64,000 bases of DNA, from positions 64,001 to 128,000 of the IMG/VR virus record IMGVR_UViG_2595698964_000001. One strand, given 5' to 3'. The position numbers were made by a program, and so were the translations under genes. This document shows, piece by piece, positions 1 to 64,000 of the stretch. How positions within the stretch are numbered: position 1 is the first letter of the stretch; each line of letters starts with the position of its first letter. A model generated the notes under the pieces. It made no database searches, was not told the DNA's origin, and worked only from the letters and a program-made list of their open reading frames with translations. The DNA is from a virus. Its lineage: Duplodnaviria > Caudoviricetes.

Positions 1-302
1 CTGATGCAACTTGGGAGGCTGTTGTTAAATCCTTTAATGGAGACGCTGACGTAAGTAAGACTATGGAAGCGGGTTACGCCACAACTCCTGAGACTCAGTC
101 AGACGGAGGTGCTTTACGTAGAGAAAGTGTTGAACAAGATATAAAAAGAATCGCAGCCAACCTAGACAATTTTAATTACTGGGAGAACGTCAAGAGGAAT
201 CTCGCTAACGGCGATACAGTTTCAAAATCCGAAATGGTTGTTTTCCTTCAGTTGAGCAAAGGATTGTCGAGAGGACAAGCCCTTGAAATTGTAAAAGACT
301 AA
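1..302 (+). CDS. prohead protease, C-terminal part (5' truncated)
   Basis: Frame is open from the window start (DATWEAVVKSFNG...), resembling the end of Herelleviridae prohead proteases; lies upstream of scaffold and MCP. Confidence 0.75.
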   Translation, partial: DATWEAVVKSFNGDADVSKTMEAGYATTPETQSDGGALRRESVEQDIKRIAANLDNFNYWENVKRNLANGDTVSKSEMVVFLQLSKGLSRGQALEIVKD

Positions 303-320
303 AACGCGGAGGTGCGATAG

Positions 321-983
321 ATGGAAAAGAATATTCTAGATGAGTTAGAAAACAAAGCTGACCAGATTCTAGCTAAGTCGGCGGAGGCTGCTAAAGCCGA
401 GGAAGAAGAAAAGAAAGCCAAGGAAACAAAAGAAGCTGAAGAAGCACAGACAAAAGACGAAAACTCTGAAGAGGTTGCTCCGAAAGGGGAAGAAACTTCA
501 GAAGAGAGCACAGAGGAAGTAAAGGAAGAAGCTGTTGCTAAGTCTGAAGAGTCATTTACAGTTCTTGCTGAAGCTATCCGTGAAGACATTGCTAAGTCTT
601 CTGCTAGCGCTAACAAAGGTTTCAATGTTCTTGCTAAGTCATTTATGTCCCTAATGGATACTAACGAGCAGCTGTCTAAATCTGTAAAAGCCCAAAGCGA
701 AAAAATTGAGGAACAAGAGTCCGTAATTAAGAGCCTTGAGACTCGACTGGAAAGCCTTGAGAAGCAACCAGTTGGACGTAAAGCTGTAGTTGAAGTTGTT
801 GAGAAGTCTTTCGAGACGGACAAGCCTAAAGCTGAAGAACAACTCACAAAAGGTGAGATTCTCGCTAAACTTAGCAACGCGGTTATGAATGGTAACAACG
901 CAGTTACAACTGCTGATGTTGTAAAATACGAATCCACAGGTGAGATGCGCGAAGAAGTTCGCCAAGCTATCCTGTCAAACTAA
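321..983 (+). CDS. capsid scaffold protein
   Basis: RBS GGAGGTG; acidic coiled coil between protease and MCP; seven hydrophobic-x-K-S motifs. Confidence 0.7.
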   Translation: MEKNILDELENKADQILAKSAEAAKAEEEEKKAKETKEAEEAQTKDENSEEVAPKGEETSEESTEEVKEEAVAKSEESFTVLAEAIREDIAKSSASANKGFNVLAKSFMSLMDTNEQLSKSVKAQSEKIEEQESVIKSLETRLESLEKQPVGRKAVVEVVEKSFETDKPKAEEQLTKGEILAKLSNAVMNGNNAVTTADVVKYESTGEMREEVRQAILSN

Positions 984-999
984 ACGGAGGTGTCCATAA

Positions 1000-2412
1000 A
1001 TGAACGAATTAAACTTTGATATGCAAGGCGCTGGTTTTGGTATTGGTAGCCAAGAATCAGTCACTAACTTAAACAAAGCATTAGAAGCAGGATACGGTAC
1101 TTCACCTGATACACAATCTGGCGGTGGAGCGTTCCGCGTAGAATCTCTAGAGTCTTCTTTAAAGGTTCTGACCTACACTGACCAACAAATTAAATTTTGG
1201 AAGCGTATTCCTAAGCTTACTGCGACAAACACTGTTGAAGAATACAACCAGTTACTAAGCTACGGCGCTGACGGTGGCGGCTTCCTTCCAGAAGGTCAAA
1301 CGCCTGATACTGAAGATTCTCAATACCAACGTCAATCTGCGTTCGTTAAGTTCTTAGGTATCACTCGTGAAGTAACTCACCAAATGACGCTAGTTAACTC
1401 TGCTCATGGTGATGTTATTGCTCGTTCTAACCAAGATGGTATTATGAGCATACTTAAGAAACTTGAACATGGTCTTTTCTGGGGTAACTCTAAACTTGGT
1501 GCTGGTGGTACTGAGTACGTTGAGTTTGATGGTCTTGACAGTCAGATTTCTGAAGAGAACACTATCAACCTTAAAGGTAATCCGTTAGAGCCTGAGCACT
1601 TAAACTTTGGGTCTAATATGATCATTGATAACTATGGTACTCCTACAGATTTATTTGTACCATACGCGGTTCAAGCGCATTTTGCTAACTCTTACATCCC
1701 TAAAGAGCGTCAATTTATGCCAACTGCGCAAAGCAACACAGCTGGTACAGTAATCGACACTTACAACACTATTGGTGGACCAGTTAACTTTACACCAGAT
1801 GTGTTCTTACGTCAGACTAAGCCATTATCAGTGCTCCAGCCACATGCGAAAGCTCCGGCTCAACCAGCTAGCGTAACTGCTGAAGACCTTGCTGCGGCTA
1901 CAACTGATGGTGAATTCTATAACTCTGGTGCAGGCGTATACAAATACTTTGTAACAGCTTCTAACCGTCATGGTGAGTCTGCTGCTACTGAGATTGATGC
2001 TCCTGTAACTCTTACTGCTGATGATTTACAAAAAGCAGTCACTATCAAGATCAAAAATGCAGGTTCTTCTATGTTCCCGGTAGACTATTACACTGTGTAC
2101 CGCACAGAAGCTGGTGGAAACATGGCGTACCAAATTGCTCGTATCCCTGTTAGCTCTGCTGCTGGTGGATCTGAAACGTTGTTTAAAGATCGTAACTTGA
2201 CTATGCCTAACACTTACACAGCGTTCATGGGTGAAATGTCTGAACAAGTTCTTGCGTTCAAACAGCTCGCTCCATTAACAAAAATGGATCTAGCGACTGT
2301 TGGACCATCTTACCGTTGGATGATTCTTCTTTATGGAACTCCAATCTTGTACGCTCCTAAGAAATGGGTGCGCTTCAAGAACATCAAAGCTGAGATTGGT
2401 CAGTTCTCGTAA
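1000..2412 (+). CDS. major capsid protein
   Basis: 470 aa with KALEAGYGTSPDTQSGGGAFRVESL, EFDGL and PKKWVRFKN motifs typical of SPO1/K/A511-like capsids; RBS GGAGGTG. Confidence 0.95.
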   Translation: MNELNFDMQGAGFGIGSQESVTNLNKALEAGYGTSPDTQSGGGAFRVESLESSLKVLTYTDQQIKFWKRIPKLTATNTVEEYNQLLSYGADGGGFLPEGQTPDTEDSQYQRQSAFVKFLGITREVTHQMTLVNSAHGDVIARSNQDGIMSILKKLEHGLFWGNSKLGAGGTEYVEFDGLDSQISEENTINLKGNPLEPEHLNFGSNMIIDNYGTPTDLFVPYAVQAHFANSYIPKERQFMPTAQSNTAGTVIDTYNTIGGPVNFTPDVFLRQTKPLSVLQPHAKAPAQPASVTAEDLAAATTDGEFYNSGAGVYKYFVTASNRHGESAATEIDAPVTLTADDLQKAVTIKIKNAGSSMFPVDYYTVYRTEAGGNMAYQIARIPVSSAAGGSETLFKDRNLTMPNTYTAFMGEMSEQVLAFKQLAPLTKMDLATVGPSYRWMILLYGTPILYAPKKWVRFKNIKAEIGQFS

Positions 2413-2432
2413 GAACAACGAAGCCTACTGCA

Positions 2433-2466
2433 AAGCCCTTCCTCTTAAAAAGAGGTTGGGCTTTTT
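2433..2466 (+). terminator. intrinsic terminator after MCP
   Basis: AAGCCC-TT-CCTCTT/AAGAGG-TT-GGGCTT stem followed by T-run. Confidence 0.8.
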
Positions 2467-2514
2467 ATTATATTCTTGTTTATGTATTCCACTAATTTCA
2501 AGGAGGAGTTATAA

Positions 2515-2808
2515 ATGAATAAACTAACACATGTTTCACTACGAAACACAGAATTGGTGACTAGCTTCGGACGTGTTGCTGTTGACGATAAAGGTGTTGT
2601 AGATTCTTCAAACCTATCTAAGGACGCGTTGGAGAAGCTAGGAGCGTTGGAAGGATTCTCTTTGAGCGGTAAGTCTAAAGGCGACGAAAAACCAGAAGAG
2701 AAGGAAAATAAACAGCAAGAAACTGAAGAACAAGAAGAAGTTAAGTCTGATGAAGAAGTAGAACAGAAGAAGGATAAGAAGAACAAGAAAAACAAAAAGA
2801 AAGACTAA
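2515..2808 (+). CDS. hypothetical virion protein with charged, Lys-rich tail
   Basis: RBS AAGGAGGAG; position directly after MCP. Confidence 0.7.
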   Translation: MNKLTHVSLRNTELVTSFGRVAVDDKGVVDSSNLSKDALEKLGALEGFSLSGKSKGDEKPEEKENKQQETEEQEEVKSDEEVEQKKDKKNKKNKKKD

Positions 2809-2821
2809 GGGGTTGATATGA

Positions 2822-3595
2822 ATGTCGTACTTCGATACTGATACTATTCGTAACCTCTACTTGTTCGGTATTGTTCTCAAAGATACAGAAGGTAAAGACT
2901 TCCCAGATGAGTTGCTTCAGACGTACTTAGACTCGGCTATTGCTTGGGCAGAGAAAAAGCTCGGAGTTGTAATACACCCAAGATCAGAAGAAGAAACTCA
3001 TGACTTCCATATTAGAGACTACCAAAACTGGGGCTATTTACAGCTTTACCGTAAGCCTGTAATCGAGGTTGAGTCGCTTACAATGTATTTTGGAGCGCAA
3101 CAGGTTATGACAATTCCTAAAGATTGGCTCAAGATTGACCCTATTTCAGGACAGGTTCAACTATTCCCAGCTTCAGGGTCAACCACTGGCGGGCCAATAT
3201 TGACTGCTAATGGAAGCTTGTTTCTACCTCTCACGCAGGGACGTCTAGATTTTGCACCTCAACTCTGGAAAGTTAAGTACAAAGCGGGTATGACATTACC
3301 AGAAAAAGGTGAGAATCAGATTTATAGAAAGCACGACTTACACCCGGACTTAAAAGAGATCATCTACAAGAAAGCTGCTAACTCAGTCTTAACAGTTTGG
3401 GGAGACTTAATCCTTGGCGCAGGTATTGCGAGTCAAGCGATTAGTATTGATGGAGCTTCTCAGTCTGTTAACACTACTCAATCAGCTATGTACGGCGCAG
3501 CGTCTGCTCGTATTCAACAATACGAAGCTGACATTGATAAGTTACTAGCTGGTTTACAGCGTTATTATGTCGGAATTAATGTGACGGTGGTTTAA
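2822..3595 (+). CDS. head-tail adaptor / neck protein
   Basis: GAGIASQAISIDG..QSVNTTQSAMYG motif typical of Herelleviridae adaptors; synteny. Confidence 0.75.
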   Translation: MSYFDTDTIRNLYLFGIVLKDTEGKDFPDELLQTYLDSAIAWAEKKLGVVIHPRSEEETHDFHIRDYQNWGYLQLYRKPVIEVESLTMYFGAQQVMTIPKDWLKIDPISGQVQLFPASGSTTGGPILTANGSLFLPLTQGRLDFAPQLWKVKYKAGMTLPEKGENQIYRKHDLHPDLKEIIYKKAANSVLTVWGDLILGAGIASQAISIDGASQSVNTTQSAMYGAASARIQQYEADIDKLLAGLQRYYVGINVTVV

Positions 3596-3596
3596 T

Positions 3597-4313
3597 ATGG
3601 CTGAACGTGATGAATTATACGCAATTAACCTTGGTCGTGTAGATTTCACCCCTGGTGACTTTGATAAGTTTGTTTACCAACATGGAGCGAAGGCATTATG
3701 GGAACGTTCAATGTTATGCTCTTGTATAAGTGAGAGTTCAGGACAACCTGATTTTACTTGTCCGAACTGTGATGGGAAAGGGTTCTCTTACGATGAAGGT
3801 AAGGTAATTAAGGCTCTTATTAGTAACGCTGACGGGCAGAAGGACTCTGTGCCTGTTGGATTGTTGGATGTTGGTACGACGCTAGCTACTATCTCGTCAG
3901 AGTTTAGAGTTGGTTTTAGAGACCGCCTTCTGTTCCCTGACATGAGAACAGTTTACTCCCAAGTATTGACTTATAAAGGCAACCCGGCAGGAGAACGTCT
4001 AAAGTACTATTGTGCGGAGATGCAGCAGGTCAGGGTTCTTGATACCAAGATACCTGAAGATAAGTATGAGGTTAATGGTTCGAGGATAATTTTCAAAGAG
4101 GATGCGGGAATACAAGTTGGCGAAAGGTTTTCAGTCCTTATGTACACCATACCTTCATACGTTGTCATTGATATACCTCACGAGTTGCGAGGGACATTTG
4201 TAAAAATGGGACGTGTAACTGACACTTGGGAAGAGTTACCTAAACAGTACATGATAAAACGCGAGGATTTACTACCTACGACTAGAGGAGGGAGCTTACT
4301 TGAGACAGATTAG
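3597..4313 (+). CDS. head closure / neck protein with zinc motif
   Basis: WERSMLCSC...CPNCDGKG; synteny. Confidence 0.7.
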   Translation: MAERDELYAINLGRVDFTPGDFDKFVYQHGAKALWERSMLCSCISESSGQPDFTCPNCDGKGFSYDEGKVIKALISNADGQKDSVPVGLLDVGTTLATISSEFRVGFRDRLLFPDMRTVYSQVLTYKGNPAGERLKYYCAEMQQVRVLDTKIPEDKYEVNGSRIIFKEDAGIQVGERFSVLMYTIPSYVVIDIPHELRGTFVKMGRVTDTWEELPKQYMIKREDLLPTTRGGSLLETD

Positions 4314-5031
4314 TATTGAGATTCCTCAAGGGTTTTCGGACGTACTCAACAGTCAAATTCGTTCCTCTGCGACGGCTTCAATCTCGTCAACACTTATGGC
4401 GACCAAGTCTCATTGGGAACAACTTGTACAACAAAGGCTGAAAACTTCTAGAGCTGATTACTTACTAGGACTCAATGCTGATAACTCTCTCACCTTTCCG
4501 GATGAGTTTACTGGCGTGTTGACCCTTCGAGGACAATGGGCTAACATGCTTGAGGAAGGATTCCCGGCTTTTGATATGAAGTCGGGTTTTTCTCACGCTC
4601 GTAACGTTAAGCAGAAGAAGGACGGAGGATGGTACATGACTGTGCCATTTAGACACAGAACTCCTAACACTGCGGGGTCAGCTGTCGGAGGACGCGCTAT
4701 GCCTGATGACATTTATAGTCACGCGAGGGCTATGAGAGGACAGTCACCAAGATTAGCAGGGACTGAAGATAAGTACCCTGCAGGTAAGTCTTGGACTGGG
4801 TATCAACATAAAAACGGTATCTATGAAGGCTTGACAAAGAACCGTAAGAAATACGAACGCGCAGTTCAAAACTCTTATTACACTTTCCGACGAGTTAGTG
4901 ACAAATCAGATCCATCCTCTTGGAAGCATCCGGGATTCAAGGGAGTTAAAGCATTCCAAGAAGTAGAAAGCTTTGCTCAACAGACGTTTACGCAGGTCTT
5001 TAACACTTACATTAAAAACACTATGGGGTGA
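4300..5031 (+). CDS. neck / tail completion protein
   Basis: GGWYMTVPFR and FRRVSDKSDPSSWKHPG motifs; synteny. Confidence 0.65.
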   Translation: MRQISIEIPQGFSDVLNSQIRSSATASISSTLMATKSHWEQLVQQRLKTSRADYLLGLNADNSLTFPDEFTGVLTLRGQWANMLEEGFPAFDMKSGFSHARNVKQKKDGGWYMTVPFRHRTPNTAGSAVGGRAMPDDIYSHARAMRGQSPRLAGTEDKYPAGKSWTGYQHKNGIYEGLTKNRKKYERAVQNSYYTFRRVSDKSDPSSWKHPGFKGVKAFQEVESFAQQTFTQVFNTYIKNTMG

Positions 5032-5035
5032 TTAC

Positions 5036-5869
5036 ATGATTCAGATTCCTGAGATCACTGTTAAAAGGATTATAGAGAAAGGATTACAACAGCTACAAAG
5101 TAATCCAGACGCTTTTGATAAGATGTTTGCAACAGCCGACCTGACTACGCGAAGTAGAATCAAAAGTCTGTTTGCTAAGAGCATACCTAACGTAGTTCTG
5201 GGTTACCCACTCGAGCAAAGTTCAGTCCCTACGTATGTCATAACGTTAGGTCAAGACCTAGAAGAAGAACACAGTATTGGGAACCAGCTAGGAGAGGACG
5301 AGGTTGACTTTCTAATAGCTTCTGAACCCCAACCTGACCTAGTAAGAGTGTACAGAGATAGAGAGACAGGAAACTACCACGTGAAAACAACAATACGCCC
5401 TATCGAGTCTGTTGAGAGTATCTACGTTACAGCAGAGGATGAAACTCACTTTTCTGGATTTGTTGTAGTAGACGAGGTGAGAGGGGTAATTGATGTAACA
5501 GCTCTAAACGTTTCTATTTACGACACCCTTGAAGTTGCCGTAAAGCCTAAGACAGGCGGGTTTGAGTCTTTTGGGTCTATGTTTACTACAACGCTAAATG
5601 TAGAGACTTGGACAACTAATGGGGATTTAACAATATGTATGTACACAATACTTAAATACATCCTTCTAGCTGCCAAAGACGAGATGTACAAGCAAGGGTT
5701 TATTGACGTCAAACTTGCGGGCGGCGACCTTCAATTCAATCCGGAGTATAGTCCGGAGCGTGTTTACTCAAGAATGACTACAATTACTTTCAAATTGGAA
5801 AGCTCAATAGATAATGAATATGGGTTCTTAACAGAGATTTTTGTTAATGGAACATTAGAGGAGGATTGA
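5036..5869 (+). CDS. tail terminator-like protein
   Basis: Start moved to ATG 5036 (RBS GGGGTGA); lies just before the sheath gene. Confidence 0.6.
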   Translation: MIQIPEITVKRIIEKGLQQLQSNPDAFDKMFATADLTTRSRIKSLFAKSIPNVVLGYPLEQSSVPTYVITLGQDLEEEHSIGNQLGEDEVDFLIASEPQPDLVRVYRDRETGNYHVKTTIRPIESVESIYVTAEDETHFSGFVVVDEVRGVIDVTALNVSIYDTLEVAVKPKTGGFESFGSMFTTTLNVETWTTNGDLTICMYTILKYILLAAKDEMYKQGFIDVKLAGGDLQFNPEYSPERVYSRMTTITFKLESSIDNEYGFLTEIFVNGTLEED

Positions 5870-5871
5870 TC

Positions 5872-6078
5872 ATGGCTGATAAAAGGAAGAAGCAAACAAA
5901 ATCTGAAACAGAAAACACCAATATTTCTTATGTTCATGTTGATGACTTCTTGCGTCGAAAAGAACTTTCTCCTGAGATGAAAAGAGGGTTCAAAATTTTC
6001 GTTCGTGGTAGATCATACCAGTTGTCAATGGAAGCTTTTGAAAAAGAACTTGAAAAATTCCTTAACCGGAAAATTTAG
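5872..6078 (+). CDS. small hypothetical protein preceding sheath
   Basis: RBS GAGGAGG; about 68 aa. Confidence 0.6.
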   Translation: MADKRKKQTKSETENTNISYVHVDDFLRRKELSPEMKRGFKIFVRGRSYQLSMEAFEKELEKFLNRKI

Positions 6079-6092
6079 AAAGGGTGATATAA

Positions 6093-7802
6093 ATGGCTAG
6101 AAACATTGGGGTTAACTTTGATGGTAAACACATTATCCACCCAGGAGCCCACTCTAAGGTAAACGCTGACGGGCTTAACGCGTTAGGACAAGCTGGAGCG
6201 ACCCATATTGCCTTGATTGGTACTTCTGACGGCGGAGAGCCGGGAGTTGTACACTGGTTTGATAACCCGTCCGATGCTAAGGAAGTATTACGAGGTGGAG
6301 ACTTGTATAAAGCTGGAGAACTAGCTTGGACACCTTCCGGTGATGGTACGGGTGCAGGTAGTATTGCTTTCTTACGTGTTGGTGATGCTAAAAAGTCTAG
6401 CTTGAAGAAAGATGGTATGTTGATTGAATCTCTAGATTGGGGAGCACATACTAACAAAATTCAAGTAAAACTAGAAGATGGTGCAGTTGCGAACTCCAAG
6501 CAGATCACTTTCTATTACTGGCCTGATAACATTACTGAAACCTATGACAACATTGGTCCAATTTTTAATGTTAAGTACGATGGCGCAGCTGAAACTGCGA
6601 CTCTTAACGTAATTGGAGACGACGCCGGAAAGGCTAAACAACTCATCATTTCTATTGATGGTTCGGATGTTATGGTTTACCAACTAGGCGATGGTGAATA
6701 CGCAGACATCAACAAAATTGTCTATGACATTAACGAACACGCAGACTTTGAAGCTTCAATGGTAACTGTTGGTAACAAGAACTTAGTATCTGACCAGCTT
6801 GACGTTGTCGCTAACGTTGATATCAAAGGTAAGCAACATACTGTTACAGCTTTGAAAGGTGACTTGATCTATCAAACAAGGTACTCAACGCTATGCTCAA
6901 TTAAGTTTGATGCAAACGGAGTTGTACCTGAAAACTTTGATTTCACTTACATGACAGGAGGATCTGACGGACAAGTCCCTGCTTCTTGGACTAAAGAGAT
7001 TAATAAGTTTTATGGTGAAGGCGTAAAGATCATTGTTCCTCTCACAGGAGATGAAGCGATCCACGCAGAGGTAGCTAGATTCGTAAACAACCAGTCTCAA
7101 GAAGAGGGCTCTAAAATGATTGGTGTTTATGGCGGACGATTGAACGAAACGATTGACGACGTTATTGGTCGCGCCTTAACATTCAATAGTTCTCGCGCAG
7201 TCGTTTGTACACCGGGAATTACTCGACCTATTAATGGTTCGACTGAGAAAGAAACATTACCGCCTTACTTTACAGCTGCACAAGTTGCTGGAAGAATTGC
7301 TGGAAAAGAAACAGGCGAGCCAATTACTCTTGATTACCTAAGTCTAGTCGGTTTAGAACGTGTTTACACTTCAACTGAGATTGACCGTTTGATTGCAGCC
7401 GGTGTAACAGTTGTTGAGTTTGTACGACACGCTAACAAGAAAGGCTACAGAATTGCTCAAGGTGTTACAACTTACCAAGCTGACTCTAACCCTTCATACC
7501 GCGAGATTTCTATGAGACTAGTAACAGACGAACTGTCTGAGGAACTTGTAGCTAATCTTGAGGACTCTTTTGCTGGCGGTAAAGGGACGAGAACAACACT
7601 CGCACTTATCAAGAATGAGGTTCAGTCGTTCCTAGACCAGAAGAAACGGGATGAGGTAATTGTAGACTACGACGCCGAGAGTGTGCAAGTAACACTTGAT
7701 GGTGACAAGGTTTATGTCGGTTACAGCGTAATCCCAGTTGGAGCCATCAACTATATCTTGATCACCACTAAATATTATCAAGAACAGCTTATCGCTGAAT
7801 AA
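6093..7802 (+). CDS. contractile tail sheath protein
   Basis: 569 aa; HPGA N-terminus, LRGGDL, GGSDG, RIAQGVTT and EIS motifs. Confidence 0.95.
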   Translation: MARNIGVNFDGKHIIHPGAHSKVNADGLNALGQAGATHIALIGTSDGGEPGVVHWFDNPSDAKEVLRGGDLYKAGELAWTPSGDGTGAGSIAFLRVGDAKKSSLKKDGMLIESLDWGAHTNKIQVKLEDGAVANSKQITFYYWPDNITETYDNIGPIFNVKYDGAAETATLNVIGDDAGKAKQLIISIDGSDVMVYQLGDGEYADINKIVYDINEHADFEASMVTVGNKNLVSDQLDVVANVDIKGKQHTVTALKGDLIYQTRYSTLCSIKFDANGVVPENFDFTYMTGGSDGQVPASWTKEINKFYGEGVKIIVPLTGDEAIHAEVARFVNNQSQEEGSKMIGVYGGRLNETIDDVIGRALTFNSSRAVVCTPGITRPINGSTEKETLPPYFTAAQVAGRIAGKETGEPITLDYLSLVGLERVYTSTEIDRLIAAGVTVVEFVRHANKKGYRIAQGVTTYQADSNPSYREISMRLVTDELSEELVANLEDSFAGGKGTRTTLALIKNEVQSFLDQKKRDEVIVDYDAESVQVTLDGDKVYVGYSVIPVGAINYILITTKYYQEQLIAE

Positions 7803-7822
7803 TTACAAAGGAGGAGATATAG

Positions 7823-8248
7823 ATGGCAACTCAAGCTAAACAGACAGTTCATACTGGTGCTACGGTACTACTTATGATTAAAAACAAAGTTGTCGGGCGT
7901 GCACAAGGTCTCGATGGTCGTCGATCCTTTGGTACTGAAGGTGTTTACGAGATTGGTTCTATCATGCCTCAAGAACACGTTCAAAACCGTTACGAAGGTA
8001 GTTTCACCCTAGACCGTTTCTTTGTTAAGAAAAAATCCCTAGCTGATCTTGATTTAGCTCCGTTGGGCGAAGACGTTCTTAAACTAGACATCTTTGACGT
8101 TGTAATTGTAGACAAGGAAACAAACTCTATCCTACGTGCATACCGCGGTTGTACTGTATCCGAGTACAGCGAGACTTTCCGAGTCGGTCAGATTTCCGGG
8201 GAGAACGCTACATTCCAGTATTTAAAAGCGTCCGACTCTAAAAACTAA
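7823..8248 (+). CDS. tail tube protein
   Basis: QTVHTG...VGRAQG...FGTEGVYEIGSIMPQEH, typical of SPO1/K tube proteins. Confidence 0.92.
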   Translation: MATQAKQTVHTGATVLLMIKNKVVGRAQGLDGRRSFGTEGVYEIGSIMPQEHVQNRYEGSFTLDRFFVKKKSLADLDLAPLGEDVLKLDIFDVVIVDKETNSILRAYRGCTVSEYSETFRVGQISGENATFQYLKASDSKN

Positions 8249-8263
8249 ATTGTAAACGAATCT

Positions 8264-8292
8264 AAGACATGGGAGTTATTTCCATGTCTTTT
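8264..8292 (+). terminator. intrinsic terminator after tail tube
   Basis: AAGACATGG/CCATGTCTT stem followed by Ts. Confidence 0.8.
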
Positions 8293-8311
8293 AATTTTAG
8301 GAGGTAATATA

Positions 8312-8701
8312 ATGGATCAAAATAGATTAATCGGTAAAGGAATTTTAGCAGGTACTGGAAGACAACTTACAAAGGATTTGGACTTTACAGAATTCGACCC
8401 TAAATATACAGGACGCTTTATTTTTAAACATCCAACGGTTCTCGATCAGATGAACATAGACGTGTTGAAAACTCAAATGCTACAAGGATTTGAAACACCT
8501 TCTATCATCGCAGACAACATCGCACATATGTCATCGACTCTTACTGTAGTCTTAGTAGAAGCCCCGGAATGGTTCAAGATCAATGAGATTTACGACTATG
8601 AAATCCTAGATCGGGTTTATGAGGAGTACCTGCAATGGTACCGCACCTTTCGAAGAAAAGATAGACAAGGTAACACTCAAGGAGATAGCAAGACATCCTG
8701 A
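8312..8701 (+). CDS. tail assembly chaperone (G-like)
   Basis: Between tube and tape measure; PEWF motif; ends near the slippery site. Confidence 0.75.
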   Translation: MDQNRLIGKGILAGTGRQLTKDLDFTEFDPKYTGRFIFKHPTVLDQMNIDVLKTQMLQGFETPSIIADNIAHMSSTLTVVLVEAPEWFKINEIYDYEILDRVYEEYLQWYRTFRRKDRQGNTQGDSKTS

Positions 8702-9116
8702 CAACCTATTTGACTACTGGATTTGTAAGGAGTTTAAAGTACTCCCGTCAAGCCCGGACTTCCAAAACTTGACGCAGCTTCAAAAGGATATGCTTTATGA
8801 GCAATATCTCGCGTTCAACCCTGAGATTGCTAAACAACACGAAAGAAAAGCGGTACAACAGGATGAGGAATTTGATGAGATCTGGGAAGCAGAAGAGACA
8901 CCAGAAGTAATAGCCGACAACTCTGTTGTCGTTGAGTCTAGTTTTGATGACTTCGCGGAAGACGCGGGACTCGCAGAAGAGAATATTCCATACTCTGACG
9001 CTGCAAAGAACATTCTTGCGAGAATTGAGAAAAAGCTATCAGAGTCTGGGGAAAGAACTGAAACACAATTAAGCGTTGAAGACAACGACGATGATTGGGA
9101 GGAGGTTGATGACTAA
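8619..9116 (+). CDS. tail assembly chaperone extension (GT-like), probably reached by frameshift
   Basis: +1 frame relative to 8312 ORF; no good RBS for ATG 8619; F.VLP..PDF..LT motif; acidic tail. Confidence 0.7.
   Translation: MRSTCNGTAPFEEKIDKVTLKEIARHPDNLFDYWICKEFKVLPSSPDFQNLTQLQKDMLYEQYLAFNPEIAKQHERKAVQQDEEFDEIWEAEETPEVIADNSVVVESSFDDFAEDAGLAEENIPYSDAAKNILARIEKKLSESGERTETQLSVEDNDDDWEEVDD
8645..8653 (+). other. putative +1 ribosomal frameshift site ACC_TTT_CGA
   Basis: In-frame TTT-CGA inside the overlap of the two chaperone ORFs; the downstream ORF is in the +1 frame. Confidence 0.7.
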
Positions 9117-12019
9117 TGGCTCAACAGGAAATCGGTTTAAAGCTGAAGGCTGACACGACGGAGGCCATGAAATCCGTAAAAGAGTTAGAACGCTCTGTTA
9201 ATGGTCTTGAATCGGTAAAACGAAAAGGAGACACAGCAAACGGATTTCTAAACGAGAATGACGTTAGAAACTTTCGTCGTATGAGCGAACAAGCTGAAAC
9301 TGTATACAAAAATTTTCTTAACCGATACTCAACCATGCAACGAGAGTTTGAGAAACGTAAAGGCGAGCTTCAGAGACAAATTGAGACAGGGTCAAACCAT
9401 ACCGAGGTAAACGCTGCTAGAGCAGAGCTTCGTCGAATTGACTCGCAAAGTACTCTTTTAGAAACTCAAGCTCGGGCTGCTGAAAACCTACGTAATAGGC
9501 AAACCTCCTCCCAGTCTGATATTAGCAACATGAGACAGGAAAATGGCGGAACTATGTTGATGGGCGGGCTGTCTAGAGGAGCTATGAGTGCGCTGGCTGG
9601 TACATTAGCAGTCAGCCATCTTTTTGGTTTGGCGAAACAAGGTATGGGAATGGTTAAGAGTGAAGAAGAGTATATGGCGCAACTAGGTAACCGTATGGGC
9701 GGTTATGGAGGCGACTATACTCAAGCTAGAAAAGATGCTATGGATACTGGGATGACTAATGGTTACAAAGCTCAAGAGACCATGATGTTGACTGACCAGT
9801 TTACTAACATGGCAGGTACAAGGTCTAAGGAGAAGACTTGGAATGATATTCAAGACATCCAAACCTCTTCTAGAGCAATGGGAGTTGACTCGAGCACTCT
9901 GGCCAACGCAGGAGGTTTTCTAAACAAAGTTGGCGCGTTACAAGACGGAGATCAGAGGAAGTTCGCTAACCTTATAGCAGGGGCAATTAAAAAAGAAGGT
10001 ATGGAAGGGCGCGACACTGAACTCATAGAAGCGGTCAACTCTATGGCTGTAAACTCTGCAAGTAACCAAGTTAACCTGTCCAAGTCTCAACTTGATCAAC
10101 TGGTCGGGTTCCAAACGATGCTAGGCTCCAAAGAAGAGGGATGGAAAGGTCAACGCGGTGCCGATATCGCATCATCAATTGACCAAGGTATCAAAGGTGG
10201 AGACAACCGCGTTGACATGCTACTTGGTTGGGGTTCTGAGTATCAAGGTGTTAGCGGACGTGCAGAGCTTGAACGGATGAAAGCGAAGGGGATTACAGAC
10301 CCTGAAAATGTCTCAAAAATATTTAGCAATCTAGACAAGGTCGCAGGGGGTAATAAAGACTATCAAGCCCTCATGGTATCGGATATGTTCGGCGTCAGTA
10401 TCGACCAAGCAGACAGACTGCTAGAGCCTGATATCATGGAGTCTTTAAAGAAGGGCGGTATGTCGAAGAAAGAGATAGACTCCTTACTCAAGTCTGGTGA
10501 CAGCGTTGTTGATAAGAAATCTGAAGAATATCAAGGTTCTAAAGCTGCATCCCGAGCAAGGACGGACGCTCAATGGGAAGAAACAAAGAAATCCGGAGGA
10601 GAGTTCTTGGATAATCTTTGGAGACCTGCGGCAGAGTTCTTTACAGGTCTCGACCCCTCAACACAATGGGGAGCCATGGGTATGGGAGCTGCGGGAGCTA
10701 CAATTGGTGGCTCTAAAGCGTTAGGACTTCTTAAGGGGAAATTCCCTCAGTTATTTGGTTCTACAGTCGGAGAAGCTGGAGCAGCGGGGGCGGCTGGTGC
10801 TGGAAGCACTGCAGCTGCATCTGGAGGTATTGGCGCCGCATTAAAGAAAGTTCTTGGTCCATTAGGAACACTAACATCAATTTCTGCGGGTGGTGATATG
10901 GTAGATGGGTTTAGTGACTGGTTATTTGGTCACAGCAAAGGGGATGAAAAGCAACGCGGTATTTTAGACCCCCGTGCGTTAAACCCTTGGGACAAAAAAG
11001 AGAAATACACAGACAGCAAACAGGGGTTTTTACCTTGGTTGTTTGGTGACGACTCTCAGATCAAGGATGACGAGGACGCAAAGACCAAAGCCAAGAAAAC
11101 TTCTAATGGGAAAAAGGACGACGAACAAAAGTCTAAGAGCAAAGAGATGATCGAACTTGAAGCCAAGAACTTAGACAAGAAAGAGTCGTTACTCAACACA
11201 GAAGCCAAACTCAAAGAAAAAGAAGCTAACAATGTTAAACAGCTTAAAGCGGAGAGCACCGATTATAAAAACAACGCAAGTCTTAAAGGCGAGAAAGAGG
11301 ATAAAGGATTCTTTGGAAACCTTTGGGACGGTATTAAAAGTTGGTTTGGCTTTGGAGATGACTCTGGGTCTGGTGCGACACAAACAGCATACGGCGGAGG
11401 GAGTAAGGCGACAGGTTCTAATGCAGCGTTAAGAAACCAAAACCTTAAAGCTGGCGGATCAACGATGACTGCTGCACAAGTTAATCGTTGGATTGACAGC
11501 AAAGCACCTAAAGGGTCAATACTCAGAGGACAGGGCGCTGCTTTTGTAAAGGCGGCTCAGGAGTCTGGTTTGGATGTAAAATATCTTGTAGCCCACGCTG
11601 CACATGAGACTGGTTGGGGAACATCTAATATCGCAAAGAAAAAAGGAAACTTCTATGGTATTGGAGCCTTTGATAACAGCCCAATGGCGTCAGCCTACAA
11701 ATACGGAGGCACATCTGAGGGTATTGTCGAAGGTGCGAAGTGGATAGCCAAGAACTATGTAAACAAAGGACAAAATACTCTAAATAAAATGAGACATAAC
11801 AACGGTGTCCACGAGTACGCTACTGACCCTGACTGGGATAAGAAAATTGCTAACATTATGGCGGGTGCTCCTACCGGGACACTTAACGTGAAGGTTAGTG
11901 GAGGGATTACTGGTTTAAGTGCTGAGAACAACGCTAAGGTAACATCAGCGCTCACCACTACAATCAAAAACAGCAAACTCGCCAAGAATACAACGCAAGG
12001 TAACGGAGGTTGGTTATAA
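9116..12019 (+). CDS. tape measure protein with C-terminal glucosaminidase (GH73-like)
   Basis: Helical Gly/Ala-rich body; C-terminal AHETGWG, NFYGIGA and YATDPDW motifs. Confidence 0.85.
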   Translation: MAQQEIGLKLKADTTEAMKSVKELERSVNGLESVKRKGDTANGFLNENDVRNFRRMSEQAETVYKNFLNRYSTMQREFEKRKGELQRQIETGSNHTEVNAARAELRRIDSQSTLLETQARAAENLRNRQTSSQSDISNMRQENGGTMLMGGLSRGAMSALAGTLAVSHLFGLAKQGMGMVKSEEEYMAQLGNRMGGYGGDYTQARKDAMDTGMTNGYKAQETMMLTDQFTNMAGTRSKEKTWNDIQDIQTSSRAMGVDSSTLANAGGFLNKVGALQDGDQRKFANLIAGAIKKEGMEGRDTELIEAVNSMAVNSASNQVNLSKSQLDQLVGFQTMLGSKEEGWKGQRGADIASSIDQGIKGGDNRVDMLLGWGSEYQGVSGRAELERMKAKGITDPENVSKIFSNLDKVAGGNKDYQALMVSDMFGVSIDQADRLLEPDIMESLKKGGMSKKEIDSLLKSGDSVVDKKSEEYQGSKAASRARTDAQWEETKKSGGEFLDNLWRPAAEFFTGLDPSTQWGAMGMGAAGATIGGSKALGLLKGKFPQLFGSTVGEAGAAGAAGAGSTAAASGGIGAALKKVLGPLGTLTSISAGGDMVDGFSDWLFGHSKGDEKQRGILDPRALNPWDKKEKYTDSKQGFLPWLFGDDSQIKDDEDAKTKAKKTSNGKKDDEQKSKSKEMIELEAKNLDKKESLLNTEAKLKEKEANNVKQLKAESTDYKNNASLKGEKEDKGFFGNLWDGIKSWFGFGDDSGSGATQTAYGGGSKATGSNAALRNQNLKAGGSTMTAAQVNRWIDSKAPKGSILRGQGAAFVKAAQESGLDVKYLVAHAAHETGWGTSNIAKKKGNFYGIGAFDNSPMASAYKYGGTSEGIVEGAKWIAKNYVNKGQNTLNKMRHNNGVHEYATDPDWDKKIANIMAGAPTGTLNVKVSGGITGLSAENNAKVTSALTTTIKNSKLAKNTTQGNGGWL

Positions 12020-13797
12020 TGGGGAAAGTTAAACGCTTTAAACCTGAAGCCACTGTCTCGTTCTATACAGAAAAGGGTGAAATTGTAGCAAGATCAAAAC
12101 CAAAAAAGCAGGGCGACGCTATTGACGGCGACGTCCTGCAAATAAGCACTCAAAATGACCTCGCTAATGATGCGGGGGTTTTTCAAATTGTCTTGACAGC
12201 GAAAAACCGTTGGGACAAGAAGATCGCGTCAAACGACTTGGTTATTATCAAAATGCATAGAAACGACGACGATAAAGAAGACCAAACGATAATGTTTGGA
12301 TTGGTTGATGACGTAAGGAAGACGGTTTCTGTAGGAGACGAGACCGTTGAGCGGAACGTGCTAATCATGGGAAGGAACTTTGCAAAAGCGCTAATCAACT
12401 TTGAAGTAGGGGTTGTTCAAGAGGTTGAAATGACAACAGCCAGCTTGGGTTGGTTAGAAGGTCGGGTTAACTTTATGGGGGAGAACGCCGCGAATATTGT
12501 TAAGCAGGTTATGAACGACTTAGTGTTCAAATATATGGAATACGAGTTTGAGAATGGTAAGAAAATCAAAGAACTAGTGCATATGAAATTAAGCTCGAGA
12601 AAAGGAGAACGACTATTTGATGATAAATCGTTTATAAACTTTCAAGGTTCAATGTACTCCTTTCTGAAAGAAATTGTAGACGAACCGTTCAACCAGATGT
12701 TTTGGGAGACTTACAAAGGTAAGAATACCTTAGTCGTCCGAGAGACGCCCTTTAACAAGGATAACTGGAACGATCTAAAACGTCATGAGATAACTGATGA
12801 TGACGTGGTAAGCGAGTCAATTGGGAGATCTGATCTTGAATCATACGCCTTGTTCTCTGTAGGTATGCAGTCATTCTTCAACTCGTTCGACGTTAGTAAA
12901 ACAGTTAACGTTTTCCCTCTATGGTATGAGCCGTACTTTAAAAAATACGGGCTACGTCGTTTGAACAGATACACAGCCTATGTAGGATATGGTAACGCGG
13001 AGGACGCAGGAGACGTAAATACCAAACTTGAAAGCTATCAGCGGGATTTGTTTAATTGGAACATAATGAACCCGACATTTTTTAATGGTACGATAGTTGT
13101 AAAGGGACGTAACAAATACAAAATCGGTGAGCGACTTCTTTACAAGTCTACAGAGGACGGTAGAGACATTGAGTTCTTTGTAGAAGGTGTCTCTCAAGAG
13201 TTCGTTAACATGAATCACTGGTATACTACACTAACTGTAACAAGGGGATTAGAGGACTCTGGAAAGAACAGGTTTAAGAAGCCTTGGGGCGAAGGTGTAG
13301 CTTACCAAGGAGGAGCACTAGGTACTCCGGCTGCTGCTGATATGGTTGACGCAGGAACTACTGATGGAATTGTTTACCCGGGAGGTAGCGCAGAAGGTAT
13401 CGCAGCCCAACTAATCGCCAACGCTAAAAGCTGGTTAAACAAACCAAACAAGTATGTATTTGGAGGCGGTCGCAACACTAGTGACATAATGGCTGGAAGG
13501 TTTGACTGTTCGTCTTGGGTTCGGTATATATTTGAGACAGTAGGAATAAACGTTGGGCCAATATCCGGAACCACAACAGACACTTTAGCCAAACAGGGGT
13601 CTCCTGTAAAGTCAGTTATGGCGCTTAAGCCGGGGGATTTAGTTATGTTTAACACGTACAAACATAACGGTCATGTAACAATTTACCTTGGAAATGGAGA
13701 GGCTATTGGTTCCCAGAGTAGTACCGGAGTAGGTATAATAAAAGTTTCAACTTGGCAGAACAAATATGGACTTGGAAGTTTACGTCGTATTTTGTAA
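12019..13797 (+). CDS. baseplate hub / tail lysin with NlpC/P60 domain
   Basis: C-terminal YVFGG..FDCSS..PGDLV.F..GHV; TAATG coupling to the tape measure gene. Confidence 0.85.
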   Translation: MGKVKRFKPEATVSFYTEKGEIVARSKPKKQGDAIDGDVLQISTQNDLANDAGVFQIVLTAKNRWDKKIASNDLVIIKMHRNDDDKEDQTIMFGLVDDVRKTVSVGDETVERNVLIMGRNFAKALINFEVGVVQEVEMTTASLGWLEGRVNFMGENAANIVKQVMNDLVFKYMEYEFENGKKIKELVHMKLSSRKGERLFDDKSFINFQGSMYSFLKEIVDEPFNQMFWETYKGKNTLVVRETPFNKDNWNDLKRHEITDDDVVSESIGRSDLESYALFSVGMQSFFNSFDVSKTVNVFPLWYEPYFKKYGLRRLNRYTAYVGYGNAEDAGDVNTKLESYQRDLFNWNIMNPTFFNGTIVVKGRNKYKIGERLLYKSTEDGRDIEFFVEGVSQEFVNMNHWYTTLTVTRGLEDSGKNRFKKPWGEGVAYQGGALGTPAAADMVDAGTTDGIVYPGGSAEGIAAQLIANAKSWLNKPNKYVFGGGRNTSDIMAGRFDCSSWVRYIFETVGINVGPISGTTTDTLAKQGSPVKSVMALKPGDLVMFNTYKHNGHVTIYLGNGEAIGSQSSTGVGIIKVSTWQNKYGLGSLRRIL

Positions 13798-13809
13798 GGA
13801 GGTTGTAAA

Positions 13810-14940
13810 ATGGATGAGATACGTCTTCAGAGTTCCCTTGGGGGATTAAAAGAAATTGATAGACCTGATATGCAAATGTCAGGTCTGATAACTGTAGCTA
13901 AGGTTCTCAAAGTACACCATAAATCTGGGACAGCTGATGTAGTAGTTGTAAACACCAAAGACACATTTACTTCTTCTGAACAGAACGAAGGGAAGTTTGC
14001 TGCGAGAATCCTGACTGAGTTCGCTGGGTATGACGCGAAAAGAGAAAAATATTGGGGCTCTATCGCGCCTATTGCAGAAGGTTCTTTGGTACTCTTAGGG
14101 TTTTTGGATAACCTTAAAAACAGACCCGTTATTCTAGGGCAATTCCATCGCCCAGACGAGACGGAAAACGTTCTCCCTAGCGTTTACCCTTTAAGGGAGA
14201 AAAAAGCCGGGTACAACCGCAGAGAGGCTTTAAAAAGCCTAACTGTTTATCCTTCTATGGCATACAAGAAAGTTGACGGAGATTCGAACATGGAGTTTGC
14301 TCACGCCTCTAAGTCATTCTTTGCGGCTTACAACACAGCGACTGACGTACAAGAGTATATAACAGATGACCATGGAGGATTTGATCATCAAAACCTTTCT
14401 GAGATGGATCGCCGGACGGGGAATGTATTAGAAGCTGATCAAGAAGAGGCGCAGAGCCCGTCTAAGTTTTTGTTTGTTCATCGCTCTAGTTTCGATAACG
14501 AGGAAACAACTTGGACAAAGTTCTTTTTAGAAGCTTCGGGGGCGTTTAGGTTAACACGCGATAACAACGATGGTAAGTTGACATATATGGAGTTCCCTGA
14601 AGAAGGCGGAACACTTATAAGACGTCAGCTAGACACTAACATTCGAGAGGACGCTACAGACTATGCAGAGCTTGATATAGACATAGATGGTGGCGCAAAC
14701 TTGCGGCGTGTTATTGGGGAAAGTATAGCGGAAGTTGGAGTAAACAGCGCTGGTAACGTTCAGCTGACTCATAGTGACGGGAGTTACATGGACATGGGTA
14801 AAGATATAACAATAGAAACTGATGGAGAGATTCTTTCTGAAGCGCTTATACGATTTATTGAGAAACACTTTATCAAAGTTGGGGATGAACCTGTTAATCC
14901 ACTTCCTTATACTCTATGGGTTGACATGAAAGATGAATAG
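13810..14940 (+). CDS. baseplate central spike / Gp5-OB-like protein
   Basis: AKVLKV..GTADV..EGSLVLLGF..PVILG OB-fold pattern; synteny. Confidence 0.6.
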   Translation: MDEIRLQSSLGGLKEIDRPDMQMSGLITVAKVLKVHHKSGTADVVVVNTKDTFTSSEQNEGKFAARILTEFAGYDAKREKYWGSIAPIAEGSLVLLGFLDNLKNRPVILGQFHRPDETENVLPSVYPLREKKAGYNRREALKSLTVYPSMAYKKVDGDSNMEFAHASKSFFAAYNTATDVQEYITDDHGGFDHQNLSEMDRRTGNVLEADQEEAQSPSKFLFVHRSSFDNEETTWTKFFLEASGAFRLTRDNNDGKLTYMEFPEEGGTLIRRQLDTNIREDATDYAELDIDIDGGANLRRVIGESIAEVGVNSAGNVQLTHSDGSYMDMGKDITIETDGEILSEALIRFIEKHFIKVGDEPVNPLPYTLWVDMKDE

Positions 14941-14952
14941 GAGTGATGAACT

Positions 14953-16128
14953 ATGCCTCAAAGCGATGGAGTAAATACATTGAAACGCATGGAGTTCTCG
15001 TTTAAAGGGAAATCCTATAAGTTTAATCTTAACCCAGAAGAGTACACTCAAGACGAACCGAGTAAGTCGCAAGTAACACAGACCAAAAGCGGAGCTTGGG
15101 TCGACGACTTTGGAGCAGGATTGAAGTCAATCTACATGAAGGGGACAACTGGACTAAACAAAGGTAACGGATTCAAGAAGTTTAAAGAGCTTAGAAAGTT
15201 AATACGAGACTACTATAAGGACACTAAGCCCGGTAAAACAATAAAGGATGAACTTATATTCCATAATTTTACAGATGAGGAAAGCTGGGTTGTTCATCCA
15301 GAGCCTTCGGGTTTCCGGTTGTTAAGATCAAAATCTAACCCCTTGTTATATATGTACGAGATACGTCTCGTTTGTCTTCGCGAAACAAAGTATCCGGGAA
15401 CAACTTCAAAGACAGGCGTCGGTAAAACATTAGGAACTCCAGCGAAGTTGAGTACTAAGAGTACTACGAGCTACGAAATTGGAAACTCTTACATCGCGGG
15501 GTCTCTTATGGTCGCAGACAAGATACCTAAGACCCTTGCGTCTTTTGTATCACAACTCAAAGCTCTAGCTGGAGGACAACTAGCAATGACTGGTAAAAAG
15601 ATTTCAACAGCTAACGTTAAGACACTCGACCTTCAATTTTTTGCTAGCGGAAACGATTTACTTGATACGCTAGAGATTGAGTTTGATCCTGTAATTTCCA
15701 AACTCGCGACAGGTATTCTTCAGCAGATAAAAGATGGAGTTTTACTAACAAGGATGAAAGACAATGACTTGTCGCTACTCGTTGACAAAATTAGAACACT
15801 CGAGCAAGATACTTTAGACCCAGAAGTGATGACTGGTTTACAAAGCGTACTCCTAGAGCTCTTGTCTGTGTCAAGGCAAATAATTGAAGACCCCGAAAAA
15901 CTTCGCGTGGACTTCTCTATTGATGATCTTAAGCGACTTCGGCGGAATTTACGCTGGGTTACGAACAAGATGGCAGAAAGAAAAGCGGTAGACTATAGCT
16001 TTGTTGAAGAGCTTCGTTGGCTTGAAAGAGCTGTTATGTATCTAATGGATTCTAACTTGTTTGAGGACAACATTGAATCCGAGATCATCAAAGTAAACGT
16101 TTCTATGGGGAGGGTTACTGATGGCTGA
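14953..16128 (+). CDS. baseplate / tube initiator protein
   Basis: MPQSDG..FNLNPEEY..TQTKSG.WVDDFGAG..GTTG motif. Confidence 0.65.
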   Translation: MPQSDGVNTLKRMEFSFKGKSYKFNLNPEEYTQDEPSKSQVTQTKSGAWVDDFGAGLKSIYMKGTTGLNKGNGFKKFKELRKLIRDYYKDTKPGKTIKDELIFHNFTDEESWVVHPEPSGFRLLRSKSNPLLYMYEIRLVCLRETKYPGTTSKTGVGKTLGTPAKLSTKSTTSYEIGNSYIAGSLMVADKIPKTLASFVSQLKALAGGQLAMTGKKISTANVKTLDLQFFASGNDLLDTLEIEFDPVISKLATGILQQIKDGVLLTRMKDNDLSLLVDKIRTLEQDTLDPEVMTGLQSVLLELLSVSRQIIEDPEKLRVDFSIDDLKRLRRNLRWVTNKMAERKAVDYSFVEELRWLERAVMYLMDSNLFEDNIESEIIKVNVSMGRVTDG

Positions 16129-16813
16129 TTTTATAAAACACGCTTTGATATATGGGGAGTCTCTTCAAGAGATTTCCCAAAAATACTTAGACACGCCAGA
16201 CAGATGGACAGACTTGGTAGTTATTAACAATCTTAAATACCCTTTCGTTGTTTGGGAAGAGAGAACACCCGAAACACCTAAGAATGTAAAAACGATAGGG
16301 GAAATAGTTCTAGTTCCTGTAGAAGACGACACAAACCCATTAGAAGGGCTTCATAAGTTTGAAATAGACGACGCTTATGACAGATTGTTGGGCGAAGACT
16401 TAAGCTTGTTTGAAGACAACGAACTAGTTAACTTACGAGGAGACGAGATTGGAGAATTCCGAGCAACTAATAGGGGAGACCTCAGAACTGTCAAGGGAAT
16501 CACTAACCTCAGACAGTCCCTTGTGTTACGTTTAGCGACTCCGTTAGGAGCGTTACTTCACCATCCTAACTATGGTACGTTGTTATATGACTATGTCGGA
16601 GATCGAGAAGACTATCAAACTCAACAGAAAATAAAAACTGAAGTCGAACGCACATTAAGATCAGACCCCCGAGTGGCAGACATTGTTATGAACGAGGTGT
16701 CTTCTTATCGAGGCATACTAACAATTCAGGTTAGTATTGCGGCACTAGGTATAGATGACATCATAAATCTAGGGATTCGCCTAGATTCTGAAGGGGTGAT
16801 AGAATGGGGTTAA
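16121..16813 (+). CDS. LysM-like plus gp25-like baseplate wedge protein
   Basis: GESLQEIS..W..L...N at N-terminus; NLRQSL..RL.TP.G...HP.YG..DPRV. Confidence 0.8.
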   Translation: MADFIKHALIYGESLQEISQKYLDTPDRWTDLVVINNLKYPFVVWEERTPETPKNVKTIGEIVLVPVEDDTNPLEGLHKFEIDDAYDRLLGEDLSLFEDNELVNLRGDEIGEFRATNRGDLRTVKGITNLRQSLVLRLATPLGALLHHPNYGTLLYDYVGDREDYQTQQKIKTEVERTLRSDPRVADIVMNEVSSYRGILTIQVSIAALGIDDIINLGIRLDSEGVIEWG

Positions 16814-17859
16814 AGATAAAAACGTTTCAAGAAGTTCTTATATCTATGGTGGACTGGATTGCTAAAGGGTCTAGGAGACTTGTCGACTTTACAGAAGGTT
16901 CTGTAATAAGGACTCTACTGGAAGCAGTAGCGACAGAGCTGGAAGAATACTATTTTAAATCTTACAACAACATGCTTTATGCAATGGAGAACGCAGTATA
17001 TGACGCATTTGGATTCGAGAGACGTCCAGCAACGAGCGCGTTAGGAAACATAGTTGTTGTTTTCTCTAATCCGATTCCATCAGATTTGGTTATACCGAAA
17101 GGTACACGAGTCGCGACAAGTGATGCTGATCCTGTTTATTATCAGACGCGAACTGACTTTAGCGTGAAAGAAGGAGCTTCTGAAGCTGTTATCGAGGTGT
17201 ATTGCGTAACTCCTGGCAAGGTCGGTAACGTCCCTGAGAACAGCATAACGGTTATGGTTAATCCTCTAAGTCTTGTGTCTAGAGTCTATAATCCTGATCG
17301 GTTTATAACAGGGAGAGATGAGGAGACGCTTGTTGAGCGGAAACAGCGGTTTAACAAGTTTGTCGAGACAAGAGCAAAGGGTACTATCTCGGCCATTGAG
17401 TATGGGGCGCTAGAGGTTGAAGAGGTGACTGGTGTTTGGGTTGATGACTCTCAAATTGGAATCATAAAAGTATACGCCCATGACGCGGCAGGTAATTTAT
17501 CTGACTCGCTTCGAAAAGCAGTACAAGACAATCTGGAGAACTATAGAGCGGCAGGGATACCCCTATTTGTTTACCCGATTGTAAAACTACCTCTTGATGT
17601 GGAAGTAGAAATAACTGTCGACTTTAGATACAACAATGACGACTATAAAAACGAGATCGCAGCTAATATTAGAGACTACCTCGATTCATATGTTGTCTCG
17701 CAAGAATACATTGAGTCAGACTTAAACGCGTATATTAGATCATTAGATAGAGTCATTATAAAAAACTGTCGTATTTTGAAACCTTCAGACGATACTGTAA
17801 TTGAGCCTAGACAGCTCATCCGTAGCGGTAACATTACAGTTAAACTCGTCTCTAAGTAG
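16804..17859 (+). CDS. baseplate J-like wedge protein
   Basis: DFTEGSVIRTLLEA, G..GNV..N.I, GRDEET and YRAAGI motifs. Confidence 0.9.
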   Translation: MGLKIKTFQEVLISMVDWIAKGSRRLVDFTEGSVIRTLLEAVATELEEYYFKSYNNMLYAMENAVYDAFGFERRPATSALGNIVVVFSNPIPSDLVIPKGTRVATSDADPVYYQTRTDFSVKEGASEAVIEVYCVTPGKVGNVPENSITVMVNPLSLVSRVYNPDRFITGRDEETLVERKQRFNKFVETRAKGTISAIEYGALEVEEVTGVWVDDSQIGIIKVYAHDAAGNLSDSLRKAVQDNLENYRAAGIPLFVYPIVKLPLDVEVEITVDFRYNNDDYKNEIAANIRDYLDSYVVSQEYIESDLNAYIRSLDRVIIKNCRILKPSDDTVIEPRQLIRSGNITVKLVSK

Positions 17860-18621
17860 GTGAGTGAGATGTTAAAATTTCTTAGTGTTATCTTTAAGCA
17901 ACGTAACTCAAACCCGGACAACGAGGCATTTATAGAAGCTCTTTCAAACCAGCTACAAGTTGCGAACAAAGACGCCGACTTAATGGAACAAGAACTAGAC
18001 CTAAGACAGTCGAGTGCGGAGTGGCTTGATGAGTGGGGTAGTTGGTTTGGAGTCAAACGGCTTACTGGAGAAACAGATGAGCACTACCGATTCCGGATTC
18101 TGACGGCGATGGAAGATAAGGTTACAATCCCAGCTATAAAACGTGGAGTCAAGAAGGTAATGGGCGATGACACTGTTATTAAAATATACGAGCCGTTTGA
18201 AGAGATTCGTTATTTTAACGTCTCAACGTTTAGCGGGGTGGGACGCTTCCAAGATGGGGACTACTACCGAATTGGAGTCATCGACGTAATAATAAACAAA
18301 CCGATTACAGAGGAGTTAATGGCGTTCATAAACACTTTAAAAGCAGCAGGAATTTCTGTAAAGTTTACTTATAAGATGACGCCTCCATCTGATCAAATTG
18401 TAATCGGAGATGGAGATGACAACCCTGACGTTGTGTATGAAAACGCTGTATCTAACGAGCCCGGGTTTATTGATGAAACTAACGGTGCGGTATTCTCTGG
18501 AGACAATCCTGTACAGAGATATTCCGGAGATCGTGACATTTGGGTACGTACTACGATTAATGACGAAGCATTTGTTTCTCCGATTCAGGTTGTTGAGATT
18601 GAGAAGAAAATTGATAGATAG
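17860..18621 (+). CDS. baseplate wedge protein (P2 gpI-like)
   Basis: WLDEWG.WFGVKR..GETD..YR.RI; KAAGI. Confidence 0.75.
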   Translation: MSEMLKFLSVIFKQRNSNPDNEAFIEALSNQLQVANKDADLMEQELDLRQSSAEWLDEWGSWFGVKRLTGETDEHYRFRILTAMEDKVTIPAIKRGVKKVMGDDTVIKIYEPFEEIRYFNVSTFSGVGRFQDGDYYRIGVIDVIINKPITEELMAFINTLKAAGISVKFTYKMTPPSDQIVIGDGDDNPDVVYENAVSNEPGFIDETNGAVFSGDNPVQRYSGDRDIWVRTTINDEAFVSPIQVVEIEKKIDR

Positions 18622-18636
18622 GGATGGTGTTGCTAA

Positions 18637-18975
18637 ATGGCTAACGACAAACTTATTAGAGACGCTGACGGGACATTAGTACCTCAGCATAAAGACTCTA
18701 CAGGTTGGGTTGAGACAGGAGACGCGTACCCACTACCTGTAAGACCTCTTGTATCCAAAGAGGCGTGGGAAGGTAACGCTGACGAGACAAAAACCTTCGA
18801 GGCTCCTAGACGGGGGTTCAACATAGTTAACGATGGGGATGCTGATTTGACTTTTACTATTAACGGTACAACTAGACGAGTAAAGGAAAGTGAAAGCTAT
18901 TCCGGGACTTTCGACCCATTTACGGAAGTCTCTATAACAACCACAGTCCCATATAGAGCAGAAGTACTCGCATAG
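18637..18975 (+). CDS. small virion-associated beta protein
   Basis: 112 aa inside the baseplate cluster. Confidence 0.55.
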   Translation: MANDKLIRDADGTLVPQHKDSTGWVETGDAYPLPVRPLVSKEAWEGNADETKTFEAPRRGFNIVNDGDADLTFTINGTTRRVKESESYSGTFDPFTEVSITTTVPYRAEVLA

Positions 18976-18996
18976 GCAGGTCTAAGACCTGTCTTC
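18975..18996 (+). terminator. hairpin, possible terminator
   Basis: GGCAGGTCT-A-AGACCTGTC with weak T tail. Confidence 0.5.
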
Positions 18997-19078
18997 ATTT
19001 ATTAACGCTATTATAAATAGACGGGTGTAGATCAGATATTTGTTTATAGCATTCCGCATGGACAGAGGAGGTATAAAA

Positions 19079-19606
19079 ATGGCGGTAAAAACTAGAGCGC
19101 ACCGGGTTAGCCGGGCGTTAGACTTTTATAAGAAAAACACGATTTATTTCTCAATTGGAAGAACAACTCCTTGGGAGGATGAAAACAACCCTCCTCGTAC
19201 TGAAGACACAACTCCGTTAGAGGAGATGATTGGGATGAGAAAAGCGGACAGAGTTCTGCTTGTAACTCCTTATGATGGAAGTGACGTCCCTGAAGGCACA
19301 GAGATCATCGAGTTTGTAGAAAACTCTTTTTGGAAAGTCGTACCTGAGCAAGACGCACTCAAAGAGTACGCGAGATATGTTTACATCGAGACAACTATTA
19401 ATCCGTCTGACCTACCATTAGGCGCTTACAGACAGGTAGGCGTACATTCAGGAGTAGTTCGTAAAGAAGGTGTCAGCGCTGGAAAGTTCAACTTACTCCC
19501 GGACGAAATCGAAGACACAGGTATGCTCGAGTTGATTGACAATAGGGAGAAGAACCTCAGAGGCGAGAGTACAAGGTTGCTATTGAACTTTATTATTAAA
19601 TTTTAG
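19079..19606 (+). CDS. baseplate protein
   Basis: Start ATG 19079 with RBS GAGGAGGT; GRTTPW.DE..PP and YRQVG motifs. Confidence 0.75.
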   Translation: MAVKTRAHRVSRALDFYKKNTIYFSIGRTTPWEDENNPPRTEDTTPLEEMIGMRKADRVLLVTPYDGSDVPEGTEIIEFVENSFWKVVPEQDALKEYARYVYIETTINPSDLPLGAYRQVGVHSGVVRKEGVSAGKFNLLPDEIEDTGMLELIDNREKNLRGESTRLLLNFIIKF

Positions 19607-19617
19607 GAGGGTTACGT

Positions 19618-22600
19618 ATGTTCGATAAAACAAAACAAGAGCCTTATTTTGACGACTATGATAGCGGTAAACAGTATTCCCAAATTCTAGCCGTACCGGG
19701 TAGAGTTGAACAAGCGCGGGAGTTTACGCAAATTCAAACAATGCTTTTTGACTTCCTTAAGCGAGTTTCTGATACTATTCTCAAAGACGGTAGTATCGTA
19801 GCTGGTATGGGATTCTCCATTAACGGGAACACGCTGACTGTGGAAGATGGGAGAGTTTACATCGAAGGTAAAGTACACGAGTTCAAACAACAGTCTATCG
19901 AGATAACAAAGACTGGTACAGAGATAATTGGATTAAAGGTAGACTATTACATCGTAACAGAGGAACAAGACAGTTCTTTGTTAGACCCTGCTCAAAATAT
20001 GCAAAACTATGGGCAACCGGGAGCTCACCGGGTTAAAGCCGTTCCTGTGTTAACTCTAAATGAGAGTGAGGCTGCCGTCCTCTACGAGTTTGAAGATGGT
20101 GAACTAAAAGTTGAGGTTGCGAAGCCGTCCCTTGACGGTATTACTGAAGTCCTCGCAAGACGTACCTACGACGAGTCAGGGAACTACCGTGTACGAGGTT
20201 TAGAACTTTTTGATGAACCTTTCGACTCTGATAACATCCAGCTTGTTGTTGAGGCAGGTACAGCTTATGTTTTAGGGTACGAGATAACTAAGCCAACGCC
20301 CGTTAAGAAACGTATTCCAATCTCAAAGGACTTAAAAGCGACACTCAACGAGCCGAAAACTTATGTAACTAACAACCAAAAATATGTATTGAATAACTTT
20401 CCTGCGAAAGAGATAACCAAACTTGTCTCTCAGGTTGAAGTCACACAGACTATGACTCGCGGTAGTGTTGTAGGCGGTGTTGACTACTTACCTAAACAGC
20501 CTGTTGTTTCAATTCAGTCTGTAAAACAAGGAACTAAGACGTATGTTCAAGGAACTGACTATCAGTTGTCTGCCGACGGGGTTGACTGGAGTTTAGATGG
20601 TGCTGAACCAGAAGTAGGTTCTTCTTATGAAGTAGTGTATCGCTACAACAAAGAGATGGTTCAAGGTACTGACTACAAACTCTTACAAGAGACAGGAAGA
20701 TGGGGAGAAACGAAAGACTATGTGCAATTCTTGTCTGGCGATAAGCCTGTACCAAACACACAGTTTACGGTAGACTATAAGTTTTTCTTAGCTAGAAAAG
20801 ACCTTATTAGTCTCGATAAGAATGGTAACATTGTCGTCACCCCAGGGCAACCAGACATTGAACGACTAGCTGTGGTTCCAACAGTTACAAGCGAGGAGTT
20901 CTTAAATCTTGGTTATGTTGTCCTCCCTCCGAACAGCGGGAACGCTCAGGCTTACTCTGCTTCAATAACTCGTCTCGAGATGGGTGATTTACAGAGAATG
21001 TTAAAACGATTAGAGGACGTAGAATTTAACCAAGCGATTACAGCGCTAGACCAAGAAGCGATTGCTGGAGAACCGCCTTCTGAACTAATTGGAGTTTTCT
21101 CTGATGGATTTAAGTCTACTACTCGCGGAGACTTAACTCACCCAGAGTTTGATGTTATGTACTCTCTTGAAGACGGACTTATTATGCTTCCGATTGTAAA
21201 CACAAATGATACATCTCCTACGATTAACGAAGGTGAGTCAAACGCAAAAGTTTGGGGACGCGTAATTTCAGCTCCTATGCGAGAGATTACTGCAATCAGT
21301 CAGCAGTACGCTACAACAACTATGAAGATCAACCCTTATCTTGCATTTAACACTCTTGGTGTTCTCAAACTTAGTCCTGAGGTTGATAACTGGATCGAGA
21401 CTGAGAAAATAAAGATCGAAGAGACTCAATTTAAAGCTCGTAACTTCTATAGATGGTGGACTCACGCTGACGGTCGTCAGAAGAAAATGGCGGACATCTG
21501 GGACTTACAGATTGATGGTAAAAAACAGACTGTTGGCGATATCCGACTGAAGATTGGAGAACAGGCTACTGCGATCAAAACCGAAAAGAGTAAGACAGTA
21601 GTGGAAGAGGCTATAACTTACATGAGACAGATTGATGTTACCATTGACGCGTCTAACTTGTCGCCAGCTTCAGATAACCTGACTTGTTACTTCGATGGAG
21701 TGAAAGTTAACTTAACACCGTTGAGCGGGTTCTCAAAAGGTACAAACCCGGGAACTGTCCGTTCTAACGCATCAGGAAGAGTGAAGGCCAAGTTCAAAAT
21801 TCCAGAGGGTATTCGTACAGGGACACGGGAAGTTGTCCTTACAAACGAATCTAACACTGCTTCAGCTGGATTTACGTCAATCGGTACAAAACGGACTACG
21901 ACTGAGAAAGTCTTAAGAACTAGAATTACTCTAACTGCAGTCGATCCGTTGGCTCAAACTTTCCAGTTTGACGAAGCTAAGATTTTAACATCTGTAAGTG
22001 CGTATTTTGCTGCGAAAGATAATACTAACAACGTTCAGGTTCAGATCAGAAACGTTGTTAACGGCTACCCCGGAAATGTAATCTACGGGGAGAAAGTTCT
22101 TTCACCTTCAGAGATTAAAGTTAGTGAAGATGCTACAGCTGAGACCAAAGTAACTTTTGATGATCCAATTATGTGCGAAGCCGGACAACAGTACTGCGTT
22201 GTCTACATGACTGACTCTGCTGCGCATAGCTTGTATGTTGCAGACTTAGGAAAAACAGACATTACGACTGGACAGACGATTACTAGACAACCATACCTAG
22301 CTGGGCTGTTGTTCTCATCTAAAAACGCTATTGCTTGGACAGCACATCAATCAATGAACATGAAGTTTAAAATATACGTTGCTGAGTTCGAACCTACAGG
22401 AACTGTAGAGTTTGACCCGATCTTTAACATGGAGTCAGACAGACTTCTTTTGTTATCCGATGAACTCACACCTCAGAACACTGGCTGTATCTGGGATATG
22501 AAACTTGATGACGGGGAGTTCAGACCGATTTCAAGTTATCAAGATGTTGAGCTTGAAGCGGTAATCGACAAAGTACAACTGAGAGCAACGTTTAAGTCGG

Positions 22601-22974
22601 ACAAAAATATGTCTCCACTTATGGCCGCAGACTCGTTTACATTAGTCGGTTTCCTACAGGCAACCTCAGGTTCATATATCTCTAGGAACACGACGCTGTT
22701 AGAACCGTATACAAACGTTAAGATTGTGTATGACGGGTTCATTCCTAGTGGTTGTACGATAACGCCGCAGTTTAGTTACGACGACGGTAAAACTTGGATC
22801 ACCCCGCCTCAGACATCTGCGGTAGAGGTAGAGCTAAACTGGACACGGTACACTCATTCAAAACCAGTCGAAGCTTCTGTGAACGCGAAAATGTTCCGTG
22901 TTCGACTAAATATTCAAGCGGCTAGCTCTGTAGTACGTCCGAAAGTCCGCAAGCTTATGTGCGTAATGAACTAG
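19618..22974 (+). CDS. large baseplate / adsorption protein (DUF4815-like)
   Basis: PYFDDYD..QARE.TQ.Q, LARRTYDESGNY and DPLAQTF motifs. Confidence 0.85.
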   Translation: MFDKTKQEPYFDDYDSGKQYSQILAVPGRVEQAREFTQIQTMLFDFLKRVSDTILKDGSIVAGMGFSINGNTLTVEDGRVYIEGKVHEFKQQSIEITKTGTEIIGLKVDYYIVTEEQDSSLLDPAQNMQNYGQPGAHRVKAVPVLTLNESEAAVLYEFEDGELKVEVAKPSLDGITEVLARRTYDESGNYRVRGLELFDEPFDSDNIQLVVEAGTAYVLGYEITKPTPVKKRIPISKDLKATLNEPKTYVTNNQKYVLNNFPAKEITKLVSQVEVTQTMTRGSVVGGVDYLPKQPVVSIQSVKQGTKTYVQGTDYQLSADGVDWSLDGAEPEVGSSYEVVYRYNKEMVQGTDYKLLQETGRWGETKDYVQFLSGDKPVPNTQFTVDYKFFLARKDLISLDKNGNIVVTPGQPDIERLAVVPTVTSEEFLNLGYVVLPPNSGNAQAYSASITRLEMGDLQRMLKRLEDVEFNQAITALDQEAIAGEPPSELIGVFSDGFKSTTRGDLTHPEFDVMYSLEDGLIMLPIVNTNDTSPTINEGESNAKVWGRVISAPMREITAISQQYATTTMKINPYLAFNTLGVLKLSPEVDNWIETEKIKIEETQFKARNFYRWWTHADGRQKKMADIWDLQIDGKKQTVGDIRLKIGEQATAIKTEKSKTVVEEAITYMRQIDVTIDASNLSPASDNLTCYFDGVKVNLTPLSGFSKGTNPGTVRSNASGRVKAKFKIPEGIRTGTREVVLTNESNTASAGFTSIGTKRTTTEKVLRTRITLTAVDPLAQTFQFDEAKILTSVSAYFAAKDNTNNVQVQIRNVVNGYPGNVIYGEKVLSPSEIKVSEDATAETKVTFDDPIMCEAGQQYCVVYMTDSAAHSLYVADLGKTDITTGQTITRQPYLAGLLFSSKNAIAWTAHQSMNMKFKIYVAEFEPTGTVEFDPIFNMESDRLLLLSDELTPQNTGCIWDMKLDDGEFRPISSYQDVELEAVIDKVQLRATFKSDKNMSPLMAADSFTLVGFLQATSGSYISRNTTLLEPYTNVKIVYDGFIPSGCTITPQFSYDDGKTWITPPQTSAVEVELNWTRYTHSKPVEASVNAKMFRVRLNIQAASSVVRPKVRKLMCVMN

Positions 22975-22982
22975 TCACTCTC

Positions 22983-23012
22983 AGCAACCTCTTTATAAAG
23001 AGGTTGCTTTTT
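22983..23012 (+). terminator. intrinsic terminator
   Basis: AGCAACCTCTTT/AAAGAGGTTGCT followed by T-run. Confidence 0.85.
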
Positions 23013-23054
23013 GTTTAATATTATTCTTACAACTAATTAAAGGGGCTGTTTTAC

Positions 23055-23246
23055 ATGGCAGAGATGCAAATCCAACCATCCGGAGGTATCGCGTTCCAAC
23101 GCACTCCTGAAGAAAAGAAATTGAGCGCCGAGAAACGGAGACTTCAACAAGAGAAAGAAGAGATAACAAAGTTAAAAGACGAGCTCGCAGATAAGCTTAG
23201 ACAAGTTGATTCTCTGATAGATGATCTAAAATCCTCAAGGAAGTAG
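23055..23246 (+). CDS. small coiled-coil protein
   Basis: 63 aa; GIAF..TPEEK then coiled coil. Confidence 0.6.
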   Translation: MAEMQIQPSGGIAFQRTPEEKKLSAEKRRLQQEKEEITKLKDELADKLRQVDSLIDDLKSSRK

Positions 23247-23254
23247 GTGAAGGT

Positions 23255-26200
23255 ATGCCGCAACTAAAACTAAGGTACAACGGTAGATGGGTTACAATTG
23301 GTGGAGGTCTCTCAGGCGGAGATACGGGAGAAATTGTAGACTACATCGATCAAATCAAAAAGGAACTTCAAAATAATCTTGAAAAAATATCAACAGACCT
23401 TAACAATACTGATATCTACATTGACGGCGCTTTTCGAGACGGTATTATAACAGAAACTGAAGCCAAGAAAATAAAGGCATATCTTAACACTCTTAATACC
23501 TCGAAAGTACAGCTTGACCAGCGTTTCGAAGAGATTTATAAAAATATATACTTGCCGGCTTTTAACAAAGAAGGACTAGTGAGCGCGAACAACACTTATC
23601 AGACAGCTTACGAGAACCTTCATAAAACAATTTTAGATGCTATTGTTGACGGAAAAGCGACTGAAGAAGAGTCAAACGCTGTAGATACTGCGTTCGATGT
23701 TTATACAAGAGCTCTGTCCCTTCTTGTCTCAGCATTAGAAGTCTCAGTTGATGCTATTAACAACGCAAAGAACAAAGAGACGTTAGATAACTCCAAAAAG
23801 TACACTGATGACCTTTATGTTCCATTAGACGAGAGAGTTGTAAAAGCTGAATCTGAGATCAAAACAACTAAGGAGCAGATTTCTCTTAGAGTTACTAAAG
23901 AAGAGTTTACACAAGGGTTAAACAACAACTTAGACTCTGCTAAGCAGTACTCTGATACGCAGAAAAAGGCTCTCGAGACCGACTTGTCAACTCTTCGGGG
24001 AGACCTTCAGGAAACAGACGAATACATCAATGGAGCGTTTAGAGATGGAATTGTATACGACTCCGAAAAGATACAGATTGAGGGGTACTTGAATACGATC
24101 AAAACTTCAAAGAGTCAGTATGATAATCGTTACCAAAGTGTTCATGATAACTCATATCTCCCAGAGACCCCTAAACTAAACCTGGAGAGCGCTAAGACAG
24201 ACTACGATACGAAATATAACATGCTTGTACTAGCCATTACAAATGCTATTGACGACCAGCTAGCGGACGATGACGAAACGGCCAAAGTCAACGCAGCCTT
24301 TGACGCTTATAACCAAGCGTTAGCGCTTCTTACCCTATCTTTGGAGGTCGCTATAGATGCGATTAGCAAAGCGAAGGCAGAAGAGGCTAGAAAGCTTGCA
24401 GAGGGCTACGCTGATGAGCTGAAGCAAGGGCTAGACAAAGACATTGCGAATGTACAACAGTCGATTAAGGAAACTGATGATTATATTACCCATGCGTTCC
24501 GGGATGGACTAGTTAGTGAGACAGAAGCCAAACGAATCGAAGGTTACTTACTAGGTTTGGCTCAGAATCATCAAGCTATTATGGAGCGTTACACAGAGAT
24601 TTATGAGAATCCAATGCTAGCTGGAACAGCGAAGACTGACTTGTACCAAAAACAAACTGATTACGCGACGGCTTACGACTCACTTGTAACGACAATAAAT
24701 GACGCGACATCAGACGGTCAGACAACAGCGGAAGAGAGCAACAATGTTCAACTAAAGTTCTATGACTATAACAATAGGTTCAAAGAGCTTACAAAGGCGA
24801 TAGAGACAGCCATTGACTTCATCTCTACATCAAAAGCGAATAAATCAGAAGAGAACTCAAAAGATTACACAGATGGGAAAGTAACACCAATTGAAACCAG
24901 ACTCACAACTGCAGAGTCAAATATAACTCAAAACGCAAAGGAGATATCGCTGAGAGTTAAAGAAGAGACATATAATCAAGGTATGCAACTAGTCGATGGA
25001 ATTGACACACGTCTTAAGTCGGCAGAGTCAACTATTGTTCAACACGCAGATGCAATCAGTCAGCGCGTTACGATAGAGAATTTTGATACAAAAGCAAAAC
25101 AGCTACAACTAGATGCTGACAACGCGAGAAAAGCGGCAGACGCAGCTCAACAAACAGCGGACGCGGCCAAGTCTGGAGTAGATGACGCGGTCAAATCAAT
25201 CTCTGACTTAACATCTGACAACAAGTTGTCTCAATCTGAAAAGACTGAAGCTAAACGTGAGTGGGAAGCGATCAAAGCAGAAAAGATAACACTCGAGAAA
25301 CAAGCAACCGACTATGGAATAACGACAGCAAAGACTAACTATATCGCTGCTTACAATTCTCTCGAGGCGTTTTTAACTCCTCTGATTGCAGACTTGTCTA
25401 CTATATCTGACGTCGATGGCGAGACGTTCCGAGCGAAGTTCAAGGCTTACTATGACACTCGCTCTACGCTACTTCAGGCAATCGCATCGGCTTCTAAAAA
25501 GCAATCTGACGACTTAGACACTAGGTTAACAAACTTGAAGTATGTAAACGCCAACATACTTGCTGGATCAATGTTCGGGGAAGGAGATGTCCTTCCTATT
25601 GATTCAGGTACTGTTGTTAGAGTACAGCCAAATGATGGCGATGTTAACAGCTTACAAGTAAAGCAGTACTCTCCTTCTTCTGCGGTCTATGGATTTAAGA
25701 CTACTAGACAGACAACTGAGTTTAAAACAGGAACTGTATACACCCTGTCAATGCAAGTGGCTATTGGAGACGTTACAAAACTTGATGAGATTTATATTAA
25801 GTCTGCTGAGGGAGGATCTCAGAAGCTGCCTTCAATCCCCATAACTTGGTCTGATACTGCGTATAGAACTGTAACACTCACGTTTACAAGTAACATTTCA
25901 ACGTCTAGAGGTTACATTCAAGTCGCAACAGCAGACTTAAGTTCAACAAGAATCGAGTATTTCTATATCAAAAAGTTGAAGATTGAGGAAGGCGGTGTTG
26001 CGACACCGTACATCCCTTCTGGCGCAGACACGGGTACGCTTGGAAGTCAGGTAGCTAAGGCTGAGTCTGAAATAAAGCAAAACGCAGAGCAGATACAGTT
26101 GAGAGTTTCAAAGACCGACTTTAATGGTAAGAACGTAGTATCTATGATTAACCAAACAGCCGACGAAGTTCTCATTGAGGCCAGCAAGATAAAACTAAAT

Positions 26201-27757
26201 GGGGACGTTAATGTCGGGGGTTTTTCAAACTATGTACAAGACCCTGACTGCGAAAAAGCTTTATCTCTGAACTGGACAGTAACGTCGACAGGTTCAGGAG
26301 GATTTTCATACGCAGTCCTGCCGACAAACGATGTACCGCCGGCAGGTGAACCAAACTTTCCCCCGCCAACCAGATATGGAATAAAATTACAAGTCAACGA
26401 GAAGAAGCTTTACGAAATGAAACAGCCAAAGTTTGATGTTGAGCCGGGAACTCCATTGGCTATTAGCTGTTACACTTATAAAAAGCTAAATGAAACGGCC
26501 ATATATTCCGGATGGTTTGCGGTTAACTTTTACAACGCAAGAGGTTCATTACTGCAAGACGAGTTTTATGTACCATTGAGAGGGAACGACGACGAACCTT
26601 TATGGTCACTAGTAAGAGCCGAGATGAAAGTTCCGGCAACAGCTGCGAAAGCAGAAGTGTATATAAGGTTCAAACCACTAGCAGATGAGGAGTACCCATT
26701 AACTTACTATATTGGTAGTCCAAAGGTTTCTAAACCCGGTACGATGGATGTTGACTCTATATACTCTTATCTAGTTTACTCTCAACGTGTTACAGTTAAC
26801 AAAACGCTAGATTTTGGGTACAGAGGTAACATAAAACAACAAGGTTACTTAGCGCCTTATGGAGACATAAAGATGCAAGATGGAGTGTTGACTTCTACAA
26901 AGAGTGACTACAAGTTGCACATCGGTAACGGGCATATCTCTGCTGTTAAGTACTATGACATTGATAGCGATTCCTTGAATCCGAGGATGATACTAGACGC
27001 TGTTGGACTACACGCGTTCTCGTCAGGCAGCAATAAGAACGCTATGTTTTCAACTGATGGGAATCTGGAGATGTATCGCGACGCGGCGATAGTTTTCAAA
27101 TCTTCACCGTCTAGTATGACTTTTAACAAATATGGGAACTTGACTCCAACAACACCTAGCAGCGCTTCTGCAACAGCAAGTTGGAACGTTGGTCACGTAA
27201 ATGGTGGGAATGTAATCAAAGCTTTCTTCGGTTCAAGCGGAGGAAGTAATAACGCTTATGGAATTCAACTTATCCCGGGAGGGTCAGGTAACGGATTTGA
27301 GTTCGTAAATCTCGACAGCACGAACATCGGCATGAAAGGTCCAAACCAGATTATTAAGTTTCTAGGCAGGAGCAGTACAACACAGTTTAGAAACAGGGCT
27401 GACTCTGACTACGCCTCAATAACTGTCGGAGGATTAACGAACCACTCGTATCGAGACTCAAAGACAGGGATTGAAAAATCTACTATGAACGCGTCAGATA
27501 TTATTAAAAACCTCATTGTAAGGGAGTACTACAAAGGGTCAGACTTAGTTGTAAAAGACGAATGTGGAAACGATTTATATTGTGAGTTACCTGACTCTAC
27601 AGTGTTGTTGTCACCCAAGAAGCAGATTGGGTTGATCTGGGACGAAGCTGCGGATTGTATACGAAACCCAGATGGAATTGATTTATACAAGTTCTGTACG
27701 TTGTTACTAAAGGCGTTACAGGAGACAGATGAAAGACTAACTGCAGGAGGCTTATAA
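23255..27757 (+). CDS. tail fibre / receptor-binding protein with helical repeats, CBM-like domains and S74-like C-terminal chaperone
   Basis: Repeated D.YI..AFRDG units; AESEI.Q.A..I.LRV repeats; KIEEG..ATPY; C-terminal S..DSKTGIE..QIGLI..E. Confidence 0.8.
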   Translation: MPQLKLRYNGRWVTIGGGLSGGDTGEIVDYIDQIKKELQNNLEKISTDLNNTDIYIDGAFRDGIITETEAKKIKAYLNTLNTSKVQLDQRFEEIYKNIYLPAFNKEGLVSANNTYQTAYENLHKTILDAIVDGKATEEESNAVDTAFDVYTRALSLLVSALEVSVDAINNAKNKETLDNSKKYTDDLYVPLDERVVKAESEIKTTKEQISLRVTKEEFTQGLNNNLDSAKQYSDTQKKALETDLSTLRGDLQETDEYINGAFRDGIVYDSEKIQIEGYLNTIKTSKSQYDNRYQSVHDNSYLPETPKLNLESAKTDYDTKYNMLVLAITNAIDDQLADDDETAKVNAAFDAYNQALALLTLSLEVAIDAISKAKAEEARKLAEGYADELKQGLDKDIANVQQSIKETDDYITHAFRDGLVSETEAKRIEGYLLGLAQNHQAIMERYTEIYENPMLAGTAKTDLYQKQTDYATAYDSLVTTINDATSDGQTTAEESNNVQLKFYDYNNRFKELTKAIETAIDFISTSKANKSEENSKDYTDGKVTPIETRLTTAESNITQNAKEISLRVKEETYNQGMQLVDGIDTRLKSAESTIVQHADAISQRVTIENFDTKAKQLQLDADNARKAADAAQQTADAAKSGVDDAVKSISDLTSDNKLSQSEKTEAKREWEAIKAEKITLEKQATDYGITTAKTNYIAAYNSLEAFLTPLIADLSTISDVDGETFRAKFKAYYDTRSTLLQAIASASKKQSDDLDTRLTNLKYVNANILAGSMFGEGDVLPIDSGTVVRVQPNDGDVNSLQVKQYSPSSAVYGFKTTRQTTEFKTGTVYTLSMQVAIGDVTKLDEIYIKSAEGGSQKLPSIPITWSDTAYRTVTLTFTSNISTSRGYIQVATADLSSTRIEYFYIKKLKIEEGGVATPYIPSGADTGTLGSQVAKAESEIKQNAEQIQLRVSKTDFNGKNVVSMINQTADEVLIEASKIKLNGDVNVGGFSNYVQDPDCEKALSLNWTVTSTGSGGFSYAVLPTNDVPPAGEPNFPPPTRYGIKLQVNEKKLYEMKQPKFDVEPGTPLAISCYTYKKLNETAIYSGWFAVNFYNARGSLLQDEFYVPLRGNDDEPLWSLVRAEMKVPATAAKAEVYIRFKPLADEEYPLTYYIGSPKVSKPGTMDVDSIYSYLVYSQRVTVNKTLDFGYRGNIKQQGYLAPYGDIKMQDGVLTSTKSDYKLHIGNGHISAVKYYDIDSDSLNPRMILDAVGLHAFSSGSNKNAMFSTDGNLEMYRDAAIVFKSSPSSMTFNKYGNLTPTTPSSASATASWNVGHVNGGNVIKAFFGSSGGSNNAYGIQLIPGGSGNGFEFVNLDSTNIGMKGPNQIIKFLGRSSTTQFRNRADSDYASITVGGLTNHSYRDSKTGIEKSTMNASDIIKNLIVREYYKGSDLVVKDECGNDLYCELPDSTVLLSPKKQIGLIWDEAADCIRNPDGIDLYKFCTLLLKALQETDERLTAGGL

Positions 27758-27758
27758 A

Positions 27759-27974
27759 ATGTCAGAAAACAAAAGACAGATCACCTATTTAGAACTAACA
27801 ACGAAGGAAACAATGACCGGACTGTTTCTTGATAATGTTGAGTACCAAGCTAGAATTAGGGAGCTTACAGATTTAGTTCAACAGACACAAATGGAGTTAC
27901 AAGACGCGAGAAGAGAGCTTAAAGAGCTTAAAGAAGCCAAGACAGAGATAGAAGACACAGAGAAGGCTAAATAA
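27759..27974 (+). CDS. small coiled-coil protein (fibre assembly?)
   Basis: RBS AGGAGG; follows the fibre gene. Confidence 0.6.
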   Translation: MSENKRQITYLELTTKETMTGLFLDNVEYQARIRELTDLVQQTQMELQDARRELKELKEAKTEIEDTEKAK

Positions 27975-28060
27975 CCCATTTTAGCACATTAGAATCGGGT
28001 TTAAATCTCTTACTAGTATAGTTTATCATAAACTTACTTAAATCGTATAGAACTTGCGAG

Positions 28061-28087
28061 AGAGCCCTTATTTTGAGGGCTCTTTTT
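28061..28087 (+). terminator. terminator ending the virion module
   Basis: AGAGCCCT/AGGGCTCT followed by T-run. Confidence 0.85.
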
Positions 28088-28240
28088 CCATGCGTAATTT
28101 TTACGTCAGAATACATAAATGTATATAACATATAATACAAGTATTTATATAAATATATGCAGAGATTCGTGTCAGTTCTCTAGCATATAATTTTAGTTTA
28201 GTATTTGCTCCGCAAATATGTCTCTACATAGAGACTGGCG

Positions 28241-28265
28241 TAAACTTTGAATTTTTCGCTTTCCT
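28241..28265 (+). promoter_or_regulatory. phage-specific (middle) promoter motif
   Basis: TAAACTTTG-N9-CTTTCCT; one of six related copies. Confidence 0.65.
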
Positions 28266-28280
28266 TAATGCTAGGAGGCG

Positions 28281-29999
28281 ATGTATTTGAAAATTGTAGT
28301 AGACAATAATTATTCAAAGATAACGGATGTAACAACCAAGGGTAACAGAGACCTTCTGCTAACCTCTATTGACGACGAGCTTGCTGTAAGGTCTCCCGGT
28401 TACTTCTTTAGTCCTGCGTTTAAGTCTGGGAGGTGGGATGGGTTTATCAGATTCTATGATAGGAGAACTAGAACTTTCCCGACTGGACTACTTGATAGTG
28501 TGTTATCTATATTCGCAGAGGCGGGTATTGAATTTGAGATCGACGACAACAGGACTGTGTACGAGTTTGACTTCCCAGAAGAGATAAAGCTTATGGAACC
28601 TTCTGTCGAAGAGGGCTATATTACCCTTCGTGACTATCAGTACGAGGCTGTTGTTGAGACTCTGAAGAAGCGAAGAGGAGTTGTAAACGTTGCGACTAAC
28701 GGCGGGAAAACTGAGATAGCGTCAGGTATAATCCAACAACTCTTACCAAAGATGAAACCAAAACAACGCATTCTGTTTGTAACACATAACAAGGAAATCT
28801 TTCATCAGTCTGCTGCTCGTATTGAAAAGCGGCTTGGGATAAAGGTCGGTAAGGTTGGGGATGGCATTTGGGATTTACGTCCTGTTACCCTTGTAATGAT
28901 CCCTACAATCTCTAGGTATGTTACTAAATCGAAAAGTAAAAAGAAGTCAAAGCCTATCACCTATACGGGAGAAATGAAAGCAATAAAGAGAATATTTGAT
29001 GTAATCGAGGATGATGAACCGAGAGGAAAAGAGCTAGATAAGCTTGTCTCGTTGTTCCAAGGGGAAAACTCGAGAGACGCCCAAGAAGCGGCGGAGATTT
29101 TGTATAACGTTCGTGAAAAGAAGACGACGTTTAAGAAGTTACGAAAGGCTCTTGAAAAATACGAGAGCAAAAAGAGAGGAAAGAGCGATGAGAAGAAACA
29201 AGAAGTCTTAGACCTTCTGGAGAGCGCTGTTTGTTTCATAGGGGATGAATTCCACCACTCCGTGTCCGATACTTGGTATCAGTCGTTAATGTTATGTAAA
29301 AACGCTGTGTTCCGGATAGGGTTAACAGGGACTGTTGACAAGAAGGACGAGCTTAACTATATGCGAATCCTGAGTTGTACAGGGGAGATCACGACTAAAA
29401 TCTCAAATGAGTTCCTGATAAGTCGCGGGTTCAGCGCGAAACCTACTATCCATCTTTCAAAAATTGAGACACCAGTAATACCGGAACAAGTTGGTTGGCA
29501 AGAAGCCTACAGAATTGGAATAACTGAGAACGAATATCGTAACAAAGTGATCGCTAACAAAGTAGCTAGTAAGTACAAAGAGGGTAAGGGTTGTTTAATC
29601 ATAACAAACCATATTAACCACGGGCAGACTATTTTGGACTTACTAAAAGAGCTTGATGTTGAGGCTGAGTTTACTAATGGACAAAGAAGTTCGGAAGACC
29701 GAGAAGCGTTCCTTCAGCGGATGCGTGATGGGGAGCTTCGAGTATTGATAGCGACTTCAATTCTTGATGAGGGCGTAGACATCTCGGGAATTAACTGTGT
29801 CTGGATGGCTGCTGGAGGGAAGTCGTATCGTCAAACACTTCAACGTGTTGGTCGTGGACTCCGAAAAAAGGAAGACGGGAGTGGACTGGAAGTATATGAT
29901 TTTCTAGACTTTACCCACTCAATCCTTACTAAACACACTCAGGAGAGATACACCTATTATAAAGATGAGGGTTTTGAAATTAAGAGAGACAATGATTAA
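28281..29999 (+). CDS. superfamily 2 DNA helicase (UvsW-like)
   Basis: LRDYQ, ATNGGKT, DEFH, GLTGT, EGVDI and QRVGRGLR motifs. Confidence 0.93.
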   Translation: MYLKIVVDNNYSKITDVTTKGNRDLLLTSIDDELAVRSPGYFFSPAFKSGRWDGFIRFYDRRTRTFPTGLLDSVLSIFAEAGIEFEIDDNRTVYEFDFPEEIKLMEPSVEEGYITLRDYQYEAVVETLKKRRGVVNVATNGGKTEIASGIIQQLLPKMKPKQRILFVTHNKEIFHQSAARIEKRLGIKVGKVGDGIWDLRPVTLVMIPTISRYVTKSKSKKKSKPITYTGEMKAIKRIFDVIEDDEPRGKELDKLVSLFQGENSRDAQEAAEILYNVREKKTTFKKLRKALEKYESKKRGKSDEKKQEVLDLLESAVCFIGDEFHHSVSDTWYQSLMLCKNAVFRIGLTGTVDKKDELNYMRILSCTGEITTKISNEFLISRGFSAKPTIHLSKIETPVIPEQVGWQEAYRIGITENEYRNKVIANKVASKYKEGKGCLIITNHINHGQTILDLLKELDVEAEFTNGQRSSEDREAFLQRMRDGELRVLIATSILDEGVDISGINCVWMAAGGKSYRQTLQRVGRGLRKKEDGSGLEVYDFLDFTHSILTKHTQERYTYYKDEGFEIKRDND

Positions 30000-30007
30000 C
30001 AAAATTT

Positions 30008-30076
30008 TTATTTTCCACGTCAACCTAGTTGGTAAGCTGTTTCAACTCCTGCGGCTAGAAATGACGTGGAAAATAA
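30008..30076 (+). other. long intergenic stem-loop
   Basis: Perfect 15-bp TTATTTTCCACGTCA/TGACGTGGAAAATAA plus inner CTAGTTG/CGGCTAG. Confidence 0.7.
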
Positions 30077-30129
30077 TTAGTTGTGTTTAGCTTATTTTAA
30101 TGTGTACGTAAATCGTAGGAGGAATTAAT

Positions 30130-31350
30130 TTGAACTTAGTTGAAAGGATAGAGGACTTTGGAAAAGATACTGTTGTTGTTCCAGATTCCGTTTGGGAGTG
30201 CGAAGACTTACTGCCCATAGACATAAAGGTTTACAAGATAATACTAGCCTACAGTAAGCTGGCGTTGTCGTTAGGAGGTAAACTTACTAAGAAAGGTCAA
30301 CCTATAGTTAATGTGTCTCAAAAGACGCTTGCGGAGCGGGTACGGACGACTGTAAAAACTCTTCAGTCTAGTTTGGAAAGACTCGTTAGTGTTGGATTGA
30401 TAGAGGTTCAAAGATTCCGGACAGTTAATAAAAACAATAACATAATGCTAATTGGAGATTTCTACGGAATAGACACCGAGAACCCGGGAATTGAAACCAA
30501 AGAAGAACGTCCTGTTAAGATAGCTGATAAGTCAGTAAAACCAAAATTGTTGGGTGATGATGAAGTGACAGTTACTAAGCGTTTTGACCCTGAAAAATAC
30601 AAGAACAAACTCCGTAGTATTGGAGGTAAGACAAGAGAAGAACAGGAGATAATAGAGATTGCAAAGCACTATGACATGCTCGCGAGAAAGGTTCTCAAAA
30701 CAAGCGGTTATAGATCATTGTCTATTAAAGAGCCTCAAAAGCATAAGAACTGGCCAAAGTTTGAAAAGTATCGGGCGTTTTGTATAGAGAAAGACTTTGA
30801 TGCTCTGGTGTTCCTTGACGTACAATTTGAGAGGGCTACGAATCATTGGAAAGGTAGCAAATTCAAATTTCCGTTACCTCATATGCTTTGTTCCTCGGGA
30901 GCGGAGAAGTATTTTGTAAATTGGGTCAAAGAACAAGAGGAGAAGTATGGAAAAGATGTACGAAAGTCTAAGAAGCTGAAAGCAAAGAAAACAGAGAGTT
31001 TGAAAACGCAAGTTATACGGGGAATTGTCCAGACCTGCGAAAAGATGTCTAGACACTTTGAAAACGTCAAAGGAAAGCAAGAACGTGAGGAGACGAAGGT
31101 ATTAAAAATAACAGAGTATTGGATGTCTTACTCTTCTGCCTATTTGTACTCAGTTCCTTGGTTTAGAGACTACCTAGAGGAACTGTTGGGTGAGTCGAAC
31201 CCGCACCCTCGTCTACTAGAAGTAAAAGACGATTTCAGCCTATACGACAAAAATAAAAGAATACAAACTGTAATTTCAAAAACTGTTGATATGTCTGAGA
31301 AGGAGTTTGGTATCCCAGCTAACTTAGATTTGACTGAGTATGAGGAGTAA
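30130..31350 (+). CDS. HTH replication protein (putative initiator / helicase loader)
   Basis: VSQKTLAERV....TLQSSLERLVSVGLIEV winged HTH; located between two helicases. Confidence 0.7.
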   Translation: MNLVERIEDFGKDTVVVPDSVWECEDLLPIDIKVYKIILAYSKLALSLGGKLTKKGQPIVNVSQKTLAERVRTTVKTLQSSLERLVSVGLIEVQRFRTVNKNNNIMLIGDFYGIDTENPGIETKEERPVKIADKSVKPKLLGDDEVTVTKRFDPEKYKNKLRSIGGKTREEQEIIEIAKHYDMLARKVLKTSGYRSLSIKEPQKHKNWPKFEKYRAFCIEKDFDALVFLDVQFERATNHWKGSKFKFPLPHMLCSSGAEKYFVNWVKEQEEKYGKDVRKSKKLKAKKTESLKTQVIRGIVQTCEKMSRHFENVKGKQEREETKVLKITEYWMSYSSAYLYSVPWFRDYLEELLGESNPHPRLLEVKDDFSLYDKNKRIQTVISKTVDMSEKEFGIPANLDLTEYEE

Positions 31351-31372
31351 GTTTGTAAATATTGGCTTTATT
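31348..31372 (+). promoter_or_regulatory. phage-specific promoter motif (variant)
   Basis: TAAGTTTG-N10-CTTTATT upstream of the DnaB-like gene. Confidence 0.55.
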
Positions 31373-31396
31373 ATTTGTGTGATTTAGAAGGGAGGA

Positions 31397-32860
31397 GTGA
31401 AGAGATTGGCAGATGTGTATGACTTTAGTGGTTCTTTCCAGACAAAGATACTTGCTTTGCTTTGGAGGGACTCCTCTTTCTTTACTTTATATAGCGAGAC
31501 AGTAAAACCGCAGTATTTTGAATCCGAGATCCATATTGATCTAGCTAGAATAATTTTCACTCACTATGAGAAATATGAAGAACCGCCTTCTATGGAGGCT
31601 ATGGAGGAAGAAGTAAGAACGCTAGTTGGGTCATCAAAGATAAAATCTAAAAAATCTGACGAGTATTACTCGGAAGTTAATAAGCTCGTAGAGGCTAACC
31701 TTAACGACATGTCGTATGTTCGCGATAAGGTTATAGAGTTTGGTAAGCGACAAGCGGTTACTCAGGCAATCCTTGACTCGATTGATGATGTTAAAGCAGG
31801 GAAGAACTATGACAAAGTTGAGGAGCGTATTAAGTCAGCGACGCAGGTCGGAGAGGACATAGGTGACCATGGTACTGACTACTTCAGCGAAGAATCAATT
31901 GACGCTCGATTAGAAGAAACTTACGAAAAGAGTGAAGACCTCGAAAAGATACCGACCGGAATCGAACTTCTGGATAGAGTTATGGGCGGCGGCTTAGGTC
32001 GTAAAGAACTTGGAATTGTTATCGCGCCTCCGGGAACAGGTAAGACTCTTACTCTAATTAACATAGGGGCTAGCGCTATAAACAATAACAAGAACGTACT
32101 CCACCTCTCTTTTGAGATGTCAGAGGAGAAGGTTGCCCAGCGTTATGATATGAAGTTCTTGAACAGATCTAAGGACGCGATTAAAGGGAATCTTAAAAAG
32201 GTGTCAAAAGCTCTTAAAATGCTAGGTAACGCCCGCAAAGGAAAACTCATAATAAAAGAGTTTCCCACTAGAACTTGTACGCCTGATACGGTTAGAGCGT
32301 TAGTTACAAAACTTCGTATTTCAAAAGGTTTCGTTCCTGATCTTATTATCCTAGATTATCCAGATATTATGAAGCCATCTCGGACTTACGGGGAGCGTAG
32401 ACATGAGCTTGAGATGCTCTATGAAGATGTCCGCGCGTTAGGTTCTATCTTTGACTGCGCTGTTTGGGGCGCGTCTCAAACGAACAGGAGCGCGCTAGAT
32501 AAGAAAGTCGTTACGATTGCTGACCTAGCAGAATCGTTTGGTAAAGCTGCGGTCGCCGACTTTATGATTGCGTTGTCTCAAACGAAAAAGGAGAAAAAGC
32601 TTGGTCAAGTACGGTACTATATTGCGAAACACCGTAATGGTACGGACGGAGAAACAATACATTGTGATATTTGGTACGAGAAGATGACGGTACAGTCTAA
32701 CGAAGAACGTGAATCTGCTTTCGATATGGAAGATGACGAGGACGACATTGAAGAAAACAAACCTAAAAAGAAAACTTTCTCAGGTAAACGTGGAAAAAAG
32801 AAAGATAATGATGGTAGCGAAGTTGCTAATGCTATTATGAATGAGATGAATGGAGTGTAA
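31397..32860 (+). CDS. dnaB: replicative DnaB-like helicase
   Basis: IPTG, APPGTGKT, SFEMSE, ILDY, SQTNR and KHRNG motifs. Confidence 0.9.
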   Translation: MKRLADVYDFSGSFQTKILALLWRDSSFFTLYSETVKPQYFESEIHIDLARIIFTHYEKYEEPPSMEAMEEEVRTLVGSSKIKSKKSDEYYSEVNKLVEANLNDMSYVRDKVIEFGKRQAVTQAILDSIDDVKAGKNYDKVEERIKSATQVGEDIGDHGTDYFSEESIDARLEETYEKSEDLEKIPTGIELLDRVMGGGLGRKELGIVIAPPGTGKTLTLINIGASAINNNKNVLHLSFEMSEEKVAQRYDMKFLNRSKDAIKGNLKKVSKALKMLGNARKGKLIIKEFPTRTCTPDTVRALVTKLRISKGFVPDLIILDYPDIMKPSRTYGERRHELEMLYEDVRALGSIFDCAVWGASQTNRSALDKKVVTIADLAESFGKAAVADFMIALSQTKKEKKLGQVRYYIAKHRNGTDGETIHCDIWYEKMTVQSNEERESAFDMEDDEDDIEENKPKKKTFSGKRGKKKDNDGSEVANAIMNEMNGV

Positions 32861-32863
32861 TAT

Positions 32864-33922
32864 ATGAGACTTGTAGCGTTTGGAGACTTACATGCTCACG
32901 ATTTTGCTGAGTTTGCGGAACCTCACGAGAAATACGCGAATACTAGACTAAAGGCTATTGTAGATGTTTTAGAGAACATGATAGACTACTGTAAACAAGA
33001 GGGCATCGAGTATGTCCTTTTCGCTGGAGACTTGTTTCATAAGCGCGTTCTTGTAGACACAAGGGTTAAAAATATAATTTATGACGTAGTAGCGGAATCA
33101 GGGTTACAATGGATTATGATACCCGGAAACCATGATCAGGTCGATAACTCTGATTACCCTCAACATTCCCTTCATACGTTTAAGGATATTAGCGGTGTTG
33201 TTGTACTCGACAGATTCGCGTCTTATACGCTGCTTACTCCTCCGGGAGAAGATGATGTTAAGATATTCCCTTCGCCTTACTCTAAAAATACTGCGATGGT
33301 TAAGGACAACTTGGCTGGTTACATAAATGAAATTAAGCAGGATAAGGAAGAAGGAGCAGATTATTGTAACATCCTACTTGGACATGCCGGTATAAGTGGG
33401 GCTACAGTAGGTAAATCGAGGTACGCTATGCAAGACGCCTTCGGGATTAATGATTTCTACCCAGACGTGTTTAACTTTGGTGTTTTCGGTCACTACCACC
33501 GGAGACAAAGATTAGACCATTATGAGACATTTGCCTATACGGGTTCACCGTTACAGCATAACTTTAATGATGAAGGACAATCGAATGGCTTTTTACTTCT
33601 TGACACTGTAACAGGAGACTTAGACTTTGTTGATGTCCTGTCGCCTAAATTTATAACTGTTAAGACGAAAAACTATGATCCTGACGACTTGAGAGGAAAT
33701 TATGTGAGGTTTCAAATTCCCGCGGACGAGGTTGAAAGCCTCGCAGAAGAGCTCCCGGAAGAGTTACATCACCGAATCGAGCCTCAAAAAGAGTTTAAAG
33801 AAGAGAAGCGTGTTGATGTAGACCACTCTATGTCATCGTCAGAGGTTGTTAAGACTTACTGCGATCAATTCAACCCAGAGGCTACGTCAGTTTTGTTAGA
33901 CATACTTAGCGAGGTGGAATAA
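32864..33922 (+). CDS. Mre11/SbcD-like nuclease (T4 gp47-like)
   Basis: GDLH, AGDLFH, GNHD, GHYH and YTGSP motifs. Confidence 0.92.
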   Translation: MRLVAFGDLHAHDFAEFAEPHEKYANTRLKAIVDVLENMIDYCKQEGIEYVLFAGDLFHKRVLVDTRVKNIIYDVVAESGLQWIMIPGNHDQVDNSDYPQHSLHTFKDISGVVVLDRFASYTLLTPPGEDDVKIFPSPYSKNTAMVKDNLAGYINEIKQDKEEGADYCNILLGHAGISGATVGKSRYAMQDAFGINDFYPDVFNFGVFGHYHRRQRLDHYETFAYTGSPLQHNFNDEGQSNGFLLLDTVTGDLDFVDVLSPKFITVKTKNYDPDDLRGNYVRFQIPADEVESLAEELPEELHHRIEPQKEFKEEKRVDVDHSMSSSEVVKTYCDQFNPEATSVLLDILSEVE

Positions 33923-35925
33923 TGAGACTTTTGAAAGTTGAGCTTCAAAACTTTATGTCTGTTAGATCAACTTCTGTGGTTTTAGAGAACCAAGGGTTGT
34001 TGCTACTCCAAGGTAGAAATAATGACGCTCCAGAGTTCGAATCAAATGGAGCAGGAAAGTCTACCATATTTGAAGCGATTATTTACGCTATCTATGAAAA
34101 GTCCCTACGTGGGCTGTCTCCGAATGAGCTTGTTAACAACGAGGTTGGACGTAATATGATTGTACGGCTAGACGTTGAAGGTGATGACAAACAGCTGTAT
34201 AAAATTGTAAGGTATCGTAAACACCGAGAACATAAGAATAACTCTTACGTGTTCCAGCAAGGAGTCAACATAACTCCAAAGAGTACAAAAGATGTTAACA
34301 AGTTCATAGAAGACCTTTTTAGAATTGACTATTCAACGTTCACTAACTCGATACTATTTGGTAGCGGTATGGTGAAGACGTTTACTGCGGCTTCTGACGC
34401 TGAGAAAAAGTCAATACTTGAGAATATGCTACAACTCGATGTTTGGCCAAAAGCACAGGAGGTGGCGAAGAAGCGACTCAAAAAACAGAAGGAGCTCCTT
34501 CAAGAAACTGATACCAAGATTCAAAAAATAGTGACCTCGATAGAGGAGGCAGAAACAACCGTAACCTTTTTGAAAGAAAAGCAGAAGGAAGAACTTCAAG
34601 ATCGTGCGGAAACACTTAAGCGACTCAAAAAAGAACTAAAAGAGCTGAAGAAAGAAACGACTCTGGAGATTAAGAAAGTTGAGAAGGCTTTGGAAGCGAA
34701 AGAAAAAGAGCTTACAATGTCTTCTGCGGATGAGACGGATGAGGAAGAAACCCTTGAAAAATATGAGAAGACACTAACGTTGATAACAAAGAAGGAAACG
34801 AAGTTAAAAAAGTCTGAAAAAAGTTATAACAAGGGGCAAGCACGTCTCGAGTCTCTTAAGCTGGAAATGAAGAGAGGAAAGACACAGATTAAAAAACTGT
34901 TAACAGAGAAAGAAAAGATAAAAGAGGGGGAAGGCTCTTCTTGTCCAGTCTGTAAACAAGAGATAACTGTGGAATCTATTGAGGGCTCATTGAAACATAT
35001 TGATGCGCAAATTGAAGAGGTTAGTAAAGAGACATCCGAGATTCAGGCAGAAGCGAAACAGCTACTAAAGACCTTGAAGAAGATGGAGAACAGTCTAGAG
35101 GAAGACCGTGAAAAATTGTCAGATAAAAAGCGTGTTGTTCAGGAGAAAATTTATGAAGTTAAGTCTTCTATTAAGGTAAGAGAGAAAGCTAGAAAGCTTC
35201 TTTCTAGGGAAGTTGACTCTCTCAAAGACGACCTCGAAAAACTTTCAGAAGGGAGAGAGTTGAAGCGCCTTAAACAAAGAATAAAAGAGCTAGAAGAGAG
35301 CGAAGACTCTTACAGTGAAGCAATAACCGAAAAACGAGATGAGATAGATGAGAAGAGAAAAAGACTAGAAGAGATTAAGGAAAGCACTAAAGAGGGCAGG
35401 GAGTTACTTAAGCATCTCGAGTTCGCGGTAGACGCGTTTGGTAACTCTGGTATAAAGTCTTACCTGTTAGACTCTGTGACCCCGTATTTGAATACTAAGG
35501 CAAACTATTATCTTTCTAAACTATCAGGCAATACGGCTGAGATCGAGTTCTCAACTCAAACGAAGCTAGCTAACGGCGAGGTAAGAGATAAATTTGAAGT
35601 ACGTGTTACGAATATGGTTGGAGGCGACTCGTATAAAGCGAACTCGACGGGAGAGAAGAGACGTTTTGATCTTGCGATTTCACTAGCGCTTCAAGATTTG
35701 ATTATGTCTCGGTCAAACTCAAAGCTCAACCTGCTGATGTATGACGAGATATTTGATGGGCTCGATGCTGTTGGATGTGAAAACGCGATTCAGCTACTAC
35801 ATGATATTCAGAAAAACTTCGAGTCTATTTTTGTAATAACTCATAACGATATTCTAAAGTCATACTTTGATAATGTCCTAGAGATAACAAAAGAGAATGG
35901 ACAGACAACAACTAAGCTTTTGTAG
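33922..35925 (+). CDS. Rad50/SbcC-like ATPase (T4 gp46-like)
   Basis: NGAGKST, coiled coil with CPVC zinc hook, STGEK, YDEIFDGLD and ITH motifs. Confidence 0.93.
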   Translation: MRLLKVELQNFMSVRSTSVVLENQGLLLLQGRNNDAPEFESNGAGKSTIFEAIIYAIYEKSLRGLSPNELVNNEVGRNMIVRLDVEGDDKQLYKIVRYRKHREHKNNSYVFQQGVNITPKSTKDVNKFIEDLFRIDYSTFTNSILFGSGMVKTFTAASDAEKKSILENMLQLDVWPKAQEVAKKRLKKQKELLQETDTKIQKIVTSIEEAETTVTFLKEKQKEELQDRAETLKRLKKELKELKKETTLEIKKVEKALEAKEKELTMSSADETDEEETLEKYEKTLTLITKKETKLKKSEKSYNKGQARLESLKLEMKRGKTQIKKLLTEKEKIKEGEGSSCPVCKQEITVESIEGSLKHIDAQIEEVSKETSEIQAEAKQLLKTLKKMENSLEEDREKLSDKKRVVQEKIYEVKSSIKVREKARKLLSREVDSLKDDLEKLSEGRELKRLKQRIKELEESEDSYSEAITEKRDEIDEKRKRLEEIKESTKEGRELLKHLEFAVDAFGNSGIKSYLLDSVTPYLNTKANYYLSKLSGNTAEIEFSTQTKLANGEVRDKFEVRVTNMVGGDSYKANSTGEKRRFDLAISLALQDLIMSRSNSKLNLLMYDEIFDGLDAVGCENAIQLLHDIQKNFESIFVITHNDILKSYFDNVLEITKENGQTTTKLL

Positions 35926-35941
35926 GGGAAGAAGGTGAATT

Positions 35942-36190
35942 ATGGAGACAATTGAGGAAATCAAAGAAGCTCGAAGAGAACTATTGAAGGAAGAGACTAA
36001 ATGCTGGCTAGAAAACTGCGAGCCATGTACGTTAATTTCTGAGGCTATAAAACGCGGAGAGTTAACACCTGGCACTGACTGTTCTAGATCGAACCCGGTC
36101 TGTGATGCTTGTCCTATCCATAAAAAGATGTTGGATTTTGGTGACAAACTCCTAGATTTAACACTAAAAGAACGTTACCTGAGGGGTTGA
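35942..36190 (+). CDS. small Cys-rich zinc-binding protein
   Basis: CWLENCEPC...CSRSNPVCDACP. Confidence 0.6.
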   Translation: METIEEIKEARRELLKEETKCWLENCEPCTLISEAIKRGELTPGTDCSRSNPVCDACPIHKKMLDFGDKLLDLTLKERYLRG

Positions 36191-36196
36191 TGTGTT

Positions 36197-37201
36197 ATGT
36201 TTGTAGACTACGTTGTTGGGTTTCTGGGCGATCCCAGATGGAACCTCGCGGAAACAGAAGCCCAATGGTGTTGTCCCTTCTGTACCGATACAAGGTATAG
36301 ATTCCGAATAAACGCGGACACCTTACAAGCTTACTGTTTTAACTGTCAATGGAAAGGGAACGCAGTAAAATTCGTTGCCGACTTTCAAAAACTTAACTTT
36401 CACGAAGCCCTAGACATCGTAAACTTTTATCAAGACTTCCGACCTCTTCCTGAGGATATTTATGAAGAGGTTTTTGATAAATTGTATGATGTAGAGTATG
36501 AGCCCGAGAAGACGTATATAAGCTTGCCAGAGGACTTTAAGAGGTTGGACGATACTAAGTCCTATATGGCTAAAAGATACTTTAAATACGCCTATAAACG
36601 TGGTTTAACAGATAAACAAATAGCTACTCATGGAGCGGGTTTTTGTCCGGAGGGTAAGATTGTAACAAAAACAAAGTCGGGGGAAGAGAAGCAGTCCTTT
36701 TTGAGAAACCGATTAATATTACAAGCGTACAACGATGAAGGCGAACCTATTTATTGGAATGCCAGAGCAATCCTTGATAATATAGTCCCTAAATCGTACA
36801 ACCCTACGGGAGATATCCGGACAATAAACAAATCTGACGTTATATTTAACTTCAATAACGCCAAGAAAAAGGGAGCTTGCGTGATTACAGAGGGGATATT
36901 TGATGCTACGACTGTAGGTAGTCTAGGAGTAAGCATATTCGGGAAGACACTCTCAACTAAACAGCTGTTACAATTAGTCCAAGCGGACTTGGAAGCTGTT
37001 TACATAATGCTTGACCCGGATGCATTAGAAGACGCTATAAAAATGGCTACCATGGTTAGCAAACATATTTCAAATACGTATATCTGTTATCTAAAAGGCG
37101 GAGACCCCAACGAGGTTGGAAGAAAAGGTTGTTTGAGAGCGATCAAAGAAGCAGAGAAGTTTGATAACTACACTGCTATAAAATATAAATTTTTACACTA
37201 A
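36197..37201 (+). CDS. DNA primase
   Basis: CPFC..CFNC zinc finger; TOPRIM motifs EGIFDA, LDPDA and DPNE. Confidence 0.92.
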   Translation: MFVDYVVGFLGDPRWNLAETEAQWCCPFCTDTRYRFRINADTLQAYCFNCQWKGNAVKFVADFQKLNFHEALDIVNFYQDFRPLPEDIYEEVFDKLYDVEYEPEKTYISLPEDFKRLDDTKSYMAKRYFKYAYKRGLTDKQIATHGAGFCPEGKIVTKTKSGEEKQSFLRNRLILQAYNDEGEPIYWNARAILDNIVPKSYNPTGDIRTINKSDVIFNFNNAKKKGACVITEGIFDATTVGSLGVSIFGKTLSTKQLLQLVQADLEAVYIMLDPDALEDAIKMATMVSKHISNTYICYLKGGDPNEVGRKGCLRAIKEAEKFDNYTAIKYKFLH

Positions 37202-37205
37202 GGAG

Positions 37206-37826
37206 ATGTTAATTATGGATTCGATTAAAATTGGTCATAACAGCGGAGTTTTTACTACTAGTCCTGCGGGGGTTGTGCTAGCGAGTGCTGAAGATTTGAG
37301 ACAACTTCGTAAGGAGATCGACGAGATTAGACAGAGTCTCAAAGAACCTGAGGTGTTTTATTATAGTGAACTAGACGGAGTTGAGCTAAAGTATAGTAAA
37401 GAGGGAGACGCTGGTATTAATATACCTATCTATGACGAGCGGTTTACAAACGGGGAGCTTAGTACTACTGGCGAATATGTGTTACAACCGGGGCAAAAAT
37501 TGACTGTAAAAACTGGTGTTTACCTTGGTGTTCCGCAAGGTTGGTATGCGATGGTTGATACGCGTAGCAGTACGTCTAAAGTAGCTCTAGACTTGCTTTG
37601 TCGTACCGTTGACAGTCCGTATCGGGGTAACATTAGACTAGCGCTTATTAACCTTAACAGTGAACCAGTAGTGTTGAAAAATGGGTCAGAAATCTGCCAA
37701 CTTGTCATAAAAAGACACGCGACAGCTAAATTAACGAAGTGTACAACTATTGAAGAAATGACCAAACTTGCTGGCGAGACATCTCGTGGAGCTGCTGGAT
37801 TTGGATCAACCGGAGGAGGTTACTAA
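37206..37826 (+). CDS. dut: trimeric dUTPase
   Basis: DAG, RSS, TVDSPYRG, CQLV and RGAAGFGSTG motifs. Confidence 0.9.
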   Translation: MLIMDSIKIGHNSGVFTTSPAGVVLASAEDLRQLRKEIDEIRQSLKEPEVFYYSELDGVELKYSKEGDAGINIPIYDERFTNGELSTTGEYVLQPGQKLTVKTGVYLGVPQGWYAMVDTRSSTSKVALDLLCRTVDSPYRGNIRLALINLNSEPVVLKNGSEICQLVIKRHATAKLTKCTTIEEMTKLAGETSRGAAGFGSTGGGY

Positions 37827-37827
37827 G

Positions 37828-38163
37828 ATGAGTAAAACAAACAAGAACACTGAGAAGAAACAACGTAGAATGGAAAGAGAATTTAGTAAAGTCGCGACGC
37901 GAGGAGAGGCTTTTGATATAGCGAAAGAGGTTTCAGCGGGAATCCTAAGAGGTGCATACAGTGAACTAAGTGTTCCGTTGAGACAAAGTTTATTATCAGT
38001 TCTTGCTATTTCCGATGTTTTAATGTCAAAGGGGCTTGTAACGAAAGAAGAGCTTGACGAGGCTATTGCAAAACAAGCTGAACTCGTCTCGACCCCTGAA
38101 ACATTAAACGATGCGGGTGATGAAGATGACGGAAGTGAAAAAGAGGAAGAACTCAAGAGCTAA
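37828..38163 (+). CDS. hypothetical protein
   Basis: Start ATG 37828 with RBS GGAGGAGGT. Confidence 0.6.
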   Translation: MSKTNKNTEKKQRRMEREFSKVATRGEAFDIAKEVSAGILRGAYSELSVPLRQSLLSVLAISDVLMSKGLVTKEELDEAIAKQAELVSTPETLNDAGDEDDGSEKEEELKS

Positions 38164-38668
38164 AGGAGCATCATTTGAGCGTAAAATTGCGAAAGACCTT
38201 ACTGCTTGGTGGGGTGACTCATTTACTAAGACGCCGAGCAGTGGAGGACTACGTTGGGGACAAGATCACCGCGTAACAGGAGACATTGTACCATCTGAAG
38301 ACGCAAAAGACTTCCCTTTTGTAGTTGAATGTAAAAAGAGGGAGAACTGGGATTTTGAGCAAATCATAAAAGGTACAGGGGAAGTACCTAGCTGGTGGGA
38401 ACAAGCTTACAACGATAACTTACGACTAGGCGATCATAAAAAGACGCCAATTCTTATCTTTTCGAAAAACCGTTCTCCAGTTTACTTTATGGTACTTAAG
38501 ACTGTACAAGAGCTCTTAAAACTGGATTCTGTAGACTACTTTGAAACGACAATTGCCTTCAAAGATTTACAGAACGGTACTGACTTGGAAAGAAAAGTTT
38601 ACATTGGTCTCCTTGGAGATTTAATGAAACTTGAAAGGAGTTACGTTGTTTCTGCGTTAAGCTTTTGA
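38126..38668 (+). CDS. Holliday junction resolvase (PD-(D/E)xK)
   Basis: SRAKGASFER, GDIV, VECK and WWEQA motifs. Confidence 0.85.
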   Translation: MTEVKKRKNSRAKGASFERKIAKDLTAWWGDSFTKTPSSGGLRWGQDHRVTGDIVPSEDAKDFPFVVECKKRENWDFEQIIKGTGEVPSWWEQAYNDNLRLGDHKKTPILIFSKNRSPVYFMVLKTVQELLKLDSVDYFETTIAFKDLQNGTDLERKVYIGLLGDLMKLERSYVVSALSF

Positions 38669-38680
38669 TTCAACTTATAC

Positions 38681-38723
38681 TTGGGTTGGGAGATGATCGG
38701 TTATCTCCTGACCCTAATTTTTT
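38681..38723 (+). terminator. intrinsic terminator
   Basis: GGGTTGGGAGAT/ATCTCCTGACCC stem followed by Ts. Confidence 0.7.
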
Positions 38724-38815
38724 ATACTCTAAAATCTTTAACTCGAATGATTAACATTTTTATTTACTGCGTAAGAAACTAACGTGCGGTTAAATTTACC
38801 GGGAGGTTGTTTATA

Positions 38816-39184
38816 TTGTTGGTTGTTTATGATTCAAAAACGGGAAACGTTGAAAGATTTGTTAAAAAGTTGACTACAACTGCGGTAAAAGTATCAGATG
38901 ACCTTGTGGTTAATGAGCCTTTTGTTATAGTGACCTACACTACCGGGTTTGGTAATACACCAGAGAGTACAATTAGATTCTTAGAGCGTAACAAAACGTT
39001 TTTAAGAGGTGTGTCTTCAAGCGGAAACCGTGTTTGGGGAGTAAACTTTGCAAAATCAGCCTTTTATATAGCGAAGTGCTTTGATGTTCCGATACTAAAC
39101 CAATTTGAACTCTCGGGAACTACAACTGACGTCGAAGAATTTCTTACAGCATTAGAGAGACTTGAAAGGGGAGATTTACGTTGA
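38816..39184 (+). CDS. nrdI: NrdI flavodoxin
   Basis: YDSKTGNVERFV, TYTTGFG, SSGNRVWG and FELSG motifs. Confidence 0.92.
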   Translation: MLVVYDSKTGNVERFVKKLTTTAVKVSDDLVVNEPFVIVTYTTGFGNTPESTIRFLERNKTFLRGVSSSGNRVWGVNFAKSAFYIAKCFDVPILNQFELSGTTTDVEEFLTALERLERGDLR

Positions 39185-41283
39185 CTGAAAATAACGTACC
39201 GTCTTGGGTAAGACTTAACAACGAAGTAATGCTAAGGAAAAATGGAGTACTTCAATTTGAGAAAGATGAAGAAGCGGTAAGAAGCTACTTTGTTGACCAT
39301 ATAAATAAAAATACTGTATTCTTTCACGACCTTGCAGAAAAACTAGAGTATCTGCTGGAAAACGACTACTATGAAGAAGAGGTGCTGAGTCAATACTCAG
39401 AGGAAGAACTTGAACGTGTCTATAAGGCAGCGTATGACAAAGAGTTCCGTTTCCCATCTTTTATGAGTGCGTTTAAGTTCTACAACGACTATGCGCTTAA
39501 AACGAACGACAAAAAACGTATCTTAGAACGGTACGAAGACCGTGTTGTAATTGTAGCGCTTTTCTTTGGAGATGGAGATGTTGAAAAGGCGTTAGCCTTT
39601 GTAGACACTATGATGAATCAAGAGTTTCAACCTGCTACCCCTACGTTTTTAAACGCGGGACGTAAACGTAGAGGAGAGCTTGTAAGCTGTTTCTTACTAG
39701 AGGTGGGGGACTCTCTGAACGACATTGCGATGGCGGTCGAGACTGCTATGCAACTGTCAAAAGTAGGCGGAGGCGTATCATTAAACCTTTCGAAAATCCG
39801 TTCTCAAGGAGAAGCCATCAAAGAGATCAAGGGAGCTGCTAAAGGCGTTGTAGGGGTTATGAAACTTCTTGATAACGCCTTCCGTTATGCAGACCAGATG
39901 GGACAACGACAAGGCTCTGGTAGCGCGTATTTAAATATTTTTCACGCCGATATTAATGAGTTCCTCGATACAAAGAAAATATCTGCTGACGAGGACGTGC
40001 GCGCTAAAACTTTGTCTATTGGTGTTGTAATTCCGGACAAGTTTATTGAACTCGCCCGGGAAGGTAAAGATGCGTATATTTTCCACCCAAGAACTGTGTA
40101 TAAAGCGTATGGGGAACACTTAGACGAATTAGACATTAACGAGAAATACGACGAGCTTGTAAACAACGAGTTAGTCGAGAAAAAACGAATCAACCCACGT
40201 AAGCTACTAGAAAAACTTGCTGTACTTCGTATGGAGTCTGGATACCCGTATATTATGTTCCAAGATAACGTAAATAAAGTACATGCGTTAAACCCTGTTA
40301 GTAAAGTTAAGTTCTCAAACTTATGTTCTGAGGTGTTACAAGCCTCTAAAGTATCTGAGTACACTGACTATGGTAAAGAAGACAATATTGGTCTCGATAT
40401 TTCTTGTAACCTTGGATCTATTAATATTAAGAACGTTATGTCTAACAACTCTATTGAAAAAACAGTTAAGCTGGCTGTGGAAGCTCTGACTAAGGTTTCT
40501 CGCTCTACGAGCATAACAAACGCTCCGGCAGTAAAACGCGCTAATGAACTTATGAAGTCTATAGGACTAGGCGCTCTTAACCTTCATGGGTATCTCGCGC
40601 ATGTCGGTATTTCTTATGAAAGTAAGGAAGCAATAGACTTTGTAAACGTGTTTTTCTCTTTAGTTAACTATTGGTCATTAGTTAAGTCAAACGAGATCGC
40701 TGAAGAAACAGGAGAAACATTCGAAGGATTTGAGAAATCAACTTACGCTTCTGGAGAATACTTTGGTATGTATCTTACTGAGGACTTTACGCCTGTTACA
40801 GAAAAGGTTAAGGGACTCTTTGTTGACACTTGGATTCCTAGTAGAAAAGACTGGGAGACTCTGAGAGACCGTGTAAAGAAAACTGGGTTGTTCCACTCCT
40901 ATAGGTTAGCTATCGCGCCTACCGGGTCTATTTCTTATGTACAGTCCGCGACGGCTTCTGTTATGCCTATTATGGAACGTGTTGAAGAAAGAACTTATGG
41001 AAACAGTAAAACTTACTATCCGATGCCGGGATTGTCTCCTCAAAATTGGTTCTTCTACAAAGAGGCATACGACATGGATATGTTTAAGGTGGTCGATCTA
41101 ATTGCTACTATTCAGAGACACGTTGACCAAGGAATTAGTTTTACACTATTCCTAAACGATCAGATGACTACACGGGATATTAACCGGATTGACCTTTATG
41201 CTCATCATAAAGGAATAAAAACCCTTTATTACGCTCGTACAAAAGACACTGGACAAGAAAGTTGTCTCTCTTGTGTAGTATGA
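39181..41283 (+). CDS. nrdE: class Ib ribonucleotide reductase alpha subunit
   Basis: [31 protein letters not shown] and C-terminal CLSCVV. Confidence 0.97.
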
Positions 41284-41393
41284 GTCCGTTTAAAAGAATG
41301 ATAGAACGTGTTGAGACTGACAAGGAGGAGTTCTTTAGGGAGCTCCTTAAAACTAACGAACAGAAACGACAAGAGCGCGAGGAGGCTTTTAAA

Positions 41394-42383
41394 ATGAGTG
41401 TTGAAAAAGAATATACAGCAGCTGACTGGTCGGCGCACGAAGATGAGTTTACCCAGATGTTTTATAATCAAAATGTGAAGCAATTCTGGCTCCCGGAAGA
41501 AATCTCTTTAAATGGTGACTTGTTAACTTGGAAATACCTCGGAAAGAATGAACAAGACACATATATGAAGGTACTAGCGGGACTAACTCTCCTTGACACA
41601 GAACAAGGGAACACGGGGATGCCTATTATCCAATCCCACGTTGAAGGACACCAAAGAAAAGCTGTTCTAAACTTTATGGCAATGATGGAAAACGCTGTCC
41701 ACGCGAAGTCATATTCAAATATCTTTATGACACTCGCCCCTACGGAGACCATCAAAGAGGTGTTCAACTGGGTTAAGACAAACCCATACCTACAGAAGAA
41801 AGCGAAAACGATTGTAGGGCTCTATGAAAATATTAGGGCTAATGATGAGTTGTCTCTTTATAAAGCCATGGTTGCCTCAGTATACTTAGAAAGCTTTCTA
41901 TTTTATAGCGGCTTCTACTACCCGTTGTATTTCTACGGACAAGGCAAACTAATGCAAAGCGGAGAGATTATTAACCTTATTATAAGAGACGAAGCGATAC
42001 ATGGTGTATATGTAGGATTACTAGCGCAAGAGATTTTTAATAAACAACCAGACGAAATTAAGCATAAGCTTAAGACGTTCGCTATGAATCTACTTGAAGA
42101 ACTATACCAAAACGAGGTAGGATATACTGAAGACCTCTATGCAAGCGTTGGGTTAGCGCATGATGTTAAAAAGTTTATTCGATATAATGCAGACAAAGCC
42201 TTAATGAACTTAGGATTCGAACCGATCTATAACGAAGAGGACATTAATCCGATTGTCCTTAATGGGCTTGACACAAAGACCAAGTCTCACGATTTCTTCT
42301 CTATGAAAGGGAACGGGTACAAGAAAGCGAACGTGGAAGAGCTTCGCGACTCTGATTTCTATTTTGACGCTAATGAGAATTAA
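41394..42383 (+). CDS. nrdF: class Ib ribonucleotide reductase beta subunit (alternative in-frame start at 41280)
   Basis: [34 protein letters not shown] and [11 protein letters not shown]; RBS GAGGAGG before 41394. Confidence 0.95.
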
Positions 42384-42456
42384 GATAACTTTAAACTAAC
42401 AGTAATCAAAGTTTAAGCTGTTGTTTATTGAAGTTTAATTGATTGTTAAGCTAAAT

Positions 42457-42493
42457 TTAAGGGACAAGCAAGTAGCTTGTCCCTTAATTTTTT
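42457..42493 (+). terminator. strong intrinsic terminator
   Basis: TTAAGGGACAAGC/GCTTGTCCCTTAA followed by T6. Confidence 0.9.
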
Positions 42494-42513
42494 AAATATT
42501 TTTGAAATAGAGG

Positions 42514-42542
42514 TTGTCTTTTTGTCAGCTTTAGCTTATACT
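42514..42542 (+). promoter_or_regulatory. sigma-A promoter
   Basis: TTGTCT-17-TATACT with AT-rich upstream region. Confidence 0.75.
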
Positions 42543-42599
42543 AAGAGGTGTCGAAAGAAGCTGGACTCACTTAACTGGTGAACTTTTTGAAAAAAGTTG

Positions 42600-42628
42600 T
42601 TGTATTTTTAAATTATACATAGTATAAT
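42600..42628 (+). promoter_or_regulatory. sigma-A promoter
   Basis: TTGTAT-17-TATAAT with A/T tracts upstream. Confidence 0.8.
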
Positions 42629-42691
42629 TTAACTTGTAAGGAAAACCACTAGACAACAGTCTAAATCAAATCGAGTTATAAAAGGAGAGAT

Positions 42692-43354
42692 TTGACAATG
42701 AAAACAGTATTTGTACTTAAAGACGAGAAATTGAAATTCCCAAGTATGCTACAAGTAGCGAAACACCTCGGAAAAAGTCGAATTTACCGCAAAGACTTCG
42801 AACGCTTCAACATCGAGGAGATGACAGAGGAAGAATTTGAGACGTTCCTTGCTACGGAAGACAAGGACGAGCTTTCTGAGACTGTCAAGGCGGAGGAAGT
42901 AGCAGAGGAGATTGTTGAACCTTCTGTAACGGAATCCGTTGTTGAAGTTGAGTCGAAAAACGACGAAACTCCAGAAGTCGCCAACAAAGATGTTGAAGAC
43001 ATTGAAATCCCGTCTTTTAACGACATAGTTGAATTCTCAGAGGCTATGAAGTCCCTCGGAGGGAAAAAGATAATCGCTCTGGCCAAAAAACTGGACTTGG
43101 AATGGAAAGAGCACGATAAGTTATCTGTTCAAACGATGCGTGCTAGTATCGCATTACGTAAACACTTTTTTCCCGGACAGCGTAGACCTAAGAGAAAGAA
43201 ATCACCTTGGAAAAGAATCCCATATCAAGACCTCAAAAAGCTTGCTTTGGAGAATAATCTTACTTGGACAGAGACAGAAGATGAGCGTATCAATCGTATG
43301 TGGGTTATTAACGCCTTGAAGCGTGCGGGTGTTGAGGCTCCTCCTAAAAAATAA
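42692..43354 (+). CDS. early protein: NUMOD1-like HTH, acidic linker, two helical repeats
   Basis: RBS AAAGGAG; F.S..QVAKHLG; two ungapped 33-aa repeats. Confidence 0.65.
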   Translation: MTMKTVFVLKDEKLKFPSMLQVAKHLGKSRIYRKDFERFNIEEMTEEEFETFLATEDKDELSETVKAEEVAEEIVEPSVTESVVEVESKNDETPEVANKDVEDIEIPSFNDIVEFSEAMKSLGGKKIIALAKKLDLEWKEHDKLSVQTMRASIALRKHFFPGQRRPKRKKSPWKRIPYQDLKKLALENNLTWTETEDERINRMWVINALKRAGVEAPPKK

Positions 43355-43435
43355 ACATAAAAGGGGAGTAAAGATTGGTAAGTTGGTCTTTGTTTAAAAA
43401 GTAAGAGTATATTCTAAAATTGGAGGAATCTTGTT

Positions 43436-43645
43436 ATGGCTTGGAAAAACGAAACAACAATATACTTAATTATGTGGAAGAGTTCAGTGACGGGTGCGAC
43501 TCTTTCCGACATCAAGAAGTCTAAGGCGGGGAAAGATAGATTCATAGAAATGCTTGAATTTATAGGTGTTGACATGAATACTGTTAAAGTTGTAGAACAA
43601 GAAAAACCGTATAAGTACGTGCCGAAGAAGGAGAGAGCAAAATGA
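43436..43645 (+). CDS. hypothetical protein
   Basis: RBS GGAGG. Confidence 0.6.
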   Translation: MAWKNETTIYLIMWKSSVTGATLSDIKKSKAGKDRFIEMLEFIGVDMNTVKVVEQEKPYKYVPKKERAK

Positions 43646-44028
43646 ATAGACAACAGATGGAGAAAATTATAATGACGCTCTCTCAAGGTCAAGCAAAGTA
43701 CGGGTTACACGCGTTAGCTAGCGCTATTGCGGGAGAGTACGGTGTTTCAACTAATGTTATACTCGATATATACAACGAGTATGTAGGACAACCGAAAGTC
43801 GACCAAAGTCGACTTGAGGACGAAAACCCAATGTCACGATTTGCTAAGGCTGTTGTAGAAGAAATCAGAAATAACGAAACCAGAATGCTAGCGTTGGAGC
43901 AAGAGAATGCTATACTTCGTAGGGAAGTTAATTTTTATCTTGAAGAGACGCGGCGCTTAAGAAAGATGGTGGATGACCGTGACAATCTTATCCGAGAACG
44001 AATTTTCCGCGAGAGTTCAAGTCTCTGA
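43642..44028 (+). CDS. hypothetical coiled-coil protein
   Basis: RBS AAGGAG; overlaps upstream stop codon. Confidence 0.6.
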   Translation: MNRQQMEKIIMTLSQGQAKYGLHALASAIAGEYGVSTNVILDIYNEYVGQPKVDQSRLEDENPMSRFAKAVVEEIRNNETRMLALEQENAILRREVNFYLEETRRLRKMVDDRDNLIRERIFRESSSL

Positions 44029-44209
44029 GGGTTCTCCCTTAGAGCTCGAGCTCACCTATGATACTGGGACGATTGTGTTGATTAATGGCGACGGAGAGGA
44101 AGTCCCGGCTGTGGAACTACTACGTGCTGTTAAAAGGCTTAATAAGCTTCTAAATAAAAGACAACGAGAGAACAGCCTTGATGAGGCGTTCTTGATGGAG
44201 GATGAGTGA
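43973..44209 (+). CDS. hypothetical protein
   Basis: Fills the gap and is coupled to the next gene. Confidence 0.5.
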   Translation: MTVTILSENEFSARVQVSEGSPLELELTYDTGTIVLINGDGEEVPAVELLRAVKRLNKLLNKRQRENSLDEAFLMEDE

Positions 44210-44454
44210 AAATGGCTAAAGACTACAACAACTTTAAGATTAAAGAGGACTTGTTGTTTATTGAGAAGTCTCCTACGCAAGCTATTCGTGTAGCTATCGT
44301 AGATAGAGATGGTAAGGATTATGTTTCTTGTCAGAAATGGTGGAGACGTTCTTCTGATGAGGAATGGATTCCAGGAAAAGGATTACAACTTAACAAGGAG
44401 GACACAAAATCGTTTATTGAAGCTCTCAGCGAAGCTGTAGAGAAACTCAACTAA
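44206..44454 (+). CDS. PC4/YdbC-like ssDNA-binding protein
   Basis: GKDYVSCQKWW....EWIPGKGLQL matches the PC4 pattern. Confidence 0.75.
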   Translation: MKMAKDYNNFKIKEDLLFIEKSPTQAIRVAIVDRDGKDYVSCQKWWRRSSDEEWIPGKGLQLNKEDTKSFIEALSEAVEKLN

Positions 44455-44487
44455 AACTAAATATTTATAAGATGGGGGTCTATTAAC

Positions 44488-45126
44488 TTGGAAAAAACTT
44501 TAACTTGGGATAGCGTGTTGGAGCAATATCAGAATTTGGTGAAATATGCGGCTAAAAAGACCTATAATGAAGTGGCTGCTAATGTTGGTGTCGATAACTC
44601 TTTGGGAGCGGATGACTTATATCAAGTTGGGTTGGTTAATCTGTATGACTGTTGGGTACGTTATAACCACCTATCTGAAGAAGAGTTCAAAGCGGTATTC
44701 TCAAAGTCTCTCTTCCGTTGTGTTCGGAAACATTGCGCGGCGTCTACAGCGGGTGACATTGAGTCTGTTGAGTATATGCTTGAAGATACCTCTCAAAGTA
44801 GTGACATTGATGCGTTAGAAGAACAACGGGAGCTCTATGAAGAAATTGAAGAGCTTAAAGACTTGGTTGAAAACGACCTAGCTCGTGCGATCATTTCTGA
44901 GATTGTTGCTCCATCCCCAAGAACTCTATACACGATTTGGGCGAGTAAAGCTAGAAAAAAGTGCTTAAAGGGTCAGGGTTACAAGGTTAACGTCCCCAAG
45001 AAAAACGAACTTACTCTGACTCATATTAAGACCTCATTAGGCGTGACTAGTAAACAATTTGATGTAGCATTAAGAGAGATTAGAAGAGTAGCAAAATTTA
45101 CAATGGGAGAGTATTTACCTTGTTAA
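44488..45126 (+). CDS. phage sigma factor (candidate middle sigma)
   Basis: Region 2-like YQNLVKYAAKK..DDLYQVGLVNLYDC..Y; C-terminal HTH-like segment; in a sigA-driven operon. Confidence 0.75.
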   Translation: MEKTLTWDSVLEQYQNLVKYAAKKTYNEVAANVGVDNSLGADDLYQVGLVNLYDCWVRYNHLSEEEFKAVFSKSLFRCVRKHCAASTAGDIESVEYMLEDTSQSSDIDALEEQRELYEEIEELKDLVENDLARAIISEIVAPSPRTLYTIWASKARKKCLKGQGYKVNVPKKNELTLTHIKTSLGVTSKQFDVALREIRRVAKFTMGEYLPC

Positions 45127-45635
45127 ACGTTAATCCCAAACTCTTACAACAGTTAGAAGAATCAGCTTGTTTTGGTCACGCGTATGAAGAGGGTTGTAAG
45201 GAATGTGGTTTGTGCCAACAACGTGTAGAGTGTTCTGCTAAAACGAAAACTAACAGTGTATTTGATGAACTCAAGATTTTAAGCCCAGAATCCAACGAAG
45301 CGCTGTTGGCTTTCCGAACTAAGCGGAACAAACGAAAAAATAAAGAAGACACGTTATCTAGCGAAGAGTCAGTTGAGTTGAGTGTAGTAGAGCCAAGTAA
45401 AGTAGAGTCCGAGAAATCTAAGAAAAAGACTAGAAAAGAATCAAGGAAAGAACGAAGAGCGAGGAAGAAAGCAGAACTTCCTCCCGATTTTCCTAATACG
45501 AAGGAGATGTCTTGCGACGACCTATGGAAGTTGTTGGAGGAACGCGGAGGAGAATGTAAAGTATTTGAAGACAAAAAGATTCAAAAAATGCGGCTTATTA
45601 TGGCTCTTAAAAAGACATATAACATAGGGAAGTAA
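45120..45635 (+). CDS. zinc-binding basic protein next to sigma factor (SPO1 gp27-like by position)
   Basis: CFG..C..C..C...C N-terminus; C-terminal helical domain shared with the 42692 protein. Confidence 0.6.
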   Translation: MLNVNPKLLQQLEESACFGHAYEEGCKECGLCQQRVECSAKTKTNSVFDELKILSPESNEALLAFRTKRNKRKNKEDTLSSEESVELSVVEPSKVESEKSKKKTRKESRKERRARKKAELPPDFPNTKEMSCDDLWKLLEERGGECKVFEDKKIQKMRLIMALKKTYNIGK

Positions 45636-45647
45636 GAAGGGAGAAGT

Positions 45648-48341
45648 TTGATGGCTTTTAATGCGATTGAGGCAGAAAACTGTTGGGACGCTTACATGAA
45701 AACGTTGAAGTTGTTGCTAGACAACAACTTTGACGCTAGAAATGTGTTTTTGCAGATCAACAACACTGAGGACAACTACGTAACCTTTATGCCGCACGAT
45801 ACCGACCCCTTGTTTTGGTATCTGCGTGTGAACTCAGACACTATTGAAGGCGAACTTGGAATAGGTGTCGGTCTTGACGTTCGTTATGACGCAAGACGGA
45901 TGTCAAGAGTAAAAGGTCATGGAACAGCTGATTGGTCGTATCGCGGGGAAACTGGAAGAGCTCCGGAAGACCCTACGTTTTTGAATGTTCTTATGGAAGA
46001 GGATGAAATCTTTCCAAACGCGAGTTATCAAGCAAACACACGAGTTGGAGGAAGAGGACAACTACATGCTGTTAAAGACTTGCTAATGATGGACAAAGGT
46101 AGCGATAAAGGTATTGTAACTTTTTGGCATTACCAACGCGACCTCCTAGAGTATACTAGACGTAAGTATTTAAGTAAAAAGATTATGGGAGACAAGAAGT
46201 GGAGTGATTCTCAGCATCAGCGGATTCCTTGTCCTACAACTTGGCATTTCTCTTATACGCCGGACGGGGTAACGAATAACGTGTATAGTCGCTCTTTGAT
46301 TTGGGATGGACATATTTATGATGACATGTTTCGATTCCCTGAGCCAGCTAAATGGATTGGAGGACACCTTAAAAAATCGTCTTCTGTTGCTACGTTTACA
46401 ATTAGACGTCTTTGGCAGAAAAACTTTGGTAACGCTAAAGAACGTTGGAGAAGTCATTATGATTACTGGTCAAATCATAAATGGATCAAAGACTATTTTG
46501 AACCAAGACAATTTGAGATATTCAAGAGCGCTGATGAGTTTGAGCTCGAATGGATGACAAAAGAGCTTGCGGAGCAAGATTACCGCCTAGGAGCTTTTGA
46601 AGATGGTGATCGGAAGCTTAAGAAACTTCAATCTCAGTATTACCGTGAATGGGTCAAAGCTATGAAGGTTGCGGATATGACAATTGCTCATAGGGTTCTT
46701 GGTCAGATGTTACAAAAAGGTATTGTTTCACGACCTACAAAACGAGCACTTGATTATGTAGACGCTTATACGTTAAAGCAAGCGATACTTGACATTGATG
46801 GGATTTTCCGAGTACAATGCGTACAGTGGGTTGTAAACTACATGTTACGAAGTGGAGACCCGTCTATGAACTATAAAGAGATTCTTGAAATCTTACCTGA
46901 GGAACTTCAAGAGCTCGTTCTTGTAGCCTCTTTGGGGAAAGTTAACAAGGTAGAAAAAGAGGGGATACTTTCCAAGATAAGTCCTGAAGTCTTAGCTATC
47001 TCTGACTATAACGATCTTGTTATCTCAACTAAACCTGTAACGACAACAATCAATCCTACACCGTCTTCAATACCAATACGTGTAGATACTTCTGAGGAAG
47101 AGAGAGAAGAACCCGAGGACATAGAAGAGGTTGAGGAAGTTGAGGACAAAGCTTCTTCAGAAGAAGACGTCTCAAAATCAATATCTAAGATTATTGCATC
47201 AAACTATTCTGCTTTTACTGGCATGCTTAATAGCGAGGATGGTGTTAATAACTCCGACGACGAAGATGACGACGAAGACGACTTTGATGTTACAGACGAC
47301 GTTGATCCTGAACAATCTCTCGAAGATATGGTAAACTCTGTTGTAAATAATGGTACAGATTTAGACTTTGAGGATGAAGATGAAGAGGTTGAAACGGAAA
47401 GTAAACAACCTTCTAAACAGAGTGACGAGACTAACGTTGAGAGCGGCGAAGTTCTTCCTGTCGAGGGTATGTCTTTTGCGGAACTTTTAAAACTACAACT
47501 AGAAAACGAAAAAGAGGGGAAACCTACTGATGATGTTCCTACAACAGAAGAACCCGAAGTTGTTGAAGAGGAGGATGAAGACGTGCGTAAGCCGATTGTA
47601 GTCGATGGAGATAAACCAAACGTGTTCATCGCAGCTCCTTATGGAGGTTCAAGAGTTGACAAAACGCTTGGAGATCAGATCAATAAGGCTGCGGAGAATA
47701 TAGACTATGTTTATTTCCCATTAGAGCCGTTCCATTATCGCGAGGTAAAAAGACATGGTACACAACTCGCTGTTGATGCTTGCGTGTCTAACGACATCCC
47801 TATGATAATGGAGACTCGCAAAGTAGTACCTGAATGGGCCATAGAGGCTTTAGCTAAACATAAGGATAGTGAACTCAGAGTACATCTAAACACTATGGAT
47901 GATAATAAGTGGAAAACATTATACCCTAACAAAAAAGCAGACTCTCCGACAGCATTAATCAAGTCGTTCATTGACAGCTTTCAAGGAGTTGTGCACACTG
48001 TACTAAAAATATCCCCTATTGTGCCGGGGATCATAACCAAGAAGGATGTTCTTGACGTTATTGAGAAAATTCGAAATTGGACACCAACGGTTCAGATTGG
48101 GTTTGCCTCCTTTACGGAAGACGAGTACGAAGCTTTGGATGGACTACTCGGAGACAAGGTTGACAAAGTCAAAAAATACTATTACAAAAAAGAAGGTAAA
48201 TGGTTCGTTTCCGACGAATACAGAGAAGAGTTCCTTGGTTTTGTAAAAGAATTTTTGACTGGTTCGAAAATAAAACTTGAGGTGATGACGGAAGCAGTCT
48301 TTGACGGCGAGGATGTCTCAACTATAAAAATAGAGGATTGA
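45648..48341 (+). CDS. divergent thymidylate-synthase-fold domain + acidic linker + degenerate radical-SAM/SPL-like domain
   Basis: QL..V..L..D..S, RIPC and VYSRS align with the 50827 hydroxymethylase; C-terminal EPF..E..T, NT.DD..W..L.P..A.SP and ISPIVPGI without CxxxCxxC. Confidence 0.65.
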   Translation: MMAFNAIEAENCWDAYMKTLKLLLDNNFDARNVFLQINNTEDNYVTFMPHDTDPLFWYLRVNSDTIEGELGIGVGLDVRYDARRMSRVKGHGTADWSYRGETGRAPEDPTFLNVLMEEDEIFPNASYQANTRVGGRGQLHAVKDLLMMDKGSDKGIVTFWHYQRDLLEYTRRKYLSKKIMGDKKWSDSQHQRIPCPTTWHFSYTPDGVTNNVYSRSLIWDGHIYDDMFRFPEPAKWIGGHLKKSSSVATFTIRRLWQKNFGNAKERWRSHYDYWSNHKWIKDYFEPRQFEIFKSADEFELEWMTKELAEQDYRLGAFEDGDRKLKKLQSQYYREWVKAMKVADMTIAHRVLGQMLQKGIVSRPTKRALDYVDAYTLKQAILDIDGIFRVQCVQWVVNYMLRSGDPSMNYKEILEILPEELQELVLVASLGKVNKVEKEGILSKISPEVLAISDYNDLVISTKPVTTTINPTPSSIPIRVDTSEEEREEPEDIEEVEEVEDKASSEEDVSKSISKIIASNYSAFTGMLNSEDGVNNSDDEDDDEDDFDVTDDVDPEQSLEDMVNSVVNNGTDLDFEDEDEEVETESKQPSKQSDETNVESGEVLPVEGMSFAELLKLQLENEKEGKPTDDVPTTEEPEVVEEEDEDVRKPIVVDGDKPNVFIAAPYGGSRVDKTLGDQINKAAENIDYVYFPLEPFHYREVKRHGTQLAVDACVSNDIPMIMETRKVVPEWAIEALAKHKDSELRVHLNTMDDNKWKTLYPNKKADSPTALIKSFIDSFQGVVHTVLKISPIVPGIITKKDVLDVIEKIRNWTPTVQIGFASFTEDEYEALDGLLGDKVDKVKKYYYKKEGKWFVSDEYREEFLGFVKEFLTGSKIKLEVMTEAVFDGEDVSTIKIED

Positions 48342-48381
48342 TTTTTCAATCCTCTTCTTTATTTATCTTGGAGGTGCGTTT

Positions 48382-50295
48382 ATGAAGACAAAAGAAGAAT
48401 TTCATAGAATTGAAATATCAAAGTTTACCGAAGACCTTAGAGAAGCTTTTGGTTACAAGATACAATATAGACAAGACCTTGTTCTTGTTAACATAAGAGG
48501 TTGTAATGGTGCTGGTAAATCTACTGTACCAATGCAAATGCTACAGACTGATCCTGGCGCGTTTATGTTGACACTAGATGGGAAAGATAAGGCAACAGTA
48601 TTTCCGTCTTATGGTTTTGTGGCTATGGGGAGGTACTTTAGTAAAACAGGAGGTCTTGATGGTTTTAAAAATAACGAAGAAACTCTTAAGGTACTTAAAT
48701 TGTTATGGGAGTTGCCTTTTTCGATTATTATGGAGGGTGTAATCTCTTCCACGATATTCTCAACTTACTGCGATCTGTTTAAGGAGCTCGAACAAAGAAA
48801 TAATCCAAAACGGGCGGTCGGTGTGTTGAACTTACTTCCCCCTTTCGAAGTCTGTCTAGAACGGATAAAAAAGAGAACGCCTGAAAAGTTTGATTCCATC
48901 AAGAAAGACCAGATAGAAGGTAAATGGCGAACAGTTAACAGGAACGCTCAAAAGTTTAGAGACGCCGGAGTAACTAGTTGGGATGAGGATAACTCTGTAA
49001 TAGACATTAATGATACTGTTAGCTGGTTTTTCAGTTCGATTAAAAACAATTTACAGCCTGAATTTACGGGTTTAAGGTTAGGGGTTAGATTTCCTACAGA
49101 GGAACCTGTAAAAGCTCTTAAAAAGGCTGAGAAAGGGGTTAAAAGAGGTAAGAAAGGGAGGAAAACTAGTCCCGTAGCTAAAACCTTAGATGACAACGGA
49201 GATGGGGCGTTTCTTCGCTCGTTAAAACGCGAGATAAGACCTCACTGGGATCCCAAATATTTAAACACTCCAGACGACAACGTTAGACTAAGACGAGACC
49301 CTGAGACAGGTCAAACTTTATGGGACATGTATTTTATAAACTTAGTCGAGAGACAGAACATATGGTACAGACGGGTTATACAAGGAAAGTCAAAACCTTG
49401 GACTGATGACCCTGTTATGTCAACGTACCACTTTACCAATGTTGACAGACGTCTTGACAGAGTGACCTTACATTACATCGACAAAGTTCTTTGTAATCTA
49501 GAGGACTCATATGAATCTAAGAAGTTTTTATTGTTAAACACTTTTATCTACAGGTTGTTCGTACGTCCTGAAACGACAGACGCTATGGGTTATATCTTCC
49601 CCGAGACTTTTGAAGAAGATTGGGAAAGAGCTAAGGCAGCATTGAGAGCTCGTCGCGAGTCAGGAGAACCTGTGTTTACCGACGCGTATTTTGTAAATGA
49701 CCTGAAATCAGCCAATCCAGATAGAGCTAACAGCAGTAACAAGACAGAGAATGCGATTCACTTGATTCAATTTATAATTGATCATCTTGACGAATTAGCT
49801 GAGTTCACGTTTAATCCTAAAAACAGCATGGAAGAAGTAATCGAGAAGTTTACGATGATACCAGCAGTAGGTAACTTTAATGCATACGAGGTTGCGCTGG
49901 ACTTAGGTATTGTAAAAGAGATGACAGGAATTGACTTTGTAGACTGGACGCCAGATCACTACGCAAACGTTGGCCCAGGTTGTAAGAAAGGTATCGAATA
50001 TGTATTCGAAGACTTAGGTAATATGTCTCATTTAGACATCGTTTTCTTTATAACCAGTGTGTACAAAGGAGAATTAGAACGACTAGGACTTGAGTACAAA
50101 TACCAAGAAGGTTGTAAGGAGCTCGATCTGAGGGCGCTTGAAGGTTGGTGTTGCGAGATGTCAAAATATTTCAATTACTACGCAACAGAGCGAGGATACG
50201 ACTGGGCAAAAGGGAAACGTCCTAAAAAGAAAATGAACCTGAGGACAGATGATGTAAGCTACCTTAATCCAAGAATAAGTAACCTTGTAAAATAA
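48382..50295 (+). CDS. 5-hmU DNA kinase fused to alpha-glutamyl/putrescinyl thymine pyrophosphorylase clade 1 (amino acid:DNA transferase)
   Basis: N-terminal NIRGCNGAGKST..IIMEG; C-terminal ERQNIW..PWTDDP..YHFTNV.R..D, G.F.AYE...D, GPG and CE..KY. Confidence 0.88.
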   Translation: MKTKEEFHRIEISKFTEDLREAFGYKIQYRQDLVLVNIRGCNGAGKSTVPMQMLQTDPGAFMLTLDGKDKATVFPSYGFVAMGRYFSKTGGLDGFKNNEETLKVLKLLWELPFSIIMEGVISSTIFSTYCDLFKELEQRNNPKRAVGVLNLLPPFEVCLERIKKRTPEKFDSIKKDQIEGKWRTVNRNAQKFRDAGVTSWDEDNSVIDINDTVSWFFSSIKNNLQPEFTGLRLGVRFPTEEPVKALKKAEKGVKRGKKGRKTSPVAKTLDDNGDGAFLRSLKREIRPHWDPKYLNTPDDNVRLRRDPETGQTLWDMYFINLVERQNIWYRRVIQGKSKPWTDDPVMSTYHFTNVDRRLDRVTLHYIDKVLCNLEDSYESKKFLLLNTFIYRLFVRPETTDAMGYIFPETFEEDWERAKAALRARRESGEPVFTDAYFVNDLKSANPDRANSSNKTENAIHLIQFIIDHLDELAEFTFNPKNSMEEVIEKFTMIPAVGNFNAYEVALDLGIVKEMTGIDFVDWTPDHYANVGPGCKKGIEYVFEDLGNMSHLDIVFFITSVYKGELERLGLEYKYQEGCKELDLRALEGWCCEMSKYFNYYATERGYDWAKGKRPKKKMNLRTDDVSYLNPRISNLVK

Positions 50296-50322
50296 AAGAA
50301 GAGCCCTATAAGGGGCTCTTTT
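50294..50322. terminator. bidirectional terminator
   Basis: A-run, AAGAGCCC/GGGCTCTT stem, T-run, between convergent genes. Confidence 0.85.
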
Positions 50323-50323
50323 G

Positions 50324-50692
50324 TTATGCGGACGGTGCTGCTGCGTCTTCTAACGCTTTTACTCTTGCTGCGAGTGCTGTGTAGTCTGATTTTAACTTAC
50401 TAATATCAGACTTCGCTGTTGTAACATCGCTCTTAAGAGTAGCTACATCAGACTTAAGTGTTGTAACATCTGACTTCAAAGTGCCGATGTCTGTTTTGTT
50501 TTTACTAACATCTGACTTTACAGTGTTTAGTGTTGAAGTCGTACTTGTTAACGTTTGTTCTAATCCATTTACTTTTGTCTCCAACGCCTCCAAGTCACCT
50601 TCTACTGGATCAGAGCTTTGTTTCTCAACGTCTGTTGCGCTGATCTTAAAAGCTGTTCCGAGCCCCGGAATATACTTTCTTGCGTCTTGCAT
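50324..50692 (-). CDS. heptad-repeat coiled-coil protein
   Basis: ATG 50692 with RBS AAGGAAGGGG; (TLKSDVT)n repeats ending in LAARVKALE. Confidence 0.75.
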   Translation of the reverse strand: MQDARKYIPGLGTAFKISATDVEKQSSDPVEGDLEALETKVNGLEQTLTSTTSTLNTVKSDVSKNKTDIGTLKSDVTTLKSDVATLKSDVTTAKSDISKLKSDYTALAARVKALEDAAAPSA

Positions 50693-50770
50693 AATAACAT
50701 CCCCTTCCTTGATTTTCCTGTACCATAATAACTGTCTTTTTACATTCAATGATGTTTTACATAAAAGGCG

Positions 50771-50796
50771 TAAACTTTGATTTTTATTCTTTTATT
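50771..50796 (+). promoter_or_regulatory. phage-specific promoter motif
   Basis: TAAACTTTG-N9-CTTTTATT. Confidence 0.7.
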
Positions 50797-50826
50797 GTTA
50801 TGACTTACGAAAAGGAGGAAACTAAT

Positions 50827-51975
50827 TTGTATACTTTTTCTGGTAACAATCCGGCGCAGATTTACCTTGACGCCTTATACAAAATACAAGAGGAAGGTGA
50901 CAACGTATCACCTCGGGGGATGGAAGTAAAAGAAATTAGACCAGCGTCTATTGAGTATACTAACCCTCTTAACCGAGTTGTTTTTCTTGAAGGGAGAAAG
51001 ATGAACCCATTTTTCTTAGGGATGGAGTCTCTCTGGATAGCTTGCGGGCGTTCTGACGTGGAGTTTCTTACAAAGTATAATAAAGGTATGGCAGCCTTTT
51101 CTGATGATGGTGAGTTCTTTAATGCTCCTTACGGACAAAGACTCCGCGCATGGAACACTAATTCTGTTAGCGGGTTTATCTTTAACCCTATTGACCAGCT
51201 TATTGACGTGTATGAGAAGCTTAAAAAAGACAAGGACTCTAGACAGGCAGTGGCTTCGATTTATAACCCATTGTTTGACAACGTAACCGTTGAAACGTTA
51301 GATCGTCCTTGTAACCTACAGCTAGTGTTTAAGATACGAAATGACAAACTTACATTAACGGTTTACAACCGAAGCAATGATATACACTACGGAGTGTTCA
51401 CTAATCTAGTACAGTTCTCTGTTTTACAAGAGCTAATGGCAGTTTGGTTGGGTGTAGGTGTTGGCGAGTATCATCAAGTTACTGATTCACTTCATAACTA
51501 TCTAAACGACTTTGGCGCGAAGGAAACAGAAAAAATATTCAACGCCTATCCGGAACATACGACCGTCCAAGAGTTTACTTTTGAGAATGAACCTCGAATG
51601 TCAACGAGTTTTGAAGAGTTCGAAGCTATGCGATCTGTATTATTTGGTGGTTGGTTCTTTAAAGACTTACATCACGATGAAGCGTTTAAACAACCTAGAG
51701 TAAGAGAAAGCTTACTTACGGTAATTAAGTCTTTACCCGATGACTATTGGAGAAACATGTTATATGCTGCGTATGCTTATCGCGCCCATAAACTTGAAAT
51801 CCCGGAAGAAGTTATTGTTGGGCTTGACAATATGGCTGATAGCTCTTGGAAAATGTCTTGTATTCATTTTCTTTATGAGAAGTACAAAGACAACTCTTTA
51901 TTCCGGGAGTTATACGCTGATTGGTCTGAAGATAAAGTAAGATTCATCGAAGGTAAAAAACAAAGAAAATACTAA
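50827..51975 (+). CDS. dUMP hydroxymethylase (thymidylate synthase family)
   Basis: TTG 50827 with RBS AAAGGAGG; FSDDG, APYG.R, DSRQAV, PCN, RSND..G..TN and SLH.Y, typical of hmU-phage enzymes. Confidence 0.9.
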   Translation: MYTFSGNNPAQIYLDALYKIQEEGDNVSPRGMEVKEIRPASIEYTNPLNRVVFLEGRKMNPFFLGMESLWIACGRSDVEFLTKYNKGMAAFSDDGEFFNAPYGQRLRAWNTNSVSGFIFNPIDQLIDVYEKLKKDKDSRQAVASIYNPLFDNVTVETLDRPCNLQLVFKIRNDKLTLTVYNRSNDIHYGVFTNLVQFSVLQELMAVWLGVGVGEYHQVTDSLHNYLNDFGAKETEKIFNAYPEHTTVQEFTFENEPRMSTSFEEFEAMRSVLFGGWFFKDLHHDEAFKQPRVRESLLTVIKSLPDDYWRNMLYAAYAYRAHKLEIPEEVIVGLDNMADSSWKMSCIHFLYEKYKDNSLFRELYADWSEDKVRFIEGKKQRKY

Positions 51976-51987
51976 GGAGGAACTAAT

Positions 51988-52437
51988 ATGAGTCAAGAAT
52001 ATACAGTGGAACAAAAGATTAGGGAAATTCTAGAAGAGGCAACAGGATTTAAAAAAGCAGGAGTCACGCTTAATGAGGCGCGCGTAGAGAAGTTTATTGA
52101 GATGTTCAAACTCATGCCGTACTACTCTCCTGATATGGAGGTTCGTCGGGATAACGTATTGTTCTTGTTTGCAATGATGGATCTTGCCAACCTCCAGTAT
52201 CGTAAGGAAGGTACTTATGGTAATAGTTGGGAACGTCGTAAAACGCATAGTATTTTTGCTAATGTAGCGCGAAAGTTTGATCGTGTGGAAACGATGGTTA
52301 TTGATAACAAAGCTGACGAAGTGGGCGAGTCTTTACTCGATACGGTAGGAGATTTCACGACTTACGGAGGTCTCTGGGTTACGTATCTTATGAGACAAAA
52401 CCCGGAAGAGTACGCAAAATGGCAAGATTGGGAATAA
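51988..52437 (+). CDS. Nmad1 / MazG-like nucleotide pyrophosphatase (candidate dTTPase)
   Basis: K...YGNSW, N..RKFDR and ES..DT..D...Y; adjacent to the hydroxymethylase. Confidence 0.7.
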   Translation: MSQEYTVEQKIREILEEATGFKKAGVTLNEARVEKFIEMFKLMPYYSPDMEVRRDNVLFLFAMMDLANLQYRKEGTYGNSWERRKTHSIFANVARKFDRVETMVIDNKADEVGESLLDTVGDFTTYGGLWVTYLMRQNPEEYAKWQDWE

Positions 52438-52536
52438 AATATTGAAATATCTCAATAAATCAGTGAATTACATTTTGATTTTACTCAAAAAGAGGGTATG
52501 ATAACAGTAAACCGTGTTAACAAAGGAGTGCTGTAC

Positions 52537-52857
52537 ATGAGTAAAAAAGTCGAAATGTTGCATAAATCTGAAATCGCAGCTGCTATGGCAGAGAAATCTG
52601 CGAAACTAAATAAAACCCTTGCTAAGGAGGCTCTAGAGGCTTTTGAAGAGGTTGCGTTGGAGACACTAAAGGCAGGTAAAGGAATCCAGCTCATCGGTCT
52701 TATGTCAATCTCTCCGAAAGCGAGACCGCCTAGAAAGGGTTATAACCCTCTTAACAAAGAGGAGCTTGATATTGAAGCCAAGGTTGGTGTTAAACTCGCT
52801 GCGGGCAAAGACCTTAAACGTGCAGTGGCTGAACTTGATTTTAATCAATTCATCTAA
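52537..52857 (+). CDS. HU / TF1-like DNA-binding protein
   Basis: MLHKSEI...IQLIG...PRKGYNP...AGK.LK.AV; ATG 52537 with RBS AAAGGAG. Confidence 0.9.
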   Translation: MSKKVEMLHKSEIAAAMAEKSAKLNKTLAKEALEAFEEVALETLKAGKGIQLIGLMSISPKARPPRKGYNPLNKEELDIEAKVGVKLAAGKDLKRAVAELDFNQFI

Positions 52858-52871
52858 ATATTTTTTAATTG

Positions 52872-52902
52872 GAGCATGGTATTGTACCATGCTCTTCTTT
52901 TT
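52872..52902 (+). terminator. intrinsic terminator
   Basis: GAGCATGGTA/TACCATGCTC followed by TTCTTTTT. Confidence 0.8.
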
Positions 52903-52906
52903 GGAG

Positions 52907-52931
52907 TAAACTTTGTAAAATTCTCTTTATT
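52907..52931 (+). promoter_or_regulatory. phage-specific promoter motif
   Basis: TAAACTTTG-N9-CTTTATT. Confidence 0.75.
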
Positions 52932-52961
52932 TGTTGTAGTTACGACAAAGGAGGAGAAGCT

Positions 52962-55646
52962 TTGGAAACAGAAATTATGGAGCCACTAATGGGACGCGGA
53001 AAGAAAACGGCTAAAATTATGTTTGTTACAGATACAGCGTCTGAACACGATTATTACGAAACAGGAAAGTATATGACTGATCAACCGGGGAAACTTCTGT
53101 TGTACTCGCTTAAAAAGTTAGGGATAGACTTGAAAACGGATTGCTACTTTACAGCTCTTGTAAAGCAACCGACTCCGGAAAATAGACAACCTAATAGAGA
53201 AGAAGTTGACGCGTATGTAGGCATATTCGAGAAAGAGGTTGAGATTGTAAATCCTGACATTATTGTTCCTATGGGTAATGTGTCTCTCAAGAAGGTCGGA
53301 GGTAAAACGGGTATTACGAAGTTTAGAGGAAAAGCAACAGTTGATGAGGAGACCGGAAGAATCATCTTTCCAATAATTGGTCCCGATATGCTATTTCTCC
53401 AGCCTAAGCATACTAAGAAATGGACGAAAGATTTACAGAACCTTAAAGAGCTTCTAGATAAGGGAAAGAACTTCCTAGAAAGAAAAGAGGTAACTTATAG
53501 ATATTTAGAAGACTTACCTTCTGTTCTTAAAGAGATTAAGAGAATGAAGAAGTCAAAATGGGTTGTATTTGACTTGGAGACAACAGGACTAGACCCATTT
53601 AAATCTGATTCTAAGATAGTTTGTATCTCGTTAACTGACAGAGACCATTACGGTGTGACTATCCCGTTAGACCATAAAGAGTTTGTCTGGGAGGAAGAAG
53701 ACTTCGAGAAAGTCAAAATGGCTATTAAGCTACTTCTTGAAGATAAGAAAATAAAGAAGATGGCCCATAACGGGAAGTTCGATATGAAGTGGTTGAAAGT
53801 TCAATATGGTATCGAAGTAGCTAACTTTGCATTTGATCCTCTTCTGTGTCACTACCTTACGGTTTCTGAGGAACAGGGTGGTCATGGTCTTAAGAACCTC
53901 GCTTGGGAGTTTACTGACATGGGCGGTTACGATAATGAACTTGATGCCTTCAAGGACACACTACCAGAGAAAATCCGACATAACTACGACAATGTACCTT
54001 GGAAAATACTCAGAACATACGCCGCAGCCGACGTTGACTGTACATTTCGATTATACAAGATATTTAAAGAGTACCTTAAGCAAGATGAGGGCTGGAGGTA
54101 TGTGTTTAAGAACCTTCTTCTACCGGGCTCGTACGCTTTGTCTGACATAGAAATAAACGGCGCGAAACTTGACGAGGACAGAATAGCGTTATACGAGGAA
54201 GTTTTCCCAGCGCGCACTGCTGAAATTGAAGAAAAGTTAAGACAGTACCCTGAAGTATTAGAGATCGAACGCGAGAAGCAGAGATTGTTCGAACTTAGAC
54301 AGCTAGAAATGAAGAAGCCGAAGGAAGAGCGAAACGAGGAAATACTTAAGTACAATAAATATAAGAACTTCAAGTTTAAGTTTAGCTCAACCAATCAACT
54401 ACGAGAACTTCTTTTTGAAAAACTAGGGTTAGACACGCCTTTCCTTACGAAAAAGGGAGAGGAAAGAAAAAGACTTGTAGAGAAAAGAAATAGAGGGAAA
54501 AAGAAGTCAGAACAAGAGAAATTTGTACCAACAATTGAAGAGCTCTCTACCGGGAAAGAGACTCTTGCATATCTAGATGGTAAACATCCTATTGCCTCCC
54601 TCTTGTCTGAATGGAGACGTATTGAGAAAGTTTATGGAACTTATATTAAACCTGCGAGAAGCTGGATTGGAGCAGATGGTCTTGCCCACCCTACGTATAA
54701 CCTTACGGGAACGGTAACAGGACGTTTGTCTTCAGAAAACCCAAACGCGCAGAATTTCCCGCGTAAGTCAAATGATCCTAGAGCATTTGAATACGTTTAC
54801 GGAATAAAAAAGATGTTCGTTAGTCGATTTGGAGCAGACGGACTAATATTACAAGCTGACTACTCTCAGCTGGAATTACGTATCGCAGCAATTTTCTCTA
54901 ACGACAAGGAGCTTATGAATGCGTACAAAGCTGGAAAAGACATCCATATTTACGTTGCTTCAAAGGTTCATAAGATACCTGAGTCAGAAGTAACAAAAGA
55001 CCAACGTACTGCTGCAAAAGCCGTAGGATTTGGACTCTTGTACGGTAAAGGTGCGTATTCTTTGGCTCAAGATATGAAGGTTGATCTTGAAGAAGCGCAA
55101 GAGTTCATTGATACTTACTTCAAGGAGTTTGCAGGAGTTAAGAAATGGCTCGATAACACGAGAAAACAAGTGTTCAAAAATAAGCGTGTTAAGACGCTTA
55201 CAGGACGTTGGAGACGTCTCGCAGCTATTGACTCAACTAACCGAGCAACAGCGGCTGACGCAGAACGTCAAGCTGTAAACTCACCTATCCAAGGTAGCGG
55301 CTCTGATATTACTCTTTCATCTCTAATTGCGTTAGGTCGTCGTTTGAGAGAAGAAGGGTTTAGATCAGTAATTTGTATGACAGTTCACGATAGTATTGTA
55401 CTCGATGTTCATAAAGATGAACTTACTGGGGTTTACAAATTAGTTAAGGAAGTAATGGAGAACCCTCCGTTTGACTGGGTAACTGTACCTATCGTGGCCG
55501 ATGTGGAAATTGGGCGTAACTACGGAGACTTGGTTGACTTGAAACAATTAAGTGACCTTGATGACTATAAAGATGTGTATGAGTACATCGATGTTAAGTT
55601 TGAGGAGAAAAAGAAAGAAGATTTAGAAAAGGCAACGAAGAACTGA
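52962..55646 (+). CDS. family A DNA polymerase with N-terminal UDG-like domain and 3'-5' exonuclease
   Basis: TTG 52962 with RBS AAAGGAGG; DLETTG, HNGKFD, YAAAD, TGRLSS..PN.QN, DYSQLELR, AK...FG.LYG and VHDS motifs. Confidence 0.95.
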   Translation: METEIMEPLMGRGKKTAKIMFVTDTASEHDYYETGKYMTDQPGKLLLYSLKKLGIDLKTDCYFTALVKQPTPENRQPNREEVDAYVGIFEKEVEIVNPDIIVPMGNVSLKKVGGKTGITKFRGKATVDEETGRIIFPIIGPDMLFLQPKHTKKWTKDLQNLKELLDKGKNFLERKEVTYRYLEDLPSVLKEIKRMKKSKWVVFDLETTGLDPFKSDSKIVCISLTDRDHYGVTIPLDHKEFVWEEEDFEKVKMAIKLLLEDKKIKKMAHNGKFDMKWLKVQYGIEVANFAFDPLLCHYLTVSEEQGGHGLKNLAWEFTDMGGYDNELDAFKDTLPEKIRHNYDNVPWKILRTYAAADVDCTFRLYKIFKEYLKQDEGWRYVFKNLLLPGSYALSDIEINGAKLDEDRIALYEEVFPARTAEIEEKLRQYPEVLEIEREKQRLFELRQLEMKKPKEERNEEILKYNKYKNFKFKFSSTNQLRELLFEKLGLDTPFLTKKGEERKRLVEKRNRGKKKSEQEKFVPTIEELSTGKETLAYLDGKHPIASLLSEWRRIEKVYGTYIKPARSWIGADGLAHPTYNLTGTVTGRLSSENPNAQNFPRKSNDPRAFEYVYGIKKMFVSRFGADGLILQADYSQLELRIAAIFSNDKELMNAYKAGKDIHIYVASKVHKIPESEVTKDQRTAAKAVGFGLLYGKGAYSLAQDMKVDLEEAQEFIDTYFKEFAGVKKWLDNTRKQVFKNKRVKTLTGRWRRLAAIDSTNRATAADAERQAVNSPIQGSGSDITLSSLIALGRRLREEGFRSVICMTVHDSIVLDVHKDELTGVYKLVKEVMENPPFDWVTVPIVADVEIGRNYGDLVDLKQLSDLDDYKDVYEYIDVKFEEKKKEDLEKATKN

Positions 55647-55892
55647 CGTTCGTCGGGCATAAGTCCTAAATAGCTGGAATTATGTATGTTTTTGGCTCTA
55701 ACGATCATTTTGGTTTCAACTTTTTCAACTTGGCAACATATGGATATGATAGTGTTTTGAACACATCAGAGCCCTGACAACAGCATTTAGTAGCAGTTAC
55801 CTAGTTATTTCTCATCAACATCGGGTATATAATAGTGTTGGGAGATGAGAGACCTATTTTAACATAAGAATCCGGAAGAGAGGGAGATTGAG

Positions 55893-56063
55893 TTGAAACG
55901 TAAACAAAATAACTTAGAGCCGTTGAAACAAAAACGCGAAGGTTACATTATGGTTAACGAAGCCAACAACGTTGAAATCAAATGTACTCCAGAGTTTAAA
56001 CAGATTTGGCTCGCAAGGGGTTTCAAAGTTGTTAAACATAGTCGCGAATTACGCTTGATATAA
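55893..56063 (+). CDS. 56-aa hypothetical protein (absent from ORF track)
   Basis: RBS AGGGAG, TTG start, MKRKQNNLEP...WLARGFKVV..RLI; TATAAT at 55828; terminator follows. Confidence 0.7.
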   Translation: MKRKQNNLEPLKQKREGYIMVNEANNVEIKCTPEFKQIWLARGFKVVKHSRELRLI

Positions 56064-56097
56064 TACAGACATAATACATTATTTTAATATACATTAG

Positions 56098-56123
56098 TCA
56101 CCATCCACTGGATGGTGATTTTT
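56098..56123 (+). terminator. intrinsic terminator
   Basis: TCACCATCCA/TGGATGGTGA followed by Ts. Confidence 0.85.
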
Positions 56124-56144
56124 ATTTTTACATGTGAAAAGGAG

Positions 56145-56169
56145 TACATTTTGAAAACCGCGCTTTATT
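56145..56169 (+). promoter_or_regulatory. phage-specific promoter motif
   Basis: TACATTTTG-N9-CTTTATT. Confidence 0.65.
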
Positions 56170-56204
56170 TACTACGAATTAAGGAAAGAGTGAGGTGAGA
56201 GTGG

Positions 56205-56723
56205 TTGAACAACGACGTTACTATGGACTTAGATTCTTTGGATATTACAGTTACTGTTAAGACAAAGAATGGGGAAATTGAGGAATTTAACATTAAAGAT
56301 GAGCTTATGATTGACCGCGACAATGTAAATGAAGGATACATTAACCAACCTGGCAGGTATGCTTGGTGGGGGATGGTTCTTGAAGTTGCTAAAGCTAATG
56401 TTGAACGCGCTAAACGAGAGCTCTCTGTTCAAGAAGCTGAGGCAGATGAACGTGTTAGAACGGAACTTGATATGGAAGGGGTAAAAATTACTGAGGCTAT
56501 AGTAACCCGACGTATCAAAGCCGACAAAGGGTATTTAAAAGCTGCTGACGAGCTCGTAGAAGCTCAGAAAGCTTCCGGTATATTAGATAAGGTCTTAAAA
56601 GCTTTTGACCAACGTATGGAGGCGCTAATAAGCTTAGGGGCTAATTTGCGAAAAGAAGAAGTTAATGTTGAGCTTACTATGAAGAAAATGCAAGCTCGCG
56701 AAGTGTTAAAGAAAAACAAGTAA
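56205..56723 (+). CDS. UvsY-like recombination mediator
   Basis: L.ID...QP..YAWW, coiled coil, KAF.QR...L; precedes ssb and recA. Confidence 0.65.
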   Translation: MNNDVTMDLDSLDITVTVKTKNGEIEEFNIKDELMIDRDNVNEGYINQPGRYAWWGMVLEVAKANVERAKRELSVQEAEADERVRTELDMEGVKITEAIVTRRIKADKGYLKAADELVEAQKASGILDKVLKAFDQRMEALISLGANLRKEEVNVELTMKKMQAREVLKKNK

Positions 56724-56734
56724 ACAACTAAGAC

Positions 56735-56870
56735 TTAACAGCGTCGACGCTGAGGCGTGGAGTAGGGAGTCCAAAAGATTTTTATGTTAACACTCTCTCA
56801 CCCCAATTCTCTCTTTTGGGCTCTCTCCTCTGCGTCTTAGTGTTGGCGTAAGTTAAATTATGGGGAGAGA
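56735..56870 (+). ncRNA. structured 5' leader of ssb (long G-U-rich hairpin with anti-SD loop)
   Basis: 42 pairs including 10 G-U; loop is complementary to the downstream SD. Confidence 0.65.
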
Positions 56871-56876
56871 TAATAA

Positions 56877-57905
56877 ATGGGTTTAGACATCGAAAAGTAC
56901 AAAAAACGGTTATTGGAATCACAAGAGCGTAGCAGTGGCGGGGGAGGAGACATGACGTTCTTTAATATCAAAGAGGGACGTAACGTTGTGCGCATTCTAC
57001 CTCCGAAAGTGGAAGATGGTGACATTTACTCTGAATGTAAGATCAACTATAATCTTGGTCCAAATAAAGATCGACAAGCTGTAAGTCGTAAGAGTGCCGG
57101 TTTTGCTGACGATCCAGTTGAAGAACTTATCCAAGAGCTTGAAAGTTCAGGCGACAAGGATGACGCGAAATACGCTAAAAAGTTAAAACCTCGTATGCGG
57201 TATTACTTCAACGTAATAAACCGAGAAGCTACAGAGGGTGATGATGATTTCGAAAAAGTGTTGGTTATGGGCTGTGGGACTACTGTGTTCGAAGGTGTCC
57301 TTGGTTTGATTGTAGACCCTGACTTTGGTGACATCACTGACCCTGAAGAGGGGTATGACGTTATTATTACGCGTAAAGGTAAAGGAATGAAAACTGAGTA
57401 CAAAGTGACTGGTCGTCCGAAACAAACACCGATTGGTGTGGATGACTGGGAAGAACAACTACATGATCTTGAAAAGCTTACAAAACCTCGTGATGCCGAA
57501 GCGATTGAACATCTGTTAGAAACTGGTGAATGGCCAGCTCGTAGTGGAGATGACGACGAGGACGATGACGAGAAACCAAAGAAGAAAAAGAAAAAGGCTG
57601 AGGAGAAGAAAAAGAAAACGACAACCAAGAAAAAGAAAAAGCCTGAGCCAGTAGACGAAGAAGAAGAAGAAGAAGACGATGATGATTTTGAGGATGACGA
57701 CTTAGAAGAAGATGAAATTGAAGACCTTGATGATGAAGATGAAGACCTTGATGATGAAGATGAAGATGAAGATGAAGATGCAGATGAAGATGAAGATGAA
57801 GATGAAGATGCAGATGAAGATGAAGATGAAGATGATGACATCGAAGCTGAGATTGAAAAAATGTTAGCGGAAGACAAGAAAAAAGCTAAGAAAAAGAAAA
57901 AATAA
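56877..57905 (+). CDS. ssb: single-stranded DNA-binding protein (gp32-like)
   Basis: VRILPP, YYFNVI and DITDP.EG.D..I...G motifs; long acidic C-terminus. Confidence 0.8.
   Translation: MGLDIEKYKKRLLESQERSSGGGGDMTFFNIKEGRNVVRILPPKVEDGDIYSECKINYNLGPNKDRQAVSRKSAGFADDPVEELIQELESSGDKDDAKYAKKLKPRMRYYFNVINREATEGDDDFEKVLVMGCGTTVFEGVLGLIVDPDFGDITDPEEGYDVIITRKGKGMKTEYKVTGRPKQTPIGVDDWEEQLHDLEKLTKPRDAEAIEHLLETGEWPARSGDDDEDDDEKPKKKKKKAEEKKKKTTTKKKKKPEPVDEEEEEEDDDDFEDDDLEEDEIEDLDDEDEDLDDEDEDEDEDADEDEDEDEDADEDEDEDDDIEAEIEKMLAEDKKKAKKKKK
57721..57838 (+). repeat. tandem GATGAA-based repeats encoding the Asp/Glu tail
   Basis: 21-bp unit x2 and 30-bp unit x2 built from GATGAA. Confidence 0.85.
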
Positions 57906-57958
57906 TGGGGTTGGAGCGACGTTAACACGTCGCTCCTCCTAGTCTAGGAGGAAAATAG

Positions 57959-59002
57959 ATGGCTAAAGCAAAGAAATCAAAGAAAACAGAAGAACCGACT
58001 GAGGTCGAGAATGTTGTAGGCGGGGAAGACGATTTAATTAACAGTTTGATCTTAGACCTAAATACTGACGGGGATGTAATGACTCTTGAAAATGCTACGC
58101 ATGCTTCAGTTCCGGGTTGGATACCTTCTGGCGACCCAGCCCTAGACGAAGCATTAGGCGGAGGGTGGCCACTTTCTCGTATCGTAGAGGTCTATGGACC
58201 AGAGTCTAATGGTAAAACCACTGTAGCGCTACATGCTATTGCTGAAGTTCAAAAGATAGGTGGAATTGCTATCTTTTTAGATACTGAACACGCGCTAGAT
58301 CGAACAAGAGCTAAGTCTATTGGGGTTGATCTCAAAACTATGATCTACGCTCAACCGGGAACGATGGAGAGTGTGTTTGAATTTGTAGATGGTCTTATTG
58401 ATAAGATTCGGAAGAAAAACGTTGAGAGACCTATCCTTGTTGTTTGGGACTCTGTTGCTGCGACGCCTACAAATGTAGAAGTTAACGGGGAATATGACGA
58501 CCAACATGTAGGTATTCATGCTCGCGTAATGTCTCAAGGATTCCGTAAAATTAACTCTAAAATTAACAAGAATAACGTTTGCTTTATGTGTATTAACCAA
58601 ACGCGAGACAAAGTTGGGGTTACTTTTGGAGAAAAATCTACGACTCCTGGAGGAAGAGCTCTTAAATTCTATGCCTCTGTACGTCTTGAAGTTATAAAAG
58701 TCGGACAGTACAAAGAGGGTAACGCTGTTGCGGGGATAAAATGTATCGCGAATACTAAAAAGAACAAAGTCGCACCTCCTTTCAGAAAGGTCGAATTTAA
58801 CATTTTATTCGCTGATGAGAATGGCGGTATTGACGGGCTTGGTTCGTTGTTAGACAAAGGATTGGAAGCCGGAATGTTCGGTACGTCTAAAGGTTGGTAT
58901 GAAATCGACGGTCAAAAGTTCAGAAAGGCTGATGCGAGAACATACCTAAGAGAACATCCTGAGACTGTAAAAACCCTTCGCGATACTTTGCTGTCCATGT
59001 AG
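57959..59002 (+). CDS. recA: RecA-like recombinase
   Basis: YGPESNGKTT, DTEHALD, WDSVAA, GGRALKFYASVR and KNKVAPPF motifs. Confidence 0.97.
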   Translation: MAKAKKSKKTEEPTEVENVVGGEDDLINSLILDLNTDGDVMTLENATHASVPGWIPSGDPALDEALGGGWPLSRIVEVYGPESNGKTTVALHAIAEVQKIGGIAIFLDTEHALDRTRAKSIGVDLKTMIYAQPGTMESVFEFVDGLIDKIRKKNVERPILVVWDSVAATPTNVEVNGEYDDQHVGIHARVMSQGFRKINSKINKNNVCFMCINQTRDKVGVTFGEKSTTPGGRALKFYASVRLEVIKVGQYKEGNAVAGIKCIANTKKNKVAPPFRKVEFNILFADENGGIDGLGSLLDKGLEAGMFGTSKGWYEIDGQKFRKADARTYLREHPETVKTLRDTLLSM

Positions 59003-59013
59003 TTGTAAAACTG

Positions 59014-59035
59014 ACCCAGTTCCGGCTGGGTTTTT
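59014..59035 (+). terminator. intrinsic terminator
   Basis: ACCCAG/CTGGGT followed by Ts. Confidence 0.75.
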
Positions 59036-59064
59036 GTTTACAGCCAAACAAGTAAACAAGGGTG

Positions 59065-59089
59065 TAAACTTTGTAAAACTTACTTTATT
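59065..59089 (+). promoter_or_regulatory. phage-specific promoter motif
   Basis: TAAACTTTG-N9-CTTTATT. Confidence 0.75.
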
Positions 59090-59109
59090 TATAACGAAAG
59101 AGGAGGGAT

Positions 59110-60078
59110 ATGATGAGGCTTTTAATTGACGCGAACAATATCGCGTATAGAGCAGATAAAACGCAACACTTGACTACTAAACAGGGTGAGTCTGTGGGAG
59201 CCATCTACGGCGTTATTCAGATGCTTAACTCCTACGTCAAACCTAGCGATAGTACTTATAAAAACCATATTATGGATGCGCTAAAACCTTATGTATCAGA
59301 CATTGAGAAGGGATTCACCTCTGTTGTAACTTGTTGGGATGTAGGTAAAAGTGCGTTTAGACTAAAGCTGTACCCTGATTATAAAGGACAGCGAGAAATA
59401 CGACGCGCGGAGAAGACAGAAGAGGAAAAAGAAGAGTTCAGACGACTTATTGAGCAGATGAATATACTGAGAGACTCGCTACCTATCTTTGGAGTCAAGT
59501 CGTTATCGCTACCGGGTTGGGAAGCAGATGACTTAATTTATACGACAACTCAGTTATCGACTGAACCTTGTGTCGTGGTATCTACTGATGCTGACATGCT
59601 TCAACTAGTGAGTGAAAACGTATTTGTTTGGCAACCGTTTAAATCTGTGTTATACACGCTAGATAACTTTGAAGAGTTAACTGGAGTTAAAAAGGATGTT
59701 TATTTACAGATGCGTACGTTGGTAGGTGACAGTAGCGATAATATACCGGGGATTCACGGAATTGGTCCAAAGACAGCGGCGAAACTACTGAATGAATATG
59801 GTAGTTTGGAAGGTATCATAAAAAACCACGCGGAACTTATGAAAAAGAAGACAACAGCGAGAATTTTTGAGAACATTGAGATTCTTGATCGTAATGATGC
59901 GTTGATGAATATGAACAGGATACCTTTTGAGACAATTAAACCTTATGTACAAGAGGCTTTAGAGAAGGAAGAAAGCTTTGACATGAAAGCTGTTAAGAAG
60001 TTCTTGATAAGATACCAATTTGTATCAATTTTGAAATATGTGAAACAAATGGAACAAACTTTTGGAAAACTTAGCTAA
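59110..60078 (+). CDS. 5'-3' exonuclease / flap endonuclease
   Basis: LIDAN..YR, YPDYK..R, EADD, STDADMLQL and GDSSDNIPG..GIGPKTA motifs. Confidence 0.93.
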   Translation: MMRLLIDANNIAYRADKTQHLTTKQGESVGAIYGVIQMLNSYVKPSDSTYKNHIMDALKPYVSDIEKGFTSVVTCWDVGKSAFRLKLYPDYKGQREIRRAEKTEEEKEEFRRLIEQMNILRDSLPIFGVKSLSLPGWEADDLIYTTTQLSTEPCVVVSTDADMLQLVSENVFVWQPFKSVLYTLDNFEELTGVKKDVYLQMRTLVGDSSDNIPGIHGIGPKTAAKLLNEYGSLEGIIKNHAELMKKKTTARIFENIEILDRNDALMNMNRIPFETIKPYVQEALEKEESFDMKAVKKFLIRYQFVSILKYVKQMEQTFGKLS

Positions 60079-60093
60079 AGGGGATTGGAATAA

Positions 60094-60558
60094 ATGAGTA
60101 ATTTGATGAATAGTGTAGACAGTGTAACGAATAAGGTTGAAAATTTCTTGTATCAGAACGAGGAGAGTGTACTACGTTATGTTCCGTCTAGTTGTAAGCG
60201 TCCTCAATCCTTGGTTGTTCATCTAAGATCGTTAGACTGCGGAGTATTTATTGGTACTATGACGGCTTATGACGCGAAAGGGTACAAAAGCGCTAAGGCA
60301 TTTCCGGTAGGGACATTTATGTCTATGGTTGGCGAAGTGGAAGAAGCGCTTAACGAGTTTAGTGACGACCCTATGCTGACAAAAGTGTTTGGGTATAGAC
60401 CGTCTCAGAACGTCGCAACCTTTTTAAAAGCCAAAAATGTACACCGACTGTTTTTTATTGAAGAAACTAATGTACTTGACTTTGTAAAACTTCTTAACAG
60501 CGAGAAGAACTTGAAGAAGCGTAGTAAAAAAGCTAATATGATTATTTCTGTAGAATAG
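60094..60558 (+). CDS. hypothetical protein
   Basis: 154-aa ORF within the operon. Confidence 0.6.
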   Translation: MSNLMNSVDSVTNKVENFLYQNEESVLRYVPSSCKRPQSLVVHLRSLDCGVFIGTMTAYDAKGYKSAKAFPVGTFMSMVGEVEEALNEFSDDPMLTKVFGYRPSQNVATFLKAKNVHRLFFIEETNVLDFVKLLNSEKNLKKRSKKANMIISVE

Positions 60559-60568
60559 GAGCGCGCTA

Positions 60569-61840
60569 ATGTCTAAGTTACTTGATGTTATTACAATTAT
60601 TGCTGAGTTGGAAGGTACATCGAAGAGGAACGAGAAACAAGCTATACTTGAAACCGCGAAAGGTAACGATATGTTAAAAGAGGTGTTTTACTACGCATAT
60701 AATCCCTTTCTAAGGTATCATATGAAAAAGTTTGAAGTTCCTCCTGTTAAGGAGAAAGACGTAAAAGTTAAAGATGAAAACTTTGAAAAATTCAAGAGTA
60801 TCTTAAATGAGCTACATAACAGAACCTTTACGGGTTCTGAAGCTCATAGTGTTGTTCAGACCTTTTTTGAGAAACTGACTGCTGTTGAGGTAAAGTTATT
60901 CTCAAGAATCTTGAGACAAGATTTGGATGTTGGCGTAACTGCTAAGACGTTCAATAAGACTTTCCCAAACGCGATCCCTACGTTTGAGTGTATGTTAGCG
61001 CAAGACTCAGCGAAGGTTAAGTTACAAAAACTTGGTTATGAAATGGTAATTATTGAACCAAAACTAGACGGTTATCGCTGTATCGGAGAAGTTCACGAAA
61101 CTGGTGAAGTGAAAATGCTCACGCGAAACGGAAAACCAATAAAGGGGTATAATCTAATTGAGGCTGAGCTAGCTAAACTGCCGGTTGGAGTCTATGATGG
61201 AGAGATAACAGGTGTAGACAATACGTTCTCGGGGGTACAGTCTCAAGCGTTTAAGCATGCGACAGGTAAGAAAGGTGTATACAATATCTTTGATTATGTC
61301 CCACTCGGGACATTTGACAAAGGACGCTGCGACATTCCGATTCTCGAACGTAAGAAGCTTCTTGAGAAGAACTTTGATTCTGTAGAGACAACTCCTGTTT
61401 CACTACGTCTTTGTACTTACTCTAAAGTTATGAACATCTTCAGCGAGGAGATTGAAGACACCTATGATAAGTTCTTAGGACAAGGCTATGAGGGTCTTAT
61501 GATCAAAGATGCGAACAGTCCTTACGTCTGCGGACGTCCAAACAGTTGGTTGAAAAAGGTTCCATTTATCTCTCTTGACTTAAAAGTTGTTGGATTTGAA
61601 AAAGGTGATGAGAATGGAAAATATAGAGACACATTAGGAGCTCTTGTTGTAGAATACAACGGAAATACTGTTAATGTAAGTGGAATCAAGGATAGCTTAC
61701 GAGATGAGATTTGGAAGAATCAAGATAAATACCTTGGAGCCATCGCTGAGATTCACGCAAGAGAGCCATCCAAGAACAAACACGATGAGAACTCTCTCCG
61801 TTTCCCTAGATTCAAACGCTGGCGAGAGGACAAAGAATGA
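60569..61840 (+). CDS. ATP-dependent DNA ligase
   Basis: EPKLDGYR, DGEI, IFD, EGLMIK, WLK and LRFPRF..R.DK motifs. Confidence 0.95.
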   Translation: MSKLLDVITIIAELEGTSKRNEKQAILETAKGNDMLKEVFYYAYNPFLRYHMKKFEVPPVKEKDVKVKDENFEKFKSILNELHNRTFTGSEAHSVVQTFFEKLTAVEVKLFSRILRQDLDVGVTAKTFNKTFPNAIPTFECMLAQDSAKVKLQKLGYEMVIIEPKLDGYRCIGEVHETGEVKMLTRNGKPIKGYNLIEAELAKLPVGVYDGEITGVDNTFSGVQSQAFKHATGKKGVYNIFDYVPLGTFDKGRCDIPILERKKLLEKNFDSVETTPVSLRLCTYSKVMNIFSEEIEDTYDKFLGQGYEGLMIKDANSPYVCGRPNSWLKKVPFISLDLKVVGFEKGDENGKYRDTLGALVVEYNGNTVNVSGIKDSLRDEIWKNQDKYLGAIAEIHAREPSKNKHDENSLRFPRFKRWREDKE

Positions 61841-61857
61841 CATGGGAGTGGTAACTT

Positions 61858-62187
61858 TTGGGGACGTTAAAAGAGATACTTGAACACTCGATTAAGAATA
61901 AAGCGAGAGTCCGAGGCAGATCTCATATGGAACAACTTTTTATGGAGTACCAAGAAAAGTACTCTAAGTTGATTGGTCAACCTGCCATCTGGAAAACAAG
62001 TAATAATACAAATATTAAAGTACCCCAACTAGTTGTAGTTGAAGAAGCCGGAGAGCGATTTGTCTTGTTAAAGAAAGCCACGTTCAACTTAGAAGGAGTT
62101 GAAGGACTTATAAGATACGCTGTAAGTTACACTTCAATATACTCTGGTCACGATTCGGTTAATGTTTGGAGTGATGATATTGACTAG
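61858..62187 (+). CDS. small protein coupled to sigma factor (possible late-transcription co-factor)
   Basis: Overlaps the sigma ORF; arrangement recalls SPO1 gp33/gp34. Confidence 0.55.
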   Translation: MGTLKEILEHSIKNKARVRGRSHMEQLFMEYQEKYSKLIGQPAIWKTSNNTNIKVPQLVVVEEAGERFVLLKKATFNLEGVEGLIRYAVSYTSIYSGHDSVNVWSDDID

Positions 62188-62725
62188 GGATATTAATGAG
62201 TTATTGGTTAACTATAAACCACTTATCTTGACTGTGTACAAAAAGTACAATCCCATCTTTCCTAGAATGAAGGATAAAGAAGATTTAATGTCAGAAATAA
62301 ACACCATATTCACTCAGTTAGTGTGGGAGTATAAACCTCGGAGAGGCGTTGACTTTCCTTTCTATATTAAGAAGATGCTCGAGTGGAGAACATACCATTA
62401 TGTTACAAAACAAATAAAACGTAATGATAAAGAGGTTATTGTAGGGAGCTTAACTAACGACAAAGTCAGCTTGGGTGATTCTAGGGACTCGACTTTACTG
62501 GAGGAGCTTGAACTGATTGAGAACGTTATGAGCTGGGATGACGATTTCAGGATGGGTAAGAAACAGAAACAACTGTTTATAAGTCTCCTAAGAGACAACA
62601 AGACAGTTCGACAGATAGCAGAGGAAGAGGGCGTGGATATTAGCACTATCCATACCCGTCTCCACTTCCTTATTCGGAAAATCAAGACTCAGCAAGAGCT
62701 TCAACAAGAACGTGATGAAGTATAA
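62162..62725 (+). CDS. phage sigma factor (candidate late sigma); true start may be 62174 or 62180
   Basis: YKPLI..EDL....F..LV.EY.P.RGVDF..Y region 2; TVRQIAEEEGVDISTIH region 4 HTH. Confidence 0.85.
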   Translation: MFGVMILTRDINELLVNYKPLILTVYKKYNPIFPRMKDKEDLMSEINTIFTQLVWEYKPRRGVDFPFYIKKMLEWRTYHYVTKQIKRNDKEVIVGSLTNDKVSLGDSRDSTLLEELELIENVMSWDDDFRMGKKQKQLFISLLRDNKTVRQIAEEEGVDISTIHTRLHFLIRKIKTQQELQQERDEV

Positions 62726-62735
62726 CAGTTGGTGA

Positions 62736-62801
62736 CTACTTCATTAATGCTTTCCCTATCGTCATTGCGATTAATCCGACTATTACCAGTTCGATACCCA
62801 A
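62736..62801 (-). CDS. 21-aa hydrophobic peptide (absent from ORF track)
   Basis: RBS AGGAGGG, 7 nt, TTG; MGIELVIVGLIAMTIGKALMK. Confidence 0.55.
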   Translation of the reverse strand: MGIELVIVGLIAMTIGKALMK

Positions 62802-62917
62802 AGGAAGTCCCTCCTGAAATTTATTTCATTGATATTTATGTTGAATTGGAATAAATCTCGTTTGCACCGAATAAACTCCTTTCAAGGAGTTACTTAGCCA
62901 CCAATACAGGCTACGAG

Positions 62918-62948
62918 AGACCATTGTAAAATCTACAATGGTCTTTTT
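62918..62948 (+). terminator. intrinsic terminator
   Basis: AGACCATTGTA/TACAATGGTCT followed by Ts. Confidence 0.85.
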
Positions 62949-63049
62949 CTTTATAGTTTTATTCTCTCCTGCTAGTCTCTAAATATTTATGGAATAACTA
63001 CATAAGAATGTAAATATGTATTAAGTATCCCAAAGGAGGAATGAGTTAA

Positions 63050-63148
63050 ATGTACATCATTGGGTTGACTTTATATGTAGGTGGTTTTATTATGACGACA
63101 GCCGGAACTATAGTTTGTCTAAAAAAGGTAAGGAGAGGACAACGATGA
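63050..63148 (+). CDS. 32-aa single-TM peptide
   Basis: RBS AAAGGAGG; MYIIGLTLYVGGFIMTTAGTIVCLKKVRRGQR; ATGA overlap with next gene. Confidence 0.65.
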   Translation: MYIIGLTLYVGGFIMTTAGTIVCLKKVRRGQR

Positions 63149-63555
63149 GAACCGAAACGATTGACTTCAGAACCTTTATGAAAAGACCTACAACGACAGT
63201 TACGGTAAAGAAAACAAAGTTCAATAAAAAGAAACTAATAAAAACGACTATAAAAATTGGAGTAACTTCTGTTGTAATCTTGAGTGCGTTACCTATCCCT
63301 GTGGGAGCTGTTGAGGCGGTCGCTACGGCTGCTACTGAAACAGAAGGAGCTTTTGGTGCTGGTGGTTGGGAGACGCTCATAAATAAGTTACTTGACCTGC
63401 TAGACCCGATAGCTAAAATATTTGGAATGATTGCTGGTGTCGCGATTATGACAGGAAACGGAAAGATTGGACTCGAGCGTCTACTATGGTTATCCCTTGG
63501 TTACATCACGACAAGAAATGTTGATCACTGGATCGCGTTCCTGAGCACGTTATAA
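63145..63555 (+). CDS. TrbC/VirB2 pilin-like membrane protein
   Basis: ATG 63145 with RBS AAGGAGAGG; basic leader, hydrophobic signal ending AVEA, then two hydrophobic helices. Confidence 0.55.
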   Translation: MRTETIDFRTFMKRPTTTVTVKKTKFNKKKLIKTTIKIGVTSVVILSALPIPVGAVEAVATAATETEGAFGAGGWETLINKLLDLLDPIAKIFGMIAGVAIMTGNGKIGLERLLWLSLGYITTRNVDHWIAFLSTL

Positions 63556-63567
63556 GGAGGGGTTTAG

Positions 63568-63660
63568 ATGCTTACAACGATAGTTAGTGCCGCAAAGACC
63601 TTTTCAGAGACGCTTATGTTAGTCGGTCTTATTTTAAGCGTAATCACGTTTCTTCTATAA
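63568..63660 (+). CDS. 30-aa hydrophobic peptide
   Basis: RBS AAGGAGG; MLTTIVSAAKTFSETLMLVGLILSVITFLL. Confidence 0.65.
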   Translation: MLTTIVSAAKTFSETLMLVGLILSVITFLL

Positions 63661-63672
63661 GGAGTGAATAAA

Positions 63673-64000
63673 ATGAGGTTCGTTTTAGCTGAATCCAACG
63701 TATTAGTTCCTGACAATCTTAAAGAGGGCGTAGAGCCCGCAAAGGAGGCTTCTAAGGGTTTCTTTCAAGAAGGACTATCATCTGTGTCTGGAGCGATTTT
63801 AGACCTGTTTAAACCAATAGGAGAAGCGTTAGGAGACGGAATGTATTTACTCTTCCAAAATCTTCTCGCTCACCTCCCTTTAACTTTAACCGTTGTTGGG
63901 ATGTGTCTATTTGTCCTCAGCATATTTGAGGGGCGCGCGAGGTTTTACAGTTGGGGTCTAACCTCTTGGGCGCTAAGTGCTGTAATTAGAATAATTGGAC
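63673..64000 (+). CDS. membrane protein (3' truncated)
   Basis: RBS AAGGAGTGA; MRFVLAESN... with C-terminal TM helices; open to the window end. Confidence 0.7.
   Translation, partial: MRFVLAESNVLVPDNLKEGVEPAKEASKGFFQEGLSSVSGAILDLFKPIGEALGDGMYLLFQNLLAHLPLTLTVVGMCLFVLSIFEGRARFYSWGLTSWALSAVIRIIG

Follow-up and report, generated by a model that had tools for sequence, protein, structure and literature searches.

A three-part gene beside a DNA base kinase

The window analysed here, 64,000 nt from the genome of an SP10-type Bacillus phage (Caudoviricetes), includes in its ORF list a plus-strand reading frame at 45648..48341, whose features and neighbours are collected in Table 1. Both a TTG at 45648 and an ATG at 45651 lie in frame. 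The ATG is the likelier start because a ribosome-binding site, GGGAG, stands 7 nt 5' of it at 45639-45643 and the annotated coding sequence of the Goe26 ortholog begins at the equivalent codon. The encoded protein is tripartite, with a thymidylate synthase (TS) superfamily domain at residues 1-450, an acidic spacer at 451-643, and a radical-SAM barrel at 644-896. This arrangement of a TS-like domain, an acidic spacer and a cluster-less barrel adjoining an hmU DNA kinase had been predicted, and AlphaFold, hhalign and VIA bore it out. The SP10 counterpart, gp185, is entered merely as 'Radical SAM', directly before gp186, in the accessible part of Lee 2018 (Table 3 there).

Table 1. Features of the gene and its downstream neighbours, in window coordinates
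Feature	Coordinates	Strand	Basis
Whole gene, SP10 gp185 counterpart (896 aa + stop)	45651..48341	+	ORF list, RBS, Goe26 CDS
N-terminal TS/MilA-fold domain, residues 1-450	45651..47000	+	AlphaFold, Foldseek, VIA, hhalign
Asp152-Lys153, replacing TS phosphate-binding pair Arg126-Arg127	46104..46109	+	hhalign, family alignment
Cys194 codon TGT, candidate nucleophile	46230..46232	+	Aligned with E. coli TS Cys146
Arg214 to Asp225	46290..46325	+	hhalign with TS Arg166, Ser167, Asn177
Acidic low-complexity spacer, residues 451-643	47001..47579	+	Composition
Cluster-less radical-SAM-type barrel, residues 644-896	47580..48338	+	AlphaFold, structure matches, phrog_9252
Degenerate cluster loop PYGGSRVDKTLGD; M6 gp53 counterpart PYGGYCTVGCAFC	47637..47675	+	Sequence comparison
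Kinase gene, SP10 gp186 counterpart	48382..50295	+	Pfam HMUDK_HMUD1 2.8e-23, HMUDK_hel 2.4e-44
dUMP hydroxymethylase, Asn at 177 position	50749..51975	+	Pfam Thymidylat_synt 2.7e-23, phrog_5131 7e-128, alignment A4

Codon differences from the Goe26 ortholog were unevenly spread among the three parts. The N-terminal domain has 130 synonymous and 10 non-synonymous differences, the C-terminal domain 51 and 7, and the spacer 45 and 46. The low non-synonymous counts in the two folded domains indicate that both are functional. The spacer has 193 residues, a net charge of -55, a pI of 4.05 and no Cys, and it is almost missing from homologs of 716-724 aa. An acidic linker of ~170 aa had been anticipated; the acidity holds and the length does not. 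We propose that this stretch would serve as a flexible spacer.

The adjacent gene product combines a 5-hmdU DNA kinase domain with a C-terminal HMUDK_hel (clade-1 aGPT-Pplase) domain, whose homolog in M6 is gp55. According to the accessible text of Lee 2021, SP10 gp186 and its kinase-only truncation both have kinase activity in vitro. Further downstream, the dUMP hydroxymethylase belongs to the classical TS family and is predicted to supply hmdUMP. The original prediction described the gene as directly preceding an hmU kinase/glutamyl transferase. Adjacency and the kinase assignment (Pfam HMUDK_HMUD1) both stand, and a glutamyl transferase role for the neighbour is not favoured. In the available portion of Lee 2021, amino-acid transfer is shown only for clade-2 enzymes and M6 gp55 is dispensable in vitro; M6 gp55 is of the clade-1 type and carries HMUDK_hel. 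The neighbour's clade-1 domain and the dispensability of M6 gp55 therefore leave SP10 without an assigned glutamyl transferase. In the accessible part of Lee 2018, aG/PT-PPlase2 was not detected in SP10.

Fold and active site of the N-terminal domain

AlphaFold modeled the N-terminal domain with a pLDDT of 85.8 and a pTM of 0.88, giving a TS core at approximately residues 1-290 followed by a MilA-like C-terminal helical subdomain at ~294-450. Foldseek returned 396 matches to this model at E ≤ 0.001, the best being MilA and TS (E 5.6e-9 downward). With VIA, the model aligned to MilA at Z 28.0 (rmsd 2.8, 298/318 residues, model residues 6-412), to classical TS at Z 16.6-17.5, and to the flavin-using TS-fold proteins 9iqc and AfhB at Z 18.3 and 17.7, respectively. 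An hhalign comparison of the 22-sequence family with E. coli ThyA plus four phage hydroxymethylases reached a probability of 95.7% (E 9.2e-9, 214 columns), pairing GQL..DKGSDKGIVTFW with DQI..DPDSRRIIVSAW, PC with PC, and YSRS with YQRS. When residues 1-450 were compared by BLASTP with the dUMP hydroxymethylase of the window, the E-value was 0.17, insignificant alone, and the match was exactly the PC...VY(S/N)RS stretch. Pfam PF00303 did not match the window protein at E ≤ 0.01, and relatives scored 20.9 bits (P0012) and 20.5 bits (the L013 and L014 proteins) against a cut-off of 24.3. The TS likeness seen by the original prediction is thus real at the level of profile and structure. As to its further claim of a divergent paralog of the phage hydroxymethylase, the domain is no close paralog (14% identity by hhalign) and its best structural match is MilA. 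Homologs consisting of this domain alone exist, at 400-500 aa.

MilA, the CMP 5-hydroxymethylase of mildiomycin biosynthesis (PDB 5jnh, 5b6e), shares only 11-12% identity with the phage domain, and has in common with it a TS core bearing an additional C-terminal helical domain. Both also carry Asp at the base-specificity position (Asp186 in MilA, Asp225 here), as does T4 CH (Asp179); according to the accessible text of the MilA paper (PMC5175136), this residue is Asp in enzymes acting on cytosine, whereas TS and dUMP hydroxymethylase have Asn. MilA depends on folate, acts on a mononucleotide and has a full phosphate clamp. The phage domain, by contrast, has no equivalents of R21, R126 and R127, shares its polypeptide with a radical-SAM relic and lies within a DNA-modification cluster. 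Classical TS and phage dUMP hydroxymethylase (PF00303) have the same fold, and share with the phage domain the equivalents of Cys146, Arg166 and Ser167 and the DxxS...W motif. Relative to classical TS, the phage domain has Asp for Asn177, Asp-Lys for Arg126/127, and a gap opposite Asp169.

Across the 22 family sequences, whose identity is as little as 20%, Cys194, Arg214 and Asp225 are each invariant (22/22). By hhalign, P193-C194 pairs with TS P145-C146 and Arg214-Ser215 with Arg166-Ser167, so that the catalytic Cys codon at 46230 and the retained 'RS' noted earlier both hold, the former also by position check. Asp225 pairs with Asn177, the position of base specificity and of the O4/N3 contact. 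The SP10 clade is without three of the four phosphate-binding arginines (the R21, R126 and R127 equivalents); it has D-K at the 126/127 positions, and its R21 loop is a gap in both the family alignment and hhalign. Loss of this mononucleotide phosphate clamp fits a polymer substrate. In a distant clade, one Arg resembling R126 is retained, the R21 position is occupied by an RKGR loop, and there is an R-S-x-D motif. The folate-contact Asp169 stands opposite a gap and the W80-W83 segment opposite a 10-residue gap in hhalign, in a region where the alignment is weak and model pLDDT is ~71-75. A phage DHFR was sought in five genomes and found in none (0/5).

These residues bear on whether the substrate might be a pool nucleotide (such as dCMP, CMP or hmdUMP) or else a cytosine within DNA, a reading to which we give only a slim chance. 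Asp225 corresponds to the Asp that marks cytosine specificity in MilA and T4 dCMP hydroxymethylase, MilA is the best structural match, and the distant clade keeps its R126-like Arg, RKGR loop and R-S-x-D motif. Counting against such a role are the arginines missing from the SP10 clade, the fusion to a relic of a DNA enzyme, and the constant linkage with a DNA base kinase. In the accessible portions of Lee 2018 and Lee 2021, thymine is the one modified base described for SP10.

The cluster-less barrel and the distribution of its partners

The C-terminal domain was modeled with a pLDDT of 85.3, and radical-SAM enzymes lead both of its structure lists, with Z-scores of 16.5 for SuiB, 15.4 for NifB, ~14 for viperin and 13.7-13.8 for spore photoproduct lyase (SPL). 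SPL (PDB 4fhc) is a radical-SAM barrel whose target in DNA is the C5 methylene of thymine. It gives the longest aligned stretch of these matches, 218 residues (TMq 0.64), but it is not the top structural match of the domain and the phage barrel is missing the cluster. The domain matches phrog_9252 (E 1.5e-10), as does M6 gp53 itself (E 0), and it matches M6 gp53 by BLASTP (E 1e-14, 30% over 116 aa); Pfam gave no significant match for it. M6 gp53 is a radical-SAM N-alpha-glycinylthymine isomerase, and phrog_9252 is annotated 'DNA repair photolyase'. Whereas gp53 has 480 aa, CxxxCxxC and a Cys-rich C-terminus, the homologous phage domain has ~250 aa without either, and retains the PYGG motif preceding the cluster loop. 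Its loop reads PYGGSRVDK, with PYGGSR standing where the CxxxCxxC loop belongs, and PY-x3-R occupies the loop in all 12 rows of alignment A3 (12/12). CxxxCxxC was present in both positive controls, M6 gp53 and the L013 radical-SAM protein, and in 0/25 family proteins. A radical-SAM barrel without CxxxCxxC, as originally proposed, is therefore what the fold and motif searches found, and on sequence grounds we regard radical chemistry by this domain as excluded.

With the barrel certainly disabled as a radical-SAM enzyme, the whole protein might be a non-catalytic accessory made of two dead folds. It would then bind hmU or phosphorylated DNA, or would scaffold or direct a set of enzymes that includes the kinase, for instance by setting sequence context. 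The N-terminal domain lacks the canonical TS residues R21, R126, R127 and D169, and the length and acidity of the spacer are suggestive of a tether. We nevertheless judge this very unlikely, as the invariance of the Cys, the Arg166 equivalent and Asp225 is hard to explain without catalysis, the N-terminal domain is under strong purifying selection, and homologs of that domain occur alone.

The TS-like gene lies directly 5' of the 5-hmdU DNA kinase gene in the window, Goe26, YungSlug, L002 and L003. The context of distant homologs was drawn from three contigs, L012, L013 and L014. In L012, the order is a gp53-like ORF, the TS-like gene, HMUDK and a TS-family gene; in L013, an intact radical-SAM gene (CTFGCQYC) overlaps the start of the TS-like gene and a P-loop nucleotide kinase follows. 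Among 50,697 phage records, tblastn at E ≤ 0.01 found the TS-like domain in 4, against 411 records with the kinase. The domain is therefore not a general thymine-forming enzyme of kinase-bearing phages. Nor are its homologs common in phages that carry plain hmU; it is frequent occurrence there that the original prediction had named as telling against it.

A Lysinibacillus phage, LysYB1, has in the same slot a protein (M3_0048) composed of an ADDT-like N-terminal domain, an acidic spacer and a cluster-less barrel that is 44% identical to that of the window (E 3e-67). A protein of the same type occurs in L010. The ADDT match of the LysYB1 protein to PF18724 (E 3.4e-5, 24.1 bits; 9.8e-7 in the record scan) lies at 24.1-24.9 against the Pfam cut-off of 26.2 bits, and spans profile positions 16-157 of 232, with the catalytic Cys region outside. 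BLASTP of this protein against M6 gp51 was insignificant (E 0.37). A first look at the window's genome by family scan gave no ADDT candidates (0 matches at E ≤ 1), and the window protein itself does not match PF18724, making the resemblance one of functional analogy only. Goe26, YungSlug and the complete 150-kb contig G001 likewise gave 0 ADDT matches at E ≤ 0.1, with the M6 control and LysYB1 positive; the four further records in this comparison are fragments, 4-37% complete. The ADDT enzymes (aGPT-Pplase2, PUGT: M6 gp51, ViI gp247, PhiW-14 gp109, PaMx11 gp46) thus have their genomic slot and, in LysYB1, their fusion partner in common with the TS-like domain, and the two are complementary in distribution without homology. 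The ADDT fold is helix-hairpin-helix glycosylase-like in the available text of Lee 2021.

Candidate chemistry on activated hmU

The LysYB1-type swap, the lack of ADDT matches in genomes with the TS-like domain and the context of distant homologs favour a role in amino-acid:DNA transfer. We consider it quite possible, if a little short of probable, that the N-terminal domain, with its TS fold, serves as a glutamate:DNA transferase with 5-phosphomethyl-dU as substrate, in a DNA-level hypermodification enzyme whose attached barrel is a gp53-like relic. The domain would be a non-homologous replacement for the amino-acid:DNA transferases (ADDT, aGPT-Pplase2) of other phages. In ADDT chemistry, Cys attacks C6 of 5-PmdU, O4 is protonated, phosphate is lost and an amine is added, and we propose the same course for the TS-like domain. 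Cys attack and O4 protonation are required in the mechanism of PUGT, as given in the accessible description. For SP10, the adduct that Witmer proposed in 1981 joined Cys to C6 and was, as quoted in the available part of Lee 2021, 'reminiscent of classical thymidylate synthases'.

Under the proposed transfer mechanism, hmU enters DNA at replication, a step already established in the literature. The adjoining kinase would make 5-phosphomethyl-dU, a step shown in vitro for SP10 gp186 in the accessible text of Lee 2021. The flipped-out base may then enter the former dUMP pocket of the N-terminal domain, where Cys194, by its identity with TS Cys146, would attack C6 while Asp225, the counterpart of Asn177, would donate a proton to O4/N3 or hold it in place. 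On the model of TS and of the ADDT enzyme PUGT, phosphate would be lost to leave an exocyclic 5-methylene, to which the alpha-amine of L-glutamate would add, freeing the Cys and yielding N-alpha-glutamylthymidine. The barrel, as the relic of a gp53-like radical-SAM partner, most likely holds DNA or the modified base. The SP10 product is N-linked and has undergone no gp53-type isomerisation, which matches a barrel without the cluster. Several points count against glutamate transfer. Asp at the 177 position is a hallmark of cytosine enzymes, uracil enzymes carrying Asn; the LysYB1 ADDT match is below the Pfam cut-off and omits the catalytic Cys region; and the clade-1 domain of gp186 is an alternative candidate glutamyl transferase. 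No glutamate-binding site was identified in the protein.

The original prediction had the same Cys addition and phosphate elimination to a methylene, which is reasonable, followed by reduction to thymine, which the ADDT-like swap and the 4 against 411 records do not favour. On a route of this kind, Cys194 would add, phosphate would leave, and tetrahydrofolate, NAD(P)H or a flavin would reduce the methylene. The TS fold with its Cys146 and Arg166 equivalents is retained, the intermediate is identical to that of TS, and flavin-using TS-fold proteins are known (9iqc, AfhB). In the accessible portion of Lee 2021, borohydride converts the M6 gp51-bound methylene on 5-PmdU to thymidine, so that reduction at such a site is chemically easy, and the thymine-forming enzyme goes unnamed. 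Plain hmU phages were also without homologs in the tblastn search. Reduction nevertheless seems unlikely to us. The kinase-bearing phages studied in the same portion of Lee 2021 all convert hmU to T, yet the domain is far rarer than the kinase, and the closest relatives (MilA and the hydroxymethylases) perform no hydride transfer. The gaps opposite Asp169 and W80-W83, which fall in a low-confidence region of the alignment, and the lack of a phage DHFR weaken the case for TS-type hydride transfer from tetrahydrofolate, although the latter is weak evidence because the host enzyme could serve. Constant pairing with gp53-like radical-SAM proteins, together with the ADDT-like swap, points to the hypermodification branch instead. 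A single TS-fold enzyme making both SP10 products on DNA is a distinctly unlikely variant, in which the enzyme-bound exocyclic methylene formed from 5-phosphomethyl-dU would partition by sequence context between glutamate capture and hydride reduction, with the barrel as the DNA or base reader on which the choice depends.

SP10 is reportedly one of the earliest phages for which rebuilding of thymine in already replicated DNA was demonstrated. The SP10 proteins assayed in the accessible parts of Lee 2018 and Lee 2021 comprise the kinase only. Among the genes considered, the one described here is the best candidate for the enzyme by which activated hmU of phage DNA becomes glutamyl-thymine and, perhaps, thymine. 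If true, this would extend TS, a textbook family of nucleotide-pool enzymes, to polymer substrates. It would also mean that amino-acid:DNA transfer evolved a second time, by an independent route, in agreement with the TS-like mechanism of Witmer 1981, and would offer a new tool for site-directed DNA chemistry.

The gene and its neighbourhood

The virus record containing the window is 143,986 bases long, and its nearest listed relatives are the Bacillus phages Goe26 and SBSphiC, with 87% nucleotide identity across the gene studied here. The likelier start codon is the ATG at 45651, which lies 7 nt downstream of a GGGAG and agrees with the Goe26 annotation. We infer from gene order and Table 3 of Lee 2018 that the gene is SP10 gp185 or a near-identical ortholog. 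That table lists SP10 gp185 as 'Radical SAM', the sole mention of the gene found in the literature passages covered. Those passages describe neither its thymidylate synthase (TS)-fold domain nor any function for it.

Features in and around the TS-like gene, in window coordinates
Feature	Position	Strand	Basis and context
Sigma-70-like gene and two paralogous small regulators	42692-43354, 44488-45126, 45120-45635	+	Pfam, PHROGs
TS-like/radical-SAM-like gene	45648-48341	+	ORF list; product 896 aa
5-hmdU DNA kinase (HMUDK) fused to HMUDK_hel domain	48382-50295	+	Pfam; 3' of TS-like gene
dUMP hydroxymethylase	50749-51975	+	Pfam, PHROGs; after kinase gene
UDG-PolA fusion, 925 aa	52869-55646	+	Pfam; after dUMP hydroxymethylase gene

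On the 5' side, Pfam and PHROGs identified small regulators and a sigma-like gene together with genes for a class Ib ribonucleotide reductase. The TS-like gene lies directly 5' of the hmU DNA kinase gene, as the original prediction had claimed, not only in the window but also in Goe26, phage YungSlug, and contigs L002 and L003. The kinase's second domain is HMUDK_hel, formerly the clade-1 aGPT-Pplase, and M6 gp55 belongs to the same family.

Several neighbours merit separate comment. The kinase gene matches phrog_800 (E 8e-267), which is labelled 'terminase small subunit', and many phage records carry this label on the kinase, including M6 gp54; it is a widespread mis-annotation. The sigma-70-like gene and the two paralogous 'transcriptional regulator' genes (phrog_13880 and phrog_13400) lie directly 5' of the modification genes, and the sigma-like gene is likewise immediately upstream in L002, L003, and YungSlug. 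According to Pfam, the UDG-PolA protein has a uracil-DNA-glycosylase domain at its N-terminus, fused to a 3'-5' exonuclease and to PolA. L003 encodes this fusion as well, and it matches the UDG-PolA family of T-modified-genome phages, the subject of a 2025 preprint and of a NAR paper from 2026. In YungSlug, a Thoeris anti-defence Tad2-like domain gene (L007 11512-12039; Pfam 1.1e-13) lies between the kinase and HMUDK_hel genes. Mobile elements occur within the same gene block of L002, where an HNH endonuclease gene (14797-15507) follows HMUDK_hel, and of L003, where a polymerase ORF (9153-11336) has a weak intein-splicing match.

The N-terminal TS-like domain

Pfam returned no match to the whole protein at E ≤ 0.01, and a PHROGs search with the N-domain (residues 1-450) and distant homologs gave nothing useful. 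BLASTP against the window's own hydroxymethylase picked out the PC...VYSRS stretch at E 0.17, which is insignificant alone. A family-alignment profile searched against PDB sequences had its best match to DisA (E 0.46), with TS chains at E 1.2-2.5 over about 25 residues. When 1.84 billion representative proteins were scanned in full with HMMER, only 14 relatives reached E ≤ 0.001; a second search (14 matches among 6899 candidates) added close relatives of 716-872 aa. In a 22-sequence alignment, D63, G74, D94, W95, D164, R191, C194, R214, and D225 are invariant.

An AlphaFold model built on the 22-sequence alignment (pLDDT 85.8, pTM 0.88) placed MilA at the top in Foldseek (E 5.6e-9, target TM 0.69-0.70), followed by TS. 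VIA-align agreed, with Z 28.0 for MilA (rmsd 2.8, 298/318 residues), 18.3 and 17.7 for 9iqc and AfhB, two TS-fold proteins that use flavin, and 16.6-17.5 for classical TS. That the match to MilA spans all 450 residues is explained by five additional helices that form a C-terminal domain in MilA (PMC5175136). With hhalign, the family aligned to E. coli ThyA plus four phage hydroxymethylases at 95.7% probability (E 9.2e-9, 214 columns), and two relatives had sub-threshold Pfam TS scores of 20.9 and 20.5 bits. The motif matches with the hydroxymethylase on which the original prediction relied reflect real homology, and the N-domain is a very derived member of the TS family.

The hhalign alignment pairs C194 with E. 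coli TS Cys146, R214-S215 with Arg166-Ser167, D225 with Asn177, and D152-K153 with Arg126-Arg127, and leaves gaps opposite the Arg21 loop, Asp169, and the W80-W83 segment. Of the four arginines that bind phosphate, three are gone, as would suit a nucleotide that is part of a polymer.

One TS-like homolog, P0006 (855 aa, 38% identity), is extended at its N-terminus by some 270 aa that include a Walker-A motif. This region had no Pfam match and no significant BLASTP similarity to two HMUDK domains; in an Atlas look-up it matched clusters resembling P-loop kinases with a score of 0.88, short of the 0.9 level. P0006 may be a kinase fusion, which we note as a lead only.

The acidic linker and the C-terminal barrel

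Residues 451-643 form the acidic linker that had been described, with 66 acidic and 11 basic residues, a net charge of -55, and a pI of 4.05. Relative to Goe26, codon differences in the linker are 46 non-synonymous versus 45 synonymous, compared with 10 versus 130 in the N-domain and 7 versus 51 in the C-domain. The linker is almost missing in homologs of 716-724 aa.

The C-domain (residues 644-896) had only chance-level Pfam rows when searched alone at E ≤ 1. Its model (pLDDT 85.3) bears out the proposed radical-SAM barrel: a structure search listed SuiB at E 3.9e-7 and SPL at TMq 0.64-0.65, and structural alignment gave Z 16.5 for SuiB, 15.4 for NifB, and 13.7-13.8 for SPL (218 residues). 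By sequence, the C-domain groups with the glycinylthymine isomerase gp53 of M6, a radical-SAM enzyme (BLASTP E 1e-14), and with phrog_9252, which gp53 defines (E 1.5e-10). Searching with tblastn matched 74 phage records, mostly M6-like. The cluster loop reads PYGGYCTVGCAFC in M6 gp53 and PYGGSRVDKTLGD in the window protein. The CxxxCxxC motif, already thought to be absent, occurs in none of 25 family proteins and is present in both positive controls, which excludes radical chemistry. For want of this motif, we also reject the reading as a working repair enzyme or isomerase of the SPL type.

Distribution and proposed function

As shown by tblastn, the N-domain is present in 4 of 50,697 phage records, compared with 411 for the kinase domain. 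Plain hmU phages lack the N-domain, but so do most kinase-bearing hypermodifying phages. This rarity argues against the original prediction that the TS-like domain reduces activated hmU in DNA to thymine, given that all studied kinase-bearing phages make thymine from hmU according to the introduction of Lee 2021. We consider such a reductase unlikely. An enzyme-bound methylene is easily reduced to thymidine, and the literature passages covered name no thymine-forming enzyme, but the folate contacts appear to be missing in the hhalign alignment and the TS-like gene is tied to hypermodification. A phage DHFR was found in none of five genomes, which is weak evidence since a host enzyme exists.

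The slot of the TS-like gene is occupied differently in the Lysinibacillus phages LysYB1 and LysYB2, which encode a 639-aa protein there; viral contig L010 has a protein of the same type. The C-domain of the 639-aa protein is 44% identical to that of the window protein (E 3e-67), and an acidic spacer separates it from an N-domain resembling ADDT, the amino-acid:DNA transferase (clade 2, aGPT-Pplase2). The Pfam ADDT match is just below the cut-off (E 3.4e-5, 24.1 bits; 9.8e-7 in a record scan), and a search of PDB sequences with the LysYB1 N-domain gave chance rows only (E ~1). ADDT had no matches in the window's genome, Goe26, YungSlug, or the complete contig G001, with a strongly positive M6 control, and in Lee 2018 clade 2 is entered for SP10 as 'not detected'. 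M6 gp55, of the HMUDK_hel family, was not required for transferring glycine (Lee 2021).

The gene wiring is also conserved around distant homologs (about 22-24% identity) on contigs L012 and L013. In L012, a gp53-like ORF (E 2e-5 to gp53) precedes the TS-like gene, HMUDK (4.2e-16), and a TS-family gene. On the 41-kb contig L013 (8047-11904), a DNA methylase fragment is followed by an intact gp53-like radical-SAM gene (CTFGCQYC; E 0.002 to gp53) overlapping the start of the TS-like gene, and then by a P-loop nucleotide kinase gene (Ploopntkinase3). Classical TS, HMUDK_hel, and ADDT were not found in this fragment (37% complete), whose gene set may specify a different, undescribed base modification. 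The P0009 clade yielded one short metagenome contig, two viral contigs, and no loci in genome contigs; the P0008/P0010/P0014 clade had none in genome or viral contigs.

Most economically, the TS-like domain would carry out the chemistry of ADDT enzymes on DNA. Cys194 would attack C6 of 5-phosphomethyl-dU, and O4 would be protonated, with Asp225 at the position where TS holds O4/N3. Phosphate would then depart and a glutamate amine would capture the exocyclic methylene. M6 gp51 and PUGT have been shown, or are proposed, to work by this mechanism, and Witmer 1981, as quoted in Lee 2021, proposed it for SP10; in the passages covered, the kinase step alone is demonstrated, by others. Several observations count against a transferase. 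Within the TS family, Asp at position 177 is the mark of enzymes acting on cytosine (PMC5175136), the sub-threshold ADDT match of LysYB1 leaves out the catalytic Cys region, BLASTP of its N-domain against M6 gp51 (ADDT) is insignificant, and the distant-homolog contexts rest on three contigs. That one bifunctional TS-like enzyme makes both SP10 products, glutamylthymine and thymine, seems quite improbable. Single SP10 mutants may block both products, a point on which none of these readings rests. Under the transferase reading, the radical-SAM partner, intact in L013, would have become superfluous in the lineage of SP10, where the product stays N-linked, and would survive as a binding module.
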